This document shows positions 1-64,000 of a DNA stretch of 64,000 nucleotides, piece after piece. The stretch's first letter is position 1. Each line of letters opens with the position of its first letter. The stretch is from an uncultured Elusimicrobia bacterium (GTDB taxonomy: Bacteria > Elusimicrobiota > Elusimicrobia > 2-01-FULL-59-12): positions 384,001 to 448,000 of the forward strand of contig OY969767.1 of the NCBI GenBank assembly GCA_963702895.1, read 5' to 3'. The notes beneath the pieces were generated by a model. The model made no database searches, was not told the origin of the DNA, and worked only from the letters and a program-made list of their open reading frames with translations. The position numbers and the translations under genes were made by a program.

Positions 1-3000
1 AAGCCGATTGAGCACGGTAGGATTGACCGCATAGCCCATCGCCTTGGCCTCGATCAAGCAGTGGGCTACGTATTTCGTAAGCCACGAGTCCGCAGTCTGA
101 CCACCGGGCCACATCGTAAATTCACCTGTGCCCAGCTGCATCTTTTCAAGCTTCCGAATGCCTTCTTGCACATAGAGATCGACGGCATTGGCCCTGTCTC
201 CGAACCGCCCGGTCGCAAATCCGAGGTTTTTGAAATACAGCATGGGGAATATCCCGGAAGCCGTCTGTTCGGCGCATCCATAAGGATAGCGGATCAAGTA
301 ATCAAGGCTTCTCAGGTAACGGATGATGGGATTGTTGGAGGTCGTCAGTCGGATGATCTGGCCGAAGGGAATAAACCCTCCGGGCACGCGAACTTCTTTG
401 GACTGGCCTGGATTCAATTCCCCTTCTTGGACAAGGGTTTGAAGGGTATTGTAAGGGCGGACACTGATTTCCTCATCGTGGACTGAACGGGCGCCATTTC
501 CCTCTGCAAGGACTTGGAATTGGGCAACACCCGCATTTTGTGCCGCCTCGGCAAAGAACATCATCCTTTTCTGATCTTCCTTGGCCAAGGTTGCGCTTTG
601 GGTGGGAGCTCCAGTCAGCTTGACAGGTCCTTTTGCAGAGCTACGGACAGAAAATGTTCCAGGTTTACCCGTCTTGTTATAGAGCTCGATAGGGATTTGG
701 AACTGATCGCCCGGTCCGGCGAAGCGGGGATAATTGGGAATAAGAACGATCGGGTCAGCCACCTGGACGGCGCGGTCCGTTGAGCCGAACCGGTCCCCTT
801 GGATCGCCATGGCCATCACGCGCACCTCGCCGTTAAAGCCTTTGGTATCGAAGTGGTAGCGGACGCGCCCGTTTTCATCCGGTTTGACGATTCCCGAAAA
901 GAGTGCCAAAGATTTCTTCTTTTTGGCCGCGATCGGGTTTAAGTGGCGGCGCGAGAAGGCGCCCGCGTCACCGCCCAGCGCAAATTTCTTGGCGGCAACG
1001 TCCGGCAGGACCAAGTCAAAAATGGAATAAGTCTGCGTGGTCAATCCGCGCTTCCGATAGAAGTAACCCAAAGGATCCGGGGTTGAAAAGTTCGTGATCT
1101 GCAAAATACCTTGATCAACAGCCGCAAGGATGACGTCCGGCCGTTCCGCCCCAGAAACCTGAAGGCTGACGTCCAGTCCGTCCGCGGATTGAACAGACGA
1201 TGGAAGGTCCCAGGTCATGACCACACGCTTGGAGGTCGTTTTGACCGGAAGCGGCGCAATCCCGAAAGAAACCATCGGCAAGGTTTTCCGGCTCTCATCA
1301 GGGGTCCGGGCGACAAGCCCCACCACGTAGGCATTCGGCAGGAATTCTCTTTCAATAGGAATGGAGACCACGGTCTCGCGGCTCGACAGCTCAATGGTCC
1401 GGGTTTGATAGACCTTTTCGCGCTCGACCGTCAAGATCAGTTTGCCCGTAAACGGCGCTTGGATGAAGACCTTTGCTTCCTCGCCGATGTCGTAGGCATC
1501 CTTGTCCAGGCGGATCTTCAGTTTCTCAGGCGCTTCAAGGCTGGTTGTCTCATAGCCCAGCCCCAGAACTTCGAAGCTGATGGATGATCTCATCCCGTTG
1601 GGTCCAGCCAAAATGATGGTGTACTCCCCGGGCTGTTCGGGCGTAAAGTTGAACGTCCCCTGCTTCTGGACCCGAATTTCCTTGTTGTCGATCAATTCCT
1701 CATAAGAAGAGGATTGGTACCCGGATCTTCCCCAAGATCCCTTGCGGAAAATGGAGTACCAAGCCTTTCGCTTGATAACGAGCTTCACGTTATCCACTGA
1801 CTGGGAGCGGCCTGAGGAATCGATGCTGACATAGTTCAGATCGACTTTTTGACGAGCGTGTATCGTTCCTGTGTTGCCAAGCTTAAGCCCGAGATAGTAG
1901 GCGTACGAATGAACGTCCACAAACCCCGCGGCGCTGACCGCCCGCCCGCCTGAATCGAAAACTTCCGTATAGATATAAGCCTTGAGCGCCGATGGCGGAT
2001 TGTCATGGGGGACCTCGACGGCGTATTCTTTTATGCCCTTCGCATCGAGAGTGCTTTCCCCCAGTTCCGTCGTTTCTTCCTCCCAGACCATTTGAGTGTC
2101 TGCAAAGGTGTATCCCTTGTAGTTCGGATGAGAAAATTCCCTGCCAATGAATCGCACGGATGACGCGACCTTGTTCCCGGATGCCGGCGGGCCGAACATC
2201 TGCCGGGATTTCACCTTGAAGGTCAATTGCTCTTTCGATTTGACGGCTTCCTTGGGAACCTCGACTTCGACCTTTAATTTGTCCGGGATGAATTCCTCCA
2301 CCTTGAGAGACGTCGAGCCGATGCTTTGCTCTTTGTCGACCCGGAATATCTGAATATCGTATTGGCCGGTCAGCGCATCGCCGCCGAAAGGGATCTTGTA
2401 AGTGAGCACACCGTTTGTCCCCAGGGTTTCCTCGAGCCGTTGAACTTCCGAGCCGCGAGGATCTCTCACGACGAGTCGGACGGGAACAGGCGGCGGCAGG
2501 GAGTTGTCCGCATTACGCACGACAGCGGTCACGTACGCGGTCTCTCCGGGCCGATAGACGCCCCGCTCCGTCGCCAAGAAAGCATCCATGCCTTCTTGGC
2601 CGTATGGATCTCCTCCGACGCCGAATTGATATTGGTTCAGGGCGTTCCGTTCAAAGATGAGGAACGAGAAATCGTCGTCCTTCTTAGCCACCACGAACTG
2701 GGGCGTAAACTTGTATTCATTCTTTTTCCAGTTGACGAAGGTCACCCGTCCCGATCCGTCGACGATTTGCTTGTCCATCACCTGGTTCGTATGGCTATAC
2801 AGTTCAACGGTGGCCCCTGTTTGAGGCGATAGGTCGGCGATGGAAAGGACGGTCACGATGAGATCGTCGCCCGAGTGTTTCGCAATGAGACCCAAATCCG
2901 TGCAGAGGAACCATGCGCTGTCGCGCTCATAGTAGCTGCGCGGGCTTCTCAGATTGATGGTGAACAGGCCCTTGTAGGGTTCGTCATGGAATTTGGCGAG

Positions 3001-5196
3001 GTTCATGTATTGCGTCAATTCCTCGTTGATTTGACCACCCTCAACGGCATATTCGCCGCTGTAGATATGCTTGGTCATCGGGGCGTAGCCGGGGTTGTTC
3101 AAAAACTGAATGAGGTTATTGCGGAAGACTTTCTGAATGTCGACCCCGACCTTGTCCAGGTTGACAGTTTTCACTTGCAAGGTCTTCGGGCCGGAGAGAG
3201 AAAGGATGTTCCCGCGGTAGGCGAATTCCACTTTGGGGGGCAGGTCCTGAATGTAGACCGACCCCTCATAGTCGTTCTCCAGCATCTCTCCTGACTTGGA
3301 AACGAGACCCTTGGCGATTTTCAGGCGGTAGGAAACGTTCGGCTTGAAAGGTCCGCGCAGGACGGCATAGCAGTATTCCGTCTCAACTTCCATCGGAACG
3401 CCAGGGTTGATGGAAAGCCGACTGCGCACCTGGGCTTCCGAGACAGGCATATTGAATAGGATTGTCACGAGCGTATTGCCGGGCTCATGCCACAGTTTCA
3501 GTTCAGCGACCTCGAGCTTCACCTTTGACGGCAGGACAAGGGTCTTGGAATATTCCTCTCGGAGTCCGACATTTCCTCCTATACAACGCATCCCCTTGGT
3601 AAGCTGGAGGGTGATGACCTGTTCCTCTTTTCCCCTTTGGACGGAGCCTGTCTTGAAATAGAACTTGGTCGGCAAGTGGGACTTCTCCAACTCCACCGTA
3701 ATAGGCTGGTCTTTGCCCTTCAAGACCCGAATGCTTTTCCGGAGTTCATCAATGGATACACGGAAATTGAAATTGATCTCTCCCATGAGCTGCCTCTCCT
3801 CGTTCGTCACAAGGTCGTAGGCGTAGAACAGCTTCGAATCGAGAACAGCAAAATATTCCGTATTAAATTCAGTGACAGCCCGCCTTTGAATGCGCTTCGG
3901 TTTGGCGAGAAGGTTTTTGGGATCAAAGATCACTTGATAGCGCGTCGAAGGGCTGAGCGGTTCGCTCGGAACGAAAACGATGGTTTTGGGGGCCTCTTGA
4001 CGGTAGACGCCTGAGAGCGGCGGGTCGATCTTGAAGCAATCCACCTTGGCGATATTTCCGTCGGTCGCCTGGACGGCATCGGAAAAGGTGATCCGAATCA
4101 CCGTCTTGTCGGGCACTTGGCCGGAGGGCGTGAATTCGACAACGGTCACGAAGAAACGCTGATAAAATTTCGGACCGGCCCAGACGCCGATGGATATCAG
4201 CGCGATGGCGTATGCCGTCCATCGAAAATATCTCTGATATTGTGTGGCGGTCGCCGCGGCGACCGAGCTTCGCTGCTTCAGCCGTCCGGGAACGGCAAGA
4301 AGCCAATCCTTGATCCGCGACAGAACCGCAGCCGGAATTAAAGGCTGGACCTCTTGGGCGGCCTCGGGCATGGGTATTCTTTCAATTGGCTCCATCCACT
4401 TGGAAAACCATGCGGCGAGGCGGGAATTTTTGATGGGCTGCAGGGCGCGCTGGAGGTATACCAACAATTCCTCAAGATAAAGATGCAGCCAGTACGCGAT
4501 ATAGAACGAGAAAAAGTAGTCCAGTAAGCCCAGGGCTCGCCCAGGCAGAAAGCGGGCAATGCCGAGAAGGATTGTCAACGCATAGACCACCAAGCCGGCC
4601 GGATAGGCGGTAGTCCTTCCAAAATATCGCCGGCGCACCCAAGAGCTCCAAAGAGGCACGAGCAGCAGCGCCACATACCAGCGGGTTTGAAAGAAGACTC
4701 GCCATGAGGAAACGACATTGGTTGTCAAGATCAATTGGAAGCCCCAAACGAGGGCCCCTACGAAGATAAAGACACTGAGGGGTCGCCGCAACAGCGCCAT
4801 GCGCGGATGCTGCCAGCCTTTCGCCAGCAATTCGCTGACGGGGTCCAAAAGGAGCGACAAGACGGCTGCCGTCACATGGAAGAAAAGCAGGATGAGGAGA
4901 TAGGTTGGTTGGGCGCCCGCCGGAAACCATTTGGAGCTAAAGACGAGCAAGTAAGCGGCTAGAAATGAAAGGTAGACTGTGACAAAACGCGCCGGACGCC
5001 GGAGCAGACCGTAGCGCAGCAGGGAAACCAGAATGGAGGTCCAGAAAAGTGTTAAAAGCGCATCTCGATAAAGGAAAGCGTAAACCCAGTTGGCGGCGGT
5101 TCCCCATTTCGGCAGCGCGAAGAGCGATAGGAAGCTGATGAACAGAATGCTGACTGCAGCCAGTTGGCGAATGGGATCGGAGAAGAGTTTTTTCAT
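1..5196 (-). CDS. Bacterial alpha-2-macroglobulin (3' end beyond window) with a polytopic membrane N-terminal extension
   Basis: Missing from the ORF track because it runs off the window. I translated ATG 5196 down to 4141 without a stop and spot-checked the same frame further on: MG2 motif FLATERGVYRPGE (~2540-2580), thioester motif YPYGCAEQT (CAEQ at 265-276), and an open frame at 1-60. Confidence 0.9.
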   Translation of the reverse strand, partial: MKKLFSDPIRQLAAVSILFISFLSLFALPKWGTAANWVYAFLYRDALLTLFWTSILVSLLRYGLLRRPARFVTVYLSFLAAYLLVFSSKWFPAGAQPTYLLILLFFHVTAAVLSLLLDPVSELLAKGWQHPRMALLRRPLSVFIFVGALVWGFQLILTTNVVSSWRVFFQTRWYVALLLVPLWSSWVRRRYFGRTTAYPAGLVVYALTILLGIARFLPGRALGLLDYFFSFYIAYWLHLYLEELLVYLQRALQPIKNSRLAAWFSKWMEPIERIPMPEAAQEVQPLIPAAVLSRIKDWLLAVPGRLKQRSSVAAATATQYQRYFRWTAYAIALISIGVWAGPKFYQRFFVTVVEFTPSGQVPDKTVIRITFSDAVQATDGNIAKVDCFKIDPPLSGVYRQEAPKTIVFVPSEPLSPSTRYQVIFDPKNLLAKPKRIQRRAVTEFNTEYFAVLDSKLFYAYDLVTNEERQLMGEINFNFRVSIDELRKSIRVLKGKDQPITVELEKSHLPTKFYFKTGSVQRGKEEQVITLQLTKGMRCIGGNVGLREEYSKTLVLPSKVKLEVAELKLWHEPGNTLVTILFNMPVSEAQVRSRLSINPGVPMEVETEYCYAVLRGPFKPNVSYRLKIAKGLVSKSGEMLENDYEGSVYIQDLPPKVEFAYRGNILSLSGPKTLQVKTVNLDKVGVDIQKVFRNNLIQFLNNPGYAPMTKHIYSGEYAVEGGQINEELTQYMNLAKFHDEPYKGLFTINLRSPRSYYERDSAWFLCTDLGLIAKHSGDDLIVTVLSIADLSPQTGATVELYSHTNQVMDKQIVDGSGRVTFVNWKKNEYKFTPQFVVAKKDDDFSFLIFERNALNQYQFGVGGDPYGQEGMDAFLATERGVYRPGETAYVTAVVRNADNSLPPPVPVRLVVRDPRGSEVQRLEETLGTNGVLTYKIPFGGDALTGQYDIQIFRVDKEQSIGSTSLKVEEFIPDKLKVEVEVPKEAVKSKEQLTFKVKSRQMFGPPASGNKVASSVRFIGREFSHPNYKGYTFADTQMVWEEETTELGESTLDAKGIKEYAVEVPHDNPPSALKAYIYTEVFDSGGRAVSAAGFVDVHSYAYYLGLKLGNTGTIHARQKVDLNYVSIDSSGRSQSVDNVKLVIKRKAWYSIFRKGSWGRSGYQSSSYEELIDNKEIRVQKQGTFNFTPEQPGEYTIILAGPNGMRSSISFEVLGLGYETTSLEAPEKLKIRLDKDAYDIGEEAKVFIQAPFTGKLILTVEREKVYQTRTIELSSRETVVSIPIEREFLPNAYVVGLVARTPDESRKTLPMVSFGIAPLPVKTTSKRVVMTWDLPSSVQSADGLDVSLQVSGAERPDVILAAVDQGILQITNFSTPDPLGYFYRKRGLTTQTYSIFDLVLPDVAAKKFALGGDAGAFSRRHLNPIAAKKKKSLALFSGIVKPDENGRVRYHFDTKGFNGEVRVMAMAIQGDRFGSTDRAVQVADPIVLIPNYPRFAGPGDQFQIPIELYNKTGKPGTFSVRSSAKGPVKLTGAPTQSATLAKEDQKRMMFFAEAAQNAGVAQFQVLAEGNGARSVHDEEISVRPYNTLQTLVQEGELNPGQSKEVRVPGGFIPFGQIIRLTTSNNPIIRYLRSLDYLIRYPYGCAEQTASGIFPMLYFKNLGFATGRFGDRANAVDLYVQEGIRKLEKMQLGTGEFTMWPGGQTADSWLTKYVAHCLIEAKAMGYAVNPTVLNRL

Positions 5197-5272
5197 TGGT
5201 TTGGGCCTTTCGAATCCTCAGAGCTCGCGCACTTCTGTCAATCGCCGCACTTGAGAGCTGGAGGAAGAATAT

Positions 5273-5692
5273 TTACTGTGATATTTCCGTGCCAGCAGCC
5301 CCCTTGATTGTGAATTCGACAGAGGACAAAACCGAGCCCACCGCATCCGTGATATCCACTTTCCACCGGCCCGGCCAGACATTTTTGCTGCTCCAGGTCC
5401 GCATCGAGGCGTAGTTGATATCCAGAGGCACTTCGGCTTCTTTTTTATCGTCCGCATACCATATATGTTTGATCTTGGCAGGCGGATTGGCTGCGGCGAT
5501 TTTGGTCCAGCAATAGACCCGTGTAATAGACGCATCAAAGTCGCTGGCAGTTCCCGTCAGTTCCTTGTTCTCGACGGCTGTGCCAACGGAAATCTGATCG
5601 ATTTGGAGATCCTTCGAGGTGACAGCCTCTTCGGCTCTTGTCACAGCAGGGGCTAGCGAAAGTAACATCAAGGATGCGATCAGTCTTTTCAT
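5273..5692 (-). CDS. Secreted DUF2914-like Ig-fold protein
   Basis: Signal peptide; VYCWT...HIWY...RTWSSK...GRWKVDI pattern; AGGAG RBS. Confidence 0.8.
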   Translation of the reverse strand: MKRLIASLMLLSLAPAVTRAEEAVTSKDLQIDQISVGTAVENKELTGTASDFDASITRVYCWTKIAAANPPAKIKHIWYADDKKEAEVPLDINYASMRTWSSKNVWPGRWKVDITDAVGSVLSSVEFTIKGAAGTEISQ

Positions 5693-5827
5693 TCTTGCTC
5701 CTATGACCTCGTCAAAAATAAAGACACTGGCGCCGGTCTATATGAAATTGCTTATAAATTCAAGTGTTTTTTGAAGAGTCAGCTGCATTTGCATCGCCCG
5801 TGTCTCCTCACAGAAATTCCATTTCAT

Positions 5828-6349
5828 TTAACTGGTGTGCGTCGCCAACCGTGCGGGATCGGCGCCGAAAACGGCTCTCATCCCCAGGTATGTCTTGCTC
5901 GCTGGATGCATCCACACGTTTGTCCCGTGTTCATCTTGAAAAGTGATCGTATAGTTCCCGGAATCTCTGTGAGCCGTCGACAAGACAATCGCGACGTGGT
6001 TGATCCGACCCTTCGTGTTTCTGAAAAACACCAAATTCCCTGGTTTCACAAGTTCAAGTGGGATCACTGCCTCTTTTGCCGATGCGTGACGGGCCCAGTG
6101 CCAGGCGGAGCCAAAGGTTATGTAATGTTTTCCGGTTAACAGCAGCAACCCATATCGGGCGAATGCGGCACAATAATTCTTGCGCCCGTTGAAGGGATTG
6201 TTGGTTAAAACGCGGTCAGCTGAAATCTGAAGGAAATCGGTGGAAGTAGTGGAATCGGGGCTTACTCTTGGACTCTCTGCATTGGAGAGTATCGATGCGC
6301 CGAGGGTAAGAAGAAGAAAAAGGGCTGCAAAATTCTTAGACAGATTCAT
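5828..6349 (-). CDS. Secreted NlpC/P60- or CHAP-like cysteine peptidase
   Basis: Signal peptide from ATG 6349; YCAAF (Cys), KPGNLVFF and NHVAIV (His) motifs. Confidence 0.6.
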   Translation of the reverse strand: MNLSKNFAALFLLLTLGASILSNAESPRVSPDSTTSTDFLQISADRVLTNNPFNGRKNYCAAFARYGLLLLTGKHYITFGSAWHWARHASAKEAVIPLELVKPGNLVFFRNTKGRINHVAIVLSTAHRDSGNYTITFQDEHGTNVWMHPASKTYLGMRAVFGADPARLATHTS

Positions 6350-6590
6350 TTGAATTTGAAACTCGATGTGCTTCTTCTCACAGTTAGACAACTTGCCCCG
6401 CAAGCTGCTTAGCACCGAATTTCCACAAGCAATATTCTGGCTATTATTTCAGCCTTTTCCTAGCAATTAGTTATCGTTGGTTCAGTCTCGATGTTCGGAT
6501 TTGTGGTCGCCATTTCAGGCATCGAGGGGTTAACAGGCTGGGGGCTGGCTGGCGGCAGCTGCTTATCGAGGGTTAACGCAGCCGTTCAAC

Positions 6591-6905
6591 CGGTGCCAGT
6601 GATGCAAAATGCAAGATTGGAGAGGAAGAGTGAATAAAAAGGTGGGCTTTTCATCTAAGGGGAGAGGACCCTTATGCCCAGACCGCCACGGATCCATTTT
6701 GAAGGAGCGACGTGCAACGTTTTCAGATCTAGAAAACGGCGTGAAACGTTATCTCGAAGCCAGGCAGACTACGCTGCTTTTGAGGGCATCATGCGAGAAG
6801 CCATGAAGTGGTTAGGGGTTCAGTTATACAACTGGAACCAGATGCCGAACCATTTTCATTTCAATGTTGAAACGCCTGCATCTGCATCTTGCATCACTGA
6901 CACCG
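6591..6905 (+). mobile_element. Internally deleted TIR-flanked HUH (RAYT-like) element
   Basis: 23-bp imperfect TIRs CGGTGCCAGTGATGCAAAATGCA (6591-6613) and TGCATCTTGCATCACTGACACCG (6883-6905) enclose the transposase fragment. Confidence 0.75.
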
Positions 6906-6928
6906 TAACGGCATTGTTTCTGCGATGA
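6674..6928 (+). pseudogene. Truncated REP-associated tyrosine transposase (Y1_Tnp)
   Basis: MPRPPRI start and HUH motif MPNHFH; homology ends after VETP where the right TIR begins, so the catalytic Tyr region is missing. Confidence 0.8.
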
Positions 6929-7117
6929 CGACCAGAGCCTGGCAGCTTAAAGAGATAGCTAGCAGGAGGCGCAGAGGCCCAAGAATTGAAGCGGTCCTTT
7001 GGTACGTATTTTTAGCCATTTGGCGGATAGCATTGCTCGACGATTCTGTCTAAACTGAATCTATTCTTCGAACGCGGGCGTGAGACACGCGAAACGCCCG
7101 CGCGTTCGGAGAGGCAT

Positions 7118-9205
7118 ATGAATGGCATCTCCTTTCGATCGATTTCCATTTTGCTCGTGGCCCTGCTCACGGGTGCTGAACCAGCTCGCGACCTCGCTTG
7201 CTGTTTCGAATCCTCGAGATCATTATCTCCAGCGACAGATTGTCTAACGCCATTCGAAATCCAAGCTCTCAGCCCTATTCTGGCTTCCGGCAGTCGCGCC
7301 CGGCCGGTGAACCAGGCCCGCTGTATGGTCGTTGGCCTCCTATTGGCTGGTACGGGATTTGCCTCCTGGGTTGCCGTGACCCATTCGCCGTCGGCTTTAA
7401 TGGCTGGATTCTCCACCATCCTCCATGGCCTGCTCGACAGAGTGCTGGTGCAATGGGACGCTTTCGATTCTCTACCCTGGTTGATCAAGGTCTCCATGTT
7501 GTCGGCTATACCGTTGATGGTCTTCAGAAAGCGTGACCGAGGGCAAAGTCAGTCAGATTCAAGCCGGCCAGCCTGGCTTAAGAATTGGCTCGCTCGCAAG
7601 CCAGTGAGTTACTACGAAATTCTGGGAATACCGCCAGAGGCCAGACTAGCGGACATACTCCTTAGCCGCCGTCGACTCGCTCAGAAATGGCATCCCGATT
7701 TGAACCCGGGCGATCGCTACGCCGAAGAGATACTCAAGGCTGTCCATGAAGCGTATGACACTTTGCGTGACGCCGGTAAACGGGCTGCCTACGATTTTAA
7801 GCTCCTGAGTGGCGCCGCCAAAGCGGAATCTTCAGGACGGCGCTCCTGGCAGGCTACGTCCGACTCGATACTTTCGAAAGCTAATCCAATGAATGACCTG
7901 CCGCGTTGGTTCCCCGGCGTCCCATTCGGATCCAGCGCTCTGGGAAGACGCACGATCATCCATATGTCCTGGGGGCCACGAGGAACACTTTATTTCGCCG
8001 GTTGGTGGCGTAGCGCACCGCGGGATAGATCGTATTTTGAAACATGGCGTTTCAATCCATTTACGGCTCCGCCGATCAAGGAACAAAACAGCGGCATGCA
8101 TTACGATTGGCAGCCAGGAATCACCATGGGTGGATATGATGGGATCGTTAAGATCTTGCATCATCCCGTTGACGAAAGAATAGCCCTTGTCGCGAGGGTC
8201 GATGGACATACCTGGCAGGACGTTCCGCGCTGGGTGGTGATCGTCTGCCGATGGCAGGATCTGATGCAAAATGGAACGGCCACGGCGGGAGGCACCCTAT
8301 TCCTGGATGACATGTTCAAGAGAAACGAGGTCTATGAGAAGCGCGAGGGCATCATCCCGCCGTTACCGGGCACCATCGCGTGTCTGCTCAGCAGGGAAAA
8401 CTCTAGCGCCCCATGGCAGGGGATGATTTGGGGCCAGGACGGTCGAAGCATTCGGCTGCACGATAGAGACGGGACCATCACGACGTGGAATCCGGAGACA
8501 GGCATTTCTGATGTCCGATGGCTCAAACTTCCCCAGGTCACCCCTCCCAACTTATCTTCGGCGCAGATTGATTATTATCCCGGAATCCTTCCAGATCCTC
8601 GCGGCGTATTTGCCGCCTACACCTACGGACGCGGGAGATGGGACTCTAAGAAGAACGAATGGAGCGACCCATTCGTCGACATCTGGCACACCGCATCCCA
8701 AAGACGGCTTGTCCGGTTGCCCTTGGCCAAAGACCATGACTTGAAATGGGACCATCAGGGGAATCTTTATTTCACACGGGGCCTGGAACTTTTTCGGTGG
8801 AATGCGGGCGACCTTCGGACTGTCAAGTCTGTTTGCAGCTTGCCCGATGTCGGATTGCCTCAGCGTATCGCAATCAGCCCTGATGGTCGGTTACTGGCCG
8901 TCGGTTCAAGTAAGCTCATGGTGATCGATCTCGCCACCGGGCAGAGAGTTAACGCACAACCGATTCAAAGCTATACCCTTGCCCATCACCTTCGCCCAGC
9001 CGACCCTACGGAAATCTACATATCAAGTCTGGACTGGTCGTCCGAAGGATCCTTTTTGGCAACGGAGGGAAGGGGCACTCTGACCCTCTGGCAAGCCGAA
9101 GCGAACAATAAGAAAGCCCTCTCTGCGCCGCAAGCAATGATTCCGAGGGGCAATCCCAGTAAGAAACCGAATAGACGACGGGTGCCCTTGGATCGCGCGG
9201 CATGA
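7118..9205 (+). CDS. Membrane-anchored J-domain protein with C-terminal WD40-like beta-propeller
   Basis: YYEILG...HPD...AYDTLRD..KRAAYD J-domain; N-terminal hydrophobic segments; ISPDGRLLA and LDWSSEGSFLAT blade motifs. Confidence 0.8.
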   Translation: MNGISFRSISILLVALLTGAEPARDLACCFESSRSLSPATDCLTPFEIQALSPILASGSRARPVNQARCMVVGLLLAGTGFASWVAVTHSPSALMAGFSTILHGLLDRVLVQWDAFDSLPWLIKVSMLSAIPLMVFRKRDRGQSQSDSSRPAWLKNWLARKPVSYYEILGIPPEARLADILLSRRRLAQKWHPDLNPGDRYAEEILKAVHEAYDTLRDAGKRAAYDFKLLSGAAKAESSGRRSWQATSDSILSKANPMNDLPRWFPGVPFGSSALGRRTIIHMSWGPRGTLYFAGWWRSAPRDRSYFETWRFNPFTAPPIKEQNSGMHYDWQPGITMGGYDGIVKILHHPVDERIALVARVDGHTWQDVPRWVVIVCRWQDLMQNGTATAGGTLFLDDMFKRNEVYEKREGIIPPLPGTIACLLSRENSSAPWQGMIWGQDGRSIRLHDRDGTITTWNPETGISDVRWLKLPQVTPPNLSSAQIDYYPGILPDPRGVFAAYTYGRGRWDSKKNEWSDPFVDIWHTASQRRLVRLPLAKDHDLKWDHQGNLYFTRGLELFRWNAGDLRTVKSVCSLPDVGLPQRIAISPDGRLLAVGSSKLMVIDLATGQRVNAQPIQSYTLAHHLRPADPTEIYISSLDWSSEGSFLATEGRGTLTLWQAEANNKKALSAPQAMIPRGNPSKKPNRRRVPLDRAA

Positions 9206-9245
9206 TTGAAGCAGCGTTCTGTCACAAAGGCGTCAGACACTCCCG

Positions 9246-9472
9246 AAAGGGGTCAGTCTTCTCATTACACATTTGGCGACGAGGAATGAATAAAAAGGCG
9301 ATTCCTCCATCGAATCTCATGCCACGCGCGCCGCGAATCGGCCATCCGCATGATGGTCACGCGCTACGATGAGAAAGCGCAAAACCGCGCCGAAACGAAA
9401 GAACTGCTGAAGGCCTTGCAGTTGACGAATGAATCACCCGATTCAAATGTGAAAGGAGAACGCTGACCTTTT
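9246..9472 (+). mobile_element. MITE, deletion derivative of a TIR-flanked RAYT-like element (copy 1)
   Basis: TIRs AAAGGGGTCAGTCTTCTC / GAGAACGCTGACCTTTT; retains codons MPRAPRI at 9319; homologous to 18687-18893. Confidence 0.75.
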
Positions 9473-9692
9473 TCCTCTAAATCCTCTAATGACCTGCTGA
9501 CTCCTCATGGGCTTTTTCAAATCCGTCCCCCTGATCGTTGGGGGGGGACGCGAAGCCGAAGCTGCCGGAGGTGCGGAAGCAACTCGGCTCAAGAAACGTC
9601 CCAAACCCACAATGAATATGCGGTCATCGCCTCACGGGGTGTGTGGTGCATTGGCCGCGGGGGATGGGCGGCGAAATGTTACGATAACAGCC

Positions 9693-10733
9693 ATGGTAGA
9701 TCGATGGGACGAGAATGAGCAGTCCAGTGCCTGGAAGGATGAGTTCCGGCGACAGTTCGGAGTCAAGTTCCCGGAATTTCCTAAACAGATCGTTCTAGGG
9801 ATTTTAGGGGGCCTTCTGGTGTTGGTCGGCGTCGTGTCCTCCGTCTACACCGTGGAGCCAGAACAGGAAGCCGTGATTCTGCGGTTCGGCCGTTACATCT
9901 CAACGGAGCCGCCGGGCCTTCACTTCAAACTCCCTTACGGCATCGATCGCGCGATCAAGGTGCGCACCAAAGTCATCCTGCAGGAAGAGTTCGGGTTCCG
10001 AACCAAAGGCACCGAGGGCAATCGCAGCACCTACGATGAGAATTTTCGCCAGGAATCGATGACCCTCACCGGCGATCTCAACGTGGCCGATGTGGAGTGG
10101 ATCCTGCAGTATCAAATTTCTGATCCCAACAAGTATCTCTTTCAGGCCAGGAACGTTCTCACCAATATCCGGGATATATCCCAATCCATTATGCGGCGGG
10201 TCGTGGGCGACCGGCTGGTCAGCGACGTTCTCACGGTCGGCCGGGTGGAGATCACCGAAGAGGCGCAGCGCCTCACGCAGGAAGTTCTCGATCGCTACAA
10301 CATGGGTATTCGAATCGTCACGATCAAACTACAGGACGTCAACCCGCCGGAACCGGTCAAACCCGCGTTTAACGATGTGAACCGCGCCAAACAGGAGCAG
10401 GAACAAGCCATCAATCAGGCGGAAGAACAATACAACAAGATCATGCCGGAGGCCGAAGGGAAGGCGGAGCAGACCATTCAGGACGCCGAAGGATATGCGA
10501 CCTCCTTAATCAATCGTGCGCGAGGTGATGCGGGGCGGTTTACGGCAATGCTCCAAACCTACCGCAACGCGCCTCAGGCGACCCGCACGCGACTTTATTT
10601 GGAAGCGATGGAAGAGCTTTACGGTCGATTTAAGGACTTAACGCTGGTCGATCCCAGCATCAAGGGCGTGTTGCCCCTTTTTGGAGCTCTCGCCCCAACG
10701 AAGGAACCGGCCGTCCCGGGAGGCCACCCATGA
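9693..10733 (+). CDS. hflK: FtsH protease modulator HflK
   Basis: N-terminal TM, SPFH domain (PGLHFKLPYGID, MTLTGDLN, LQDVNPPEPVKPAFNDV); ATGA overlap with hflC. Start moved to ATG 9693. Confidence 0.93.
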   Translation: MVDRWDENEQSSAWKDEFRRQFGVKFPEFPKQIVLGILGGLLVLVGVVSSVYTVEPEQEAVILRFGRYISTEPPGLHFKLPYGIDRAIKVRTKVILQEEFGFRTKGTEGNRSTYDENFRQESMTLTGDLNVADVEWILQYQISDPNKYLFQARNVLTNIRDISQSIMRRVVGDRLVSDVLTVGRVEITEEAQRLTQEVLDRYNMGIRIVTIKLQDVNPPEPVKPAFNDVNRAKQEQEQAINQAEEQYNKIMPEAEGKAEQTIQDAEGYATSLINRARGDAGRFTAMLQTYRNAPQATRTRLYLEAMEELYGRFKDLTLVDPSIKGVLPLFGALAPTKEPAVPGGHP

Positions 10734-11698
10734 ATCCCCGGATACCGGCAGGTATTTTTCTGTTTGCGGCCTGCGTGATTGTCTTATTCGCCTCGGTCTA
10801 CAGCCTGCCGGAGTGGGAGCAAGCGATTGTTACGCAATTCGGGCGGCCCGTAGGAAGCGCCGTGACGGAAGCGGGGCTTCACCTCAAAGCGCCTTTTGTC
10901 CAGCGCGTCCGCCGCATCGACAAGCGGATCCTCAACTGGGACGGTTACCCCAACCAGATTCCAACCAAAGACAAGAAATACATCGAGGTCGACACCACGG
11001 CCCGGTGGCGCATCGTCGACCCTCTGCTTTTTATTCAAACGGTGCAGACCGAAGAGGGGGCGCGCCGGCGATTGGATGGGATTTTGGACGCCATTACCCG
11101 GGACACCATTTCCAATCACAATCTGGTCGAAGCGGTTCGAAACACCAATGGAATCCTCGATTTGATCAAGGTGCGCTCGGAAAAATTCAAGCAGGGGACG
11201 GTCGCGCCGGGAGACGAAGAGGAAATCACCGGTGAAATCGAGCCGGTCTATGTCGGCCGCGAGGCCTTAAGCGCCATTATCATCAAGCGGGCAGCCGTGG
11301 AGCTGAAGCAATTCGGTATCGAGCTCATTGACGTCCAGCTGCGCCGCATCGCCTACGAGAAAAGCGTGGAGGCCAAAGTTTACGACCGAATGACCTCCGA
11401 GCGCCAGCGTATCGCCCAGCGCATCCGCTCCGTCGGGCAGGGCGAGCGCGCCAAAATCCAGGGAAAGACGAACCGGGATCTCCTGAAAATCCAATCCGAA
11501 GCGTACCGCAAGGCCCAGGCCATTAAAGGCGCGGCCGACGCCGAGGCGATCGCGATCTACGCACGTGCCGTGTCCGGCGACCCGCAGTTCTACGAATTTA
11601 TCCGCACCCTCGAAGCGTACAAAAAGGCGATCCCTGCCGATACTCGGATGATTCTTTCCACGGACAACAAATTCCTCGATCTCCTACGACAAAAATAG
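10730..11698 (+). CDS. hflC: FtsH protease modulator HflC
   Basis: AIVTQFGRP, GLHLKAPFVQ, TKDKK, VYDRMTSERQRIA, FYEFIRTLEAY motifs. Confidence 0.95.
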   Translation: MNPRIPAGIFLFAACVIVLFASVYSLPEWEQAIVTQFGRPVGSAVTEAGLHLKAPFVQRVRRIDKRILNWDGYPNQIPTKDKKYIEVDTTARWRIVDPLLFIQTVQTEEGARRRLDGILDAITRDTISNHNLVEAVRNTNGILDLIKVRSEKFKQGTVAPGDEEEITGEIEPVYVGREALSAIIIKRAAVELKQFGIELIDVQLRRIAYEKSVEAKVYDRMTSERQRIAQRIRSVGQGERAKIQGKTNRDLLKIQSEAYRKAQAIKGAADAEAIAIYARAVSGDPQFYEFIRTLEAYKKAIPADTRMILSTDNKFLDLLRQK

Positions 11699-12108
11699 CG
11701 TCCTGGATACAGCCACCGTATCCCCTGGATATCCTCGGATGGCGTGTAGGCGATGGCCATGGGCAAAACGTTTCGCCATTCGGGCGAACCGTACCGACGG
11801 TCGGATTAGTGATCGGTTAAAGGCGCAGAAGTCCTAGATTCAGCAGAAAAAACAGGAATTTCAAACCGGGCATAGAAGTCCGCACCGGAGACTCGGGCTT
11901 CTGCCAGTAATTCCCAGTACACATAGGCCCAAGAACCTCCTACCAGTGCGGCGATATCTGGTCTAAATGGGGATGCCTGGGGGACATCGCTGATTTTCTG
12001 TCATTCTCGGCGCGCCCCGGGGGAGAAAAGCAGAATGGCAGGAACGTCCCGTCGGTCGTCCACATTTACTGTTCTCCGCCGAACTTGATCTGGATCAGAT
12101 TGCATTGA

Positions 12109-14489
<2,381 letters not shown>

Positions 14490-14708
14490 GGCCGGCAAGT
14501 CATCGAGTTACCAATGGGGCCTACCAATAGTGCCAGTGTTCGCATTTGACATCTGAAGTGAAGCGATACCTAGGGCTCGGGACTGACTGTCCGATCAGCT
14601 CCAGCAGATCAAGGACCGGCTCTGGCCGATGTCGGAAGAGCGTTTACAGTATTAGGGAACATCAGGCCGTCCCCTAAATTCCCGGAATTCTGCCTTCGTT
14701 ATACGATC

Positions 14709-17287
14709 TCAGGATGGCCGGGACTGAAGCAGAGCGGCCGGTTTTTCGCGCAGTGACTTTTCGACCGCGAGCGCGGCCAGAAGCGCGCTAAGGAACGTCA
14801 CCGCGAGGGTCAGCGCCACGGGGGTCTGCCAGGAAAAGACCCAGAGCCGCTCAAAGAGAAGCGCCGAAAGCGCGTAGCTCATTCCAAGGCTTAAGACGGC
14901 CCCGGCCGCCGCGGCGAGAAATCCCAGGCCGGCGAATTCCCAAAGGAAGATCCGCCGGATGAGCGGAAACGGCGCCCCGAACACTTTGAGCAGATGGATA
15001 TCGGCCCGGCGCACCGAGGCCTGGTGACTGGCGATCGAAAACAAAACGATAAAACCCGCAAAAAGAGCCAGCGCCGCCATCGCGCGGATGGCCCAGCCCA
15101 TCTGATTGAAGATCGCGAGAGCCGTTCGACAACCAGGCTGACATCGATGGTCGAGACGTTCGGGAAACGTTCAACGAGCCCGTCCTGCAGACGGATCTTG
15201 GTTCGCGTGTCGGTTCTGCCGATCGAAGCCAGCCAGGTCGCGGGCGCCTCCTCGAGAGCGCCGGGCGCGAACTGAACGAAGAAATTCGGCTGGAAGCTGG
15301 TCCAGCGGACCGACCGGAAATTCACGATCCGTCCCTGGATTTCGACCCCTTGCACATCAAAGCTCATGATGTCGCCGATCCTCAACCCCAGCCGCTTCGC
15401 GAATCGTTTCTCTACGGAAATCTCAGGAAGAGGGTCGTCCCCTGGCCCCGTCGCCCGCTCCTTGCGTTGCGAAAAATCTCGCCCCTCCACGATTTGTTCT
15501 GACTCTATGAGGGCCGCGCGCCAGGTCAGATTCATGCCGCGGTTACGAAAGCGGGTCTGGGTTTCTTCTTCCCGAGTCCGGAAGCCGCCCGTCTCTCGCT
15601 CTTTTACGAAGGGGCTGCCGTTCACCGCGCTCAGCCGCGCGCGGATGAGAGGCGACAGCGACTGAAGCGTCTGTCCTTGCCCCGCGAGATAGCGCTTGAG
15701 CGATTCGACCTGCTCAGGCTGGATGTCAAAGACGAAGAGGCTCGGAACCTCCGAGACATCCGGAGCCTCAACCTCCAGCTGAAGGCTCTTCTGGACTTGA
15801 GGGATGATGTTGAGCAGCGCCGTGCCCAGACCGATCGCGAGAAACCCAGCGAGCGTGCTCACACGGCTTCGCGAAAGATGCCGAAGCGCTAGCCGCAGCG
15901 TCACATGTCGTTCGACCGGGGAATGTTCGAGCGCCGACATGAGCGCCCCGCCCAGGCCCGCCAGGATCACCGCGGATCCCAGGAAAAGCCCCACAAAGGC
16001 TGAACCAGTAATCCACGATTTCGCCTGCCAGACGGCTAGCGCCCAGAATAAGAGCACGCCTGGCCCCGCGAGCAGTCCTGAACGAGCCGTCCATTCGATC
16101 TGAGGCGACGCGTCTTCCTGAAAGAGCGCCGAAGGCTTCAGTGTCCCTAGCCGCCAGAGGAAGGGCAGGCAAACCAGGAGTCCGGCCGACCCTCCCAGCA
16201 GAAGGGCGAGTGTCAGGCGAAACAGTGAAAAGGATACCTCGATCGGATACGCCACGAACGCGCCTAGCGAAGAAATCGCCACAGGCAGGAGCAGGACGAC
16301 GAGGAGTCCGGAGAGACCGGCAGCCGCAGCGCCCAGAAGCGCCAACTGGATCGCGTAGACCTGTCGCGCGCGCCGCGGGCTCAGGCCAAGGCTGATCAGG
16401 ATCGCGATGTCCCGCACGCGGCGCGCAAGCGAAGTCCGAAAGAGATACGCCGCCCCGATCGAGGAAAGAAAAAGGCTCGCGAGCGCCGCCAGGCCGAGGT
16501 AGTCGTTTAAAAAGCCCTGAAGCCGACCGACCATGCGCGAGGCGTTGGTATGGGGGCGGACGCGCACACCGGGATCGGGTAGCTGGCGGCTAAGTGAGGC
16601 GGCTAGCGCGTCGACATCCAACCCTTCGGGCAGGCGGTACGCGCGCTCATGGGTCGCCGTGCTCCCGCGCTGGAGTAGCCCTGACTCAAGCAGATCAGAC
16701 AGCGGTATGTACGCCCGCCAGGCGAGCGAGAAGCCCTGCGCGCCCAGAGCGCCGTCCGATTCGATGACATCGCGCACCGTGAGTTCTAGGGTGCCCAGTT
16801 TCAGGCGGTCGCCGGAAGCGGAGCGCAAGGCCGCGGCCAGTTCTTTCTGAACCCAGATGGAGCGTTTGGGAAGTGCCGGTCCGCCGCGAAGCCGATCCCC
16901 ACCGGCCAGCCGGATTTCACCATAAAATGGAAAGCCATCGCCGATCGCCGTGATTTCCACGAGGCGCGATCCCGCGGGGGAAGCGAGCATCGAATAGAGT
17001 TCAATGACATCCGCACCGGAGGCGTCAGGAAGCGCGTCCTTCAGGGCCGCGCGTTCGGATGGGGTGAACGGTCGGCGCGCGGACACCGTCAAATCAGCGC
17101 CCAGGATCTGGCGGGAACGCGCGGCAAGCGTGGCCTCGACCGACTGCTTGAAGGCGTCCAATGCGAGAAAGCCGAAAAATCCGAGGGCGAGGTTCAGGAT
17201 GAAGAAAAGGCTGAAACGCCGGTGGTTGATCAGTTCCCGGACCGCGAGGCGCGTGGTCAGGCTTTTACTCGGGTCGCAGCGATCCAT
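14709..17287 (-). CDS. ybbP: YbbP-like FtsX-family ABC permease, split by a 1-nt deletion near 15119
   Basis: Two FtsX halves; PSLFVFDIQPEQ and VRWTSFQPNFFVQF motifs; one added base gives VVERLLAIFNQMGWAIR and joins the two ORFs. Confidence 0.85.
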
Positions 17288-17933
17288 TTTCCAATACCAG
17301 GCGTCGCCCGCAGCGGCGCGCGAGATCGGGGTTGTGCGTGACCAGGATCATCGTCATGCGCCGCTGACTGACCAGGTCAAAGAGCAGCCCCATGACATGG
17401 TCCCCGGTTTTTAAGTCGAGGTTCCCGCTCGGTTCATCGGCCAGGAGCAGCCGGGGTCGCGGCGCCAAGGCGCGCGCGATGGCGGCCCTCTGTTTCTCGC
17501 CGCCCGAGAGCTGGTGAGGAAAATGCGACGCCCGCCCGGCCAAACCGACCGCCTCCAACGCCTCGGCGGCGCGGGTCCCCGCGTCCGGCACTCCCAGGAT
17601 TTCCATCGGCAGGGCGATGTTTTGTTTCGCGGTTAAATGGGTCATGAGATGAAACTGTTGGAACACAATCGCCAGTGTCCGGGCGCGGAAAGCGGTAAGG
17701 TTCTCTTCTTCCATCGCCGCCACATCCTGGCCGTCCACCCAGATACGGCCTGCGTCCGGCTGATCGAGGCCGGCCAGAAGCGAGAGCAACGTGGATTTTC
17801 CGCTGCCGGATTGCCCCAGGATCGCGAGCGTCTCGCCTTCCTCTAGGGCAAGCGAGAGGTTGTCCAGAACCCGGATGTCCGTCCCGGCCTGACGATAGGT
17901 ACGGCAAAGACCCTCAACGGTGATCAGGCTCAT
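17265..17933 (-). CDS. ybbA: ABC transporter ATP-binding protein (YbbA/LolD-like)
   Basis: [27 protein letters not shown]; lies between tesA and ybbP. Confidence 0.9.
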
Positions 17934-18532
17934 AAGAGCGGAAGCAGGTGCGGCAGAATCGTTTCAGCCATGCGGCGATGCCCGGCGGGATTCGGATGGA
18001 TGCCGTCGGCGAGGTTCATCGCCGGATCACCGGCCACGCCTGCCAACAGGAAGGGCACTCGCGGCACCTGGTGCTGCCGGGCGAGTGCAGGAAAGATTGC
18101 CTCAAATTGCCGCGGGTAGCGAAGCCCGTAATTGGGCGGCATTTTCATGCCAGCCAGGAGTACCTTCGCGCCGTTTTCCCTGGCGAGCGCGATCGTTTCC
18201 GACAAATTCTTTTGCGTTTCCGCGGGACTTACGCCGCGCAGGCCGTCGTTGGCCCCGAGCGCGAGGATGACGATTCGTGGGCGGGATTTTAAGTGCCAGC
18301 GAAGACGCGAGACAGCGCTGGCACTGGTGGAACCGGAGACGCCGGCGTTCACCAGGCGGACCGCCTGGCCTTGTTCACGAAGCCGCGTTTCCAGCACGGC
18401 CGGCCAGGCCTCTTCCGCCGCGATCCCGTAGCCTTCTGTCAAGGAATCTCCCAGGCATAGGATCACGGTCTCCGCAGACGAAGCGCTCGCCAGCCCCAAC
18501 AGGATGCCCGCGATCATGAGTGTTTTGGACAT
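17930..18532 (-). CDS. tesA: SGNH/GDSL arylesterase, TesA-like
   Basis: GDSL, NAGVSG, GANDG, DGIHP blocks; signal peptide. Confidence 0.92.
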   Translation of the reverse strand: MSKTLMIAGILLGLASASSAETVILCLGDSLTEGYGIAAEEAWPAVLETRLREQGQAVRLVNAGVSGSTSASAVSRLRWHLKSRPRIVILALGANDGLRGVSPAETQKNLSETIALARENGAKVLLAGMKMPPNYGLRYPRQFEAIFPALARQHQVPRVPFLLAGVAGDPAMNLADGIHPNPAGHRRMAETILPHLLPLL

Positions 18533-18686
18533 ATCCCTTTCATCATAGCGCAGCGGGGAGCGGAAGGCTAAATGAAGTTTATCGGCTTAAGGGGCCCGAG
18601 CTCACGAGCTCAGGAGACGGATTCCTGCCGTTCTTTCATTTCCCTATTCCTCTGGTGTATGCCGCTCGGCTTGGGCGAGTGAGTCG

Positions 18687-18893
18687 AAAGGGGTCAGTGT
18701 TCTCATGACACATTTGGTGACGAGGAATGAATAAGAAGACGATTCCTGCATCTAAGGGTTTGGGAGGCGTCTCATGCCACGCGCGCCGATGAGAAAGCGC
18801 AAAACTGCGCCGAAACGAAAGAGCTGCTGAAGGCCTTGCCGCTGGCGAATGAACCGCTCGATTCAAATATGAAATGAGAACACTGACCCTTTT
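18687..18893 (+). mobile_element. MITE, deletion derivative of a TIR-flanked RAYT-like element (copy 2)
   Basis: TIRs AAAGGGGTCAGTGTTCTCAT / ATGAGAACACTGACCCTTT; MPRAP codons at 18774; shares both arms with 9246-9472. Confidence 0.78.
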
Positions 18894-18981
18894 TCCACAT
18901 GGCCCTTTTTCCATTTTTCGTCAGTTGTAAAAGTCGAGAAGGTTGATCTCTGGAGAAGGCGACGATTGAGGAAGGTTTGAA

Positions 18982-20007
18982 TCAGCCTTTTTCTTGGGCG
19001 TCCGGTATGCGGTAAACACCCGTCTTGTAGCCACCTTCGCGCACGACAAATCCGGCGCCTAGCAGGGGTTTGAGCAGGAAGTGTAAACCGCCTTTGGTGA
19101 CGTCTAGCTCCTTTTGAAGTTCGGCCGGCCGAAGCGGCCCTGCACGGAGGAGTCTCAGCAGTTTTTCCTGCCGCGGCGACAGTTGAACCTTCTCGCTGGA
19201 TTTTCCCCGCGGAAGATTTTCCATCCGTTTCCACGTTTGCTCAAGCGTGATCTCCACCATGTCCGCCATAAATTCGATCCAAGAAGATAAGTCCTGCTGA
19301 TTCTCTTTTTGGGTACGGTCCAGAGCTGCATAATAAAATTTGCGATGGTTCCAGAGTGTCTCATCGACTGCAAAGATATGCTGGCTGTCAAACTTTCGCC
19401 GGTAGAGCTCCCAGGCCGCCAGGATTCGCCCCGTACGACCATTCCCATCGCCAAAGGGGTGGATAAACTCAAACCGGAAATGAAGGACCGCTGAGCTGAC
19501 AACCGCCGGCCACTGGGCAGCTTCACTATTGAGCCAGTCCAGAAGTTCCTGCATGTAGTGCGGCACATCGGAAAAATGGGGAGCGATATGGCCCCCCACC
19601 TGAACGCCGTACGTTCGGTAAGCCCCAATGGGACCACGATCCAGCGCGCCGCCGGCTCCTAATAACGTATGAATCTTGAAGACATCGTCTTCATGGATGA
19701 ACTTCGCGTCGCCGTGACTTTGGATGAATTTCATTGCCGCCGCCGCATTTCGTATCTCCTGGAGAGAACGTCTTGTAGCGGAAGGGACATCTTTCCCCTC
19801 CAGGACCGTCCGTGCTTCTTCCAGCGTCAAAGGATTCCCTTCGATCGCACTGGACCCATGGGCGGAACGCACCACTACGTCCTTTTGGATAAGCGGCAGT
19901 GCCGGAAGCTTTATAGCCGCGTTCTGGATGCGTACATGCAGCGCTTGGATCGTTTCCAAACGCCGAAGAATTTCAGAAGTGATCGTAAAGCCGGGTTTGT
20001 AGGGCAC
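18982..20007 (-). CDS. Fic-domain protein with N-terminal inhibitory motif and C-terminal HTH
   Basis: HPFGDGNGRTGR Fic motif; SSAIEGN inhibitory helix; winged-helix-like C-terminus. Confidence 0.92.
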   Translation of the reverse strand: MPYKPGFTITSEILRRLETIQALHVRIQNAAIKLPALPLIQKDVVVRSAHGSSAIEGNPLTLEEARTVLEGKDVPSATRRSLQEIRNAAAAMKFIQSHGDAKFIHEDDVFKIHTLLGAGGALDRGPIGAYRTYGVQVGGHIAPHFSDVPHYMQELLDWLNSEAAQWPAVVSSAVLHFRFEFIHPFGDGNGRTGRILAAWELYRRKFDSQHIFAVDETLWNHRKFYYAALDRTQKENQQDLSSWIEFMADMVEITLEQTWKRMENLPRGKSSEKVQLSPRQEKLLRLLRAGPLRPAELQKELDVTKGGLHFLLKPLLGAGFVVREGGYKTGVYRIPDAQEKG

Positions 20008-20013
20008 GAGGAG

Positions 20014-20056
20014 AGTCTATCTGATCGTCAAGTATTCGTCAAGTGATTCGTCAAGT
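20014..20056 (-). promoter_or_regulatory. sigma70-type promoter of fic overlapped by three direct repeats
   Basis: Minus strand TTGACG(20042-20037)-17 nt-TAGACT(20019-20014), 6 nt before the GTG; TCGTCAAGT at 20025, 20036 and 20048. Confidence 0.7.
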
Positions 20057-20167
20057 GTGAGCGATAGAGATGCGTTCTATCGCTCATTGGCAGTGATCGG
20101 ATTTGTGATCGGCTACTGTCTGGCCAAGGTGTCGCCAAGGTGAAGGTGTCTGTCGCCAAGGTGTCAG

Positions 20168-20295
20168 GAGACTGTGTCATAAGTCGTCACCCCGGTGAAA
20201 ACCGGGGTCCAGTGGCTGGAATTATGCATTAGGTTTTCTGGATTCCGGCTTTCGCCGGAATGACGGCATGATAGTCGACGTTATGACACAGTCTC
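20168..20295. mobile_element. MITE with 15-bp TIRs enclosing a CGTC-type REP doublet
   Basis: GAGACTGTGTCATAA / TTATGACACAGTCTC perfect inverted repeat; inside CGTCACCCCGGTGAAAACCGGGGTCCAG...CTGGATTCCGGCTTTCGCCGGAATGACG. Confidence 0.75.
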
Positions 20296-20418
20296 CTGTC
20301 ACAAAGGGAGAACGTAGGCCATTTCCTGGGACAGGCTGGGCCCTCACGACAGATGTTCGCTCTGGGGGCCAGGCCCAGCCTGTCCCAGCAAGTCTGTTAT
20401 TTTTGAGATTTGTGACAG
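20296..20418 (+). mobile_element. 123-bp MITE-like repeat (copy 1)
   Basis: Outer CTGTCACAAA/TTTGTGACAG and inner CTGGGACAGGCTGGGCC/GGCCCAGCCTGTCCCAG inverted repeats; near-identical direct copy at 25166-25288. Confidence 0.8.
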
Positions 20419-20446
20419 ACAGCAGTCACCTTAATTGTTCCCAGAA

Positions 20447-21172
20447 CTACTCGTCCTCCGGCTTCTCCAGATAAATCCCCAGGTGCGCCACTTTCTTGGA
20501 CTCGGCGCCCTGTTCCGGAGTGAGCACCTGCTGGCCGCCGGGACTAAAGTCGCGCAGGTAATGGAAGTGTGACCATCCTGTTTTGGTTTCCATTTCGGCC
20601 ATCTGAGGTCCCAGAGTCGCCCAATTCTTCGTTTCCATGAAGAAATGAGTGTCTTTGGACTTGGGGTATTCGTTTCCTAACCACATTGTTGGCGATTGCC
20701 CCAAAAGCTTCTTGAGCGCTCGCGGGTGCAGGGCATTAAACGAATACTCTTTGCCCGATAGCACGCGGTTTAGATAGAAGAAAAAGAAAACAACCGATGT
20801 CGCCAAGAGGGCCATCAGCAACAGGCCAATCCCGCCGTAATTCTTGTTGTCGCCCTCCAGGACGAGAAGAATAATCATGAGGATGAGCAACACCAGCGAC
20901 ACGCCGCCGGCGATCTTCGTGTTGCGCGGCGCATGGCGCTTGATCGCCGCGAAATGTTCATCGGCGCAAGGGTCGCATACGTCGGTGAAGACCGTGCGGT
21001 GATGTTTAATCTTCCAGCCTTGCACGGTATGTCGTTCCCCAAAGGGAAAGCCCACATGCAGCGCGAACTTGGACTTGTAATCGGTCACGACCAATTCTTC
21101 GATGGTCTTCTGATGGCAGGGTGTGTCGGGGATTTTTCCGCAGAGGGTGCAGGCGTTCTGATCCTGTGCCAT
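20447..21172 (-). CDS. Hypothetical membrane protein with CxxC...CxxC and two TM helices
   Basis: CTLC and CDPC motifs, two hydrophobic helices; start set at ATG 21172 from the upstream promoter pattern. Confidence 0.65.
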   Translation of the reverse strand: MAQDQNACTLCGKIPDTPCHQKTIEELVVTDYKSKFALHVGFPFGERHTVQGWKIKHHRTVFTDVCDPCADEHFAAIKRHAPRNTKIAGGVSLVLLILMIILLVLEGDNKNYGGIGLLLMALLATSVVFFFFYLNRVLSGKEYSFNALHPRALKKLLGQSPTMWLGNEYPKSKDTHFFMETKNWATLGPQMAEMETKTGWSHFHYLRDFSPGGQQVLTPEQGAESKKVAHLGIYLEKPEDE

Positions 21173-21254
21173 GCAGAGAGGATGGCAAGAAGGCCGGCCT
21201 GCTGTCAAATGAGGTGACCAAAGTGCCCTCAAGATGCCTGGCACTCATGGAGAT

Positions 21255-21320
21255 GGGGACGGAGGTGCAAGATGGCGTCTTTCACATCGGTTCATGATGC
21301 ACTCTTGCACCGACGTCCCC
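21255..21320. repeat. Short inverted-repeat element
   Basis: GGGGACGGAGGTGCAAGA / TCTTGCACCGACGTCCCC, plus an extra CGACGTCCCC at 21327. Confidence 0.6.
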
Positions 21321-21463
21321 TTCCATCGACGTCCCCTATCCCCTTCACTATCCGCTTCCATGTGGAAAAATCATCTGATCTCCAGGTCTTGCTCGCACAC
21401 GTTGTTGAAATCCTGGACCAGCCTCGCGGCACCTAGCATAAAGTACCCGTCTGTCGCAGCCGT

Positions 21464-22876
21464 CTACGCCTTGCTCTGTTGGGGTTTGTGCACGAATTGC
21501 AAGTTGTGGAGGATCTTCATGAAGGCTTGTTCGTGGGAGGCATTGACGTCGTTGCCGGACATGCGCAGCATCAACCAACAGACCTTGTCGGTGTCGCGGA
21601 CATAGGCGCTCAGCGTGCGCAGGCTTTGATTGAGATCATCTGCGAGAAACCCATAACCGTTGGCGAGCGTCAGCGGTTTCACGTTCCAGGAGCTGACGGT
21701 GTGGTCAATGGTTTCTCTTTTCTTCATGTCCGCCATGAGTTGCGTGTATAAAGCGTCATCGCTTTTTGGGAGAGTGTGATCCGGACAGATATTGATGGTG
21801 ACATCACTTTTGCTGATCTCCAGAATATAAGGTTTGCGTCTCCATTCCCTGGGGTATTCAAAAGTAACGCCCACATCGTTGAACTTATCGTAGGAGTTGT
21901 AGACCAGGTTCGGGTGCGTTTTGATGCCATAGAAGTATGCGGGTATCGAGCCCCCGATCAGCAGGAGACCAAGGGCTCCAGTCAGTCCGAAACGCCACAC
22001 CACCATCGATTTAAAAATAGTTGTTCGAAACAATTTCCAGAAGTCGTGATATCCACTTTCCGCCCAGATGATCACGGCCACCGAGACTCCGGCGATTACG
22101 CCAAAAAAGGCTGCGACGCCAAGCCATCCCCCGCGAGGTTCCATATCCAGCACGTTGGTCACGATGTAGAGAATTCCGGACAGATACAGAAGGTATGGAA
22201 AATAGAGCGTTTGCGTTCTCAGGCGCCGATCGCACGCCGCGAAAACAAGGGAAGCCCTTTCCGGATGTTGATCCAGAAAGGATTTGGCCCATGAAACAGG
22301 GATCGCGTCTTCGGGAGTTTCTCCTGCGCCGAGCGCCGTGCCACCCTGGCTTTTGGAGGCTTCGAGATGAACGGCATCGATGGCGTTGTTTTCAATGGCT
22401 TGCGTACGCTGGAATCGTCTTTGCATAAAAAACGCCCGCGCCAAATACATCAGGCACAGCGGCAAGGCCATCGCACCGACAAAACCAATGAGCATACCGC
22501 CGGCATCGATAAATCCGTGGAATGCCGCTCCCTGCGGCGTATAGACGAACCCTGCCGGGGGTCTTGACGGCCCGAGGGCCGCTGCGAATCGGCTGAAGAA
22601 ATAGCCCGCGACGCAGGCCGCTGCAAGCCCGGCCCATTGTTTCACTTGGTTCTTCAAATAAGCCGCCAGTCGTTCTTTTCGGCAGGACGCGCAAAGCGGA
22701 GCAGGCCAGAACTCGAAGCTCGATTCGCCAGACGGCAGGGGCCGGGCCACCCCAACAAACCGGGACGTTAGGTTTTTGTCCGACTGGCAGCCTAAGCAGT
22801 GATTGGAGACCGGGATTATTTTCAATGTATTCTCAATTCCGGGCGGCCCGCCAAGATTAACTGTGCCTGCCCTCAC
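21464..22876 (-). CDS. Hypothetical multi-pass membrane protein with CxxC...CxxC and a soluble C-terminal domain
   Basis: 470-aa ORF; CLGC and CASC; about five hydrophobic segments; GVTFEYPREW resembles PsbP-like domains. Start uncertain. Confidence 0.65.
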   Translation of the reverse strand: MRAGTVNLGGPPGIENTLKIIPVSNHCLGCQSDKNLTSRFVGVARPLPSGESSFEFWPAPLCASCRKERLAAYLKNQVKQWAGLAAACVAGYFFSRFAAALGPSRPPAGFVYTPQGAAFHGFIDAGGMLIGFVGAMALPLCLMYLARAFFMQRRFQRTQAIENNAIDAVHLEASKSQGGTALGAGETPEDAIPVSWAKSFLDQHPERASLVFAACDRRLRTQTLYFPYLLYLSGILYIVTNVLDMEPRGGWLGVAAFFGVIAGVSVAVIIWAESGYHDFWKLFRTTIFKSMVVWRFGLTGALGLLLIGGSIPAYFYGIKTHPNLVYNSYDKFNDVGVTFEYPREWRRKPYILEISKSDVTINICPDHTLPKSDDALYTQLMADMKKRETIDHTVSSWNVKPLTLANGYGFLADDLNQSLRTLSAYVRDTDKVCWLMLRMSGNDVNASHEQAFMKILHNLQFVHKPQQSKA

Positions 22877-22997
22877 CCGCGAGGATCGATGGAAAACATA
22901 ACACTAGATCTTTTCGTCGGAAATGTCTATCCCCGCACCTTGCTTTGCCTGTTCTCCATAGGATTTAATCTGGGTAGTCATGAAATGAGGGGGCATT

Positions 22998-23519
22998 ATG
23001 CGTCGAATAAGTCTGCTTTTCGCGGTGGCGGCCATCGCCGTTTTTCTTGAAGGATGCACAAAGTCCTTTTTATGCGGGCCCAACAAGCGGCTTTTCAATG
23101 TCACCTATGCCCGGAGCAATCCGCGACTGGAAGAGATCAACGCCAGTGTCCCACCGGATGTGGCAGCGATCGTGGTGATCCGGTATCCCCAGTTTGTGAA
23201 ATGCGCCGTGCCGATGTACTTCCAGTTGGACGGAGAGGAGATTGGCCCCCTCGCCACGCACACTCATGTGATCGTCTATGTGCCGCCCGGTGAACACGAG
23301 CTCAACGCCCAGGACATTTCCGTCTGGAGCCCGAAGACGCGGAGCGTGTCGGGGAAAATTCGCATGGAAGCCGATGCAGGAAGAGCGTACTATGTCTCCG
23401 GTCAATTAGGTGATGGGTCCGTGAATCTTCGCCTACTCTCCGGCCAGGAAGCCTCCAAGTGGCTCAAAAGCAGCCGCCGCGTTCTCACCCCGACGGAGAA
23501 GAAACAGGAACCGCGATGA
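22998..23519 (+). CDS. DUF2846-like lipoprotein
   Basis: Lipobox LEGC; LDGEEIGPL...VPPGEHEL...AGRAYYV. Confidence 0.75.
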   Translation: MRRISLLFAVAAIAVFLEGCTKSFLCGPNKRLFNVTYARSNPRLEEINASVPPDVAAIVVIRYPQFVKCAVPMYFQLDGEEIGPLATHTHVIVYVPPGEHELNAQDISVWSPKTRSVSGKIRMEADAGRAYYVSGQLGDGSVNLRLLSGQEASKWLKSSRRVLTPTEKKQEPR

Positions 23520-25093
23520 ATCACCTTTGTCGAACGGGGGTCTTTCTGGCCGTCTGTTTTCTCTCCGGTTGCATCACGACGCCTCAGGAGGCGGTCGTGG
23601 CGCCCGTGCACCAGGCCTTGACGAAAGGCGACACCTCCGAGCTGGAACGGGCTTTGAAGAGCCGCAAGCAGCTCCTGGCGCTCAACGACTACGGGGAAAC
23701 GCCTCTACTCTATACCATCAAGCATGGTCAACCAGCCTTTGTGGATCGGTTGCTTTCCAAGGGCGCAGACGTCAATGCTCCCAATCCCCGCACTGGCGAA
23801 ACGCCCCTCATCGCCGCAGTAATAAGTGGCGACCGGGAGATGCTGAAAGAAATAATGGCGCATGGAGCCCAGCTTGACCAAGGCGACAACGAAGGCCTTA
23901 CGCCGCTGGTTTGGGCCTGCCGCAAAGGCGATCTGGAGGCGGTCCGGGCCCTGCTGGGCGCAGCGGATCAGGGGAAAGCCGCCAGCTCACCGGAGACAGT
24001 GCTCGCCGCCGCAAGTTACGGACATGACGGCGTCCTCGAATATTTATTGTCTTTGGGAGCGCCGGTCGATGCCCGGTCTCCCCAGGAGGAAACACCGCTT
24101 ATCCTTGCGGCGAGGTTCGGCCATGAGAAGACCGTGCGCCTCCTGCTTTCCAAGGGAGCCGGGAAGAACGCGCTCGATAAGAACGGCGCCTCCGCCCTGA
24201 CTTGGGCGGCCCGGTTGGGCCGGGTCGGCATCGTGAAAGCGCTTCTTGAACAAAATGTGGCCGTCGACCCCATCGATAAGACGGAACAAACCCCCTTGTC
24301 CCACGCCGTGCGTCTGGGTCACACGGAGGTGGTCCGTGAGCTGGTCGCCAAGGGAGCGAATCTGAATCGGGAGATGAAAGAGGGCGGCAACTTGATGTAT
24401 GAAGCCGCCTTCCAAGACGGCATCGCCCGAAGCCTTCATCAGGCGGGCGCCGGTATCGAAAAAATTCTGGACCGTCAAACGACCTCGCTGGAGGCCGCAG
24501 TGCGCTATTTGTGGATGGCTCAGTTTTATGAGAAGCAGCTCGTTCAAAACGCTGGGAACGCTTCTCTTGACCGAGACCGTGCCGTCCGCTGCTACGAGTG
24601 GGCGGGTGAGTTCTTCAACAAAGCGTCCGAAGAATACGAGCGGACGGCTAAAGAAATTCGAAGTGCCGAGCGATGGGCGATCGTCGGCATGCTGTTTCTT
24701 TCCGCGGCAGCGGACACAGCAGCCTCCATGCAGGCGCAAACCAAAGCCAAACAGATGGCAGAAATTGGCGCGCTCGGCAATGCCAATCGTCACGGAACCG
24801 GTTTGCAGGGCTATTACTCCGCTTTGTCGGCCCGGAAATCCGCCATCCCTTACGCCGCTTATGGTCAAACCCCCATTGGCGCTTCGCTCGGTGGAGTCGT
24901 CCCTCCCTCAAAGGCCATCGACCGATCTCCAACCGCCTACCAGGCGGAGGCGAAGAAATGCCATAAGTCGGCGGAAGGATGCCGTGCGGCGGCGGCATGC
25001 TACGGAAAAGACCATGGGTTCTCAGCGGCGCTACGTGCATGCCTCCGGGAAGCCCATGGAAAGATCCGACACCTCGGGGCCGATCCCATTTAA
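23516..25093 (+). CDS. Ankyrin-repeat lipoprotein
   Basis: Lipobox LSGC; repeated GxTPL..A...G units; ATGA overlap with the upstream gene. Confidence 0.88.
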   Translation: MNHLCRTGVFLAVCFLSGCITTPQEAVVAPVHQALTKGDTSELERALKSRKQLLALNDYGETPLLYTIKHGQPAFVDRLLSKGADVNAPNPRTGETPLIAAVISGDREMLKEIMAHGAQLDQGDNEGLTPLVWACRKGDLEAVRALLGAADQGKAASSPETVLAAASYGHDGVLEYLLSLGAPVDARSPQEETPLILAARFGHEKTVRLLLSKGAGKNALDKNGASALTWAARLGRVGIVKALLEQNVAVDPIDKTEQTPLSHAVRLGHTEVVRELVAKGANLNREMKEGGNLMYEAAFQDGIARSLHQAGAGIEKILDRQTTSLEAAVRYLWMAQFYEKQLVQNAGNASLDRDRAVRCYEWAGEFFNKASEEYERTAKEIRSAERWAIVGMLFLSAAADTAASMQAQTKAKQMAEIGALGNANRHGTGLQGYYSALSARKSAIPYAAYGQTPIGASLGGVVPPSKAIDRSPTAYQAEAKKCHKSAEGCRAAAACYGKDHGFSAALRACLREAHGKIRHLGADPI

Positions 25094-25165
25094 CTTCCCA
25101 GCGTCTGAAACCAATGAACCTGGTCGTTCTTTCGCGCAGCTGTATTTTTTGGATTTTTTTGGTGC

Positions 25166-25288
25166 CTATCACAAAGGGAGAACGTCGGCCATTTCCTGGG
25201 ACAGGCTGGGCCCTCACGACAGACGTTCGCTCTGGGGGCCAGGCCCAGCCTGTCCCAGCAAGTGAGATATCTTTTAGATTTATGACAG
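25166..25288 (+). mobile_element. 123-bp MITE-like repeat (copy 2)
   Basis: Direct copy of 20296-20418. Confidence 0.8.
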
Positions 25289-25637
25289 GCGCCAGTCACT
25301 TATTTCTCTCTTGATCCCGGCCCTGGCCGGAGGCTGCCATGCGGATCCTGCAGCCGGTATGGTGCCTCCAGCTCGGGAACCATTGTTCTATTCCATATGT
25401 TGCATTCTCGAGAGCCGAAGATGAATAATCGATCGTGAACAGGTCATGAGGAGGGATCAATGGATGATCCCGATTTCTCAAGACCAACAGCTTGAATCGC
25501 TTCAATGGAGATAGGTCGCCAAGTCATGGCGCTTTTACGCCGACCAGCTGATCGAAACACGGTGAAGAGGGGGCGACTGGATGAATCCCGCAACATGAAG
25601 CGGCTGAAAAGCCGTGAATGCGTCATAACATAATCTT

Positions 25638-27911
25638 ATGGCAAGCAAAATAATTATCGTGGGCGGCGTGGCGGCGGGGGCAACGGCCGCGGCGAAGGCC
25701 CGCCGGGTCAACGAGCAGGCTGAGATCACGGTCTATGAACGGGGCCCGTATATTTCGTTTGCGAACTGTGGGCTTCCCTATTACGTGGGCGGCACGATTC
25801 CCGAACGCTCAGGTCTCTTGTTGCAGACTCCGGAAGGATTCTGGAAGCGCTACCGGGTCCAGGTTCGGGTTCGCCATGAGGTCACGAAGGTGGACCGCGC
25901 GCTTCGGCAGGTTCACGTCCGGAACCTGGAAACCGGAGAAACCTTCAAGGACCCTTATGACAAGCTCATCCTTTGTCCCGGCGCGGGAGCGATTATCCCG
26001 CCGCTGCCAGGATTGATCCTTTCGTCTCCCCAGGAACCGCTCCGGTTGCCTGAGAACGTTTTTACGGTCAAGACGGTCCCGGACTCTGACGCGATCAAGG
26101 ACTTTCTGGAAAAACAGAAACCCGGGAAAGCCGTGGTCATCGGGGCCGGCTTCATCGGGCTGGAAACCGCGGAAGCTTTGAAAAAACGGGGGCTGCAGGT
26201 GACGATCGTGGAAATGCTCCCCCAGGTTTTGCCGCCGCTGGACGCGGATGTCGCTTCCTTCATGGCCAGGCACATCACCGAACAGGGCGTCGATGTGGTG
26301 CTGGCGGATGCGGTGAAGGCTTTCCATGGGAAGCCGCGCGTCAACGAGATCGAACTGGCGAGCGGTCGGCGCGTGCCGGCGGAGCTCGTCATCCTTTCGA
26401 TCGGCGTGCGGCCGGAACTCGAGCTCGCGCGCGACGCGGGCCTTTCCATCGGGGCATCCGGTGGCATTGACGTCGATGACCGCCAGGCCACGTCCGATCC
26501 GTTGATTTATGCCGCGGGCGATGCGGTGGAAGTGGTGCACCGGGTGACGAAGAAGAAAACGCGTATCGCCATGGCGGGCCCCGCCAATAAGCAGGGGCGC
26601 GTGGCCGGCGCCAACGCGGCCGGAGGCGATTTGAAGTTTCCAGGCGCTCTCGGGACGGCGATTGTGGAGTGCCTCGGAATGACCGCGGCCAAGACAGGGC
26701 TTTCCGAGCGCGAAGCCCGCCAGGCGGGGCTTGATGGCGTTGCCACCTGGACGCACGCGGGCCATCACGCCGGGTATTATCCCGGGAGCGAGATGCTGCA
26801 TATCAAACTGATCAGCGAGCGCGTGACCGGACGGATCCTGGGCGGCCAGATCGTGGGGGCGCAGGGCGTTGACAAGCGCGCGGACGTGCTGGCCACGGCC
26901 CTGGCGGCCGGGATGAAAGTCACGGACCTCGAAAACCTGGATCTGGCTTATGCGCCGCCCTTTTCGTCAGCCAAGGACCCGGTGATCATGTCCGGTTTTG
27001 TGGCGGCCAATGTCCAGCGCGGGGACACCGCCACCCTCACCCCAGAAGAGCTCTTCGCCCGGCAGAAGCGGGACCCCGCCTGCGTGCTGGTGGATGTCCG
27101 CACGCGGAAGGAATTCGAATCCGGAACGCTGGCCGGGGCGGTGAATGTACCCGTCGACGAGCTCCGCGAGCGCATCAACGAGCTTGATCCGGGCCGCGAG
27201 ACCATCGTTTACTGCCGCGTTGGCTATCGGGGGTATCTTGCCGAGCGGATCCTTCGGCAGAACGGCTTTAAGAAAGTCTTTAATTTAACCGGCGGGATGC
27301 TGAGCGTCCCGGCCTCCGCCCTTGCATCCGCCCCCGCTCCCGTCGCAGCGTCGTTACCGAGCGGTCCCGTGTCGGTCGAGGTCCTCAAGCCGCTCGTGGA
27401 TCAGGGGAACGCCGCTTCCGTCGTCGATGTTCGCGAAGCCGGCGAGTATTCCTACGAGCACATCCCGGGAACGACGAATCTTCCGCTCACCCGCTGGCCC
27501 GCGGCGGCGGCCCGCCTGCCGAAGAACCAGGAGATCTATATTCTTTGCCAATCCGGCGTGCGCACGCAGCAGGCCGCTCAAATGCTGGTGGGCGCCGGTT
27601 ACACCCGGGTCCACTGTGTGGACGGCGGGATCTCGGCGTGGACCAAGGCGGGCTTCCCGACTCAAAAGAGCGGCGGGGTGATCCCGATCATGCGCCAGGT
27701 TCAGATCGTTGCGGGAAGCCTGGTGGTCGTCGGGGTTCTGCTCCCGGGCTGGGGATGGACCCTCTCGGCGTTTGTGGGAGCGGGTCTTGTTTTCGCCGGG
27801 GTCAGCGGAACCTGCGGCATGGCTGGCATTCTGGCGAAGATGCCCTGGAACCGGAACTCCGGCGGTTCTTGTGATGCCTCCGGACCGCAACCTCCGAGCT
27901 GTTCTGCCTGA
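25638..27911 (+). CDS. CoA-disulfide/persulfide reductase (Npsr-like) fused to two rhodanese domains and a DUF2892 membrane domain
   Basis: GGVAAG, SFANC, GAGFIG, LAYAPPFS; rhodanese loops CRVGYR and CQSGVR; MRQVQI...GTCGMA YgaP-like tail. Confidence 0.88.
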   Translation: MASKIIIVGGVAAGATAAAKARRVNEQAEITVYERGPYISFANCGLPYYVGGTIPERSGLLLQTPEGFWKRYRVQVRVRHEVTKVDRALRQVHVRNLETGETFKDPYDKLILCPGAGAIIPPLPGLILSSPQEPLRLPENVFTVKTVPDSDAIKDFLEKQKPGKAVVIGAGFIGLETAEALKKRGLQVTIVEMLPQVLPPLDADVASFMARHITEQGVDVVLADAVKAFHGKPRVNEIELASGRRVPAELVILSIGVRPELELARDAGLSIGASGGIDVDDRQATSDPLIYAAGDAVEVVHRVTKKKTRIAMAGPANKQGRVAGANAAGGDLKFPGALGTAIVECLGMTAAKTGLSEREARQAGLDGVATWTHAGHHAGYYPGSEMLHIKLISERVTGRILGGQIVGAQGVDKRADVLATALAAGMKVTDLENLDLAYAPPFSSAKDPVIMSGFVAANVQRGDTATLTPEELFARQKRDPACVLVDVRTRKEFESGTLAGAVNVPVDELRERINELDPGRETIVYCRVGYRGYLAERILRQNGFKKVFNLTGGMLSVPASALASAPAPVAASLPSGPVSVEVLKPLVDQGNAASVVDVREAGEYSYEHIPGTTNLPLTRWPAAAARLPKNQEIYILCQSGVRTQQAAQMLVGAGYTRVHCVDGGISAWTKAGFPTQKSGGVIPIMRQVQIVAGSLVVVGVLLPGWGWTLSAFVGAGLVFAGVSGTCGMAGILAKMPWNRNSGGSCDASGPQPPSCSA

Positions 27912-28064
27912 CGCCTGACCGAACTTCAGGATGAGATCAATCTTGGTGGTTCTTGCGTCACAAAGAAGTCCAGGTGGAAGTCGGATCGTTCAAGGGGGTA
28001 TGCGTGAATCGAAACGCGGCAGGTGGGTTTGAGATGGGAACCTGATCAGTATCCATTCGATGAA

Positions 28065-28790
28065 ATGAACAAGGCTAGGCCGTTCCAGAATGCCGCACAA
28101 GCTGCCAAGGCACTGCGGGCCTTAGCGAGCCCACAGAAAGCCGCCATTTTGCAGCGGTTCTTCAAGACGGGACCCGGCGAGTATGGGGAAGGGGATCAGT
28201 TTATCGGCGTGACGGTGCCGGCGGCGCGGCGTGTGGCCGCAACCTTCAGCGGTCTTTCGCAGCGGGACGTGTCGCGCCTGGCGCGCTCGCCGGTTCACGA
28301 AGAGCGTCTCCTGGGCCTTCTCATCTGGATGCGCCAGTTTTCGCGCGCGGACCCCAAAGGGCGTAAGCTCATCTACGATCTCTACGTTCGCCACATGCCT
28401 TGGATCAACAATTGGGACCTAGTCGATATCAGCTGCCGTGATATCATCGGGGGCTGGCTTGCCTCGCGCAGCCGGGAGCCACTGCATCGCTGGGCGCGTT
28501 CCAAAAGACTTTGGGACCGGCGGGTGGCGATCGTGAGCACGTGGCCCTTCATTCGAGATGGCGATGTCCAAGAGACGCTCCACTTGGCCCTTGTGCTCCT
28601 GCATGATAAGGAAGACCTCATCCACAAGGCCGTGGGATGGATGCTGCGCGAGCTCGGCAAGCGCGACGAACGCGCCCTTCGCGCCTTCTTGGACCGTCAC
28701 GCGGCCAGCATGCCGCGGACGATGCTTCGTTATGCGATTGAACGATTTCCTCCTGCGCAACGACGCCGGTGGATGGGTTTAGCTCCATAA
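28065..28790 (+). CDS. DNA alkylation repair protein (AlkD-like)
   Basis: FFKTGPGEYGEGD, INNWDLVD, KAVGWMLRE, MPRTMLRYAIE. Confidence 0.9.
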   Translation: MNKARPFQNAAQAAKALRALASPQKAAILQRFFKTGPGEYGEGDQFIGVTVPAARRVAATFSGLSQRDVSRLARSPVHEERLLGLLIWMRQFSRADPKGRKLIYDLYVRHMPWINNWDLVDISCRDIIGGWLASRSREPLHRWARSKRLWDRRVAIVSTWPFIRDGDVQETLHLALVLLHDKEDLIHKAVGWMLRELGKRDERALRAFLDRHAASMPRTMLRYAIERFPPAQRRRWMGLAP

Positions 28791-28805
28791 GACGGATGAC
28801 GCAAT

Positions 28806-28847
28806 CCTCACCATCGCGCCGCATCAGGATGGCGTGGGGTTTTTTTT
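28806..28847 (+). terminator. Possible intrinsic terminator
   Basis: Imperfect stem CCTCACCATC...GATGGCGTGGGG followed by a T run after the stop. Confidence 0.45.
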
Positions 28848-28908
28848 ACGGCGGACCTGCCCGCCGTAGCCCTGGTGAAGATGGATGGAGATGTCTCAAG
28901 AGGTGCTT

Positions 28909-29784
28909 ATGAAAATACTCGTGGTGGGAGCGCAAGGGATGCTGGGGCGCCCGGTGGTGCGGCGGCTCGTTCAGGACGGTTTTGCGGTGCGCGCGCTCGC
29001 CCGTGATCCGGCTAAAGCTCGGGCTCGGCTGCCCGCCGCCGTTGAGATTCTGGCCGGCGATCTCAGAGAACCCGCCAGCATCGATCGGGCGCTTGAGGGT
29101 TGCGCCGCGGTGTACCTCTCGGTCGACCATCGGCCAGGGGACAGGTTCCAACCGGAAACGGACGGTCTGGCCAACGTGATTACCGCGGCGCGCAACCATG
29201 CCGGGGTTCGTCTCATGACCATGACGGGCCTGCGCGCTTCCGACCCTGCGTCCGAAAAGCATCCCCGGGAGTATATCCGTGAGAAATTCAAGGCCTATCA
29301 CATCGCGCGACACTCCGGCCTCTCCTGGACGGTCTGGGAACCTACGTGGTTCATGGAATCGATTCCACTCTTTGCCAAGGGTCAAACGATGATCTTCTTT
29401 GGCGGGGTTCGCCTTGAGCCCTGGTGGGTGGCCGGCGACGATTATGCGCGACGGATCTCCAGGGCGCTATCAACAGGATCTGAACAGGAACGGGCTGTTC
29501 CCGTCCAAGGGCCGGAGAAGGTGCCTTGGGCCGAAGCGGCCCGCCGCTTTGCAAAGGCTTGGGGACCGCCGATGCAAGTTCGGCGAATGCCGTTTGTTCT
29601 CCTGCGCGCGCTCGGGGTGTTCAGTGCCGACGCGCGCAAGCTGGCGGCTATCCTCAAAATCTCGGAACAAGTGAATGAGCCGGCGCCCGATCCGGCGCTC
29701 TGGCATGGTCTTGGGGGTCTGCCCCTCAGCATTGAAGGCTACGCCGACTACGTGCGCCGCATCGGCGATTTTCCTCAGAAGTAA
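28909..29784 (+). CDS. NmrA-like atypical SDR / NAD(P)H-binding protein
   Basis: ILVVGAQGMLG Rossmann motif; VRALAR; PTWFME. Confidence 0.85.
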   Translation: MKILVVGAQGMLGRPVVRRLVQDGFAVRALARDPAKARARLPAAVEILAGDLREPASIDRALEGCAAVYLSVDHRPGDRFQPETDGLANVITAARNHAGVRLMTMTGLRASDPASEKHPREYIREKFKAYHIARHSGLSWTVWEPTWFMESIPLFAKGQTMIFFGGVRLEPWWVAGDDYARRISRALSTGSEQERAVPVQGPEKVPWAEAARRFAKAWGPPMQVRRMPFVLLRALGVFSADARKLAAILKISEQVNEPAPDPALWHGLGGLPLSIEGYADYVRRIGDFPQK

Positions 29785-29842
29785 GGATGAGTAGGATGAG
29801 TGATAGGGGACGACCTCGGAAACTCGGAAAAGGAGTCATCCA

Positions 29843-30382
29843 ATGTTAAATGCGTTGAAAAATCAGTTGGTCTTGCTGGCGGAACATTCTGACAATACAT
29901 TGCAGAAGCAAATCAAGAAACGCCTCGGCGCCAAAGCGGCGGCGGAGCTGACTCCGAAACTCCGCAACTTTATTCTGGTCATGCCGGAGATGATTGCTCA
30001 GATTCGCGCCTGGGCAGATCATAAGGAAATTCCTCTCCAAAGCCGCAAGCTGCATGGGTTCTTAATGACGTATCTGTATCACCCGGTGGACTTTCTCCCC
30101 GAGGAGGCCCATGGCTTCTTCGGCTATCTTGACGATGCCTACGTGGTGGGTAGCATCTACTACAAGACGCTTCAGGAGCTTGGGAATGACCATTCCCGGT
30201 TTATCTCCCAGCACAAGGATATCGCGGACCAAGTGGCCGGGTGGCTCGTGGATACGCAGAAGGTCATTCATTCGGTGACCCTTGAGATCGACCGTATGAT
30301 CGATGAGCTGGCGGCGGGTGACGACCATCGCTTTCAACAACTCATGGAACGTCAAAATCAGGTGAAGACAGCGGGGTCTTGA
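29843..30382 (+). CDS. DUF1232/YkvA-family protein
   Basis: YLYHPVDFLPE...FGYLDDA; AAGGAG RBS. Confidence 0.8.
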   Translation: MLNALKNQLVLLAEHSDNTLQKQIKKRLGAKAAAELTPKLRNFILVMPEMIAQIRAWADHKEIPLQSRKLHGFLMTYLYHPVDFLPEEAHGFFGYLDDAYVVGSIYYKTLQELGNDHSRFISQHKDIADQVAGWLVDTQKVIHSVTLEIDRMIDELAAGDDHRFQQLMERQNQVKTAGS

Positions 30383-30430
30383 TCCGGCGCAAGCGGTTCT
30401 TCTGGATATCAATGAATTCGGATCACTGCG

Positions 30431-31834
30431 TTGAACCACGCTTTTCGTCTGTGTCAGATCTTAGAAAGTGGGGCCACTGATATGATCGCATCAAAGTTCG
30501 CCATAGGCAAGGAAGGTCGTTACAAAGGGGCCACGGCCCTGCTGCTACTCTTGGGACTTCTGAGTGTTTGGGTTGAGGCCGCCACCTTTGATAGCACCAT
30601 GCGCTTGGGGGTCTATGCGGCATCGGGTCCGGGCCAGAGGGACCTACATCTGGGCGAGACTCCTTCCCCTGGGGGCCAAGGGATCGAAGTCCCGGCTGCT
30701 AAGAGTTGGTATGTGCGTCCAATCACGGGCTATGAACAGGACTGGCTCAAAAACGTGGCGGTCGAAGTGAAAGCCAAGAAAATCCCGGGACTGTCGCTCA
30801 GCACAAAATCAAAACTTTCCGATGATGATCTACGCGCTCTTTCCGGTCTAGGCCATCTCCAGTATCTCGATCTCGGCCATACCCCTATCGACGGCCAGGG
30901 ACTGCGGCACTTGAGGAGACTCGAACGTCTCAAGTTCCTGGGCCTGGAGTACACCTACGTGACCGATGCCGCCCTGCGGCACGTCGCGGTCTTTAAAGAC
31001 CTGGAAACTCTTGAGTTGGGACACACCGCCGTGACCGATACGGGATTTGCGGCGATTACGACGCTCAAGAACCTGCGCCATGTGTCGTTGGAATACACCT
31101 CGGTGGGCGACGGCATCGCCTCCCCTCTGGCGCGTCTGCAGAATCTCCAATGGGTGCATCTTGGGCATACGCGCATCACCGATGCGGCGATTCCAGCCCT
31201 GGCCCGGCTGCCGGTTCTTGAGTCTTTGTCGTTGAATTACGCCCGCTTAACGGATCGTGGAGTCAGCGCTCTCTCCTCCGCGAGGTCGCTCAAGGTCCTG
31301 CACCTTGACGGCCTCCTGTCCGGGATTTCAAGCCGCAGCCTGCGCGCGTTGGGGCAGCTGCCTTCCCTGCGCGTGCTCTCGATGCGCGCAAGCGGGGCGG
31401 GTGACGCGATGCTCGCGGAGTTCAAGCCCGCCGGCCCTCTCGAGGATCTTGATCTGAATTTCACACGCATCGGCGACGCCGGACTGTCTGTTCTGGCAAG
31501 ATGGACTACGATCAAGCGCCTGCATTTGCGCGCGACATCGGTGTCGGATGAAGGCCTTAAGACCTTGAGCCGTATGCCGTCACTCGAGGTGTTGGATCTC
31601 TCCAACACCCCGATCACCGAAGTAGGGCTGGGAGAACTGGCCGACCTTCCACGGCTTCATGATCTGCATCTTGACGGGGTGCCCTTGACCGACGCGGCCT
31701 TGCAGGCGCTCATGCAGATCCCCTCTCTCGATGTCTTGCATGTGATCGATACGCGCATGACGGCGGCCGGTCTTCAAGACTTCAAAACCCGGCGGCCTGG
31801 GGTCCAGATATTTTCCATGTACGGCCGGATGTAG
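30431..31834 (+). CDS. Leucine-rich-repeat protein (24-aa RNI-like repeats), probably exported
   Basis: About 14 LxxLxLxxTxVTDxGLxxL units; hydrophobic N-terminal segment; start may be 30482. Confidence 0.88.
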   Translation: MNHAFRLCQILESGATDMIASKFAIGKEGRYKGATALLLLLGLLSVWVEAATFDSTMRLGVYAASGPGQRDLHLGETPSPGGQGIEVPAAKSWYVRPITGYEQDWLKNVAVEVKAKKIPGLSLSTKSKLSDDDLRALSGLGHLQYLDLGHTPIDGQGLRHLRRLERLKFLGLEYTYVTDAALRHVAVFKDLETLELGHTAVTDTGFAAITTLKNLRHVSLEYTSVGDGIASPLARLQNLQWVHLGHTRITDAAIPALARLPVLESLSLNYARLTDRGVSALSSARSLKVLHLDGLLSGISSRSLRALGQLPSLRVLSMRASGAGDAMLAEFKPAGPLEDLDLNFTRIGDAGLSVLARWTTIKRLHLRATSVSDEGLKTLSRMPSLEVLDLSNTPITEVGLGELADLPRLHDLHLDGVPLTDAALQALMQIPSLDVLHVIDTRMTAAGLQDFKTRRPGVQIFSMYGRM

Positions 31835-31839
31835 GCTCC

Positions 31840-32304
31840 ATGCGAATTCCTGTGGAAAGAATGCGGCGCGTCCTTCTGCCTGGCCTCCTTGGATTTCCAT
31901 TGTGGTTGGGCGGCTGCGCCGGAGGGGTCGCGTATCGGCCGACCGAACCCCCGGCTTCTGCGATGACCCAATCCCAAGCGATAGCGGAGGCGTCTCAGTT
32001 GAGTGGTCAAGCGACGGTCTGTCATGCCAATCTCTGTCATTGGGAGTTCCACGGCATGGAAGCCTCACCGCAAGAGATGGCGGTGACGCTGCAGAAAGGA
32101 ACCGCCGACCGGAGAACGATCTACCATTGCCCGTGGCGGGCCATGAAGAATCTCCACGTGCTGGATTTCTCGGATCTGCAGCACCCGCACAGCTACTACG
32201 TGAAGCTCAAGCCGGCTTGCGACATCTGGCTCGGATGGAAGACGCTGGAGGATGCGCGCCGGTTCGCCGATGCGGCCTTTTGGCTTCACACCCAGGCCGA
32301 GTAA
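31840..32304 (+). CDS. Hypothetical lipoprotein
   Basis: Lipobox LGGC; follows the LRR gene by 5 nt. Confidence 0.6.
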   Translation: MRIPVERMRRVLLPGLLGFPLWLGGCAGGVAYRPTEPPASAMTQSQAIAEASQLSGQATVCHANLCHWEFHGMEASPQEMAVTLQKGTADRRTIYHCPWRAMKNLHVLDFSDLQHPHSYYVKLKPACDIWLGWKTLEDARRFADAAFWLHTQAE

Positions 32305-32651
32305 GGCTTGAGTCATCCGGCTCGAATGTAGCGCGCCTTGCGTTCCAGAGTAAAACGGTATCACCTATAGAATGAATTTTTGTTTTCGCAACGGTAGTGC
32401 GTTTTTTTGACTATGAGCCGGGAAAGTTCGGTTGACTGTGGTTGATCGACTGAGACATCGGGACTTTTTAGTGCCGTCATCCCCCACGGTCGTAAGTGGG
32501 GGATCTATCATATTTTTATGTCGATGATAGACCCCCGCTTACGATCCGCGGGGGTGACGTCAACAGAGCGTAATATGAAAGCGGGCCTCAAGAGAGTTAT
32601 AAACAAGGCTGTCGGTAAAGACACCTTAATAACCCCAGGAGGCCCAAAATC

Positions 32652-33695
32652 ATGATATCCATCGGCATTGATCATCACAAGAAGTATTGTCAGGTTGTGG
32701 CTATGAGGGAGTCTGGCGAGATTGTATGGGAAGGTCAAGTCCCCACACGGCGAGAAGGTCTTGCACAAGTTAAAGAGGCGATTCCTCCAGGAGAACCGGT
32801 GCAAAGTGTATTGGAATCTGGACGGAGCTGGGGCATTGCCTATGACATTCTGGAAGATCTCGGGATGAATCCGGTGTTGGCCAATCCGTACAAAACTCGG
32901 TTGATCGCGGATTCGTACATCAAGACGGACAAGATTGATGCGACGGCACAGGCGGTGTTGTTGCGATTAGGGATGACGCCGATGATTCACGTTCCCGCGC
33001 GTGACCGACGAGAGCAGAAGTCGTTATTGCGACATCGATTGTGGTTGGTCAAAAGCCAAACGCTGATCAAGAATCGGATTCATGATTTACTGGACCGGCT
33101 GCATGTGGACGTGCCCAAGCGCAGCGATCTGTTTGGGGCTCATGGGAGGGCGTGGCTGAAGGAGTTGATTCTTCCCGAGATGCATCAACACCTGCTCAAG
33201 TCGCATATGGCCTTGTTGGATGAGGTTCGGCTTCAGGTCCGAGCAACCGAAGAGTGGATTGATCGTGTCTTAAGCGAACACCCCTTACGAGAGCTTGTCG
33301 ATTCTTTTCCTGGGGTAGGCAAGATCTTGAGCGCCCTGATGTCGCTGGAAATTGACCAGATCGAGCGATTTCCGTCGGCTTCGCGCTTTGCGTCTTACTG
33401 TGGGTTGGTGTGTAGCACGTATAGCTCAGGCGGTAAAACGTACCACGGGGGATTGATCCCGTCCTGCAATCGATACCTGCGCTATGCGTTTATTGAGGCA
33501 TCGTGGACGGCTGTTCAGGTGTCTCCCTATTTTCGATCGTTCTATCAGCGTTTGAAGACACGGAAGACCGCCTCAGTCGCGATTGTGGCGGTGGCGCGAA
33601 AGATGGCAGAGATTATGTGGGTGTGCTTAAAGAACAAGCGGAAGTACCAAGAGAAAGTGTATCGATTTGGTCGAGTCGCCTTGTCGAAATCTTAA
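32652..33695 (+). CDS. IS110-family DEDD recombinase
   Basis: IGIDHH, VLESG, KTDKIDA, PGVG, YSSGGK; AGGAGG RBS. Confidence 0.95.
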   Translation: MISIGIDHHKKYCQVVAMRESGEIVWEGQVPTRREGLAQVKEAIPPGEPVQSVLESGRSWGIAYDILEDLGMNPVLANPYKTRLIADSYIKTDKIDATAQAVLLRLGMTPMIHVPARDRREQKSLLRHRLWLVKSQTLIKNRIHDLLDRLHVDVPKRSDLFGAHGRAWLKELILPEMHQHLLKSHMALLDEVRLQVRATEEWIDRVLSEHPLRELVDSFPGVGKILSALMSLEIDQIERFPSASRFASYCGLVCSTYSSGGKTYHGGLIPSCNRYLRYAFIEASWTAVQVSPYFRSFYQRLKTRKTASVAIVAVARKMAEIMWVCLKNKRKYQEKVYRFGRVALSKS

Positions 33696-33835
33696 CGGGC
33701 GGTTGCGTTTAAACTGAGCGTAAGGGACTCGACCTCGAACTATTACAGTGTCCAGACGATGTGGACGAAGAAAAGTGTGAGTTCAGCTTAACGACAAACG
33801 TCGGGGCGAACACCGAGGACGCTTACCACACTTTA
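33669..33835 (+). ncRNA. Predicted seek/bridge RNA of the IS1111-type element
   Basis: Stem GGTCGAGTC/GACTCGACC encloses GAAATCTT and AACTGA (target matches); stem AAGTGTG/CACACTT encloses TTCAG and ACGCTT (junction matches). Confidence 0.7.
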
Positions 33836-34086
33836 AAAGGCCTTCAAAGAAAGAAGGCAAAGAGGGAGCTTTGTTTCTGGCAGAAATTACTTGCGCCCGC
33901 TTTCAGAAAAAGATTCCCGGTTAGTGGCCCAGCTCGAAGGTCATGTTCCTGTCACCTAGCGACCTACCAAAGTGCCTGCACTTTGGAGCCTACGTCCGGG
34001 GATTGTCCCTTCCTTTGATTCAAAAGGTAGGGGACACAGACGGCCGTGGGGGATGACGGCTGGGCGAATTATCACACGATTCGTCC

Positions 34087-35271
34087 TCACCAGAGGCGGC
34101 CTTCGAACTGGACATTGCCGCCATCAAAGCTGCGGGTTGTGCCGAGCTCGTCTAAGTCCCAGGTGGCGCTTAAGACCAGCCGGATGTTCGGCGTGAAATC
34201 AAACCGCAGCGGCGTCCTCAGCTCGCCCTGGGCGGTGCAGTGCCCTCCCGGGTCCCAGGCCACCGCACTGTAGACGCCCAGCGGAATCGACAGGCGCTCT
34301 GTCATCACCCAATCGAATTCAACAAACGAAGGAAGTTGCCAACGATTTTTGCTGTCATGGGGTAGGACGGTGGACGTAAAGGTCGATCGCCGGCGCTCGA
34401 GTCCCAAGCTGGGGCGCAGGCGGTGCCGCTGGAGTGCGATCTCGCGTTCGGCGCGAACGCCGCCCGCCTCCTTCGAGAAATCCTGCCGCCTGATCCCCGT
34501 GCTCAGCTCATCGTCCGAGCGCCGGTGGTTTTCCCAAAAGCCGCGCGCGCTCCACGGGCCGCGCCGGAGGGCGGCCGTGGCGGTCCAGGCGCGGTGGTTG
34601 AATATCTGCCCGTCATCCGGTAATTCCCGCTCGACCGGCGTGTCGAGGTCCCACGCGGCTTCGACAGCCGTCTCGCCGAAGATCCAACCACCCTCCGCGC
34701 GGATTGAATAGAGATCCTGCCGGTCGTAGTCGTTGGCTTTGTTTTTCTCGTTAAAATTGAAATCAACAAACCGCACGGCCAAGAGACCCCGTGCCTTGTC
34801 CGATTCCCAATCCGCGCCGAAACCGATGTCCGCATCCTGTTTATCAGCCGTCGGCTGTCCGAAGAACCGGAAACCCGCTCCCCGGCCCCGCCCCACGCGC
34901 ATGGAAAAGATCTGATCAAAGGAAGACTGTTCCACATCTTCCCACTGAGCAAGACGGTAGCCCCACCACATGCCGGAGGAGACATGGAGGCGGAACTCCG
35001 CCTCGCGGCGGACGAAGAGGTCCTTCGTGTTCAAGCTGCCTTCGGTGGTGCGGATGGCCGCTTGGGGGACGGGCGACATCGGTTCAGGCTCCCAGAAAGG
35101 GCGGAAAGCGAGCAGGTGCAGACCATAGTCCAAGTCGACGCGCGACTCGCTGTTCAAGTCCGCGCGGTCATACTGGTCACTTCCTGTAAAGAGCGCATGC
35201 GCCGGTGCCGCGCTCAGGCTGACGACGACGACGAGTGCGCCTAGGAAGGGATCAAAGGAGCGCCGGATCAT
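34087..35271 (-). CDS. Putative outer-membrane beta-barrel protein
   Basis: Signal peptide (..AHA), amphipathic strands, terminal aromatic residue (VQFEGRLW). Confidence 0.65.
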   Translation of the reverse strand: MIRRSFDPFLGALVVVVSLSAAPAHALFTGSDQYDRADLNSESRVDLDYGLHLLAFRPFWEPEPMSPVPQAAIRTTEGSLNTKDLFVRREAEFRLHVSSGMWWGYRLAQWEDVEQSSFDQIFSMRVGRGRGAGFRFFGQPTADKQDADIGFGADWESDKARGLLAVRFVDFNFNEKNKANDYDRQDLYSIRAEGGWIFGETAVEAAWDLDTPVERELPDDGQIFNHRAWTATAALRRGPWSARGFWENHRRSDDELSTGIRRQDFSKEAGGVRAEREIALQRHRLRPSLGLERRRSTFTSTVLPHDSKNRWQLPSFVEFDWVMTERLSIPLGVYSAVAWDPGGHCTAQGELRTPLRFDFTPNIRLVLSATWDLDELGTTRSFDGGNVQFEGRLW

Positions 35272-35371
35272 GTCCAAGGTAATAATAGTACTTACGGTGA
35301 GACCTTCAGAAGCACAAGCCGAGAATCTTCTGTTGGGCCGGAGCTATCGCCTAAGGTCAATGGACTGATTT

Positions 35372-35484
35372 GTGCCGTCATCCCCCCCGGCCGTAAGGGG
35401 GGGATCCATCATTCCGTTTACGACGGTGATGGACCCCGGCTGACGACCGCCGGGGTGACGACCTAACTGAACTTTTCCGGTTAG
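35372..35484. repeat. CGTC REP doublet with MITE right end
   Basis: GCCGTCATCCCCC...GGGGGATCCATC...GATGGACCCCGG...CCGGGGTGACG followed by TTCCGGTTAG. Confidence 0.75.
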
Positions 35485-35560
35485 TTGGGCGGGCGGCACA
35501 TTTTGCACAGGTTCTTGTCACTCTCTCCGGTCGAATCACTCAAATGCGATAATCCCGGCG

Positions 35561-36793
35561 ATGACCCGTTCAACCAAGCCGTCCAAGAAACACGTGGTGG
35601 TGGTGGGCGGCGGCGCCGCGGGCTTTTTCGCCGCGATCCGTGCGGCTGAGGCGCATCCCGATTGGAACGTCAGCCTGTTAGAACGCACGTCACGGGTGTT
35701 GGCCAAGGTGCTTGTTTCAGGCGGCGGTCGCTGCAACGTGACCCACGCCTGTTTTGATCCCGCGGAGCTCGTCACCCATTACCCTCGCGGCTCGGCCGCC
35801 TTAAGAGGACCGTTCAGCCGTTTCCAGCCGCGCGACACGGTCGAATGGTTTGAGTCGCGCGGCGTCCCTTTAAAAACCGAGCCGGACAACCGGATCTTTC
35901 CCCAGAGCGACCGCTCGCAATCGATCGCGGAATGCCTCGAGAAGGAAGCGGCCCGCTTGGGCGTGGCTGTGCGTACGAATGTGCTCATTCAGACGATCCG
36001 GAAAGAAAAGGACGTCTTCCTGCTCGAATTGGACGCAGCGGCGCCGCTCGTCTGCGATCGCCTGGTGCTCGCGACCGGCTCAAACCCCCTTGGCTGGGTG
36101 TGGGCGAAGGGTCTCGGTCACACGATCGTTCCTCCAGTGCCCTCGCTTTTCACCTTTATGATTCGAGATCCTCGCCTGCAAGATCTGGAAGGACTCTCTG
36201 TTTCGCGCGCGACGGTCGCCCTTGAAGGGACCTCTTTCAAGCAAACCGGTGACGTGCTCATCACCCATTGGGGACTCTCCGGCCCGGCCATCCTTAAACT
36301 CTCGGCGTGGGGCGCGCGCTCTCTCCATGAGAGGGCCTATCACGCGGCAGTCCGCATCAACTGGATGAGCGAGCGAGAAGAGCCGGTGCTTGAGCGTCTG
36401 ATCGCTCGGCGTGAGGGGAAATCCCGGAACTTGCTGGCGGTGGACAATTTCAAAGAGATCCCGCGGCGTCTGTGGTCGCGCCTCGCCGACGCCGCGGGGG
36501 TTCCTTACGCCTCACGCTGGGCACAGGTCGGCAATGACCACCTCAGAGCTCTGGCGCGGCAACTCACGCAGTCGACCTTCGAGATCACGGGACGCGGGGT
36601 ATATAAGGAAGAGTTTGTGACCGCGGGCGGCGTGGATCTGGATGAGGTTGATTTTCGCACCCTCGAGAGTAAGTGCTGCCCGGGGCTTTTCTTCGCTGGC
36701 GAGATCTTAGACATCGACGCGGAAACGGGCGGCTTTAACTTCCAAAACGCCTGGACCACCGGCTGGATCGCCGGACAATCACTCGGATCTTGA
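35561..36793 (+). CDS. HI0933/YhiN/BaiN-family flavoprotein
   Basis: GGGAAG, SGGGRCNVT, THWGLSGPAIL, VTAGGV, TGGFNFQNAW. Confidence 0.93.
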   Translation: MTRSTKPSKKHVVVVGGGAAGFFAAIRAAEAHPDWNVSLLERTSRVLAKVLVSGGGRCNVTHACFDPAELVTHYPRGSAALRGPFSRFQPRDTVEWFESRGVPLKTEPDNRIFPQSDRSQSIAECLEKEAARLGVAVRTNVLIQTIRKEKDVFLLELDAAAPLVCDRLVLATGSNPLGWVWAKGLGHTIVPPVPSLFTFMIRDPRLQDLEGLSVSRATVALEGTSFKQTGDVLITHWGLSGPAILKLSAWGARSLHERAYHAAVRINWMSEREEPVLERLIARREGKSRNLLAVDNFKEIPRRLWSRLADAAGVPYASRWAQVGNDHLRALARQLTQSTFEITGRGVYKEEFVTAGGVDLDEVDFRTLESKCCPGLFFAGEILDIDAETGGFNFQNAWTTGWIAGQSLGS

Positions 36794-36812
36794 TGCTCGC
36801 TCCCCTGGTTGC

Positions 36813-36980
36813 TCAGCAGTAGGGAGGCTTGGGTAGGGGGCTGGCGGGTGACCGAGGCGGTTCGAGGAGCCTGGGCGGAAAGAGGAAGACTTTTGGCGCT
36901 TCCTTCACGCGGATTGTCTTGATTTCTAGAGGCTTTGTGCTGTTTTTCTTGGGCAGTCTCTTTCTTCTATTTCTGCTCAT
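36813..36980 (-). CDS. Possible 55-aa basic, Pro-rich peptide downstream of the TA pair
   Basis: Hand-translated MSRNRRKRLPKK...PKPPYC; GAGGGA upstream; no recognisable motif. Confidence 0.25.
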   Translation of the reverse strand: MSRNRRKRLPKKNSTKPLEIKTIRVKEAPKVFLFPPRLLEPPRSPASPLPKPPYC

Positions 36981-36994
36981 CTAAATTGCTTCCC

Positions 36995-37249
36995 TCAGGT
37001 TGGATGGGGACGGCTTTGCTGGGACATCAGGCGGTCGTGGATCCACATCTTGATAATGGCTTGGCGAGAGACATTCAGCTTGGTCGCCTCACGGTCCAGG
37101 CGCTTGATCATCCAGGCGGGAAAATCGACGTTGACGCGATCGACCACCACCGCGCTCTTGAAGTCGAGGTAGGGGGAGATGTCTTTGCCTTCGTCGAACA
37201 GGCGATCAAATGCTTCCGCGCTAATGGGCTTTACTTTTTTTCTCTTCAT
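36995..37249 (-). CDS. CopG/RHH antitoxin (BrnA-like)
   Basis: FDRLFDEGKDI...RVNVDFPAWM..LDREA..LNVSRQAIIKMWI; overlaps the toxin gene. Confidence 0.88.
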   Translation of the reverse strand: MKRKKVKPISAEAFDRLFDEGKDISPYLDFKSAVVVDRVNVDFPAWMIKRLDREATKLNVSRQAIIKMWIHDRLMSQQSRPHPT

Positions 37250-37520
37250 TCAGGATCCTTTCATAACGTTCTTGCAGAGTCCGATCGGCCCTGTGGCAAC
37301 TGATCACGCGAATCGTCGATGAGCGCATAACAAAGATGGCGATGTAGACCTCGCCATCGAGCGTTCCCAGGATCGCCTGGCGCTCTTCTGAGCCGACCGT
37401 CTTGGCCTTAACAAGAAGATGCCTGGTGCGCCACAGCTCCTGCGCTTTTTCAAAATCCAGGCCATGCTTGTCCAGGTTTTGCTGGCTCTTTTCTGGGTCG
37501 TATTCGAAGCGAAGACGCAT
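37221..37520 (-). CDS. brnT: BrnT-family toxin
   Basis: FEYDPEKSQQNLDKHGLDF...EER...IRVIS. Confidence 0.88.
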   Translation of the reverse strand: MRLRFEYDPEKSQQNLDKHGLDFEKAQELWRTRHLLVKAKTVGSEERQAILGTLDGEVYIAIFVMRSSTIRVISCHRADRTLQERYERILNEEKKSKAH

Positions 37521-37524
37521 AAGG

Positions 37525-37553
37525 AGTATAACCGTTATACCTCATTAGTTCAA
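37525..37553 (-). promoter_or_regulatory. TA promoter with palindromic operator
   Basis: TTGAAC-17-TATACT on the minus strand; perfect palindrome GTATAAC-C-GTTATAC (37526-37540) overlaps the -10. Confidence 0.75.
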
Positions 37554-37737
37554 GCGGCCCATGGGCTCTGCAGGGGCCCCTATCTCTTAGATGCACAAAA
37601 CCGGGGAATATTCATTTTTGTGACGGAAGAAGGACGTGGGAGGAGACAGGGGGAAAGGGGATCGGAAGGAGGGGAAAGTCCTACGTCCTAGGGACAGACC
37701 CAGGGACTATCCCTAAGTGAGGGACACCCTTTGTGTC

Positions 37738-38169
37738 CTACACCTCAAAGCCGAGGCGGTCCAGGCCGTGCTCTTCGAATTCCTTCGTGTAGGCTTTGGC
37801 GAGAGCGCTGGCCGCGCGCTTGCGCGCTTCGGGACGCATGCCGCCCAACGCGCGCGCGCCGTGGCGCTCGAGCAAATCGCGCTCCGTCAGGCGCGCGGTG
37901 AGTTCTTCCCAGAACGTTTTATCGTCGTATTGGTCGATGAGCGCGTGCGCTTCCGCCTGAAAGGTTTCGGAAGGGGCCCACCCGAGTTCCGCTTTGTCCA
38001 AGGTGACGAGGGTTTCCAGCGCGGTTCCTTGGGCAAAGGCATAGACCTTCTCGGCCAGGTCTTCGAAGGCGGGGTCCGGATCCTTGCGGATGGCGTTCGC
38101 CATCCACTCGCCGAGAAAGGCGAACATCATGAGTCGGCGATACTCTTCTTCGGTAAAGGTGATATTCAT
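37738..38169 (-). CDS. Hypothetical protein
   Basis: 143-aa ORF with GAGGAG RBS; ends in EFEEHGLDRL. Confidence 0.7.
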   Translation of the reverse strand: MNITFTEEEYRRLMMFAFLGEWMANAIRKDPDPAFEDLAEKVYAFAQGTALETLVTLDKAELGWAPSETFQAEAHALIDQYDDKTFWEELTARLTERDLLERHGARALGGMRPEARKRAASALAKAYTKEFEEHGLDRLGFEV

Positions 38170-38196
38170 GGGAGAACTCCTCGTTCGGCCAGAGAC

Positions 38197-38358
38197 TTAG
38201 CCGTCGTGCTTGGCAACGAACTTCTTGATGTCCTCGATGTGGGCCAGGATCAGTTTCGCCTTCTTGACGCCAAACTGGAAGGGGAACTTGTCTTCAGGTG
38301 TGGATTTGATCACGATCATGGGGTTGCCTTTGTACTCGGACTCGGACACTTCGGACAT
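38197..38358 (-). CDS. Small hypothetical protein (53 aa)
   Basis: MSEVSESEYKGNPMIVI...FPFQFGVKKAKLILAHIEDIKKFV; AAGGAGG RBS. Confidence 0.75.
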   Translation of the reverse strand: MSEVSESEYKGNPMIVIKSTPEDKFPFQFGVKKAKLILAHIEDIKKFVAKHDG

Positions 38359-38437
38359 GGAAGGCCTCCTTGGAGAAAATGGTGGTCGCGCCGGCATTGT
38401 AACAACATGCAGGTCCTGGAATCTGTATAGTGTGACC

Positions 38438-39145
38438 ATGAACGCTTCGGTCCGAACTTGTCGTGTGGTGCTGGTCCGGCCGCGCAACCCCGGCAATATG
38501 GGGGCCTGCGCCCGCGCGATGGGGAACTTTGGCTTGAAGGACCTGGTCGTGGTGGATCCGTTCCTGCCGATCTGGCAGGAAACGCGCTCCGCTCCGGACG
38601 CCGAGACACTCGTCCAGAAGGCCCGCAAAACCGCGACTCTCGCTCAGGCGCTCAAGGGCTGTTCCCGCGTTCTGGGGACGAGTTCCTTGGCCCACCGGCG
38701 ACTCGAACATGCCGTGGTGAGCCTGCCTCAGCTCGCCGAATACCTCTCGACCGTGAAGCCTGCCGAACGTGTGGCGCTCGTCTTTGGATCGGAACGGAGC
38801 GGCCTGAGCAACGAGGAGTTGAGCGCATGCGAAGCGGTGATTCAGATTCCCATGGCGCTCCCGGGGGTTTCGATGAACCTCGCGCAGGCGGTGGCCGTCA
38901 TTCTCTACGAGTGGAACCGTTCGGCCACCGGGACGATGACTCAGGAGGACGCTTGCGCGAGTGAAAAGAACGCTGTGGTTGCGGAATGGATCCGTCTCGC
39001 CGGAGCCGTGGGTTATCCTCCCGGCTACACCGCCGCGGCGCGCGCCGGCCGCATCCGCAAAGCCATGCACGGCGTCCGGATGCGGCCGGACACCGCCCTC
39101 TTCTTAAAAAGCTTTTCCCGCTGGCTCCTTAAGAAATCCAACTAA
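38438..39145 (+). CDS. trmJ: TrmJ/LasT-family SPOUT RNA methyltransferase
   Basis: PRNPGNMGACARAMGNFG, FGSERSGL, SMNLAQAV. Confidence 0.88.
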   Translation: MNASVRTCRVVLVRPRNPGNMGACARAMGNFGLKDLVVVDPFLPIWQETRSAPDAETLVQKARKTATLAQALKGCSRVLGTSSLAHRRLEHAVVSLPQLAEYLSTVKPAERVALVFGSERSGLSNEELSACEAVIQIPMALPGVSMNLAQAVAVILYEWNRSATGTMTQEDACASEKNAVVAEWIRLAGAVGYPPGYTAAARAGRIRKAMHGVRMRPDTALFLKSFSRWLLKKSN

Positions 39146-39344
39146 CCATGTGGGTGCCCCTCAGTTGGATCTAAAAGTTGGAGTCAGGTAATATCTCCGC
39201 GTCGCATACACTTGATGCTATTACCAACAAATTTAACCCTTCGTCGCTTGAGTAGGGGAGTCTTGATTGCGCTCGCGGCCCTGGTCGCTGCCAAGCCGGT
39301 GCGCGCGCAGGATGCCTATATCGCTCCGGAGAAGGGAGCATTCA

Positions 39345-40472
39345 TCAAGGACGGATCCAGGCGCTGCCGAATTGGACATACACCGCTGGACCGTCCGGGC
39401 CAAGGGCGGCATCAACGCCCATGTGCAAGCCGTACTTCCGCGCGAGCTCATAGCGGAACCCTCCTCCGGCGGCGACCGCCGTGACTTTGTTGTCCAAGCG
39501 CTCAAAGTTGTTCCATGCCGCCCCAGCGCCGCCAAAGGCCACCAAGCTCCAGCGCTTCCAGAACTGCCAGCGAAGCTCAAACTCCCCTTGCGCCGCCTCT
39601 TCGCCCTGATAACGCATGACCGGCACGCCCCGCAGGGTGATGAACGGCAACAGGTAGAACGGAGTGTCCCCGAAGCCGAAAGAGCCGCCGGCATTGATGC
39701 CAAGCGTCCAATCCTGGCTCAACGGGACGTATTGGATAAGGAGGGGTCCAGCGCGCTGGAACTGATCGTCGCTCCCGAGGGCTGGGCTCATGATCGCACC
39801 CGAAAAGTCGGCGAAAGTGCCGCTTCGGGGCGTAAAAAGATTGTCACGTGAGTCGTAGGTGGCCGACATTGTCATCGCGCCGACGTTCGACACTTCATTC
39901 CGCATGGGCCGACGGACATCGGAGTCCGTGGTGTCGATGGTGACTGCTGTTGAGGCATAGGCGTAACCCAGCCCGAGCAAGAATCCGGATTGTCCCAGCC
40001 GGTACTTGGTGTGCAGGACGGCTCCCGTCGGTTCGAGGTTGTAGCGGATCGGACGGTCCCTCAAGCGGCTGTCCTGGCCGACGCCATAGAAATCGAGATT
40101 GACCGAGGCGTAGAGCGCACCCGCAAGCGTCTGGAGCCGATCCTTCATCCAATACCGGGAATCCATCGCGAAGCCGCCCCACGTGCCGTTCTCGGTCCCG
40201 AGACCTCCCACCGCCGTGAGGTTCGGGCGGCCGAATCCGGGGTTGGGATTGTCTTTCTTTTTGTCGACGAAGATCAGGCCACCGGCTGCGCCATAGCCAA
40301 CCGCCGGCTCCGTGATCGGAGCCGCGATCGGTACAAAGCCGTAGGCCTCATCGAGAAAATCGCTCACATCCAGCCAGCCGTCTTCGCCCCGCATTTTCGT
40401 GTCATTCGCCGAGCCGAAAGCAGCGGCTGCCGTGGAGAGACTCAATAGAACGATGAGTAAGGAGCGTTTCAT
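39345..40472 (-). CDS. Omp85/BamA-TamA-like barrel protein without POTRA domains
   Basis: Signal peptide; YDSRDNLFTP, LRG..RY, YVQFGSAW. Confidence 0.8.
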   Translation of the reverse strand: MKRSLLIVLLSLSTAAAAFGSANDTKMRGEDGWLDVSDFLDEAYGFVPIAAPITEPAVGYGAAGGLIFVDKKKDNPNPGFGRPNLTAVGGLGTENGTWGGFAMDSRYWMKDRLQTLAGALYASVNLDFYGVGQDSRLRDRPIRYNLEPTGAVLHTKYRLGQSGFLLGLGYAYASTAVTIDTTDSDVRRPMRNEVSNVGAMTMSATYDSRDNLFTPRSGTFADFSGAIMSPALGSDDQFQRAGPLLIQYVPLSQDWTLGINAGGSFGFGDTPFYLLPFITLRGVPVMRYQGEEAAQGEFELRWQFWKRWSLVAFGGAGAAWNNFERLDNKVTAVAAGGGFRYELARKYGLHMGVDAALGPDGPAVYVQFGSAWIRP

Positions 40473-40500
40473 TTTCCGGCTGACAAACTCCGTTATAGCA

Positions 40501-40702
40501 CTAACCGGAAATCTTCGGTTCATTTTTCCTCATTGTCTGAACTCGATGCACTTTTTTGTGCCGTCACCCCGGCGAAAGCCGGCCCTCCAGACGCCCGGCG
40601 GGCCGGGTCGCCGGACTTGTGGAGACCCGGGGTCCAGTTCAACGACGATGGACTGGATCCCGGTTTTCACCGGGATGACGACAACTGCAGATTCCCGGCT
40701 AA
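40501..40702 (+). mobile_element. REP-carrying MITE, intact, with CTAA duplication
   Basis: CTAA-CCGGAAATCT...AGATTCCCGG-CTAA; near-identical inverted copy at 56094-56295. Confidence 0.85.
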
Positions 40703-40800
40703 ACCCTATTCTGGGCGCCTCTTCAGCGCTCCACTGAGAAAGAGGAGCGGAAATTCTGATATGCTAACACCGCTTCATTCAACACACCGCGGGGTTCTTA

Positions 40801-41418
40801 ATGCAGGATCCTTTCAAGAAGATTCAGCAACAACTCGGGCCACCAAAGTGGTTCTTTTCCAATGAATTACATGAGAAGGAGTGGCCCGCGTTTTTGGCCC
40901 GCCCGGGATTGCGGCGTTCCATCTTTGGGGCGACTACTCTTCTCACGATACTTCTCGATTATGGGACAGGTCCTACCATCCGATTCCCCGCCGCCTACGC
41001 TCTTCCAATTCTGATAGCGGCGTGGTATGAAGGCTTCTGGCCGGGGGTCCTGACCGGGGGAAGCATGATCGCGGCACGTCTTGGAATGGAGCGCTATCTC
41101 TGGACGGTCGTCCCTTGGGGACTGGCGGATTCGCTGGTCAACGCGCTCTCCGCGTATGCCCTGATCATCTTGCTGGTCTGGTTTACCGCGCTTGCTGGGC
41201 GGCTTAGTCGAGAGGTCCAGCTGCTTGGAGGGTTACTGCCGGTTTGCGTCACCTGCCACCGGTTTCATGATGACCATGGTGAGTGGCGGGAATTTGAAGA
41301 GTACATTATGGAGCGCTCTCAAGCCATGGTCAGGCACACCCTTTGTCCGAAATGCGAAAAGAGCACGCGCAGCAAGGAACATGTCAGGGAAAGTGTCAGT
41401 CCTCCATCACGAAGCTAG
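40801..41418 (+). CDS. Membrane protein with C-terminal Zn-ribbon-like domain
   Basis: About four TM helices, then GLLPVCVTC...W..FEEYI...HTLCPKC. Confidence 0.75.
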   Translation: MQDPFKKIQQQLGPPKWFFSNELHEKEWPAFLARPGLRRSIFGATTLLTILLDYGTGPTIRFPAAYALPILIAAWYEGFWPGVLTGGSMIAARLGMERYLWTVVPWGLADSLVNALSAYALIILLVWFTALAGRLSREVQLLGGLLPVCVTCHRFHDDHGEWREFEEYIMERSQAMVRHTLCPKCEKSTRSKEHVRESVSPPSRS

Positions 41419-41522
41419 CCATGCCAGAGCAAAACGGTCTCCATGATCGAAGTGTTCTTGCTGCGGCACCAAACCCCCAATAGATTTCTTCCTTGTGTCT
41501 GGAGACTGTGTGATTTGGATGT

Positions 41523-42146
41523 TTAGCGGCGTGCTGTGTTGAAGAGCGTTTTGACGAACGTGCGGACTTGGGGAACCGGGTCGCCGCCCCACGCGATTTC
41601 GGTCTTCGAATGCGCGGACCAAACCTCCTTGCCGCTGGTCAAATCGAAGACCCGTGTTTCGACAGAAGCGGTCTGCTCGCGGACGTAGGAGGAGGGCTGG
41701 TACACCGCCGCATAACTGTAGCTGTAGTAATTGGCGTAGCCATAGCCCGTACCCACGGTGCTGGGCATGTTGATTTTGGCGGAGTATTCTTTCTCGACCA
41801 CCTTCATGTCCACAAGCCGCGAAATGATCACCGTGTCAAAGCCGTAGTCCAGGATGAGTTTCTTCCAGGCATCAGACTCCAGCTTGGTGTCGCGGGGAAC
41901 AAGCGTGTAGGAAGCGACCGCCTCCCGGCCGCGGCTCGTCAATTGCCGTACGAACTCATCCTCGAGCATTTTCTGGCCCCGGTCGGTCTTGACGAGTGCG
42001 ACAACGAAGACACGCCGCATGGCGCGGGAATCGTAGGTGGGATCCTTCGTCACGGCGCCGAGTTGAGTGGCCCTGCAGGCTGTGAGGCTTGAGAGCGCAA
42101 ACACGATCCCGGCCAGCGACAGAGCCTTCTGTGAGAGAGAGTTCAT
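41523..42146 (-). CDS. Hypothetical lipoprotein (DUF4136-like)
   Basis: Lipobox LTAC; Tyr-rich loop; VETRVFDL...VWSA. Confidence 0.7.
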   Translation of the reverse strand: MNSLSQKALSLAGIVFALSSLTACRATQLGAVTKDPTYDSRAMRRVFVVALVKTDRGQKMLEDEFVRQLTSRGREAVASYTLVPRDTKLESDAWKKLILDYGFDTVIISRLVDMKVVEKEYSAKINMPSTVGTGYGYANYYSYSYAAVYQPSSYVREQTASVETRVFDLTSGKEVWSAHSKTEIAWGGDPVPQVRTFVKTLFNTARR

Positions 42147-42201
42147 CAAGGGGTCTTCCTGTTCTGATTGCCTGAGCAATCTCGCGACGGACATCGCGCT
42201 C

Positions 42202-43116
42202 TTATTTCCGCCAATAGTACCACCACGACAGAACCAAGGCCACGGAAACCCAGGCCGTGCAAAGGATGCCCCAGAAAGCCCACCCTGCGTGCTGGCCGGG
42301 GAAAGAAACGTTCATGGAGAAGATGCTCACCACGAGGTTCGGCAACATGATGCAAATCGTGATCAGATTCAACGTCTTCATGAGGATGTTGAGGTTGTTG
42401 TTGACGATGGAGGCGCGCGCGTCCATCAGGCTCGCCAGGATATTAGAGTAAATCTCGGCCTGGCGAAAGGATTGCTTGTTTTCAATGATGATGTCTTCGA
42501 GGAGGTCCTGGTCCTGGGTGTTCAAGAGTCCCAACTTGTCCGCGCCTGACTTCAGTCGATCAAAGATGGACCCATTGGCGTTGATGGCGTTTAAGTAATA
42601 GACCAACGACTTCTCCAGGCTAAACAAATGGAAGATATGCTTGTTGTCAATCGAGACGCCAATCTTCTCCTCTAAGCTATCCGAGATCATACTGATCACT
42701 TTCAAGTGTTCCTGGTAGTGACGGATGGCACCGAGGATCACTTTGAGAAAAACGTCATTGACCGACTGGACAGAACGGAAAGGTCTTTCCGCGAAAGGCT
42801 CAATCTTGTCGTTGACCACAATCAGCAGACGATCCGTGAACAGAAAAAGCCCGAGCGAAGCGACTTTGAAAAGGAATTGCTTCCGGCCGGAGTAATTTTG
42901 CGGGTATTTAATGATGACGACCCGATGGTCCGGCTCGCTTTCAATGCGCGAGGGCTCTTCCGAGTCGAGGGAAGACGTCAAGTTGTGCTCATCGATGGGA
43001 AACGTTTGAAGGACGCTGGTTCGCTCCTCCGGTGTGGGCGTCCGCAAGAGCCATACGACAGGCTGAGGACCGTTTTCGACCAGCTGTGCATTTACGATCG
43101 CGAATTGCTGAAGCAT
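42202..43116 (-). CDS. corA: CorA-family divalent cation transporter
   Basis: LEKSLVYY, NNNLNILMKTL, two C-terminal TM helices, FSMN signature variant. Confidence 0.88.
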   Translation of the reverse strand: MLQQFAIVNAQLVENGPQPVVWLLRTPTPEERTSVLQTFPIDEHNLTSSLDSEEPSRIESEPDHRVVIIKYPQNYSGRKQFLFKVASLGLFLFTDRLLIVVNDKIEPFAERPFRSVQSVNDVFLKVILGAIRHYQEHLKVISMISDSLEEKIGVSIDNKHIFHLFSLEKSLVYYLNAINANGSIFDRLKSGADKLGLLNTQDQDLLEDIIIENKQSFRQAEIYSNILASLMDARASIVNNNLNILMKTLNLITICIMLPNLVVSIFSMNVSFPGQHAGWAFWGILCTAWVSVALVLSWWYYWRK

Positions 43117-43253
43117 TCGAATGCTATTTTAGTTCATTCAGGATGGGCTTGATACTGCTTTGGATCCGTTGGGGCAAGACCAGGGGCTTGCCCCCCCCCG
43201 TGAGCCATCACCGGCCTCCGGACAATAGTATTCAGATCATGGAAGAGTCCCGG

Positions 43254-46200
43254 CTAGGCGTGTCGAAGGGCTGGCTGCATCGCCGGGCTTTTGGCTTTGC
43301 TCTCGGGGACTCCTTGATAATACTCCTGAAGCGCTTTGGGCGGGATCTCGGCGTGTTGAATGGCTTCGATGGCCTCGACGCTCGCCCGGGCAGCGGCCAT
43401 GGTGGTCATGTAGGGGATCTTGTACTGGACCGCCATCATGCGAATGGACCTGACATCCGATCGGCCGCTTTTGCCATGCGGCGTATTGACGATCAAATGG
43501 ATCTCCTTGTTTTTGATGAGGTCGGCGATGTTGGGGCGCCCTTCGCTCAATTTCTTGGCCAGCGTGTTGGGGACGCCTTTGGAGGCAAGATAGTCGCTTG
43601 TGCCTTCGGTGGCATAGATGCGCAAGCCCAGCTTCACCAGCCTCTGGGCGATTCCCAGGGCTTCGGCCTTATTTTTGTCCGCGACGGTGATGAGCGCGTT
43701 TCCTTCCGAGGGCAGCCGCGTGCCGGCCGCGTCCTGGGCTTTGTAAAAAGCGAGACCAAAGGTGTTCGCTAGTCCCATCACTTCTCCCGTGGACTTCATC
43801 TCAGGGCCGAGGAGAGGGTCCACTTCCGGGAACATGTTGAAGGGGAAGACCGCCTCCTTGACACCCACGTAGGGGATGGCCCGCTTGGTGAGCTCCGGGA
43901 ATTCCGCCAATCTTTTTCCCAGCATCAGAAGTGTCGCGATCCGCGCGATGGGAATGGCGGTGACCTTGGACACGATCGGAACGGTTCGTGAGGCCCGGGG
44001 GTTGGCTTCCAAAACATACACCTTGTTATCGCAGATGGCGTACTGGACATTGATGATCCCGGAGACCCGCAGCTCCCGGGCGATTTGCGCGGTGTATTTT
44101 TCGATGGTCTGGAGATGCTCTTCCTTGATGGTGCGGGAGGGAATGGAGCAGGCTGAATCACCGGAGTGGACGCCGGCGTGCTCAATATGTTCCATCACCG
44201 CGGGGACAAAGGCGCTCGTGCCATCCGAAAGAGCGTCCACCTCCACTTCCACGGCGTTCTCCAAGAAGCGGTCGATGAGCATGGGGTGCTCGGGACTCAC
44301 CTGGATCGCCTCCCGGGCGTATTTTTCGAGCATCGCGTCATCATAAAGGATCTCCATCCCGCGGCCTCCCAAGACAAAGGAGGGACGGACCATCAAGGGA
44401 TAGCCGATTCTCTTCGCGATCGCGACGGCCTCTTCCATGGAACGGGCGGTGGCGCCTTCCGGCTGAAGGACGTGGAGATCCATCATTTTTTGGCGGAACA
44501 GTTCCCGGTCCTCGGCGAAGCTGATGCTCTCGGGCGTGGTCCCTAAGATGTTGACCCCCGCGTCCTTGAGCTCCTGGGCGATGTTCAAGGGCGTCTGTCC
44601 GCCGAACTGCACAATCACCCCGAGGGGCTTTTCCTTCTCATAGATGGCCAGGACATCCTCAACGGTCAGGGGCTCAAAATACAGTTTGTTAGAGGTGTCA
44701 TAATCGGTGGACACCGTTTCCGGATTGCAATTGACCATGATCGATTCATAGCCTTCATCGCGCAGGGCAAAGGCCGCGTGCACACAGGTGTAGTCGAACT
44801 CAATCCCCTGGCCGATGCGGTTGGGGCCACCGCCTAAGATCATCACCTTTTTATTGGAGGAAACGGGCGCATCCTCCTGGCCCGGGACATAGGTGGAGTA
44901 GTAATAGGCGGCATTCTTGACGCCGCTCACCGGGACCGCTTCAAAGCGTGCCACCTTGCCCAGGGAGATCCGCTTCTCCCGGACTTGTTTTTCCTTCACG
45001 TGAAAGATCCGGGCGAGGTAGCGGTCCGAGAAACCCCACTCCTTGGCTTTTTTCAAATCGGCCTCGGGAAGCGACGTCCAGGAGCGCTTCAGCATTTGTT
45101 CTTCGCATTCCACCAATTCCTTCATTTCCGAAAGGAAATAGGAATGGAGGTGGGTGAGCTGTCGCAAGTCCTCCACCGTCATGCCCTTCCGGAGGGCTTC
45201 GTAGATTAAAAAGATCCTTTCACTCGATGGAGAGGCGAGACGGGTTTTGAGGTCCTCCAGCGGCAACGCTTTGAAATTTTTGGCTCCGCCCAAGCCGTGC
45301 CGGCCGATTTCCAGGGACCGGATGGCTTTCTGAAGCGCTTCCTTGAAGGTTTTGCCGATGCTCATGACTTCGCCCACGGCCTTCATCTGGGTCCCCAGGA
45401 GGTCCTGGGCTTGCGGGAACTTCTCAAAGGCCCAGCGCGCAAATTTCACCACCACGTAAGAGCCGCTGGGTTTGTATTTTTCCAGGGTTCCTTCTTTCCA
45501 ATAGGGAATCTCGTCCATCGTGAGCCCCGCCGCCAGTTTCGTCGAGATGCGGGCAATCGGAAACCCGGTCGCTTTGGAAGCCAAGGCGGAGGACCTTGAG
45601 GTGCGCGGGTTGATTTCAATGACCACCAGCCGGTCATCCACAGGATTATGAGCAAATTGGATATTGGTTCCGCCGACCACGCCGATCGCATCCACGATCT
45701 TGTAGGAGTAGTCCTGCATTTTCTTCTGTAATGTCTCGGGTACCGTGAGCATCGGGGCCACGCAGAAACTGTCTCCCGTATGAACGCCCATGGCGTCGAC
45801 GTTTTCGATGAAGCACACGGTGATCTTCTGGTTTTTATGGTCTCGGACGACTTCCAGTTCCAATTCCTCCCAGCCGATCACCGCTTCTTCCACGAGCACT
45901 TGGTGCACGAGGCTTGCCGCCAAACCGCGGGCCACGATGACGCGAAGTTCCTCGACGTTGTAGGCGATCCCGCCGCCGGTCCCCCCCATCGTGTAGGCCG
46001 GACGCAGGACGACCGGATAATGCAGGCGCTCGGCAATTTGTTCCGCCTCTTCCACGGAGAGGGAGATCTCGCTTTTGGGGAGATCGATCCCCAATTGCTT
46101 CATGGTGTCTTTAAAAATCTGCCGGTCTTCTCCCCGTTCGATGGCATCCGCTTTGACGCCGATGACTTCCACGTTATATTTCTTGAGAATGCCCGCCTTG

Positions 46201-46508
46201 TGGAGGCTCGAGGCCAGGTTCAGTCCTGTTTGACCGCCCAGGTTGGGCAAGAGGGCGTCGGGCCGCTCTTTGGCAATGATTTTTTCGAGCCATTCCACGG
46301 TCAGGGGCTCAATGTAGGTTTTGTCGGCCATGTTGGGATCGGTCATGATCGTGGCCGGGTTGGAATTCACGAGGACAATCTCGTAGCCTTCTTCACGGAG
46401 GGCTTTGCAGGCTTGGGTGCCGGAATAATCGAATTCGCAGGCTTGTCCGATAATGATGGGACCCGATCCGATGATGAGGATTTTGTGGATATCTTTTCGT
46501 CGTGGCAT
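43254..46508 (-). CDS. carB: Carbamoyl-phosphate synthase large subunit
   Basis: MPRR..IIGSGPIIIGQACEFDYSG, duplicated ATP-grasp domains, MGS domain. Confidence 0.97.
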   Translation of the reverse strand: MPRRKDIHKILIIGSGPIIIGQACEFDYSGTQACKALREEGYEIVLVNSNPATIMTDPNMADKTYIEPLTVEWLEKIIAKERPDALLPNLGGQTGLNLASSLHKAGILKKYNVEVIGVKADAIERGEDRQIFKDTMKQLGIDLPKSEISLSVEEAEQIAERLHYPVVLRPAYTMGGTGGGIAYNVEELRVIVARGLAASLVHQVLVEEAVIGWEELELEVVRDHKNQKITVCFIENVDAMGVHTGDSFCVAPMLTVPETLQKKMQDYSYKIVDAIGVVGGTNIQFAHNPVDDRLVVIEINPRTSRSSALASKATGFPIARISTKLAAGLTMDEIPYWKEGTLEKYKPSGSYVVVKFARWAFEKFPQAQDLLGTQMKAVGEVMSIGKTFKEALQKAIRSLEIGRHGLGGAKNFKALPLEDLKTRLASPSSERIFLIYEALRKGMTVEDLRQLTHLHSYFLSEMKELVECEEQMLKRSWTSLPEADLKKAKEWGFSDRYLARIFHVKEKQVREKRISLGKVARFEAVPVSGVKNAAYYYSTYVPGQEDAPVSSNKKVMILGGGPNRIGQGIEFDYTCVHAAFALRDEGYESIMVNCNPETVSTDYDTSNKLYFEPLTVEDVLAIYEKEKPLGVIVQFGGQTPLNIAQELKDAGVNILGTTPESISFAEDRELFRQKMMDLHVLQPEGATARSMEEAVAIAKRIGYPLMVRPSFVLGGRGMEILYDDAMLEKYAREAIQVSPEHPMLIDRFLENAVEVEVDALSDGTSAFVPAVMEHIEHAGVHSGDSACSIPSRTIKEEHLQTIEKYTAQIARELRVSGIINVQYAICDNKVYVLEANPRASRTVPIVSKVTAIPIARIATLLMLGKRLAEFPELTKRAIPYVGVKEAVFPFNMFPEVDPLLGPEMKSTGEVMGLANTFGLAFYKAQDAAGTRLPSEGNALITVADKNKAEALGIAQRLVKLGLRIYATEGTSDYLASKGVPNTLAKKLSEGRPNIADLIKNKEIHLIVNTPHGKSGRSDVRSIRMMAVQYKIPYMTTMAAARASVEAIEAIQHAEIPPKALQEYYQGVPESKAKSPAMQPALRHA

Positions 46509-46692
46509 AACGCACCTGCTTCTATTCTTAAAGAGATTTCCGATGAGGCTCGGCCGCCGGAATGACGGGCGCACTCCCTGAAAAGAGCGATATACCTTAT
46601 AAAACTCCAAACGGCTTTGTCACGAGAAACTCCCTGACTCCCTGAGGAGGGCGCTGCCGGCAGGCGACCAGGCTGTCCTAAGCTTGCCGGGG

Positions 46693-47661
46693 TCAGAGAC
46701 TGCTGATCGAAGGGGCTTCTGGTGGGCTGTCCGCCGGATCGGAGAGGTTGAGGGTTTCCACCGCATGAACATCCGAATCGGCTTTTCCGAGGTCCGTAAT
46801 GGCAAACTGGCGGTCTTGCCATGTGGGGAATAGGGTCCGGTAAGAGGAAGGAGGTTCCGGGCTCAGGGATACGCTCCGCTTGGAATGTTGTCTCACAACA
46901 CGGTCCACTTCAGCTTCTGAAATCTGCGAGGTGGAAGCCGTTGGCGCTTGGTCTGTCAATGCCGCGGTGGCCGTCTTAGGGCTTACAAATTCGGTCACGG
47001 TCAGCTCCTTGATGAGAAGTCCCGAACCAAAGGGGTTTCCCATGGGCTGGTAGTTATCTTCGTTGCCAAAATAAATGTTCATTCCTTTCAAGGGGAGTGA
47101 TCCCGGAGGCAGCGTGATCCAAATATCCTGCTCCGCCGCGCCGACGGTCACATGGGCGCGTGAAAACATATAGCCCTGGTCCCAGACGCCTCCTGTCCAA
47201 CGATCCCAATGGGAGACCATAAACTTCGTGAAGCCATTGAGACCTTTGACCTTGAGATGATATTGGCAGCCTCCTTGGGAGCAATTCAAATTGCGACCCA
47301 GTGATTCTTCGAAATCAATTGCCGCCATGGCCCAACGGGAACCCCTATTGACCACGCGTAAAACGAAGCCTTCCGGGTTGGGTTCATAGGCGCCATCGCC
47401 AAAGATCTCCCAGGCCCAGCTCGGCTTATTGACGAGATTAAAGGTGGTGTGAGGAGAGTTGGGTGAGGGGGAACTCGGCTGAGTGTTGGTGACGAGAGGG
47501 GTCGCCAGAGGAGGTGTGGAAGGCGTTGTGGGAGTTGAGGGAGTTGTGGGTGTTGTGGGCGGTGTGGGGTTCGGCTTCTTGCATCCGCTTCCCACGAGCA
47601 CTGTCAGACAGATTGCCAGTGCCATCACGGCCGATGACGCGCTCGATCTCTTGAAGTTCAT
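46693..47661 (-). CDS. Lipoprotein with Pro/Thr-rich linker and Trp-rich beta domain
   Basis: Lipobox GSGC; TPTTPS repeats; AAGGAGG RBS. Confidence 0.7.
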   Translation of the reverse strand: MNFKRSSASSAVMALAICLTVLVGSGCKKPNPTPPTTPTTPSTPTTPSTPPLATPLVTNTQPSSPSPNSPHTTFNLVNKPSWAWEIFGDGAYEPNPEGFVLRVVNRGSRWAMAAIDFEESLGRNLNCSQGGCQYHLKVKGLNGFTKFMVSHWDRWTGGVWDQGYMFSRAHVTVGAAEQDIWITLPPGSLPLKGMNIYFGNEDNYQPMGNPFGSGLLIKELTVTEFVSPKTATAALTDQAPTASTSQISEAEVDRVVRQHSKRSVSLSPEPPSSYRTLFPTWQDRQFAITDLGKADSDVHAVETLNLSDPADSPPEAPSISSL

Positions 47662-47817
47662 ATCCCGCCTCCTTACAAGAGTCTAATATCAGCGTGGGAA
47701 TGAAGCTATAGAACTGACGGGAAAAAGAAAAAGGCCTTTAGACACATAAGATTTTTGTGCCCATACGTTCACTCGGCTCTCTGCTCTGCCGTTCATGTTG
47801 GGGACACCTTTTCATGA

Positions 47818-47966
47818 TGAATGGGTGGTGAATAGGTGATGAATAGGTGATGAATAGGTGAACTGGCGGTTTTATCGTCTCAACAGCCATTCACCTATTC
47901 ACCGTGAATAGGTGGCTATTGTATGAATAGGTAGTGAATAGGTGATGAATAGGTGATGAATAGGTG
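47818..47966. repeat. 11-bp periodic TGAATAGGTG array
   Basis: Direct copies at 47829, 47840, 47851, 47905, 47924, 47935, 47946, 47957; degenerate copy at 47818; inverted copy at 47892. Confidence 0.9.
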
Positions 47967-48053
47967 ACTTTGTGGCGCTTAGAATCGGGAGGGCGACAAA
48001 CGCCATGATCCGAAATGGAAAGGAAAAATGTGACGGGACATCAGCAGGCGGTC

Positions 48054-48296
48054 TTACGAGTGGTCGCAGATGTTATCGCGGCTGGTTTGAAACCCAGCGC
48101 CGGCGTTGTGAAATTTGCCGCGGGAGCGCAAGAACTCCACAAGCTCCTCGGCCGTGAGATCCTGTGCGGAACAGGTGTGAAAGCGGGCGTCCTCGCCAAA
48201 GCGCTTCCGGATGGCGCGCACGAGCGAGGCGTCCGTGAAAGCCTCCTTGGATTCAAGCATCATGCGCATGACTTCATGCCCATGAATAGAAGCCAT
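48054..48296 (-). CDS. yecH: YecH-family (DUF2492) metal-binding protein
   Basis: SIHGHEVM, FGEDARFHTCSA, RGKF, ICDH. Confidence 0.88.
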   Translation of the reverse strand: MASIHGHEVMRMMLESKEAFTDASLVRAIRKRFGEDARFHTCSAQDLTAEELVEFLRSRGKFHNAGAGFQTSRDNICDHS

Positions 48297-48342
48297 CAAG
48301 CCTTCACCTTTTGTTCCGCACGCCGACTCGAGCAACGGGATC

Positions 48343-48888
48343 TCAACGGCCGGCAACGGGTTCCCGAGCAGGCTCCGCGGGAGTTGGGTGAAGGGATTCC
48401 ACCAGCTCCAGCTGCCCGCTCTCAACGTGGAAGATAAACCCGTGGATGGGAATGTCCTTGGGAATAAAGGGGCATTCCCTTATTTTTTTCAACTGGGACT
48501 TCAGATTGGTCTTGAGGTCTTTGAAAGGGTAGAACTTCACGCCTTTTGCGTCCGCTCCGGTGTCACGGGTCAGCTGGGCTTGCAGCGCGGACTCGTCAAA
48601 GGTGAGCATGCCGCAATCGGTATGCTCGATCACATAGAATTCCCGGGTGCCCAGGAGCTTGTACGAGATCACCAACGACCGAATGGCGTCGTCGGTGACC
48701 AAGCCCCCTGCATTCCGGATAATATGAGCGTCGCCGGTACGCAAACCCAAGACCTCTTCCACGTTCAAGCGGGCATCCATACAGGCCACCACGGCCAGTT
48801 TCTTGGAAGGCGGCATCGCCAGCTTGCTGTGATCGAACTGGGCGGCGTACAAACGATTCTCATCCAGACTGCGTTGTAGCTGGGACAT
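48343..48888 (-). CDS. Beta-class carbonic anhydrase (clade D-like)
   Basis: CMDAR, RNAGG, HTDCG. Confidence 0.92.
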   Translation of the reverse strand: MSQLQRSLDENRLYAAQFDHSKLAMPPSKKLAVVACMDARLNVEEVLGLRTGDAHIIRNAGGLVTDDAIRSLVISYKLLGTREFYVIEHTDCGMLTFDESALQAQLTRDTGADAKGVKFYPFKDLKTNLKSQLKKIRECPFIPKDIPIHGFIFHVESGQLELVESLHPTPAEPAREPVAGR

Positions 48889-49155
48889 AAATACCTCCTG
48901 TTATCACAGTCACTTTTGATAGCGGACTTCTTTTGTCTTGTATCTAGTATACATTAAACAGCACAGCCCTGTTCAAGGCCTATTTTTAGGCTTACCGCAC
49001 AGGACTCATAACGATTTTATGGCTCTGAGTGCTCAGCTAGGGGTGAGTCGCCTTAAGCTCTGAGTTCTGAGCCCTGAGCTGATTTTTGGGTACTAGGGAG
49101 TGCTGCTCGCTTTCATCGGCGGGACAGGTCCCGGCCCGAACCGCGTTCGGCGCTC

Positions 49156-49281
49156 TTAGCCGGGAATCTGCAGTTGTCGTCATCCCGGTGAAAACCGGGA
49201 TCCAGTCCATCGTCGATGTACTGGATACCGGCTTCCGCCGGTATGACGGCACTAAAAAGACCAGACATGTCAGTCGATTAA
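49156..49281 (-). mobile_element. REP-carrying MITE without the 24-nt modules; one end degenerate
   Basis: TTAGCCGGGAATCTGCAGTTGTCGTCATCCCGGTGAAAACCGGGATCCAG...CCGGTATGACGG. Confidence 0.78.
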
Positions 49282-50066
49282 CCACGGTCAACCGAACCTT
49301 TCGGGTTAGCCTCCGATCCGTGAGGCGGGCGGACAAGCTCGCCAAATTGGTCTTGGGTGCCGCAATAGACATTCAAATCGACCGGGCCGCGGAGGCCGGG
49401 GACCCGGCCGAGAGCGCTGTGCTGCCAAAACACCCATTCCGTGCAAGGGGCGAGTGAGGGTTCCTTGACGACATTCCGGATCCAAAGCCGGTGTGGCGGG
49501 AAGTTGTGCTCGTGACCTTTGAGATAGCGTTTATAGAAGTCCGGCGTGACATAGAACACCGGGGGGCCGGGGAAACGGCGAGAAATCGCGGCAACGAAAC
49601 TGGCCACTTCGCGCTCGACCTCGGCACGGGAGGGTATGCGGCGGCAACTGCCGCTGAATTCGAGGTCAAGTGCCGGCGGAAGGGCGTTCGGATCAGGCGG
49701 CACTGTTGCCAGGAAATTGCGCGCCTGCTCTTTTCCAGGCCGGCAGAAGTTAAAAAAGTGATAGGCACCGCGGGCAATGCCGTTCTTCGGGCATTGGGTC
49801 CAATTGTAGAGAAAACGAGGATCTCTAAAATCCGTCCCTTCGGTAGCCTTGATATAGGCAAACTGCACGCCGTGGAGGCTCGCCTCAAACCAGCCGATAT
49901 GGCCCTGATGGCGGCTGACATCGACGCCGCGAACCGGGAAGCGTTCCGGGGAAGGAAAGTTCAAGCGCAAGAGCCCGGCGTAGTAGATTCCCATCACGGC
50001 CAGAACCACTATCAAGAGCGTCACTGTGGTCTTGTTTCCGATGCGCCTTCGATCCCTCAAGCCCAT
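49278..50066 (-). CDS. GH25 lysozyme/muramidase
   Basis: GVDVSRHQG, YIKATEG, GAYHFF, LDLEF, VDLN; N-terminal TM. Confidence 0.93.
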   Translation of the reverse strand: MGLRDRRRIGNKTTVTLLIVVLAVMGIYYAGLLRLNFPSPERFPVRGVDVSRHQGHIGWFEASLHGVQFAYIKATEGTDFRDPRFLYNWTQCPKNGIARGAYHFFNFCRPGKEQARNFLATVPPDPNALPPALDLEFSGSCRRIPSRAEVEREVASFVAAISRRFPGPPVFYVTPDFYKRYLKGHEHNFPPHRLWIRNVVKEPSLAPCTEWVFWQHSALGRVPGLRGPVDLNVYCGTQDQFGELVRPPHGSEANPKGSVDRG

Positions 50067-50493
50067 GGCCAGAGAATCTTAGCAGAACGCGGAGGAAGCT
50101 AAGGGATGCTTCTCGCTCGTCTCAGAACTGGTTCCAGGGGCGGCCGCGGGCGTCGCGGTACGACTGAAGATCGACTTCTTCACGGAGCAGAGCTCTTTTC
50201 TACGGGCGAGACTGGACGGGATTCCATCCGCCACTTCTCGCAACGCTCGCGGGCCTCTGAGGAGATGGGGTCACCGAGACCCTCGAGAATCCAAACGACG
50301 GCGCAGGGGTCCTCTTCTATCTGAGCCTCTCCTCCAATTCAAGATTCAGATTATCAATACCGGGCCCCCCGTGCAAGCTGTGTCTCTGGCGCAAGAGGAA
50401 GCTGGTTCTTCAACCCGAGAAGGTCTTTAAAACGCTGTAGTCATCTGCGAATCTTAATCAATCGGCTCGTATATTTAGAGGTATAATTAAACA

Positions 50494-50693
50494 TAAGCTG
50501 AATTCGGTTACGGGTCGTTTGAAGCGGCCCTGATGAGCCGAAGTGGGGAACCCAAAACGAACCTCGGATGTTACGAGGATCTCGGGGCGAATCCGAGCGC
50601 AGATGCGCTCGTCCGTCAGAAGTGTGGCGGATTGTGTAGGGCCTCCAAGCCCGAGCCCGACAGCTAACCTCGCAAGCGTATAAAACGAGAGAG
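50494..50693 (+). ncRNA. c-di-AMP (ydaO/yuaA) riboswitch
   Basis: Consensus blocks in order: GCTGAAT..GGGGAACC..GGGGCGAATC..GTAGGG..CCCGAGCCCGACAGCTAACCTCGCAAGCG..GAGAG; TATAAT at 50482; precedes a KimA-like gene. Confidence 0.9.
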
Positions 50694-50697
50694 CAAG

Positions 50698-50731
50698 GCC
50701 AGAGAGCTGAACTCTTTGGCTTTTCCTTTTT
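50698..50731 (+). terminator. Intrinsic terminator acting as riboswitch expression platform
   Basis: GCCAGAGAG-CTGAA-CTCTTTGGC followed by TTTTCCTTTTT. Confidence 0.75.
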
Positions 50732-50744
50732 CGGGGAGTCATCC

Positions 50745-50948
50745 ATGCGTCTCCTCTGTTGGCGTCTATGGCTCAGAGCCGTCCTCACCCTGTTCATCAC
50801 CTGCCAGCTCTATGCGGTCGCTATTTCTCCAGAACTGGAATGCGCCCAGAAGTCGGAATTTCCCGAAAGACTCGCCTGGGCGTTCTTGATCGCCTTTGGC
50901 ATCGGAATCGCGCTGGGCCTTTCACTGCATAACGGGAGGAAACGCTAA
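50745..50948 (+). CDS. Small 67-aa membrane protein coupled to the transporter
   Basis: GGGGAG RBS; two hydrophobic segments; TAATG stop/start overlap. Confidence 0.55.
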   Translation: MRLLCWRLWLRAVLTLFITCQLYAVAISPELECAQKSEFPERLAWAFLIAFGIGIALGLSLHNGRKR

Positions 50949-52936
50949 TGTGGGGAAAATTCAAACGGCGTATGTTGGGCGATCCTCGGAACCTCCAAGA
51001 TCCGAATATCTTCCACCAGGTGTCGCTGGTCGCTTTCCTCGCTTGGGTTGGGCTTGGAGCGGATGGGCTCTCTTCTTCAGCCTACGGTCCGGACGAGGCC
51101 TTTCGTGCCCTGGGAAGCCATACCCATCTGGCGCTCTTCCTGGTGCTCATGATCGTTTTGACCATTACCGTCATCTCGATCGCCTACTCCAATCTGATCG
51201 AGCACTTTCCCGGAGGGGGCGGTGGGTATCTCGTGGCCACGAAACTTTTGGGCGAAAAGGCCGGGGTTGTTTCCGGATGCGCGCTCCTCGTGGATTACGT
51301 CTTGACCATCTCGGTATCGGTAGCATCAGCCAGCGATGCGCTTTGGTCGTTTCTGCCGGGAGCTGCGGCTCCGTTTAAGCTCTGGGCGGCCATGGGAATG
51401 CTGGTTCTTCTTTTGGTGTTGAACCTGCGCGGCGTCAAAGAGTCGGTTCTCGTGCTTGCGCCGATCTTTCTGGTCTTTATCGGAACGCACGTCTTCATGA
51501 TTATCTACGCCATCGGGAGCCGGTTTATGGAACTGCCCGGCGTTTTTACCGGAGCGGCGACCGAGTTCCGAGCCTCCGTGTCGTCGCTGGGTTTTATTCC
51601 GGTTCTCATGATCCTACTGCGGGCCTACTCCATGGGAGGCGGAACCTATACGGGCATTGAAGCCGTATCCAATGGGATCACCATGTTTCGCGAACCGCGT
51701 GTCCGGACAGGGAAGAGGACGATGTTCCTGATGGCGGCATCGCTCGCCTTCACGGCGGGTGGCATCATGTTCGGATACCTTCTGACCGGTGCCCAGCCGG
51801 AGGTTGGAAAGACGATGAATGCCGTGCTTCTCGAGAACCTCTTTGGCGCGTGGAAACTCGGCCCTTGGTCAGCGGGGACGACCCTCATCGTCACGGCGCT
51901 CATTTCGGAAGCCGCGCTCCTCGTGGTCGCCGCCCAGGCGGGGTTCCTCGATGGCCCTCGCGTGTTGGGAAACATGGCCGTGGATTCCTGGATGCCGCGC
52001 CGCTTTTCCCAACTTTCCGACCGTCTCGTGACGCAGAACGGGGTCATCCTCATGGGCTTAGCGGCTTTGGGGACCCTCCTCTACACGCGTGGGAACATCA
52101 CCACCTTGGTCGTGATGTATTCGATCAATGTGTTCTTGACCTTCACGCTGACAGAGTTGGGGATGTCGCGGCACTGGATCCTCAACCGACGCACGGAACC
52201 GCGCTGGAGAAGCCAGTTGGCGATCCATGGCACGGGGCTCCTCATGTGCGTCTGTATTCTGGTCGTCACGCTCTATGAAAAATTCGGACAGGGAGGCTGG
52301 GTAACGGCCTGTATCACCCTCTCGACCATCGCCCTTTGCTTCCTGATCCGCAGGCATTACCGGCAGGTCCACACTCGGATGCAACGATTGGATGATATCC
52401 TTCACGCCACCTCCATGGAAGAGAGACCCTTTGTGCCCGATGCCTTAGACCGAAAGGCACCGACGGCCGTTTTGGCTGTGGCCGGCTATACCGGCTTTGG
52501 GATTCACCAGCTCCTGTCCATCCAACGGCTTTTGCCGGCTTACTTTAAAAACTTCATCTTTGTGTCGGTCGGCGTGCTGGATTCAGGAAACTTTAAAGGG
52601 AAAGATGAAATTGGCAGCCTCGAAGCCAAGGTGCGGCGTGACCTGGAAAAGTACGCGACTTGGTGCCAGAGACAAGGGCTTCTCGCGGATTACCGAATGG
52701 CCATCGATACGGACGTGCCGGGGACCATGGAAAAGCTATGTTGTCAACTGTCCAAGGAATTTCCGCGGATGATCGTCTTTACTGGCAAGCTCTTATTCGA
52801 GCGGGAACAATGGTTCCAACGTTTGCTCCATAATGAAACCGCTTCGGCGATCCAAAGGCGTCTGCAATTCAACGGCCTACAGACCATCATCCTGCCCATT
52901 CGGGTCCTGGAGGCTTCATCGATGGAGAACGTATGA
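50948..52936 (+). CDS. kimA: KimA/YdaO-like APC-family potassium transporter
   Basis: ADGLSSSAYG, GGGGY, LLVDYVLT, NLRGVKES, TGIEAVSNG; about 12 TM plus cytoplasmic domain; riboswitch context. Confidence 0.82.
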   Translation: MWGKFKRRMLGDPRNLQDPNIFHQVSLVAFLAWVGLGADGLSSSAYGPDEAFRALGSHTHLALFLVLMIVLTITVISIAYSNLIEHFPGGGGGYLVATKLLGEKAGVVSGCALLVDYVLTISVSVASASDALWSFLPGAAAPFKLWAAMGMLVLLLVLNLRGVKESVLVLAPIFLVFIGTHVFMIIYAIGSRFMELPGVFTGAATEFRASVSSLGFIPVLMILLRAYSMGGGTYTGIEAVSNGITMFREPRVRTGKRTMFLMAASLAFTAGGIMFGYLLTGAQPEVGKTMNAVLLENLFGAWKLGPWSAGTTLIVTALISEAALLVVAAQAGFLDGPRVLGNMAVDSWMPRRFSQLSDRLVTQNGVILMGLAALGTLLYTRGNITTLVVMYSINVFLTFTLTELGMSRHWILNRRTEPRWRSQLAIHGTGLLMCVCILVVTLYEKFGQGGWVTACITLSTIALCFLIRRHYRQVHTRMQRLDDILHATSMEERPFVPDALDRKAPTAVLAVAGYTGFGIHQLLSIQRLLPAYFKNFIFVSVGVLDSGNFKGKDEIGSLEAKVRRDLEKYATWCQRQGLLADYRMAIDTDVPGTMEKLCCQLSKEFPRMIVFTGKLLFEREQWFQRLLHNETASAIQRRLQFNGLQTIILPIRVLEASSMENV

Positions 52937-52981
52937 GGCGAAGCGGAATGGGTTGGGTCATCCCTTGCCGTCTTTGAGACC

Positions 52982-53362
52982 TCAGGCGAGTTCCTTCATA
53001 ATCGCCATGAGCTCGCGCTCCACCTCTTCGGCGACGGACAAGAGCCCTACCACCGGGAACAAGGACAAGAGGGCCGTCGGCTTGATGGTGGCGATCTTGG
53101 TTTTGCCACCTTCTTCATAAACCGACACCCGGCAAGGGAGTGCTGTCGAGATCACCATGTTCCCTTCCAAGACCTTTTTCGCCTGCTGGGGGTTGCACAC
53201 CTCAAAAACCAGGCAGTCTCGGTCAAAAGGGACACCCTTGTCATTCATCTTCTGCCGCAGATTGTGGACGCCGAGCACGCCGAACTGATGCCGGGTCGCC
53301 ACGTCCGAAAACACTTGAGCCACCTCTTGAACTGATTTTTTAGACTCGATGACGTGTAACAC
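52982..53362 (-). CDS. DUF302 protein
   Basis: FGVL, EVCNPQQA, LPCRVSVY. Confidence 0.88.
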   Translation of the reverse strand: MLHVIESKKSVQEVAQVFSDVATRHQFGVLGVHNLRQKMNDKGVPFDRDCLVFEVCNPQQAKKVLEGNMVISTALPCRVSVYEEGGKTKIATIKPTALLSLFPVVGLLSVAEEVERELMAIMKELA

Positions 53363-53479
53363 GAAGGATCTCCTCTCCTCACTCCTTTGTTCTGCCTGGC
53401 ATGTTCATGACCCTGTCCGAATAGCAACCAGCGACTTGGCTTGGCATCCGCCTGCTTCCGCTGACGGGGGCGGGCGGGG

Positions 53480-53836
53480 TCAGCGCGTCAGGAGCATTTT
53501 GAGCGAGAGGAGCAGCATCACCGCGCCGAAGAGGCGTGTGAGCCACAGGCGAGGAATTTCAATCGCCCAGTGCGCGCCGATGTAGCCTCCCAACAGAAAC
53601 CCAAGCGCAAGCAGCGCGGCGGCCTTCACATCGACGAACCCCGCGCGCCAATAAAGCAGGGCCGCAAGAAGCCCGATCGGCGGGAGGAGCATCGCGAGCG
53701 TCGTCCCTTGCGCTTGATGCTGCGAAAAATGGAAGAGGTAAACGAGCGCCGGGATCACGATGATCCCGCCGCCGATCCCGATCAAGCCGCTCAAGATGCC
53801 GGCCGCCAACCCCACGGCGATGAGCCCCACGATCAT
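53480..53836 (-). CDS. Half-size TauE/SafE (TSUP) transporter
   Basis: SGLIGIGGGIIVIP, AQGTTL; four TM helices. Confidence 0.88.
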   Translation of the reverse strand: MIVGLIAVGLAAGILSGLIGIGGGIIVIPALVYLFHFSQHQAQGTTLAMLLPPIGLLAALLYWRAGFVDVKAAALLALGFLLGGYIGAHWAIEIPRLWLTRLFGAVMLLLSLKMLLTR

Positions 53837-53988
53837 CTTCCTATATTACTTTAGGCGAACGTTCATGACAACCTCCCTGTCAGCGCATCGCGAGCAGAGC
53901 ACAGCGAACAACCTTCAGCTTTTCGCTTTCCGCTGTTCGCTGCATGGCAGCCGAAACATCCCAGAGCTGTATCATGTATAGTTTTCCC

Positions 53989-55086
53989 ATGCAGATTGCG
54001 GCCAGTGATTCGGTCGTTTCCTTCATTTCCGGACCAAAAGAGATCTATTTTTATGACCGGGCGGGGCGGCTCTTTGCTGCCTGGCATGAGGATTGGTTTG
54101 TCCGGTTTGGGTTGGGGGGGAAGGTCGTCGCGGTGCGCTGGGAGCATCGCGAACGCGAGGTCAAGACGCTTGCGCCTGGCGATGCCCAGGCTCTGAGGCG
54201 TCAGGCTCAGCTGCAGCTTCAACATGCTCTTGCGCGCGCGCTGGCGCCCGACGTGAAGCGAACGTTCCTGCGCGCGCAGGCGTTTGACTTAGACGCTGAT
54301 TTCGCCCGGCATCTGGCGGTCTATAAGCCTGTCGGAATCCTGCCGCCGGACCAGTACAATGCCTGCGTTCTTCAAGTCACGGAAGGGTGCGCTTGGAATG
54401 CCTGCCATTTCTGCTCCTTTTATGCGCATCACCCTTTTCGCCTCAGGGACCTCCCGAAAATCAAGTCCCATATCCACCAAATCGCCGATTATTTTGGCGA
54501 TGGCCTGTCCCTGCGCAGTTCCATCTTTTTGGGTGACGCGAACGCCTTGACGGCGCCCGTCGAACTGCTCTTGCAGACCATCAGGATCGCCCGCGAGATT
54601 CTTGTAGCCCGCATGCCCCATTTTCGTGGTTATTACTCCTTCATCGAGCCCCATAAGAGCCAATGCCGAACCAAGGGGGATTTCGAGCGGCTTGCCAAAG
54701 TGGGTTTGCGGCGGATTTATTACGGGCTGGAAACCGGAAACTCTGAGCTGCGGAAGCTCTTGGGCAAACCGGGGGATTTAGAGGAGGTCACAGCGTCCCT
54801 TCATCGAGCGAAGGAAGCTGGACTCCAAGTCGCGCTCATTCTACTCGCCGGAGCGGGTGGTCGCCTGTGGGGGGAGAAACATCTTCAGGATTCGATCGGC
54901 TATCTCCAACGCCTGCCGATCGACACTCAGGACATCGTATTTGTGTCACCGCTCTGCGGACCGGACGGTACGGACGGTCCATCTTGCTCTTCGGCTGAGA
55001 AGAATGACCAAATCACTCACTTCCGCCGTGTCCTCAAAGGGAAAGTGCGCGTCGCCGCCTACGACATCCGTGAATTCGTGTATTAG
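53989..55086 (+). CDS. Radical SAM protein
   Basis: LQVTEGCAWNACHFC, FLGDANAL, GLETG. Confidence 0.85.
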   Translation: MQIAASDSVVSFISGPKEIYFYDRAGRLFAAWHEDWFVRFGLGGKVVAVRWEHREREVKTLAPGDAQALRRQAQLQLQHALARALAPDVKRTFLRAQAFDLDADFARHLAVYKPVGILPPDQYNACVLQVTEGCAWNACHFCSFYAHHPFRLRDLPKIKSHIHQIADYFGDGLSLRSSIFLGDANALTAPVELLLQTIRIAREILVARMPHFRGYYSFIEPHKSQCRTKGDFERLAKVGLRRIYYGLETGNSELRKLLGKPGDLEEVTASLHRAKEAGLQVALILLAGAGGRLWGEKHLQDSIGYLQRLPIDTQDIVFVSPLCGPDGTDGPSCSSAEKNDQITHFRRVLKGKVRVAAYDIREFVY

Positions 55087-55296
55087 CCGGAATTCCCCAG
55101 TTCGTCACCCCGGCGGATTGTTAGCCGGGGTCTATCATCGACGTAAGAGCATTGATGGATCCCGGGTCTCCACAAGACCGGCGACCCGGCCCGCCGGAAG
55201 TTTGGAGGGCCGGCTTACGACATGCCGGGATGACGGCACAAAAAAGTTCACCTCTGGCAGACGATAGATCGAGTGTGACTGAAGATTTCCGGTTAG
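55083..55296. mobile_element. REP-carrying MITE with TTAG duplication
   Basis: TTAG-CCGGAATT...AGATTTCCGG-TTAG; the left TTAG contains the radical SAM stop codon. Confidence 0.82.
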
Positions 55297-55351
55297 CCGC
55301 AGCCCCTCAGCAAGGTTCATCGCACAGCCCGGCACGAAAGGCTTCTTACTC

Positions 55352-55879
55352 TTAATCGCAGCTCATCCCCGCCTTGATCCAGGCCCGGACCTGTTCCTTC
55401 CACGACTGGAAGCCGCCTTTCACTAAACCTTCATCTCGTTGTCCGCCCGGCAGCAACCCGCTGTTGGCCGTAGCACCTTCGATTCCCCAGAGCACCCGCG
55501 GATCTTTCAAGAGGTGCTCTTCCATTTCTCTGGCGATGAGCGCTTTGCTCTTGAACTCCGCCTGGATGGCCGCTTTCATCGTTTCGCACGTCTCTTTGGC
55601 GCTCATGCCCGAAGTGTAGAGGCCAGGCCTGGCGAACCACTCTTCCGGATGCTCAAAACCCGTGACCGCCTGCCGATGGCAAAGCACGCACGAGTCTGGT
55701 TTTCGGCCTTTGTGGCTGCCAAAGTCCAAACCCTTCAGCTTCTCAACAAAATAATCATGGCAGCTGGTGCAGGCTTTGGCCTGGAATTTCGCGTGCAAAT
55801 GGGTGCTGAACTTCGTATCGTCCGCAAGCGCCATCACGCCCCATGGCAGTAGCGTGAAAAGCATAAGGCAGCGTTTCAT
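55352..55879 (-). CDS. Exported diheme c-type cytochrome
   Basis: Signal peptide; CTSCH and CVLCH; DPRVLWG and WIKAGMSC tail. Confidence 0.8.
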   Translation of the reverse strand: MKRCLMLFTLLPWGVMALADDTKFSTHLHAKFQAKACTSCHDYFVEKLKGLDFGSHKGRKPDSCVLCHRQAVTGFEHPEEWFARPGLYTSGMSAKETCETMKAAIQAEFKSKALIAREMEEHLLKDPRVLWGIEGATANSGLLPGGQRDEGLVKGGFQSWKEQVRAWIKAGMSCD

Positions 55880-56093
55880 TCCATCCTCCTGTGAAGAATA
55901 ATCCCGTTCTAAAAGAGAGCGCCAGGGGGCCGGCGCCGCTTCCAGCCTGGATTTTACATTTTGGCCGGATGGCCCCGTGCAGCCGAGATGGCTTCTCCGT
56001 GAGGCGCTCCGCCGCGCTTTCGTGGCAGCTCCTGGGAAAATGTGAGCCAGAATTGAGCGGTATTTCAGCCGATCTTCAGGCAGAATAAGAATA

Positions 56094-56295
56094 CTAGACG
56101 GGAATCTGCAGTTGTCGTCATCCCGGTGAAAACCGGGATCCAGTCCATCGTCGTTGAACTGGACCCCGGGTCTCCACAAGTCCGGCGACCCGGCCCGCCG
56201 GGCGTCTGGAGGGCCGGCTTTCGCCGGGGTGACGGCACAAAAAAGTGCATCGAGTTCAGACGATGAGGCAAAATGAACCGAAGATTTCCGGTTAG
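56094..56295 (-). mobile_element. REP-carrying MITE (inverted copy of 40501-40702)
   Basis: Near-identical over about 200 bp; flanks CTAG/TTAG. Confidence 0.85.
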
Positions 56296-56298
56296 GAC

Positions 56299-56703
56299 AT
56301 GCTCGTCATGGATCTTTTGCGCCCTTATCGTGTGTTGGTGGTGGAGGACGAACCCTTTGTACAGGAGTTCGTCGCTTCGGTCCTGCGCCAAAGGGGGTTT
56401 ATCGTCATGCAGGCCTTCGATGGGGATCAGGGCTGGGCGATGTTTAAGACGCACCAGCCCGATGCGGTGATCAGCGACATCTACATGCCGGGAATCGACG
56501 GCTACCGGCTCTGCCGTAACATCCGCGAGAAGGGCGATGCCACACCGGTGCTGTTTCTGACCAACCAATCGGAACTCTCCTCCCGCAATGCTGCTATCGA
56601 GGCTGGCGCGGATGATTTCTTGACCAAACCCGTGGACCCCTTCGATCTCGAAGGACGGCTCTGGGTCGCCCTGCGCCGGAGAACCCCGGTCACCAAGAAG
56701 TAA
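56299..56703 (+). CDS. Single-domain response regulator
   Basis: VLVVEDE, DIYMPGIDG, FLT, KP. Confidence 0.9.
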   Translation: MLVMDLLRPYRVLVVEDEPFVQEFVASVLRQRGFIVMQAFDGDQGWAMFKTHQPDAVISDIYMPGIDGYRLCRNIREKGDATPVLFLTNQSELSSRNAAIEAGADDFLTKPVDPFDLEGRLWVALRRRTPVTKK

Positions 56704-56723
56704 CGGCCAGAGGTGCCTGCCCC

Positions 56724-59372
56724 TTGACAGACCTGCCGGCAGAACGCAAACTTCCTCCAGTCATGAACGCGCGCTGGAAGCGGAATCTGCAGCTCGTAAG
56801 CTTGCTGGGGGCCTTCACGGTTTTCACCGTGACCAGCTACTACGCCTATCGCAGCAACTACAACGTGATCGCCGTGAACCGCGGTCTCCTGGCCACCAAC
56901 CGTATCATCGATAACCTCCAGGACCTCCTGTCCCTCTTGCGCCATATGGAATCGGCGGCGAGAGGCTTCGCCTTGACTGGCCGGCCACAACAGCGGGCGG
57001 TCTACGAGAAGGACCTCCCCGAGATCGAGCGTCTCCTCCAATCCCTTCAGAACCAGCCCATGCCAAGTGCCAGGGCGCGCCAACACCTGGAGACCCTCCT
57101 TAAGCGGGCGAGTGAAAAACTGGTCTGGGCGCGCGAGGAAGTTGACGTTCGTCAAAAAAGCGGGATGGCTGCTGTTCAAGGCCTCCATCGGGAGCGGCGT
57201 GGCGAAGACCCGATGGCTGAGCTGGACTCTGCTTTCAAAGAGCTCCGGGAAGAAACCGGATCGCTTTTCGAGCAGCAGCTTCAGAATGAGGAAGCCAGCT
57301 GGCAAGACTCTAAGTTTTGGTTCGTCATACGGACCGTCGTGGTGATCGTCCTTCTCTTGCTGGTCTATTTGTTCTTGTACTGGGAGATCCATGAGCGGAA
57401 ACGAACGGAAAAGGATTTGCGGCGCGCCCAGTCCCAGCTGGGAGCTGAAAAACAGGCCTTGGACCAATACGCGATCGTAGCCGAAACCGACGCCGAGGGG
57501 CGTCTGACCTATGTCAATGATATGTTGACCCGCATTTCCCAATACAGCCGCGAAGAACTTCTGGGCCAAAATGCGCGGATATTGAATTCTGGATATTACC
57601 CGAATTCTTTTTGGGAAGTTTTGTGGAAAACGATTTCATCCGGGCGCAACTGGCATGGAGAGCTGCGCAACAAAGCCAAGGATGGGTCCTACTACTGGGT
57701 TCACAGTATTGTGGTCCCGTTCCCGGGTCCGGACGGGAAGCCGGAGAGATATCTTTCGATCCAGGTCCCCATCACCGAGCTCAAAGAGGCGGAAAAAGAA
57801 CTGAAGGCGGCCACGGAGGCGGCGGAAGCGGCGGGACGGGCCAAGGCCGATTTTCTGGCGAACATGAGCCATGAGATCCGCACGCCGATGAACGCGGTGA
57901 TCGGTATGGTCCAGCTCTTGCGCGGGACCGAGCTCACCCCGAAGCAGAAGGAATTCGCGGACATCGCCTGTCAGGCCGGGGATTCGCTCGTGGGCCTCAT
58001 CAACGATATTCTGGATTTCTCCAAGATCGAAGCCGGCAAGCTCAAGATTGAATCCATGGAGTTTGACCCGCGGGCGACGGTCCATTCGGTCATCGAAATG
58101 CTCAGCGGACAGGCCCATGCCAAGGACCTGCTCATTTCCGCCGAAATCTCACACGACGTGCCGGAGCGACTCGTGGGAGATCCCTTGCGCTTGCGCCAGG
58201 TGCTCATCAATCTCGTGAGTAATGCCATCAAATTTTCCGACAAGGGAGGTGTCCGGGTCACGGTCACGCGGCCCGACGAAACCGCTTCCCAGGCCCGCCT
58301 CCAGTTTGAGATTCAGGACACCGGCATTGGCATGAACCCTGAAACGCAAGCGAAGCTCTTTCAGGCCTTCAGCCAGGGCGACACCTCCGTCACGCGCAAG
58401 TACGGCGGGACCGGTTTGGGACTGGCCATCAGCCGCCAACTGGTCGGGCTGATGGGGGGAAAGATTGGAGTGCGCAGTCAACCGGGGCAGGGGTCGACCT
58501 TCTGGTTTGCGGTGGACTTTCCGAAACCGGCGGTCCGGCCCGAGGGCCCTCTGGTACCCGGCGGCGCCGCGCGCGAAATGTTGTCATGCTCTTTGAACGC
58601 TCAAGATCTCAGTCTACTTGTGGTGGAAGATAACCGGTTCAACCAAGTGCTGATGCAGAATCTCTTGGCGAACTTGGGGTACCGCGCGGACGTGGTTTCG
58701 ACCGGCCAGAAGGCCTTAGCGGCCCTGGGTGATCCGACCCAGCACTACGACGCTGTCTTGATGGATTGTCAAATGCCCGAGATGGATGGTTACCAGGCCG
58801 CGGCGGCGATCAGGGCCTTGGGCGGCACCGTGGCTAAGATTCCGATCATCGCGCTCACGGCCCACGCGCTTGAAGGCGACCGGGAAGAGTGCCTCGCGGC
58901 GGGAATGAATGACTACCTCGCCAAGCCTATCGATCCCCAGCGCCTGCGGGAGGTCCTTTCCCGCTGGGTCCGCGGCTTCGGCGAGCGGGAGGGCGCCAAG
59001 GCCGAAGCCCCGGCCCCACCCAAGGGCAAGGATCCGGTCGACATGTCCATCTTGCTGACTACGACGGAAGGGAATCAAGCGGGGCTTGTTCATCTGATCA
59101 CTCTCTACTTGGCCCAAAGCCGCGAAAGTATGACCAAGCTTGAGCAAGCAATCGAGGGTGGCGTGCCAGAAGAGATCCGCCGGGCGGCCCATGGCCTGAA
59201 TGGCTCAAGCGCCTGCTTCGGCGCGACCCGGATCATCCAGCCTCTGCAGGAGATTGAACAGATGGCCAAGAAGGGTCAAATCGAACCCCGGGTGAAGACT
59301 CTGCTCGCGCAGGCCCAGGAAGATTTCCGTCAGATTGAAGCGTTTGTGGAGCACTACCTTCATCCCCGTTAG
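56724..59372 (+). CDS. Hybrid sensor kinase (CHASE3-PAS-HisKA-HATPase-REC-Hpt)
   Basis: ESAARGFALTG, FLANMSHEIRTPMN, NAIKF, GGTGLGL, MDCQMP, AHGLNGSS. Start may be ATG 56763. Confidence 0.95.
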   Translation: MTDLPAERKLPPVMNARWKRNLQLVSLLGAFTVFTVTSYYAYRSNYNVIAVNRGLLATNRIIDNLQDLLSLLRHMESAARGFALTGRPQQRAVYEKDLPEIERLLQSLQNQPMPSARARQHLETLLKRASEKLVWAREEVDVRQKSGMAAVQGLHRERRGEDPMAELDSAFKELREETGSLFEQQLQNEEASWQDSKFWFVIRTVVVIVLLLLVYLFLYWEIHERKRTEKDLRRAQSQLGAEKQALDQYAIVAETDAEGRLTYVNDMLTRISQYSREELLGQNARILNSGYYPNSFWEVLWKTISSGRNWHGELRNKAKDGSYYWVHSIVVPFPGPDGKPERYLSIQVPITELKEAEKELKAATEAAEAAGRAKADFLANMSHEIRTPMNAVIGMVQLLRGTELTPKQKEFADIACQAGDSLVGLINDILDFSKIEAGKLKIESMEFDPRATVHSVIEMLSGQAHAKDLLISAEISHDVPERLVGDPLRLRQVLINLVSNAIKFSDKGGVRVTVTRPDETASQARLQFEIQDTGIGMNPETQAKLFQAFSQGDTSVTRKYGGTGLGLAISRQLVGLMGGKIGVRSQPGQGSTFWFAVDFPKPAVRPEGPLVPGGAAREMLSCSLNAQDLSLLVVEDNRFNQVLMQNLLANLGYRADVVSTGQKALAALGDPTQHYDAVLMDCQMPEMDGYQAAAAIRALGGTVAKIPIIALTAHALEGDREECLAAGMNDYLAKPIDPQRLREVLSRWVRGFGEREGAKAEAPAPPKGKDPVDMSILLTTTEGNQAGLVHLITLYLAQSRESMTKLEQAIEGGVPEEIRRAAHGLNGSSACFGATRIIQPLQEIEQMAKKGQIEPRVKTLLAQAQEDFRQIEAFVEHYLHPR

Positions 59373-59529
59373 CGACGTCACCCCGGCGGATTGTAAGTCG
59401 GCCCTCCAGACTACCGGCGGGCCGTCCGTCCTGCCGTGTGGCGGACGGGGTCTATCATCGACGAATTTGCCATGATGGATCCCGGCTTAAGACATGCCGG
59501 GATGACGGCAATTGCAGATTCCCGGTCAA
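59369..59529. repeat. CGTC REP doublet with inserted hairpin modules and MITE right end
   Basis: CGTCACCCCGGCGGATTG...GCCGGGATGACGGCAATTGCAGATTCCCGGTCAA between two convergent stop codons. Confidence 0.8.
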
Positions 59530-61067
59530 TGAGCGACTTTCGCAAGAAGCCGGCTCGTGCGCGCTAGCAGTTCCGGCGGGGAAAACGGCTTGACCATATA
59601 ATCGTTCGCACCGAGCTCAAACCCCTTCAGGACGTCCTCGCTCTGTCCCTGCGACGTCAGCATCACCACGGGAACCTCACGGAGCGCGGCGTTCGCGCGC
59701 AGTCTCCGGAGCACCTCAAAACCATCGATATCGCGCATCAGAACATCCAGCAGGATCACGGAAAATGATTTGGCTGTTGCCGTCTCCAGGACTTTCGAGC
59801 CCTCCAGGACGTGCTCGACGTCGAACCCGCGCTGTTCCAGATATTGACGAAGCAGCGAGGCGGTGAACAAGTCGTCTTCCACCACCAGAATGCTCGGTTT
59901 GGGGCACAGGGGCTGGTTCAAGGCGCTCGCCACTTTGCTGCGCCCCGAGACTTTCCCCGCGTACAGGAGCTGGTCTGCTTCTAAGATCGCCTCTTCCAGC
60001 GTCTCGTCGCCATGGACAGCCACCAGACCCGCTGAGAAGCTGACCTGAAACGTCTCGCCGTTCGGGGCGGTGAATTGCCGCAGCCGGAATTCCTCCAACG
60101 TCTTTTCGAGCATGCGCTGGCTGTCCTGAAGGCCCGTTTGAGGAAGCAGGATCGCAAACTCGTCTCCTCCCCAGCGGGCGAGCAGGTCAGACGATCGGAG
60201 CGAACGCGAAACCACCGACGCCAAGCGGCAAAGGGCGTCATCCCCCGCGGCATGCCCATACAGGTCGTTGATGGATTTGAACCGGTCCACGTCCAAGAGT
60301 CCCAGCGTCAAGGGTTGCCCCGAACGGCCGGCGAGTTGACTGGCACGCGCGAAGGCGTTCGTGAAGGCGTTGCGGTTAGGAATTCCCGTCAAGGAGTCTA
60401 AGGAAGAGCGCCGGCTTCTTTCCGCGGACCGGTGGAGTTCGGCGGCGACCAAGGTCGAGAGCGTGACGGGGTCGAAGGGTTTCAGGATATAGTCATTGGC
60501 TCCCAGGGCAAAACATTCGGTTTTGGGCTGTTGAGCGTGCTCCGCGGAAAGGACGATGACGGGGATCTCCCTGGTGTCCTCCTGTTCCCGAAGCTCAAGG
60601 AGCAAGTCGCGCCCATCGCCATCGGGAAGGCCGAGGTCCAAGAGGACCAGTGACACCTCGCGCTCGGAGAGCGTTTGGCGAGCGGCCGCGATCGAACCGG
60701 CCATCACGATGTCCCGGGAGGGAGAAGCGAGGCGCTCTTGGACCAGGGCCTGCACAACGGCATCATCTTCCACACAGACAATGAGACGCTTTCTTTCTCG
60801 CGGGGTCCGGGCAATGGCCCGGAGAATGGGAATAAACTTTTCGAGCACCCCGCCGAGTTGCTCCTCCGGCGCTTGTTCCAGGATCCGGGACATGGCTTTC
60901 ACTTCCGGGTGTTGACTGAGCCCTTCGGTGGCGCGGAGCGACCGCGCGAGTCTTCGGACGGCGCTTGCGGCCCCCGGCTCCCTGCGGCCAAGCGCCTGGC
61001 GGGCCATCCGCAGGGCGCTCACCCGCGAGGCCAACCCGTCACGACCCCAATTCATGTAATCGATCAT
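59526..61067 (-). CDS. Diguanylate cyclase (degenerate Hpt-REC-GGDEF-REC)
   Basis: DSLTGIPNR, DVDRFKSIND, RSSD I-site, RWGGDEF; two receiver domains with Asp. Confidence 0.92.
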   Translation of the reverse strand: MIDYMNWGRDGLASRVSALRMARQALGRREPGAASAVRRLARSLRATEGLSQHPEVKAMSRILEQAPEEQLGGVLEKFIPILRAIARTPRERKRLIVCVEDDAVVQALVQERLASPSRDIVMAGSIAAARQTLSEREVSLVLLDLGLPDGDGRDLLLELREQEDTREIPVIVLSAEHAQQPKTECFALGANDYILKPFDPVTLSTLVAAELHRSAERSRRSSLDSLTGIPNRNAFTNAFARASQLAGRSGQPLTLGLLDVDRFKSINDLYGHAAGDDALCRLASVVSRSLRSSDLLARWGGDEFAILLPQTGLQDSQRMLEKTLEEFRLRQFTAPNGETFQVSFSAGLVAVHGDETLEEAILEADQLLYAGKVSGRSKVASALNQPLCPKPSILVVEDDLFTASLLRQYLEQRGFDVEHVLEGSKVLETATAKSFSVILLDVLMRDIDGFEVLRRLRANAALREVPVVMLTSQGQSEDVLKGFELGANDYMVKPFSPPELLARTSRLLAKVAH

Positions 61068-61381
61068 AGAGTTTGGAGAACCATCCCCCGAGGATCCTGG
61101 AGTAACTCCTCATGTCCGACGATCATCGCTTGGCCCACTTCGAATACCCCCATGGAACATTGGCTGTCGCTTGCAGCCTATGGAAGGTTAACGTGCCTTA
61201 ACACCTGCGGCAACTTAAATCGGCCTCAAATCGAGACAGATCATCAATATCTATTGATATTTGAATGAGTTTTGTGAGGGGCTCAGGAAGGCCATTGCCC
61301 TCCGAGAGGAAAATCAAGCCAGGAAGTACCGGACTAACCGGGAAACTGCAGTTGCCGTCACCCCGATTTCTATGACCTCGG

Positions 61382-62407
61382 TCAAGCATTTTTTAGGATC
61401 CGAGGATTGACTGACCTATAGTCAGCAAGATACGGTGACTTTGTGCGCAGTACGGCACAGATAATGCGCAAGAGTTTGTTGGCAATGTTGTTGAGCGCCA
61501 AGCGTTTGGCTTTTCCGGCTTGTACTTTTCTTTCAAAGTAGTGCCTGAACTGCTGATGATGTGTGCGAAGGGATCGGGCTGCCAGGTGCAATAGCTTGCG
61601 GATGATGTCCGGACCGATCCCGCGAGAGCTTGCATTCTTGCGCACGGAAGTTCCGCTGGAGTGTTCGAGTGGGCACATGCCCAAATACGAGGCGATGCGG
61701 CGGGGTTCCAGGGATCGCGTAAAGCCTTGGCTGATGACCATCAAATGGGCCGTCAAGAGTCGGCCCACCCCAGGGATGGTGAGCAGCAAGCTCACCATGG
61801 GGCCAATGGTGGGGTGGTTTGAGATCAGTTGATCCAAGGCCTGATCGATTTTTTTGATCTGTTCTTTGAGATGGCGGATGGTGTCCAGGAAGCTTTGTTC
61901 GGCGAGGATCGTGCGAACGACTTTCCGGCTGATGGCCGACAAGGCATTTTGATTGGCGGTCATCTGGCCGGTCAGCTGCTCGCGCGTCGTCAGAAGAACA
62001 CGGACTTGTTCGATCAAGGCTTCCGAGGGTTTCCAGAACGCGAGTTGATCGAAAAAGCGCCAGGCATATTCGGCGAGCTGGCGGCTATCGATGGGGTCGC
62101 TTTTGGCTCCCAGGGGGTGAAAGGCGCGTTTGGTTTTATGCGGCGCCTCCACCGACACCGGATAGCCTTTGGCACAGAGCCAGTAGCAGAGCTGCTCCGC
62201 ATAAACACCGGTGGCTTCCATGCAGACCACGGTATTGGTGGAATCGACTCCGCGTTTCTTAAACCAGGCTTCGAATTCCTCAAAGCCGGCGGGTGTATTG
62301 GCGAGCGTCTGATGTTTGGAATACTTTTGTTCGGCTGAGCTGTAATGTGTTGCGCTGAAGGTTTGATCGGCGATATCAACGCCTATGTAATGGAGAGGTG
62401 GGTTCAT
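61382..62407 (-). CDS. IS110-family DEDD recombinase
   Basis: YIGVDIA, CMEATG, KSDPIDS, IPGVG, HSSGTS; AAGGAG RBS before ATG 62407. Confidence 0.95.
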   Translation of the reverse strand: MNPPLHYIGVDIADQTFSATHYSSAEQKYSKHQTLANTPAGFEEFEAWFKKRGVDSTNTVVCMEATGVYAEQLCYWLCAKGYPVSVEAPHKTKRAFHPLGAKSDPIDSRQLAEYAWRFFDQLAFWKPSEALIEQVRVLLTTREQLTGQMTANQNALSAISRKVVRTILAEQSFLDTIRHLKEQIKKIDQALDQLISNHPTIGPMVSLLLTIPGVGRLLTAHLMVISQGFTRSLEPRRIASYLGMCPLEHSSGTSVRKNASSRGIGPDIIRKLLHLAARSLRTHHQQFRHYFERKVQAGKAKRLALNNIANKLLRIICAVLRTKSPYLADYRSVNPRILKNA

Positions 62408-62424
62408 AAGGCTCCTTTTTGTAA

Positions 62425-62598
62425 GTGCCGACATTCGTGATGCGAGCTTTGCCTATTAAGGGTTTTTATGACATCACTTCTATCTAGCTTTGGATCACGA
62501 AAGAATGGGGTCTTTACCGGGGTATGGTTTTCACCTTGGCGAAAGTTAGACTTATTCCATTCTTGTCGGTGTCTTCTTCTAGAGTCTACAAAGACTCG
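62425..62598 (-). ncRNA. Predicted bridge RNA
   Basis: 5' hairpin, then a target loop with CTTTCGCC and ACCCCGG and a donor loop with ATAGAAGT and TAATAGG, closed by CCGACA/TGTCGG. Confidence 0.85.
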
Positions 62599-62766
62599 AG
62601 AAAAGTCTAATAGGCGAAAGCCGGCCCTCCAGACGCCCGGCGGGCCGGGTCGCCGGACTTGTGGAGACCCGGGGTCCAGTTCAACGACGATGGACTGGAT
62701 CCCGGTTTTCACCGGGATGACGACAACTGCAGATTCCGGGCTAACGGTGTAAGGAAGTGGTCTTGA

Positions 62767-63489
62767 TCAGTCCAGGCGATAGCCGAAGCCGATGACGGTT
62801 TTGATTCGGCTGGAAAAGGATTCTCCCAGTTTCTTTTTTAGGCGGGAGACGTGGACTTCCACCGTGTGGGGATCGTTGTAGGTCTCTGGCTCATAACCCC
62901 AAACGCTTTTCAGAAGCGTGAGGGGGGAAAGGATGTTCTTGGGTTTCCGGAGGAGCTCCATCAGAAGGTCAAATTCCTTGCGGGTCAAGGCGACATCCTT
63001 GCCTTCGACCTGCACGCGGCGCTCCGTGACGTTCAAAGTGAGGTTGTAATAGCGGAGCGTTTGCTCCAGCTCCTCCGGCGCTTTGACCCGCCGGAGCACC
63101 GCCTGAATCTTGGCCAGAAGCAGGTCCGGGTTCAGAGGCTTGAGGAGATAGTCGTCCGCCCCGCCTTGCAGGCCGTCGACCACGTCTTCCTGCTCCATCC
63201 GTTCGCCCGAGATCAGGATCACGGGAATCTTTTCGGCCGCCGGATTTTTCTTCAGGGCGGCGCAGATCTCCACCCCGTTTTCCTTTTCCAGCAGCACGTC
63301 CATGAGCACCAGATCAGGACGCTCCTTCAGCACAAGGGGCAGCACTTCGGAGCCACGGCGGCAAACCGTGACGAGGCAGCCGGCCTTGGTCAGCCAGGTT
63401 TTGGCCATGTCCCGAAGCACGGCATCATCATCGGCGATCAGAATACGAGTGGGCGATGTCACAAGATTGATTTTATCAAAGACGATCAT
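62767..63489 (-). CDS. OmpR/PhoB-family response regulator
   Basis: Receiver domain plus LTRKEFDLL...VWG...VEVHVSRLKKKL...GFGYR. Confidence 0.93.
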   Translation of the reverse strand: MIVFDKINLVTSPTRILIADDDAVLRDMAKTWLTKAGCLVTVCRRGSEVLPLVLKERPDLVLMDVLLEKENGVEICAALKKNPAAEKIPVILISGERMEQEDVVDGLQGGADDYLLKPLNPDLLLAKIQAVLRRVKAPEELEQTLRYYNLTLNVTERRVQVEGKDVALTRKEFDLLMELLRKPKNILSPLTLLKSVWGYEPETYNDPHTVEVHVSRLKKKLGESFSSRIKTVIGFGYRLD

Positions 63490-63591
63490 ACGACATGACA
63501 CAACATTGCACGAAATCAGGACCCCAAGGTCCCTCACCGGCCGCGCATTATGAAGGCAGGGACGACCAGAAGCAGGAAATCTTTAGAGGTA

Positions 63592-63880
63592 GGTTGCCTC
63601 CTCTTTCCCTGGAGCAGACGCCTGCTCGCTCCAGCGAAATTTCCCCCTCCATGGCCCTAGCCCTGCAGGGCCACGGAGGGTCAGCGTTTTGGCTTCGGGC
63701 AGCCTGCGGAACTCGGACCCTTTCCCAAAAGCATAGTGGTAGGTCCTCGCACAGTCCTCCGCCACTGGGTCTCTGGCGGACGCCAACGTCGTAGTGGCGT
63801 CGGCTTGGCACACCCTCGCCAAAACGCTTGAAATTTCGAGTCGCTCGCCAGGCTCCCGCTCCTGGGAAAGAGGTGCAACT
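63592..63880 (-). ncRNA. Unidentified ~290-nt highly structured element (ncRNA or palindromic DNA element)
   Basis: Nested long-range stems with G-U pairs that favour the minus strand; see findings. Confidence 0.45.
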
Positions 63881-64000
63881 CCATCTTGATAACAGGAACA
63901 TCTTTTGTCGTGGGGGAGAGAGGCAGCGAACGACTCGCGGACGGCGGCCGGGTGGTGAGCGCGTCTAGCCGAGGATGGTTGAGCCTCGACCTTTGATGTA

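Follow-up and report, generated by a model that had tools for sequence, protein, structure and literature searches.

RNA-guided recombination by elements of the IS110 family is a mechanism already published (2024), and the sharing of one repeat between such elements likewise has precedent. As far as the accessible text of these articles goes, Siddiquee et al. 2024 (PMC11187229) described downstream guide RNAs and their guide order, repeats of 11-13 bp, targeting of REP sequences and natural reprogramming, and Durrant et al. 2024 (PMC11208160) placed the bridge RNAs of IS1111 elements in the right end, with predicted donor guides often found in a multi-loop. Handshake rules were given by Hiraizumi et al. 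2024 (PMC11208158) and in a 2026 article (PMC13626964), also in their accessible parts; for IS621, handshake pairing was described, a donor-loop dinucleotide that matches the donor was reported to block strand exchange, and TT cores were found functional (PMC11208158). Terminal extensions in the IS1111 group measure 7 and 3 bp or, in some cases, 6 and 3.

IS4321 and IS5075, members of the IS1111 group, reportedly insert into the terminal inverted repeats of another transposon, an observation said to go back to Partridge and Hall in 2003. Their target is the repeat of the Tn21 family, whereas the element studied here uses a non-autonomous MITE, of which one genome contains about 170 ends. In Pseudomonas putida, two IS110-family elements, ISPpu9 and ISPpu10, which are 57.8% similar, share a REP/BIME family and the same site (PMC12288879, accessible text); in our case, by comparison, three different sites are used by three lineages that share about 25% identity, and a fourth by an intron. 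A clade of IS1111 elements, the IS1111-attC group, and group II introns of the IIC-attC type likewise meet at a single repeated site, attC (PMC3001079). This is an integron site, and the accessible text of that article does not describe the two elements as splitting in parallel according to the target allele. Our literature search, in which subscription journals were mostly missing and which was judged by titles, the openings of abstracts and the accessible text cited here, returned no report of MITE ends being occupied by IS110 elements or of a covarying handshake in IS1111 elements, including in the accessible part of a 2026 review (PMC13604230); the supplements of PMC11208160 may cover the clade.

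We analyzed a window of 64,000 nucleotides, the whole stretch of DNA considered here, in which an initial annotation had recognized an IS1111-type element. This assignment was borne out by 11-bp sub-terminal repeats, a downstream non-coding region and the guide order. The element, here named variant A, comprises 1343 bp (32567..33909, plus strand) and is intact. Boundaries at 32568-33910 are equivalent because of one shared A, and the flanks of the five genome copies favor 32567-33909; excision of 32568-33910 yields, letter for letter, the empty MITE end that the annotation had quoted. The recombinase gene (32652..33695, plus strand) encodes an IS110-family protein of 347 aa with matches to PF01548, PF02371 and NF033542 (234 bits, cut-off 140). 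As in other members of the family, a DEDD RuvC-like domain is combined with a C-terminal domain carrying a conserved serine, and the residues D7, E55, D93, D96 and S258 are present and recur in 90% or more of the proteins in an alignment of 43. The IS621 protein is only distantly similar (E 5e-9, C-terminal half).

The left (32576..32586, plus strand) and right (33895..33905, plus strand) sub-terminal inverted repeats are perfect, with 100% identity over 11 bp, and fall within the range of 11-13 bp of the IS1111 group. The left end measures 85 nt and the right end 214 nt, which corresponds to the long downstream non-coding region of this group. The terminal extensions amount to 8 and 3 by our own count and sum to 10 in 13/21 homologues, figures that depend both on the predicted junction and on the chosen repeat start. 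The guide order is also that of IS1111: GAAATCTT, a top-strand complement, precedes AAACTG-AG, a bottom-strand match, and the order is the same in all parsed homologues. According to the accessible text of PMC11187229, ISEc11, ISPa11 and ISKpn4 share with this element the 11-13 bp repeats, the long downstream non-coding region, the guide order, insertion without duplication, a junction promoter (here predicted), a repeat as target (REP for ISPa11) and reprogramming among relatives. Between the repeats, the extension measures 11 nt here versus 10 in that group, and the target here is a MITE terminus. Unlike in the three described elements, the second loop covaries with the element ends, a feature for which the accessible text of PMC11187229 holds no description.

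Five copies were found in the genome, an identical pair of variant A and an identical trio of variant B, whose recombinase shares 88% aa identity with that of variant A. All five sit in the terminal inverted repeat of one MITE family without target duplication, and excision restores the terminus of empty twins, in keeping with the site-specific, duplication-free insertion of IS110 elements at one motif. The element was present in 5/393 genomes searched of the host's class, this genome counted. A protein tree was built from the collected homologues only. From these sequence features, the element is a real, intact and probably recently active member of the known IS1111-type kind. We infer, with a probability of roughly 0.85 and, as for the whole mechanism, from sequence, that it is an active IS1111-type bridge recombinase element in which loop 1 would guide to the MITE terminus and loop 2 to the element's own joined ends.

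The host MITE with its 4-nt flanks is split by the insertion (32414..33924) and measures 160 nt in the rebuilt empty form, in which both termini are called; the flanks, TGAG and TTAG, differ in one base. Its free left terminal inverted repeat is of the GAAC type (32418..32433, minus strand, profile score 23), and inverted-repeat analysis revealed a REP-like palindrome in its interior (32472..32562), of a module class that is entered elsewhere by another IS110 lineage, here named C. The left part of the target site, AACAG (32562..32566, plus strand), was delimited by flank comparison, and the right part (33910..33920, plus strand) is the remainder of the MITE terminal repeat in the rebuilt empty form. 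The three empty versions listed in the annotation, at 55278, 56276 and in reverse at 40508, all exist in the sequence; by sequence and profile call they are termini of the GAAG type (55277..55296 and 56276..56295, plus strand; 40501..40520, minus strand).

Using a profile derived from empty sites, we counted 175 MITE ends with a score of at least 14 in the genome, four occupied ones included, versus 17 in a shuffled genome. These ends make up 0.3% of the genome, and the commonest types at a score of at least 18 are GAAG (55), GAAC (30) and GCAG (30). Short left-right pairs (n = 53) have a median length of 161 nt, as expected of short, non-coding, multi-copy MITEs, and their interiors are pieced together from REP-like palindromes. 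In 35/53 pairs, the two 4-nt flanks are the same (mostly YTAR), compared to 10.9 with partners shuffled (maximum 22), which agrees with the target-site duplication of a MITE. The exact terminus pattern occurs 39 times in this genome and is present in only 3/400 other genomes of the phylum that were searched; by the same exact pattern, the family was not found in 9/10 genomes of the same taxonomic family. Three tandem left ends with a spacing of 105 nt were observed at G000:C1 1380369-1380732, in the coordinates of the host genome.

A search of this genome among PF13546, PF13701, PF01609 and PF01797 gave no parent transposase with the MITE ends. PF13546 had no match and PF01797 one weak piece. 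The PF13701 element (seven copies with 7-bp duplications, at G000:C1 508580, 826810 and five more positions) and the PF01609 element (seven copies, at G000:C1 980810 and six more) have ends that differ from those of the MITE. Two long terminus pairs considered as parents were rejected, with group II introns found inside them. The terminal motif also occurs with another interior in three other genomes of the class (L083:193, L085:821, L087:147 (G343); L080, L082), which is a lead to the parent of the MITE; by eye, the five terminus matches in these three relatives showed no obvious transposase frame.

The predicted guide RNA is compact, with two loops in about 125 nt, and overlaps the recombinase stop codon. 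Homologues were collected from metagenomes and relatives, and 57 of 79 loci passed the thresholds (40% identity, 150 aa, plus strand). A parser anchored on AG resolved the RNA in 33 of these 57 loci and failed on 24, and removal of one duplicate of variant B left 32 distinct loci. Five minus-strand loci were skipped, namely two own copies and three others that were viewed by eye (one truncated). A scan of genome contigs yielded distant relatives only, which parsed poorly and were left out of scoring. Permutation tests comprised 10,000 shuffles each over homologous loci, in none of which the observed value was reached; scores of the 5' guides are the best of two or four registers, likewise in the shuffles.

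The target-binding loop of the predicted bridge/seek RNA (33669..33734, plus strand) was delimited by folding and homologue alignment. Its outer stem pairs 33669-33683 with 33721-33734, and its inner hairpin lies at about 33693-33710. This stem had already been proposed and proved real, at least 9/12 consensus pairs being kept in nearly all of the 32 homologues, with compensatory changes at seven of the 12. Support for the RNA structure comes from the homologue alignment and not from the single-sequence fold, which was no better than shuffles (z -1.16); a search of Rfam with the guide RNA gave no match with an E value of 1 or below. As noted before, the RNA begins within the last codons of the recombinase, with the 5' guide ending at the stop codon, and the 5' target guide lies within the ORF in 18/32 homologues. 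At 33684-33695, this guide is translated as the final residues of the recombinase, so that retargeting alters the C terminus.

The 5' target guide GAAATCTT (33686..33693, plus strand) is complementary to the right flank, and the 3' target guide AAACTG is followed by the core guide AG (33711..33718, plus strand; AACTGC and AG in variant B), as supported by the copies and by covariation. The annotation had read GAAATCTT and AACTGA (33712-33717) in the first stem as target guides and had counted two mismatches between the occupied site and the guide 13-mer; both statements were confirmed. Covariation of loop and target among homologues, which it had named as a check, held for the target loop. The 5' guide matched the reverse complement of the right flank with a score of 5.29/6 versus 2.56 in shuffles (maximum 3.54; 24 of 32 loci scored), and the 3' guide matched the left flank with 4.76/6 versus 1.67 (maximum 2.66; 29 loci scored), i.e., far above chance expectation. 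Kinship does not explain this covariation, since the flanks vary freely among close relatives. As in IS621, the target loop carries two guides that covary with the target. A perfect guide site was not found in the genome for variant A or B, and the 3' guide of variant A matches 4/6 bases at both copies.

The donor loop was located between 33741 and 33777, with the same layout as the first loop, i.e., a guide, a conserved hairpin and a guide. The 5' donor guide TATTAC (33741..33746, plus strand) is reverse-complementary to the left end of the element, the inner hairpin (33749..33767, plus strand) shows compensatory changes, and the 3' donor guide AGAAA is followed by the core guide AG and the dinucleotide TG (33769..33777, plus strand). 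An exact match of the 3' donor guide to the element's right end was observed in 28/31 loci, covering four sequence types (null 9.9, maximum 19; looser end rule). The three misses are mis-called ends; our own two rows, mis-called by the looser rule, were counted as misses, and locus L026, also with a mis-called right end, was kept in the counts. In a strict test, the score was 4.96/5 versus 4.18 in shuffles (24 loci). The 5' donor guide gave a weak signal of 3.93/6 versus 3.12 (29 loci) that lay above all shuffles. Two donor guides covary with the ends, as in IS621, among homologues that are non-independent kin, and the donor-side tests overstate because of this relatedness. Donor guide types and handshake states change at several separate places of the tree, the ATAAA type in two, and two loci outside the permutation test agree by eye, L016 completely and L015 for three of the four features.

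A dinucleotide CG in the target loop (33719..33720, plus strand) corresponds to the first two bases of the element past the core and is assigned as the handshake; its counterpart is the donor core AG with the two bases CG (32567..32570, plus strand), recognized by covariation. Among 29 loci, the bases of loop 1 past the core guide equal the element bases after AG at both positions in 26 and at the first position in all 29, with a score of 1.90/2 versus 1.20 in shuffles and with the states AT, CG, GT and T-starting covered. An extended handshake of five bases, CGTAA, was rejected, as covariation was confined to two bases and TAA is part of the outer stem.

The RNA resembles that of IS621 in its two loops with two guides each around an inner hairpin, in the CT core and in the target-loop handshake that matches the donor (PMC11208158, accessible text). 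It differs in lying in the right end, with opposite strand. A further difference concerns the donor-loop dinucleotide (33776-33777 and its homologues), which equals the element's own end in 19/29 loci and the target in 2/21. The RNA is predicted to work like that of IS621 but is not assigned to the same type, since this dinucleotide matches the donor rather than the target. In form, the donor loop resembles a simple internal loop, whereas many IS1111 elements are said to use a multi-loop (PMC11208160, accessible text).

Variants A and B join at different positions. The three joins of variant B, whose 3' guide is AACTGC-AG, read AACTGC|AG and lie in GCAG-type ends. The two copies of variant A, whose 3' guide is AAACTG-AG, are joined to GAAG-type ends at a position shifted by one base; the evidence on variant A comes from these two copies. 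In the shifted register, MITE ends account for 16/35 sites of the A guide (at most two mismatches) versus 0/51 in the unshifted register; for the B guide, they account for 46/92 sites (at most two mismatches). Both 5' guide registers are common in the family (11/24 and 12/24). The junction pair of variant A, AG on the left and AA on the right, recurs in homologue L043, whose guide ends in TT. The two variants are identical over their first 321 nt (32567-32887) and then differ by 17-36% per 100 nt, a pattern that suggests recombination between variants.

By analogy with IS621 and ISEc11, the element would excise as a circle, and the circle junction would form a promoter with a -35 box from the right end and a -10 box from the left end, 17 nt apart. 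The contigs of one DNA sequencing run, in which this genome had a small share, contained no circle joint, a result that carries no weight on circle formation or expression. Predicted boxes are TTGCGC (33891..33896, plus strand) and TAATAT (32571..32576, plus strand), with the spacing of 17 nt counted across a four-A junction; a predicted promoter of this form (TTG-hexamer, 17 nt, TA..T) appears in 14/21 rebuilt homologue junctions, a count that has no chance control. The guide RNA would bind the recombinase, a tetramer would exchange strands around the 2-nt core (CT on the element's minus strand, AG as read), and the handshake bases CG would draw the donor strand into loop 1. Variant B would use the standard core at GCAG-type ends. 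For variant A, the 3' guide would be slipped by one base and the 5' guide read one base further, with TT as the target core; the slip and the TT core would result in joins one base away at GAAG-type ends.

The donor side may be explained differently, as loop 1 might suffice while the protein reads the sub-terminal repeats and the donor-loop matches represent a vestige or a processing signal. An RNA of 70-100 nt with target matches only sufficed for ISEc11 (PMC11187229, accessible text), loop 1 measures about 66 nt, and both the weak 5' donor guide and the donor-loop dinucleotide in the IS621-blocking arrangement fit this explanation. The 3' donor guide, however, follows the element end through four sequence types, with ATAAA arising twice on the tree, and the donor hairpin has kept its pairing by compensatory changes where a vestige would be expected to drift; we consider a vestigial donor loop unlikely. 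Another candidate for the donor guides had been put forward in the initial annotation, namely TTCAG (33782) and ACGCTT (33819). These letters are present and match the junction, a stem is predicted there in the single-sequence fold, and ACGCT occurs downstream in variant B as well, but they are not conserved. Variant B has TACAG despite identical element ends, the stem is lost in variant B and in other homologues, and the order is opposite to that in loop 1. TTCA stands at this place in only 2/33 parsed rows, the ACGCT-type match to the left end is confined to variants A and B (2/29 distinct loci with a left end), and nearly all homologues lack the matches. In the alignment, viewed by eye, a small terminal hairpin (33778..33790, plus strand) has TTCAG as its variable loop, and a working donor loop made of these two segments is hardly credible.

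On the target side, the position of the variant A joins would require no register slip if the right end carried five A's and an ordinary AG core were used at a site one base shorter. AG is indeed found in both junctions of both A copies, the A guides read straight spell the shorter site, and three A's in homologue L023 show that the run length can vary. Such a site is missing from the MITEs, however: no MITE end is without the base in question, the two loose matches lie outside MITEs, and the near-identical empty twins of both A sites carry the base. Moreover, the promoter spacer would become 18 nt instead of 17, and the junction pair of variant A is shared by L043. We judge a five-A donor improbable, and the comparison of A and B favors the four-A junction of the initial annotation. 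The nature of the repeat can be questioned as well, since its palindromic interiors and the lack of a transposase with its ends in this genome would also suit a REP/BIME-like host repeat, with the elements seeking hairpin structure over sequence. Against this stand the terminal inverted repeats with identical flanks at a frequency above all shuffles, the absence by exact pattern from most genomes of the same family, as from a recent burst, and guides that match by sequence and are split by end type. A host repeat of this kind seems quite improbable, and we retain a mobile MITE as the target.

According to the initial annotation, two unrelated recombinases exploit one repeat at non-overlapping sites. 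The sharing stood, and the two IS110 elements in the window do use non-overlapping sites, with footprints about 6 nt apart. The number was too low, as three IS110 lineages and a group II intron were found, and "unrelated" does not apply: both recombinases belong to the IS110 family and are 26% identical over 158 aa (E 3e-10). In the genome, 13 PF02371 matches fall into three lineages, whose proteins are distant relatives with pairwise identities of 23-26%. Lineage C has five copies and enters the internal MITE hairpin. Its copy in the window (61365..62614, minus strand), with a 5' guide RNA, occupies the internal hairpin of a MITE that belongs to the family targeted by variants A and B; the guide footprint of the lineage is about 6 nt from that of variants A and B, copy C5 adjoins an intact terminus, and the repeat hairpins that contain copies C3 and C4 have degenerate ends. 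Guides of the window copy were observed in its 5' end at 62545, 62523, 62483 and 62458, with CG, not CT, as the target core. Lineage D has three copies, near G000:C1 131032, 180379 and 1126299, with a protein of 330 aa and a CT core, and targets a hairpin subfamily, CCCTCACCC, that is bounded by the same MITE termini. Both C and D have readable guides in their 5' ends, and the RNA of D has target and donor guides.

The group II intron occurs at G000:C1 229533-231414, 463116-464998 and 1961796-1963678 (plus strand), with an RT frame of 451 aa and a match to RF00029 on copy 1. All three copies (3/3) are located in the same MITE terminus, 2 nt from the join of variant B and in opposite orientation, copy 1 in a GCAG end and the other two in GAAG ends. 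Between the two intron variants, a segment of 6 nt and one further base change in step with the exon ends and, as we infer from this pattern, behave as EBS1 and EBS3 would. Over the three IS110 lineages and the intron, 14/16 insertions have a called MITE end within 400 nt, compared to 3.6% of random positions; for the five copies of variants A and B and the three introns, the counted end is the insertion site itself.

The MITE may be a safe, self-renewing landing pad, which we propose as the reason for its use by the two other IS110 lineages and the group II intron. Our wider proposal is tentative and, in our estimation, falls short of even odds: one MITE would serve four RNA-guided lineages as a shared, self-renewing pad, the guide variants of the IS1111-type element and of the intron would track GCAG and GAAG ends within three bases, as guides chasing a diversifying target, and the IS1111-type clade would possess a full donor loop with a donor-side handshake opposite to that of IS621.

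Features that go beyond a routine case are the covariation of donor loop and handshake within a clade of IS1111 type, the slip by one base that separates sibling variants, and the use of one MITE by four RNA-guided lineages. The clade would offer a clean natural test set for a known mechanism. Two papers from 2024 disagree on whether IS1111 RNAs read the donor, and covariation of donor loop and handshake across about 30 homologues indicates the exact bases to mutate. The comparison of A and B points to retargeting through a one-base slip and not by substitution; it would define the cut position relative to the guide, which matters for the programming of such enzymes. With several RNA-guided elements crowded onto a single MITE, this case suggests that small repeats may shape the ecology of mobile DNA.

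Follow-up and report, generated by a model that had tools for sequence, protein, structure and literature searches.

The window, the whole 64,000-nucleotide stretch of DNA analysed here, comes from an uncultured Elusimicrobia bacterium and contains an intact, recently mobile IS110-group bridge recombinase, whose left end would specify a two-loop guide RNA aimed at a REP repeat and whose core has C at position 9, with CC in the target and TC in the donor. The probability of this reading is put at about 0.8. The intact gene, the site-specific copies, the complementarity of the guides, their covariation and the register of the core are read directly from the DNA.

The genome searched for copies is one contig of 2.72 Mb. 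It contains five copies of the element with no differences between them, all at the same base of a CGTC-type REP and all with identical junctions, CTTTCGCC/TATTAG on the left and ATAGAAATC/GGGGT on the right. Because the five copies are identical, movement is likely to have been recent. Insertion at unrelated sites, which the earlier sequence-only reading had named as grounds for its own refutation, is not found among them. That reading had given the element the span 61334-62744; an IS110 element is there, but the span includes REP flanks, and the IS proper is 61365-62612 (Table 1). The non-coding ends measure 205 nt on the left and 17 nt past the stop codon on the right, and a sub-terminal inverted repeat, GTC/GAC, is present. 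By its layout, with a long left end, a short right end and a 2-3 bp sub-terminal repeat, the element is assigned to the IS110 group and not to the IS1111 group.

Table 1. Coordinates of the element, its predicted RNA and its REP targets, in window positions.
Feature	Position	Strand	Details
Empty exact target in REP	40566..40578	-	Near-identical uninterrupted REP copy
Empty exact target in REP	56218..56230	+	Near-identical uninterrupted REP copy
Right target arm (positions 10-14) and GACG tag of split REP	61356..61364	-	
IS110-group element, 1248 bp (single shared core C counted once)	61365..62612	-	5 identical copies, identical junctions
Right end	61365..61385	-	-35-like hexamer 61385-61380 overlapping stop codon; inverted-repeat half GTC 61376-61374; left donor 61373-61367; donor core TC 61366-61365
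Recombinase CDS, 341 aa	61382..62407	-	RuvC-like DEDD domain (D11, E64, D104, D107), coiled coil, Tnp domain (S251)
Probable basal helix around both loops	62428..62569	-	62569-62564 with 62433-62428
Predicted donor-binding loop	62435..62500	-	Outer stem 62500-62494/62441-62435; inner stem 62489-62486/62448-62445; left guide 62483-62475; right guide 62458-62452; handshake 62451-62450
Predicted target-binding loop	62501..62564	-	Outer stem 62564-62557/62508-62501; inner stem 62551-62548/62513-62510; left guide 62546-62538; stem-loop 62535-62526; right guide 62523-62517; handshake 62516-62515
5' hairpin of predicted bridge RNA	62582..62597	-	Variable among orthologues, outside covarying consensus
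Right donor and flanking motifs	62604..62612	-	Right donor 62612-62608; inverted-repeat half GAC 62607-62605; -10-like hexamer 62609-62604
Left target arm, positions 1-9 of 14-bp target	62613..62621	-	Ends in CC core
Left part of composite REP (head-to-head dimer)	62613..62744	-	Intact partner hairpin 62699-62722; near-identical uninterrupted copies elsewhere

The left junction is also spanned by a freshwater-sediment contig (run X1, 62485-62669) with two differences, which may not be independent of the source of the genome. A circle joint was not seen in the low-depth contigs of four sequencing runs, and such contigs cannot show absence. Signalling genes make up the neighbourhood (56724-63537), namely a hybrid histidine kinase, a response-regulator diguanylate cyclase and an OmpR-type regulator. 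The latter ends 154 bases upstream of the IS in the same direction and could read through into the predicted bridge RNA; a same-strand frame lies just upstream in at least three of the other four copies.

The recombinase probably starts at 62407 and not at the ATG at 62434, because a ribosome-binding-like AAGGAG precedes it at 62417-62412. Its sequence matches PF01548 and PF02371, both above the Pfam cut-off, and this combination of a DEDD domain with a PF02371 domain bearing the catalytic serine identifies it by homology as a member of the IS110 family. IS621 and ISCro4 are its only sequence matches in the PDB, and they are also the top Foldseek matches (TM 0.70, approximately 26% identity) of an AlphaFold model with pLDDT 83. 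Residues D11, E64, D104, D107 and S251 align with the catalytic residues of IS621 and are conserved in relatives. The wedge positions H274, L275 and R278 are less hydrophobic than in most relatives, H274 and R278 being atypical (Y or M is usual). Among the best 120 of 1704 protein matches, the closest two are 87% and 85% identical and the next are at 65% and below. The sequence-only reading had called the element an IS621 orthologue with its own target. An IS110-group bridge recombinase with its own REP target is borne out by the Pfam and structure matches, by the five copies at one base and by guide-target covariation in orthologues, but the protein is a distant relative of IS621 (~26% identity) and belongs to a separate clade with TC cores.

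Comparative evidence comes from a profile of 46 proteins, which matched at least 377 metagenome loci; the best 80 of these (44-59% identical) were retrieved. Together with this element and one genome match they make 82 loci, 66 of which could be parsed; the other 16 had no target loop on the contig (8), no left junction (5) or no right junction (2), or were cut short (1). Three parsed loci were dropped, L022 and L031 as parse slips (TC/TC by eye) and L085 for one C missing at the right end, and the final set comprises 63 loci, which form 40 clusters at 90% RNA identity. Because the parsing anchors (TCATAG, TTAGAC and AAGTCTA) were taken from this element, there is some selection in the -10 hexamer, the letters of the inverted repeat and the left boundary. 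An empty site was found for 4 of the 63 loci, most orthologues being present as single copies without one. In other searches, genome contigs queried with the single protein gave one distant locus, and 100 related genomes gave one homologue, truncated at the left end. No homologue was found at E 1e-80 in 300 genomes of the phylum, and plasmid matches were all near 30%. Some irregularities occur in the set. One extra left-donor base is present in 12 of the 63 loci, and L023, L025, L034, L035, L036 and L062 are among the loci with donor oddities, in some of which the right donor guides pair just five bases or look interrupted. L037 (117-327) has a tandem duplication of about 22 bases in the stem-loop of the donor loop.

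The 205-nt left end folds with z = -3.69, and none of 200 shuffles folds as well. In the minimum-energy fold of the single sequence, part of the target guide is paired internally, and it is the orthologue alignment that supports the open loops; a constrained fold with open guides costs about 9 kcal/mol more than the free fold and does not recover the donor-loop hairpin. In the alignment of 40 left ends, six helices form two large internal loops, each with an inner stem-loop. The helices comprise 28 pairs, 22 of them changed on both sides, and 94.4% of the paired cells can pair, as compared to 79.5% when shuffled and at most 45.8% when the partners are slid. A further helix probably encloses both loops, as suggested by duplex energies which average -13.3 kcal/mol in the 40 clusters with their own flanks, -8.5 with swapped and -6.3 with shuffled ones; in this element it is weak (-5.1, with the window used). 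Rfam has no model for this RNA, and the sole match of an Rfam scan was one at chance level to the REP hairpin (E 0.46).

The guides read by eye in the sequence-only reading (target left 62545-62538, target right 62523-62517, donor left 62483-62476, donor right 62458-62452) lie where it had put them, as do its quoted motifs and three stem pairs, and the fold that it proposed for the left end is upheld by stems, target guides and handshake bases that covary in the 40 clusters. The left target guide is identical to the target arm over the quoted stretch, but position 1 is mismatched in the wider guide. Both donor guides pair with the circle junction, less perfectly than had been claimed: the left has 7 of 8 bases identical and one G-T wobble, with position 9 unpaired, and the right has six Watson-Crick pairs and one wobble. 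Both target guides together were not found in any of 20000 dinucleotide shuffles of the left end. Across the 40 clusters, left target guides match their own target at 4.8 of 7 positions (3.1 when shuffled) and right target guides at 4.7 of 5 (2.9 when shuffled), values reached in 0 of 5000 shuffles, a count that overstates the significance because the clusters are related. Left guides correspond to the bottom strand and right guides to the top strand of target and donor, the strand pattern by which the left end is classed, from its predicted pairing, as a bridge RNA. The handshake bases are crossed, the donor-loop base pairing with target position 7 in 36 of 40 clusters (1 of 40 for cognate DNA) and the target-loop base with donor position 7 in 34 (3 of 40 for cognate DNA). 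This element is included among the clusters whose handshake bases match the non-cognate position 7.

Three registers of the core are possible, since target and donor share only one C. With the shared C as position 9, target and donor are identical at position 9 in 63 of 63 loci, at position 8 in 54, at position 7 in 4 and at position 10 in none, and position 9 is C on both sides in all 63. Only this register gives a duplicated dinucleotide (54/63) and a differing position 7 (59/63). With it, a 3-bp inverted repeat directly adjoins the 14-bp donor on both sides in 50 of 63 loci, as compared to 0 of 63 for either shifted register, and 12 of the 13 loci without the adjoining repeat have one extra left-donor base. 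IS621 likewise has a 3-bp inverted repeat around its donor (PMC11208160), and its top strands are cut after position 9 (PMC11208158). The register with the shared C at position 10 was rejected, as the adjoining repeat is found in 0 of 63 loci. It is very improbable that the register is off by one in the other direction, with an ordinary CT core in the donor and CG in the target. The donor junction does contain CT at that place, and CT is the rule in IS621 (PMC11208158), but position 9 would then be common to target and donor in 0 of 63 loci, and no locus would retain the flanking inverted repeat (0/63). Position 7 would be identical in 54 loci, an identity that prevents exchange in IS621. Moreover, the junctions would follow the bottom strand, contrary to the published top-strand exchange, and published input data centre a clade member on TC (PMC11208160). 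The CC/TC register of the sequence-only reading is thereby favoured over both shifts, and the comparison of loci supports TC as the core of the clade, with CC in the target and TC in the donor of this element. The bases truly common to its target and donor amount to one C. The narrow features of the IS621 type, namely a CT core with T at position 9 common to target and donor and an Asn84, are replaced here by the C-at-9 core and by A88.

A CC target with a TC donor is found in 9 of 63 loci (6 of 40 clusters), including this element, and the reverse in none. In a quick tree the CC/TC state needs five changes, at least four of which are forced by well-supported branches. The mismatch appears programmed and not accidental, because all nine CC loci have a left target guide ending in CC and because empty CC sites exist: 37 CC and 3 TC empty sites are available to this element, and L009 and L055 also have empty CC sites in their flanks. 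The right target guide ends in A, matching the donor T, in 8 of the 9 CC loci. The right donor guide ends in G in 5 of them (4 of 6 clusters) as compared to 0 of 34 TC clusters (Fisher p = 1.6e-4 before allowing for kinship), and this G accompanies the CC target on at least two separate branches, L040 being apart from L002, L041, L055 and L081. This pattern tips the balance slightly in favour of several relatives reading position 8 cross-wise, like an extra handshake base, which would fit the structure of IS621, where exchange brings each right guide into pairing with the incoming core (PMC11208158).

The present element is the sole CC locus of the nine that is not cross-wise in the target loop, where its position-8 base matches its own target. 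Both of its right guides carry G at position 8, which forms a full pair with C and a wobble with T. On exchange the donor loop would go from six pairs and a wobble to eight pairs, and the target loop would keep its seven pairs and wobble with the wobble moved; a net push toward insertion is expected, because the donor loop gains pairing and the target loop count is unchanged.

Alternatively, the bridge mechanism may be the same and the position-8 difference a tolerated drift, with a one-base core, a loosely read position 8 and no programmed third handshake. This explanation is given a little less than an even chance. Four of the nine CC loci (L009, L010, L014 and L016) have no matching donor-loop G, three identical TC loci have U at that position, the two G bases of this element are neutral by wobble, and the first core base of IS621 is known to be less conserved (PMC11208158). 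Drift accounts poorly for a donor-loop G that accompanies only C targets and has arisen on separate branches, and for a target-loop base that is matched to the donor in nearly all CC loci.

The protein offers a possible reason for the freedom at position 8. In IS621, N84 reads the base opposite this position (PMC11208158). The sequence E87-A88-P89 stands here at the place of I83-N84-P85 in IS621, and Asn is found at the N84-equivalent site in 0 of the best 120 of 1704 protein matches and in 0 of 66 loci, and Glu beside it in 114 of those 120. Loss of N84 would free core position 8. That E87 helps to read C9 is a guess, as the AlphaFold model cannot place E87 against DNA. The wider proposal that the element represents a widespread uncharacterised clade, in which one C effectively makes up the core, C stands in place of T at position 9, and position 8 may differ and be read cross-wise as a third handshake, freed by the loss of Asn84 beside a conserved Glu, is regarded as evenly balanced.

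The target is a 14-bp site within a REP. Both perfect empty targets reported earlier for the window are present (Table 1), and with one further site carrying one mismatch they make three, a number reached in 0 of 100 shuffles (mean 0.20). The genome has 37 exact 13-base empty sites, all followed directly by the REP tag GAC or AAC, and eight of them lie inside long open frames according to a crude test in which such frames cover 81% of the genome. A census found 121 hairpins tagged CGTC or TGTC, arranged as head-to-head pairs, the commonest having a GAAA loop on an 8-bp stem. Insertion falls in the 3' arm of the hairpin, five bases ahead of the tag and always on the strand in which the loop reads TTTC. 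In the split REP of the window the 5' arm is degenerate. The repeat has the CGTC tag, 8-bp stem, 4-nt loop and head-to-head dimers by which the CGTC-1 REP family was described (PMC3733652). The term IS110 is absent from the main text of that paper. In the genome, a search for Y1 (HUH)/RAYT proteins gave a short Y1 transposase-like fragment as its sole match (window 6719-6889, just above the Pfam cut-off), with no CGTC REP near it.

Among orthologues, insertion five bases before a TGAC tag is found at 39 of 63 loci. The clade thus seems, from the loci compared (L008-L087), to follow repeats of the CGTC/TGTC type across hosts while its guides are rewritten. It is unlikely, although conceivable, that REPs are chosen mainly by hairpin structure or protein contacts, with RNA pairing secondary. 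All 37 exact sites lie in REPs, so target sequence and structure are inseparable in this genome; the same tag follows the site in those 39 orthologues, and a target stem-loop adds specificity in ISPpu10 (bioRxiv 10.64898/2026.03.19.712850). One low-depth contig also seems to have the same junction despite five altered guide bases. A choice by structure is opposed by the guides, which covary with differing targets in the 40 clusters, and by the five copies, which agree in loop variant, arm and orientation, as expected from the left guide, although other loops are found in 30 of 67 empty hairpins of the target type. The contig in question (run X2, depth 2.4) has a near-identical left end with five adjacent changes at 62542-62546, in the 5' half of the left target guide, and an almost unchanged REP flank; it possibly represents natural guide drift or reprogramming.

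Other insertion sequences of the genome are also found at palindromes. Two IS1111-like variants, 83% identical to each other, are present in five copies, each a few bases away from a CGTC REP or another palindrome (window ~32460-33830, in the 417210 region of contig C1, and C1 646591, 672057, 2232820 and 2428042). A second IS110-group element has three copies of about 1.26 kb near C1 130438, 180973 and 1125705, all within a different palindrome family, and its junctions look like a CT core by eye.

The preferred reading, that of a REP-aimed bridge recombinase, implies the following cycle. Joining of the element ends as a circle would create a sigma-70-type promoter: rebuilt circle junctions carry TTGACN, 17 or 18 bases and TAGAYT in 40 of 40 clusters (18 bases here), with the -10 letters partly selected by the anchors, and a promoter scan of the linear element gave no such promoter. 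The left end would then be transcribed as a two-loop bridge RNA, whose structure and guides follow from the covariation. Its target loop would read the 14-bp site over the loop and 3' arm of the CGTC-1-like REP hairpin, on one strand only, and its donor loop would read the circle junction. By analogy with IS621, the top strands would be cut after position 9 and swapped, aided by the handshake pairs at position 7, and the gain of pairing in the donor loop after exchange would favour insertion. The final junctions presumably copy the top strand, which would explain why every CC/TC element retains C at the left and T at the right, so that its donor is again TC. A junction promoter, a bispecific RNA, serine-linked top-strand exchange, handshake and insertion bias are known from relatives (PMC11208160, PMC11208158, PMC13626964), as are top-strand excision and integration (bioRxiv 10.64898/2026.08.31.748434; 10.1101/2025.10.25.684509).

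Bridge recombinases are under development for genome writing, and those characterised are bound to CT cores (more weakly GT, AT and TT) identical in both partners. In one 2026 paper the CT preference is described as a constraint and mining is called for; in another, two guides are run at once, for which orthogonal cores are needed. A natural scaffold with C at position 9 and full-length right guides is available in this element and some 40 relatives. Since target and donor naturally differ (CC/TC), the strands are marked, and junction sequences could tell double-strand exchange from top-strand copy-and-paste. If the single-C core and the cross-wise position 8 hold true, they would break the design rule of identical NT cores, supply cores orthogonal to that of IS621 and give natural evidence for top-strand copying; confirmed at the bench, they could widen the sites reachable by such genome-editing tools.

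In IS621, T at position 9 is almost invariant, and the cores tested were CT, AT, GT and TT only (PMC11208158, PMC11208160); engineering filters require identical cores in both partners (bioRxiv 10.1101/2025.05.14.653916). Cores other than CT, and insertion without duplication (ISEc21, PMC11187229), are known elsewhere in the family, and REP targeting is known for IS621 (PMC11208160) and ISPpu10 (bioRxiv 10.64898/2026.03.19.712850). A large survey permits cores of any length, with no discussion of them found in its accessible text (bioRxiv 10.64898/2026.10.21.760802). A literature search, in part of accessible portions of papers, gave none on a natural TC, CC or mismatched core; a TC-core orthologue may be among the 72 screened or the 86 published models. 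The sequence seq4586 in Supplementary Data 2 of PMC11208160 has the same donor ends as the clade and is centred on TC in target and donor, being TC/TC and not CC/TC. It is one input line among some 5,485, and no discussion of it was found in the accessible text of that paper.

The repeat targeted here is like the CGTC-1 REP family in tag, stem length, loop length and dimer layout (PMC3733652). Among IS110-group elements, ISPpu10 of P. putida shares the left-end bridge RNA, the many identical REP targets and the target hairpin (bioRxiv 10.64898/2026.03.19.712850). It differs in its CT core and in a structural gate shown by experiment. ISEc21 (PMC11187229) has an upstream guide RNA and inserts without duplication, and CazIS110 (bioRxiv 10.1101/2025.10.25.684509) has an upstream guide RNA and works chiefly via the top strand, in keeping with the one-way junctions of the present element; the targets of both differ, and the accessible parts of these two sources do not describe a cross-wise reading of position 8. 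The closest known systems are IS621 of E. coli and ISCro4/IS622 (PMC11208160, PMC11208158, bioRxiv 10.1101/2025.05.14.653916). They share the DEDD and serine recombinase fold, the long left end with two guide loops, the 14-bp target and donor, the handshake at position 7, the junction promoter, the 3-bp inverted repeat round the donor and a REP target, promoter and RNA being predicted in the present case. In contrast to both, the element is only ~26% identical in protein, has C instead of a near-invariant T at position 9 and a position 8 that differs between target and donor, and carries a natural 7-base right target guide, a contiguous right donor guide and a probable basal helix round both loops. 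Compared to IS621, it also has A88 in place of N84, beside a conserved E87, and uses a CGTC-type REP instead of the E. coli REP. The mechanism is already known, and what is new is the C-at-9 core with one shared base and, plausibly, a third handshake position.
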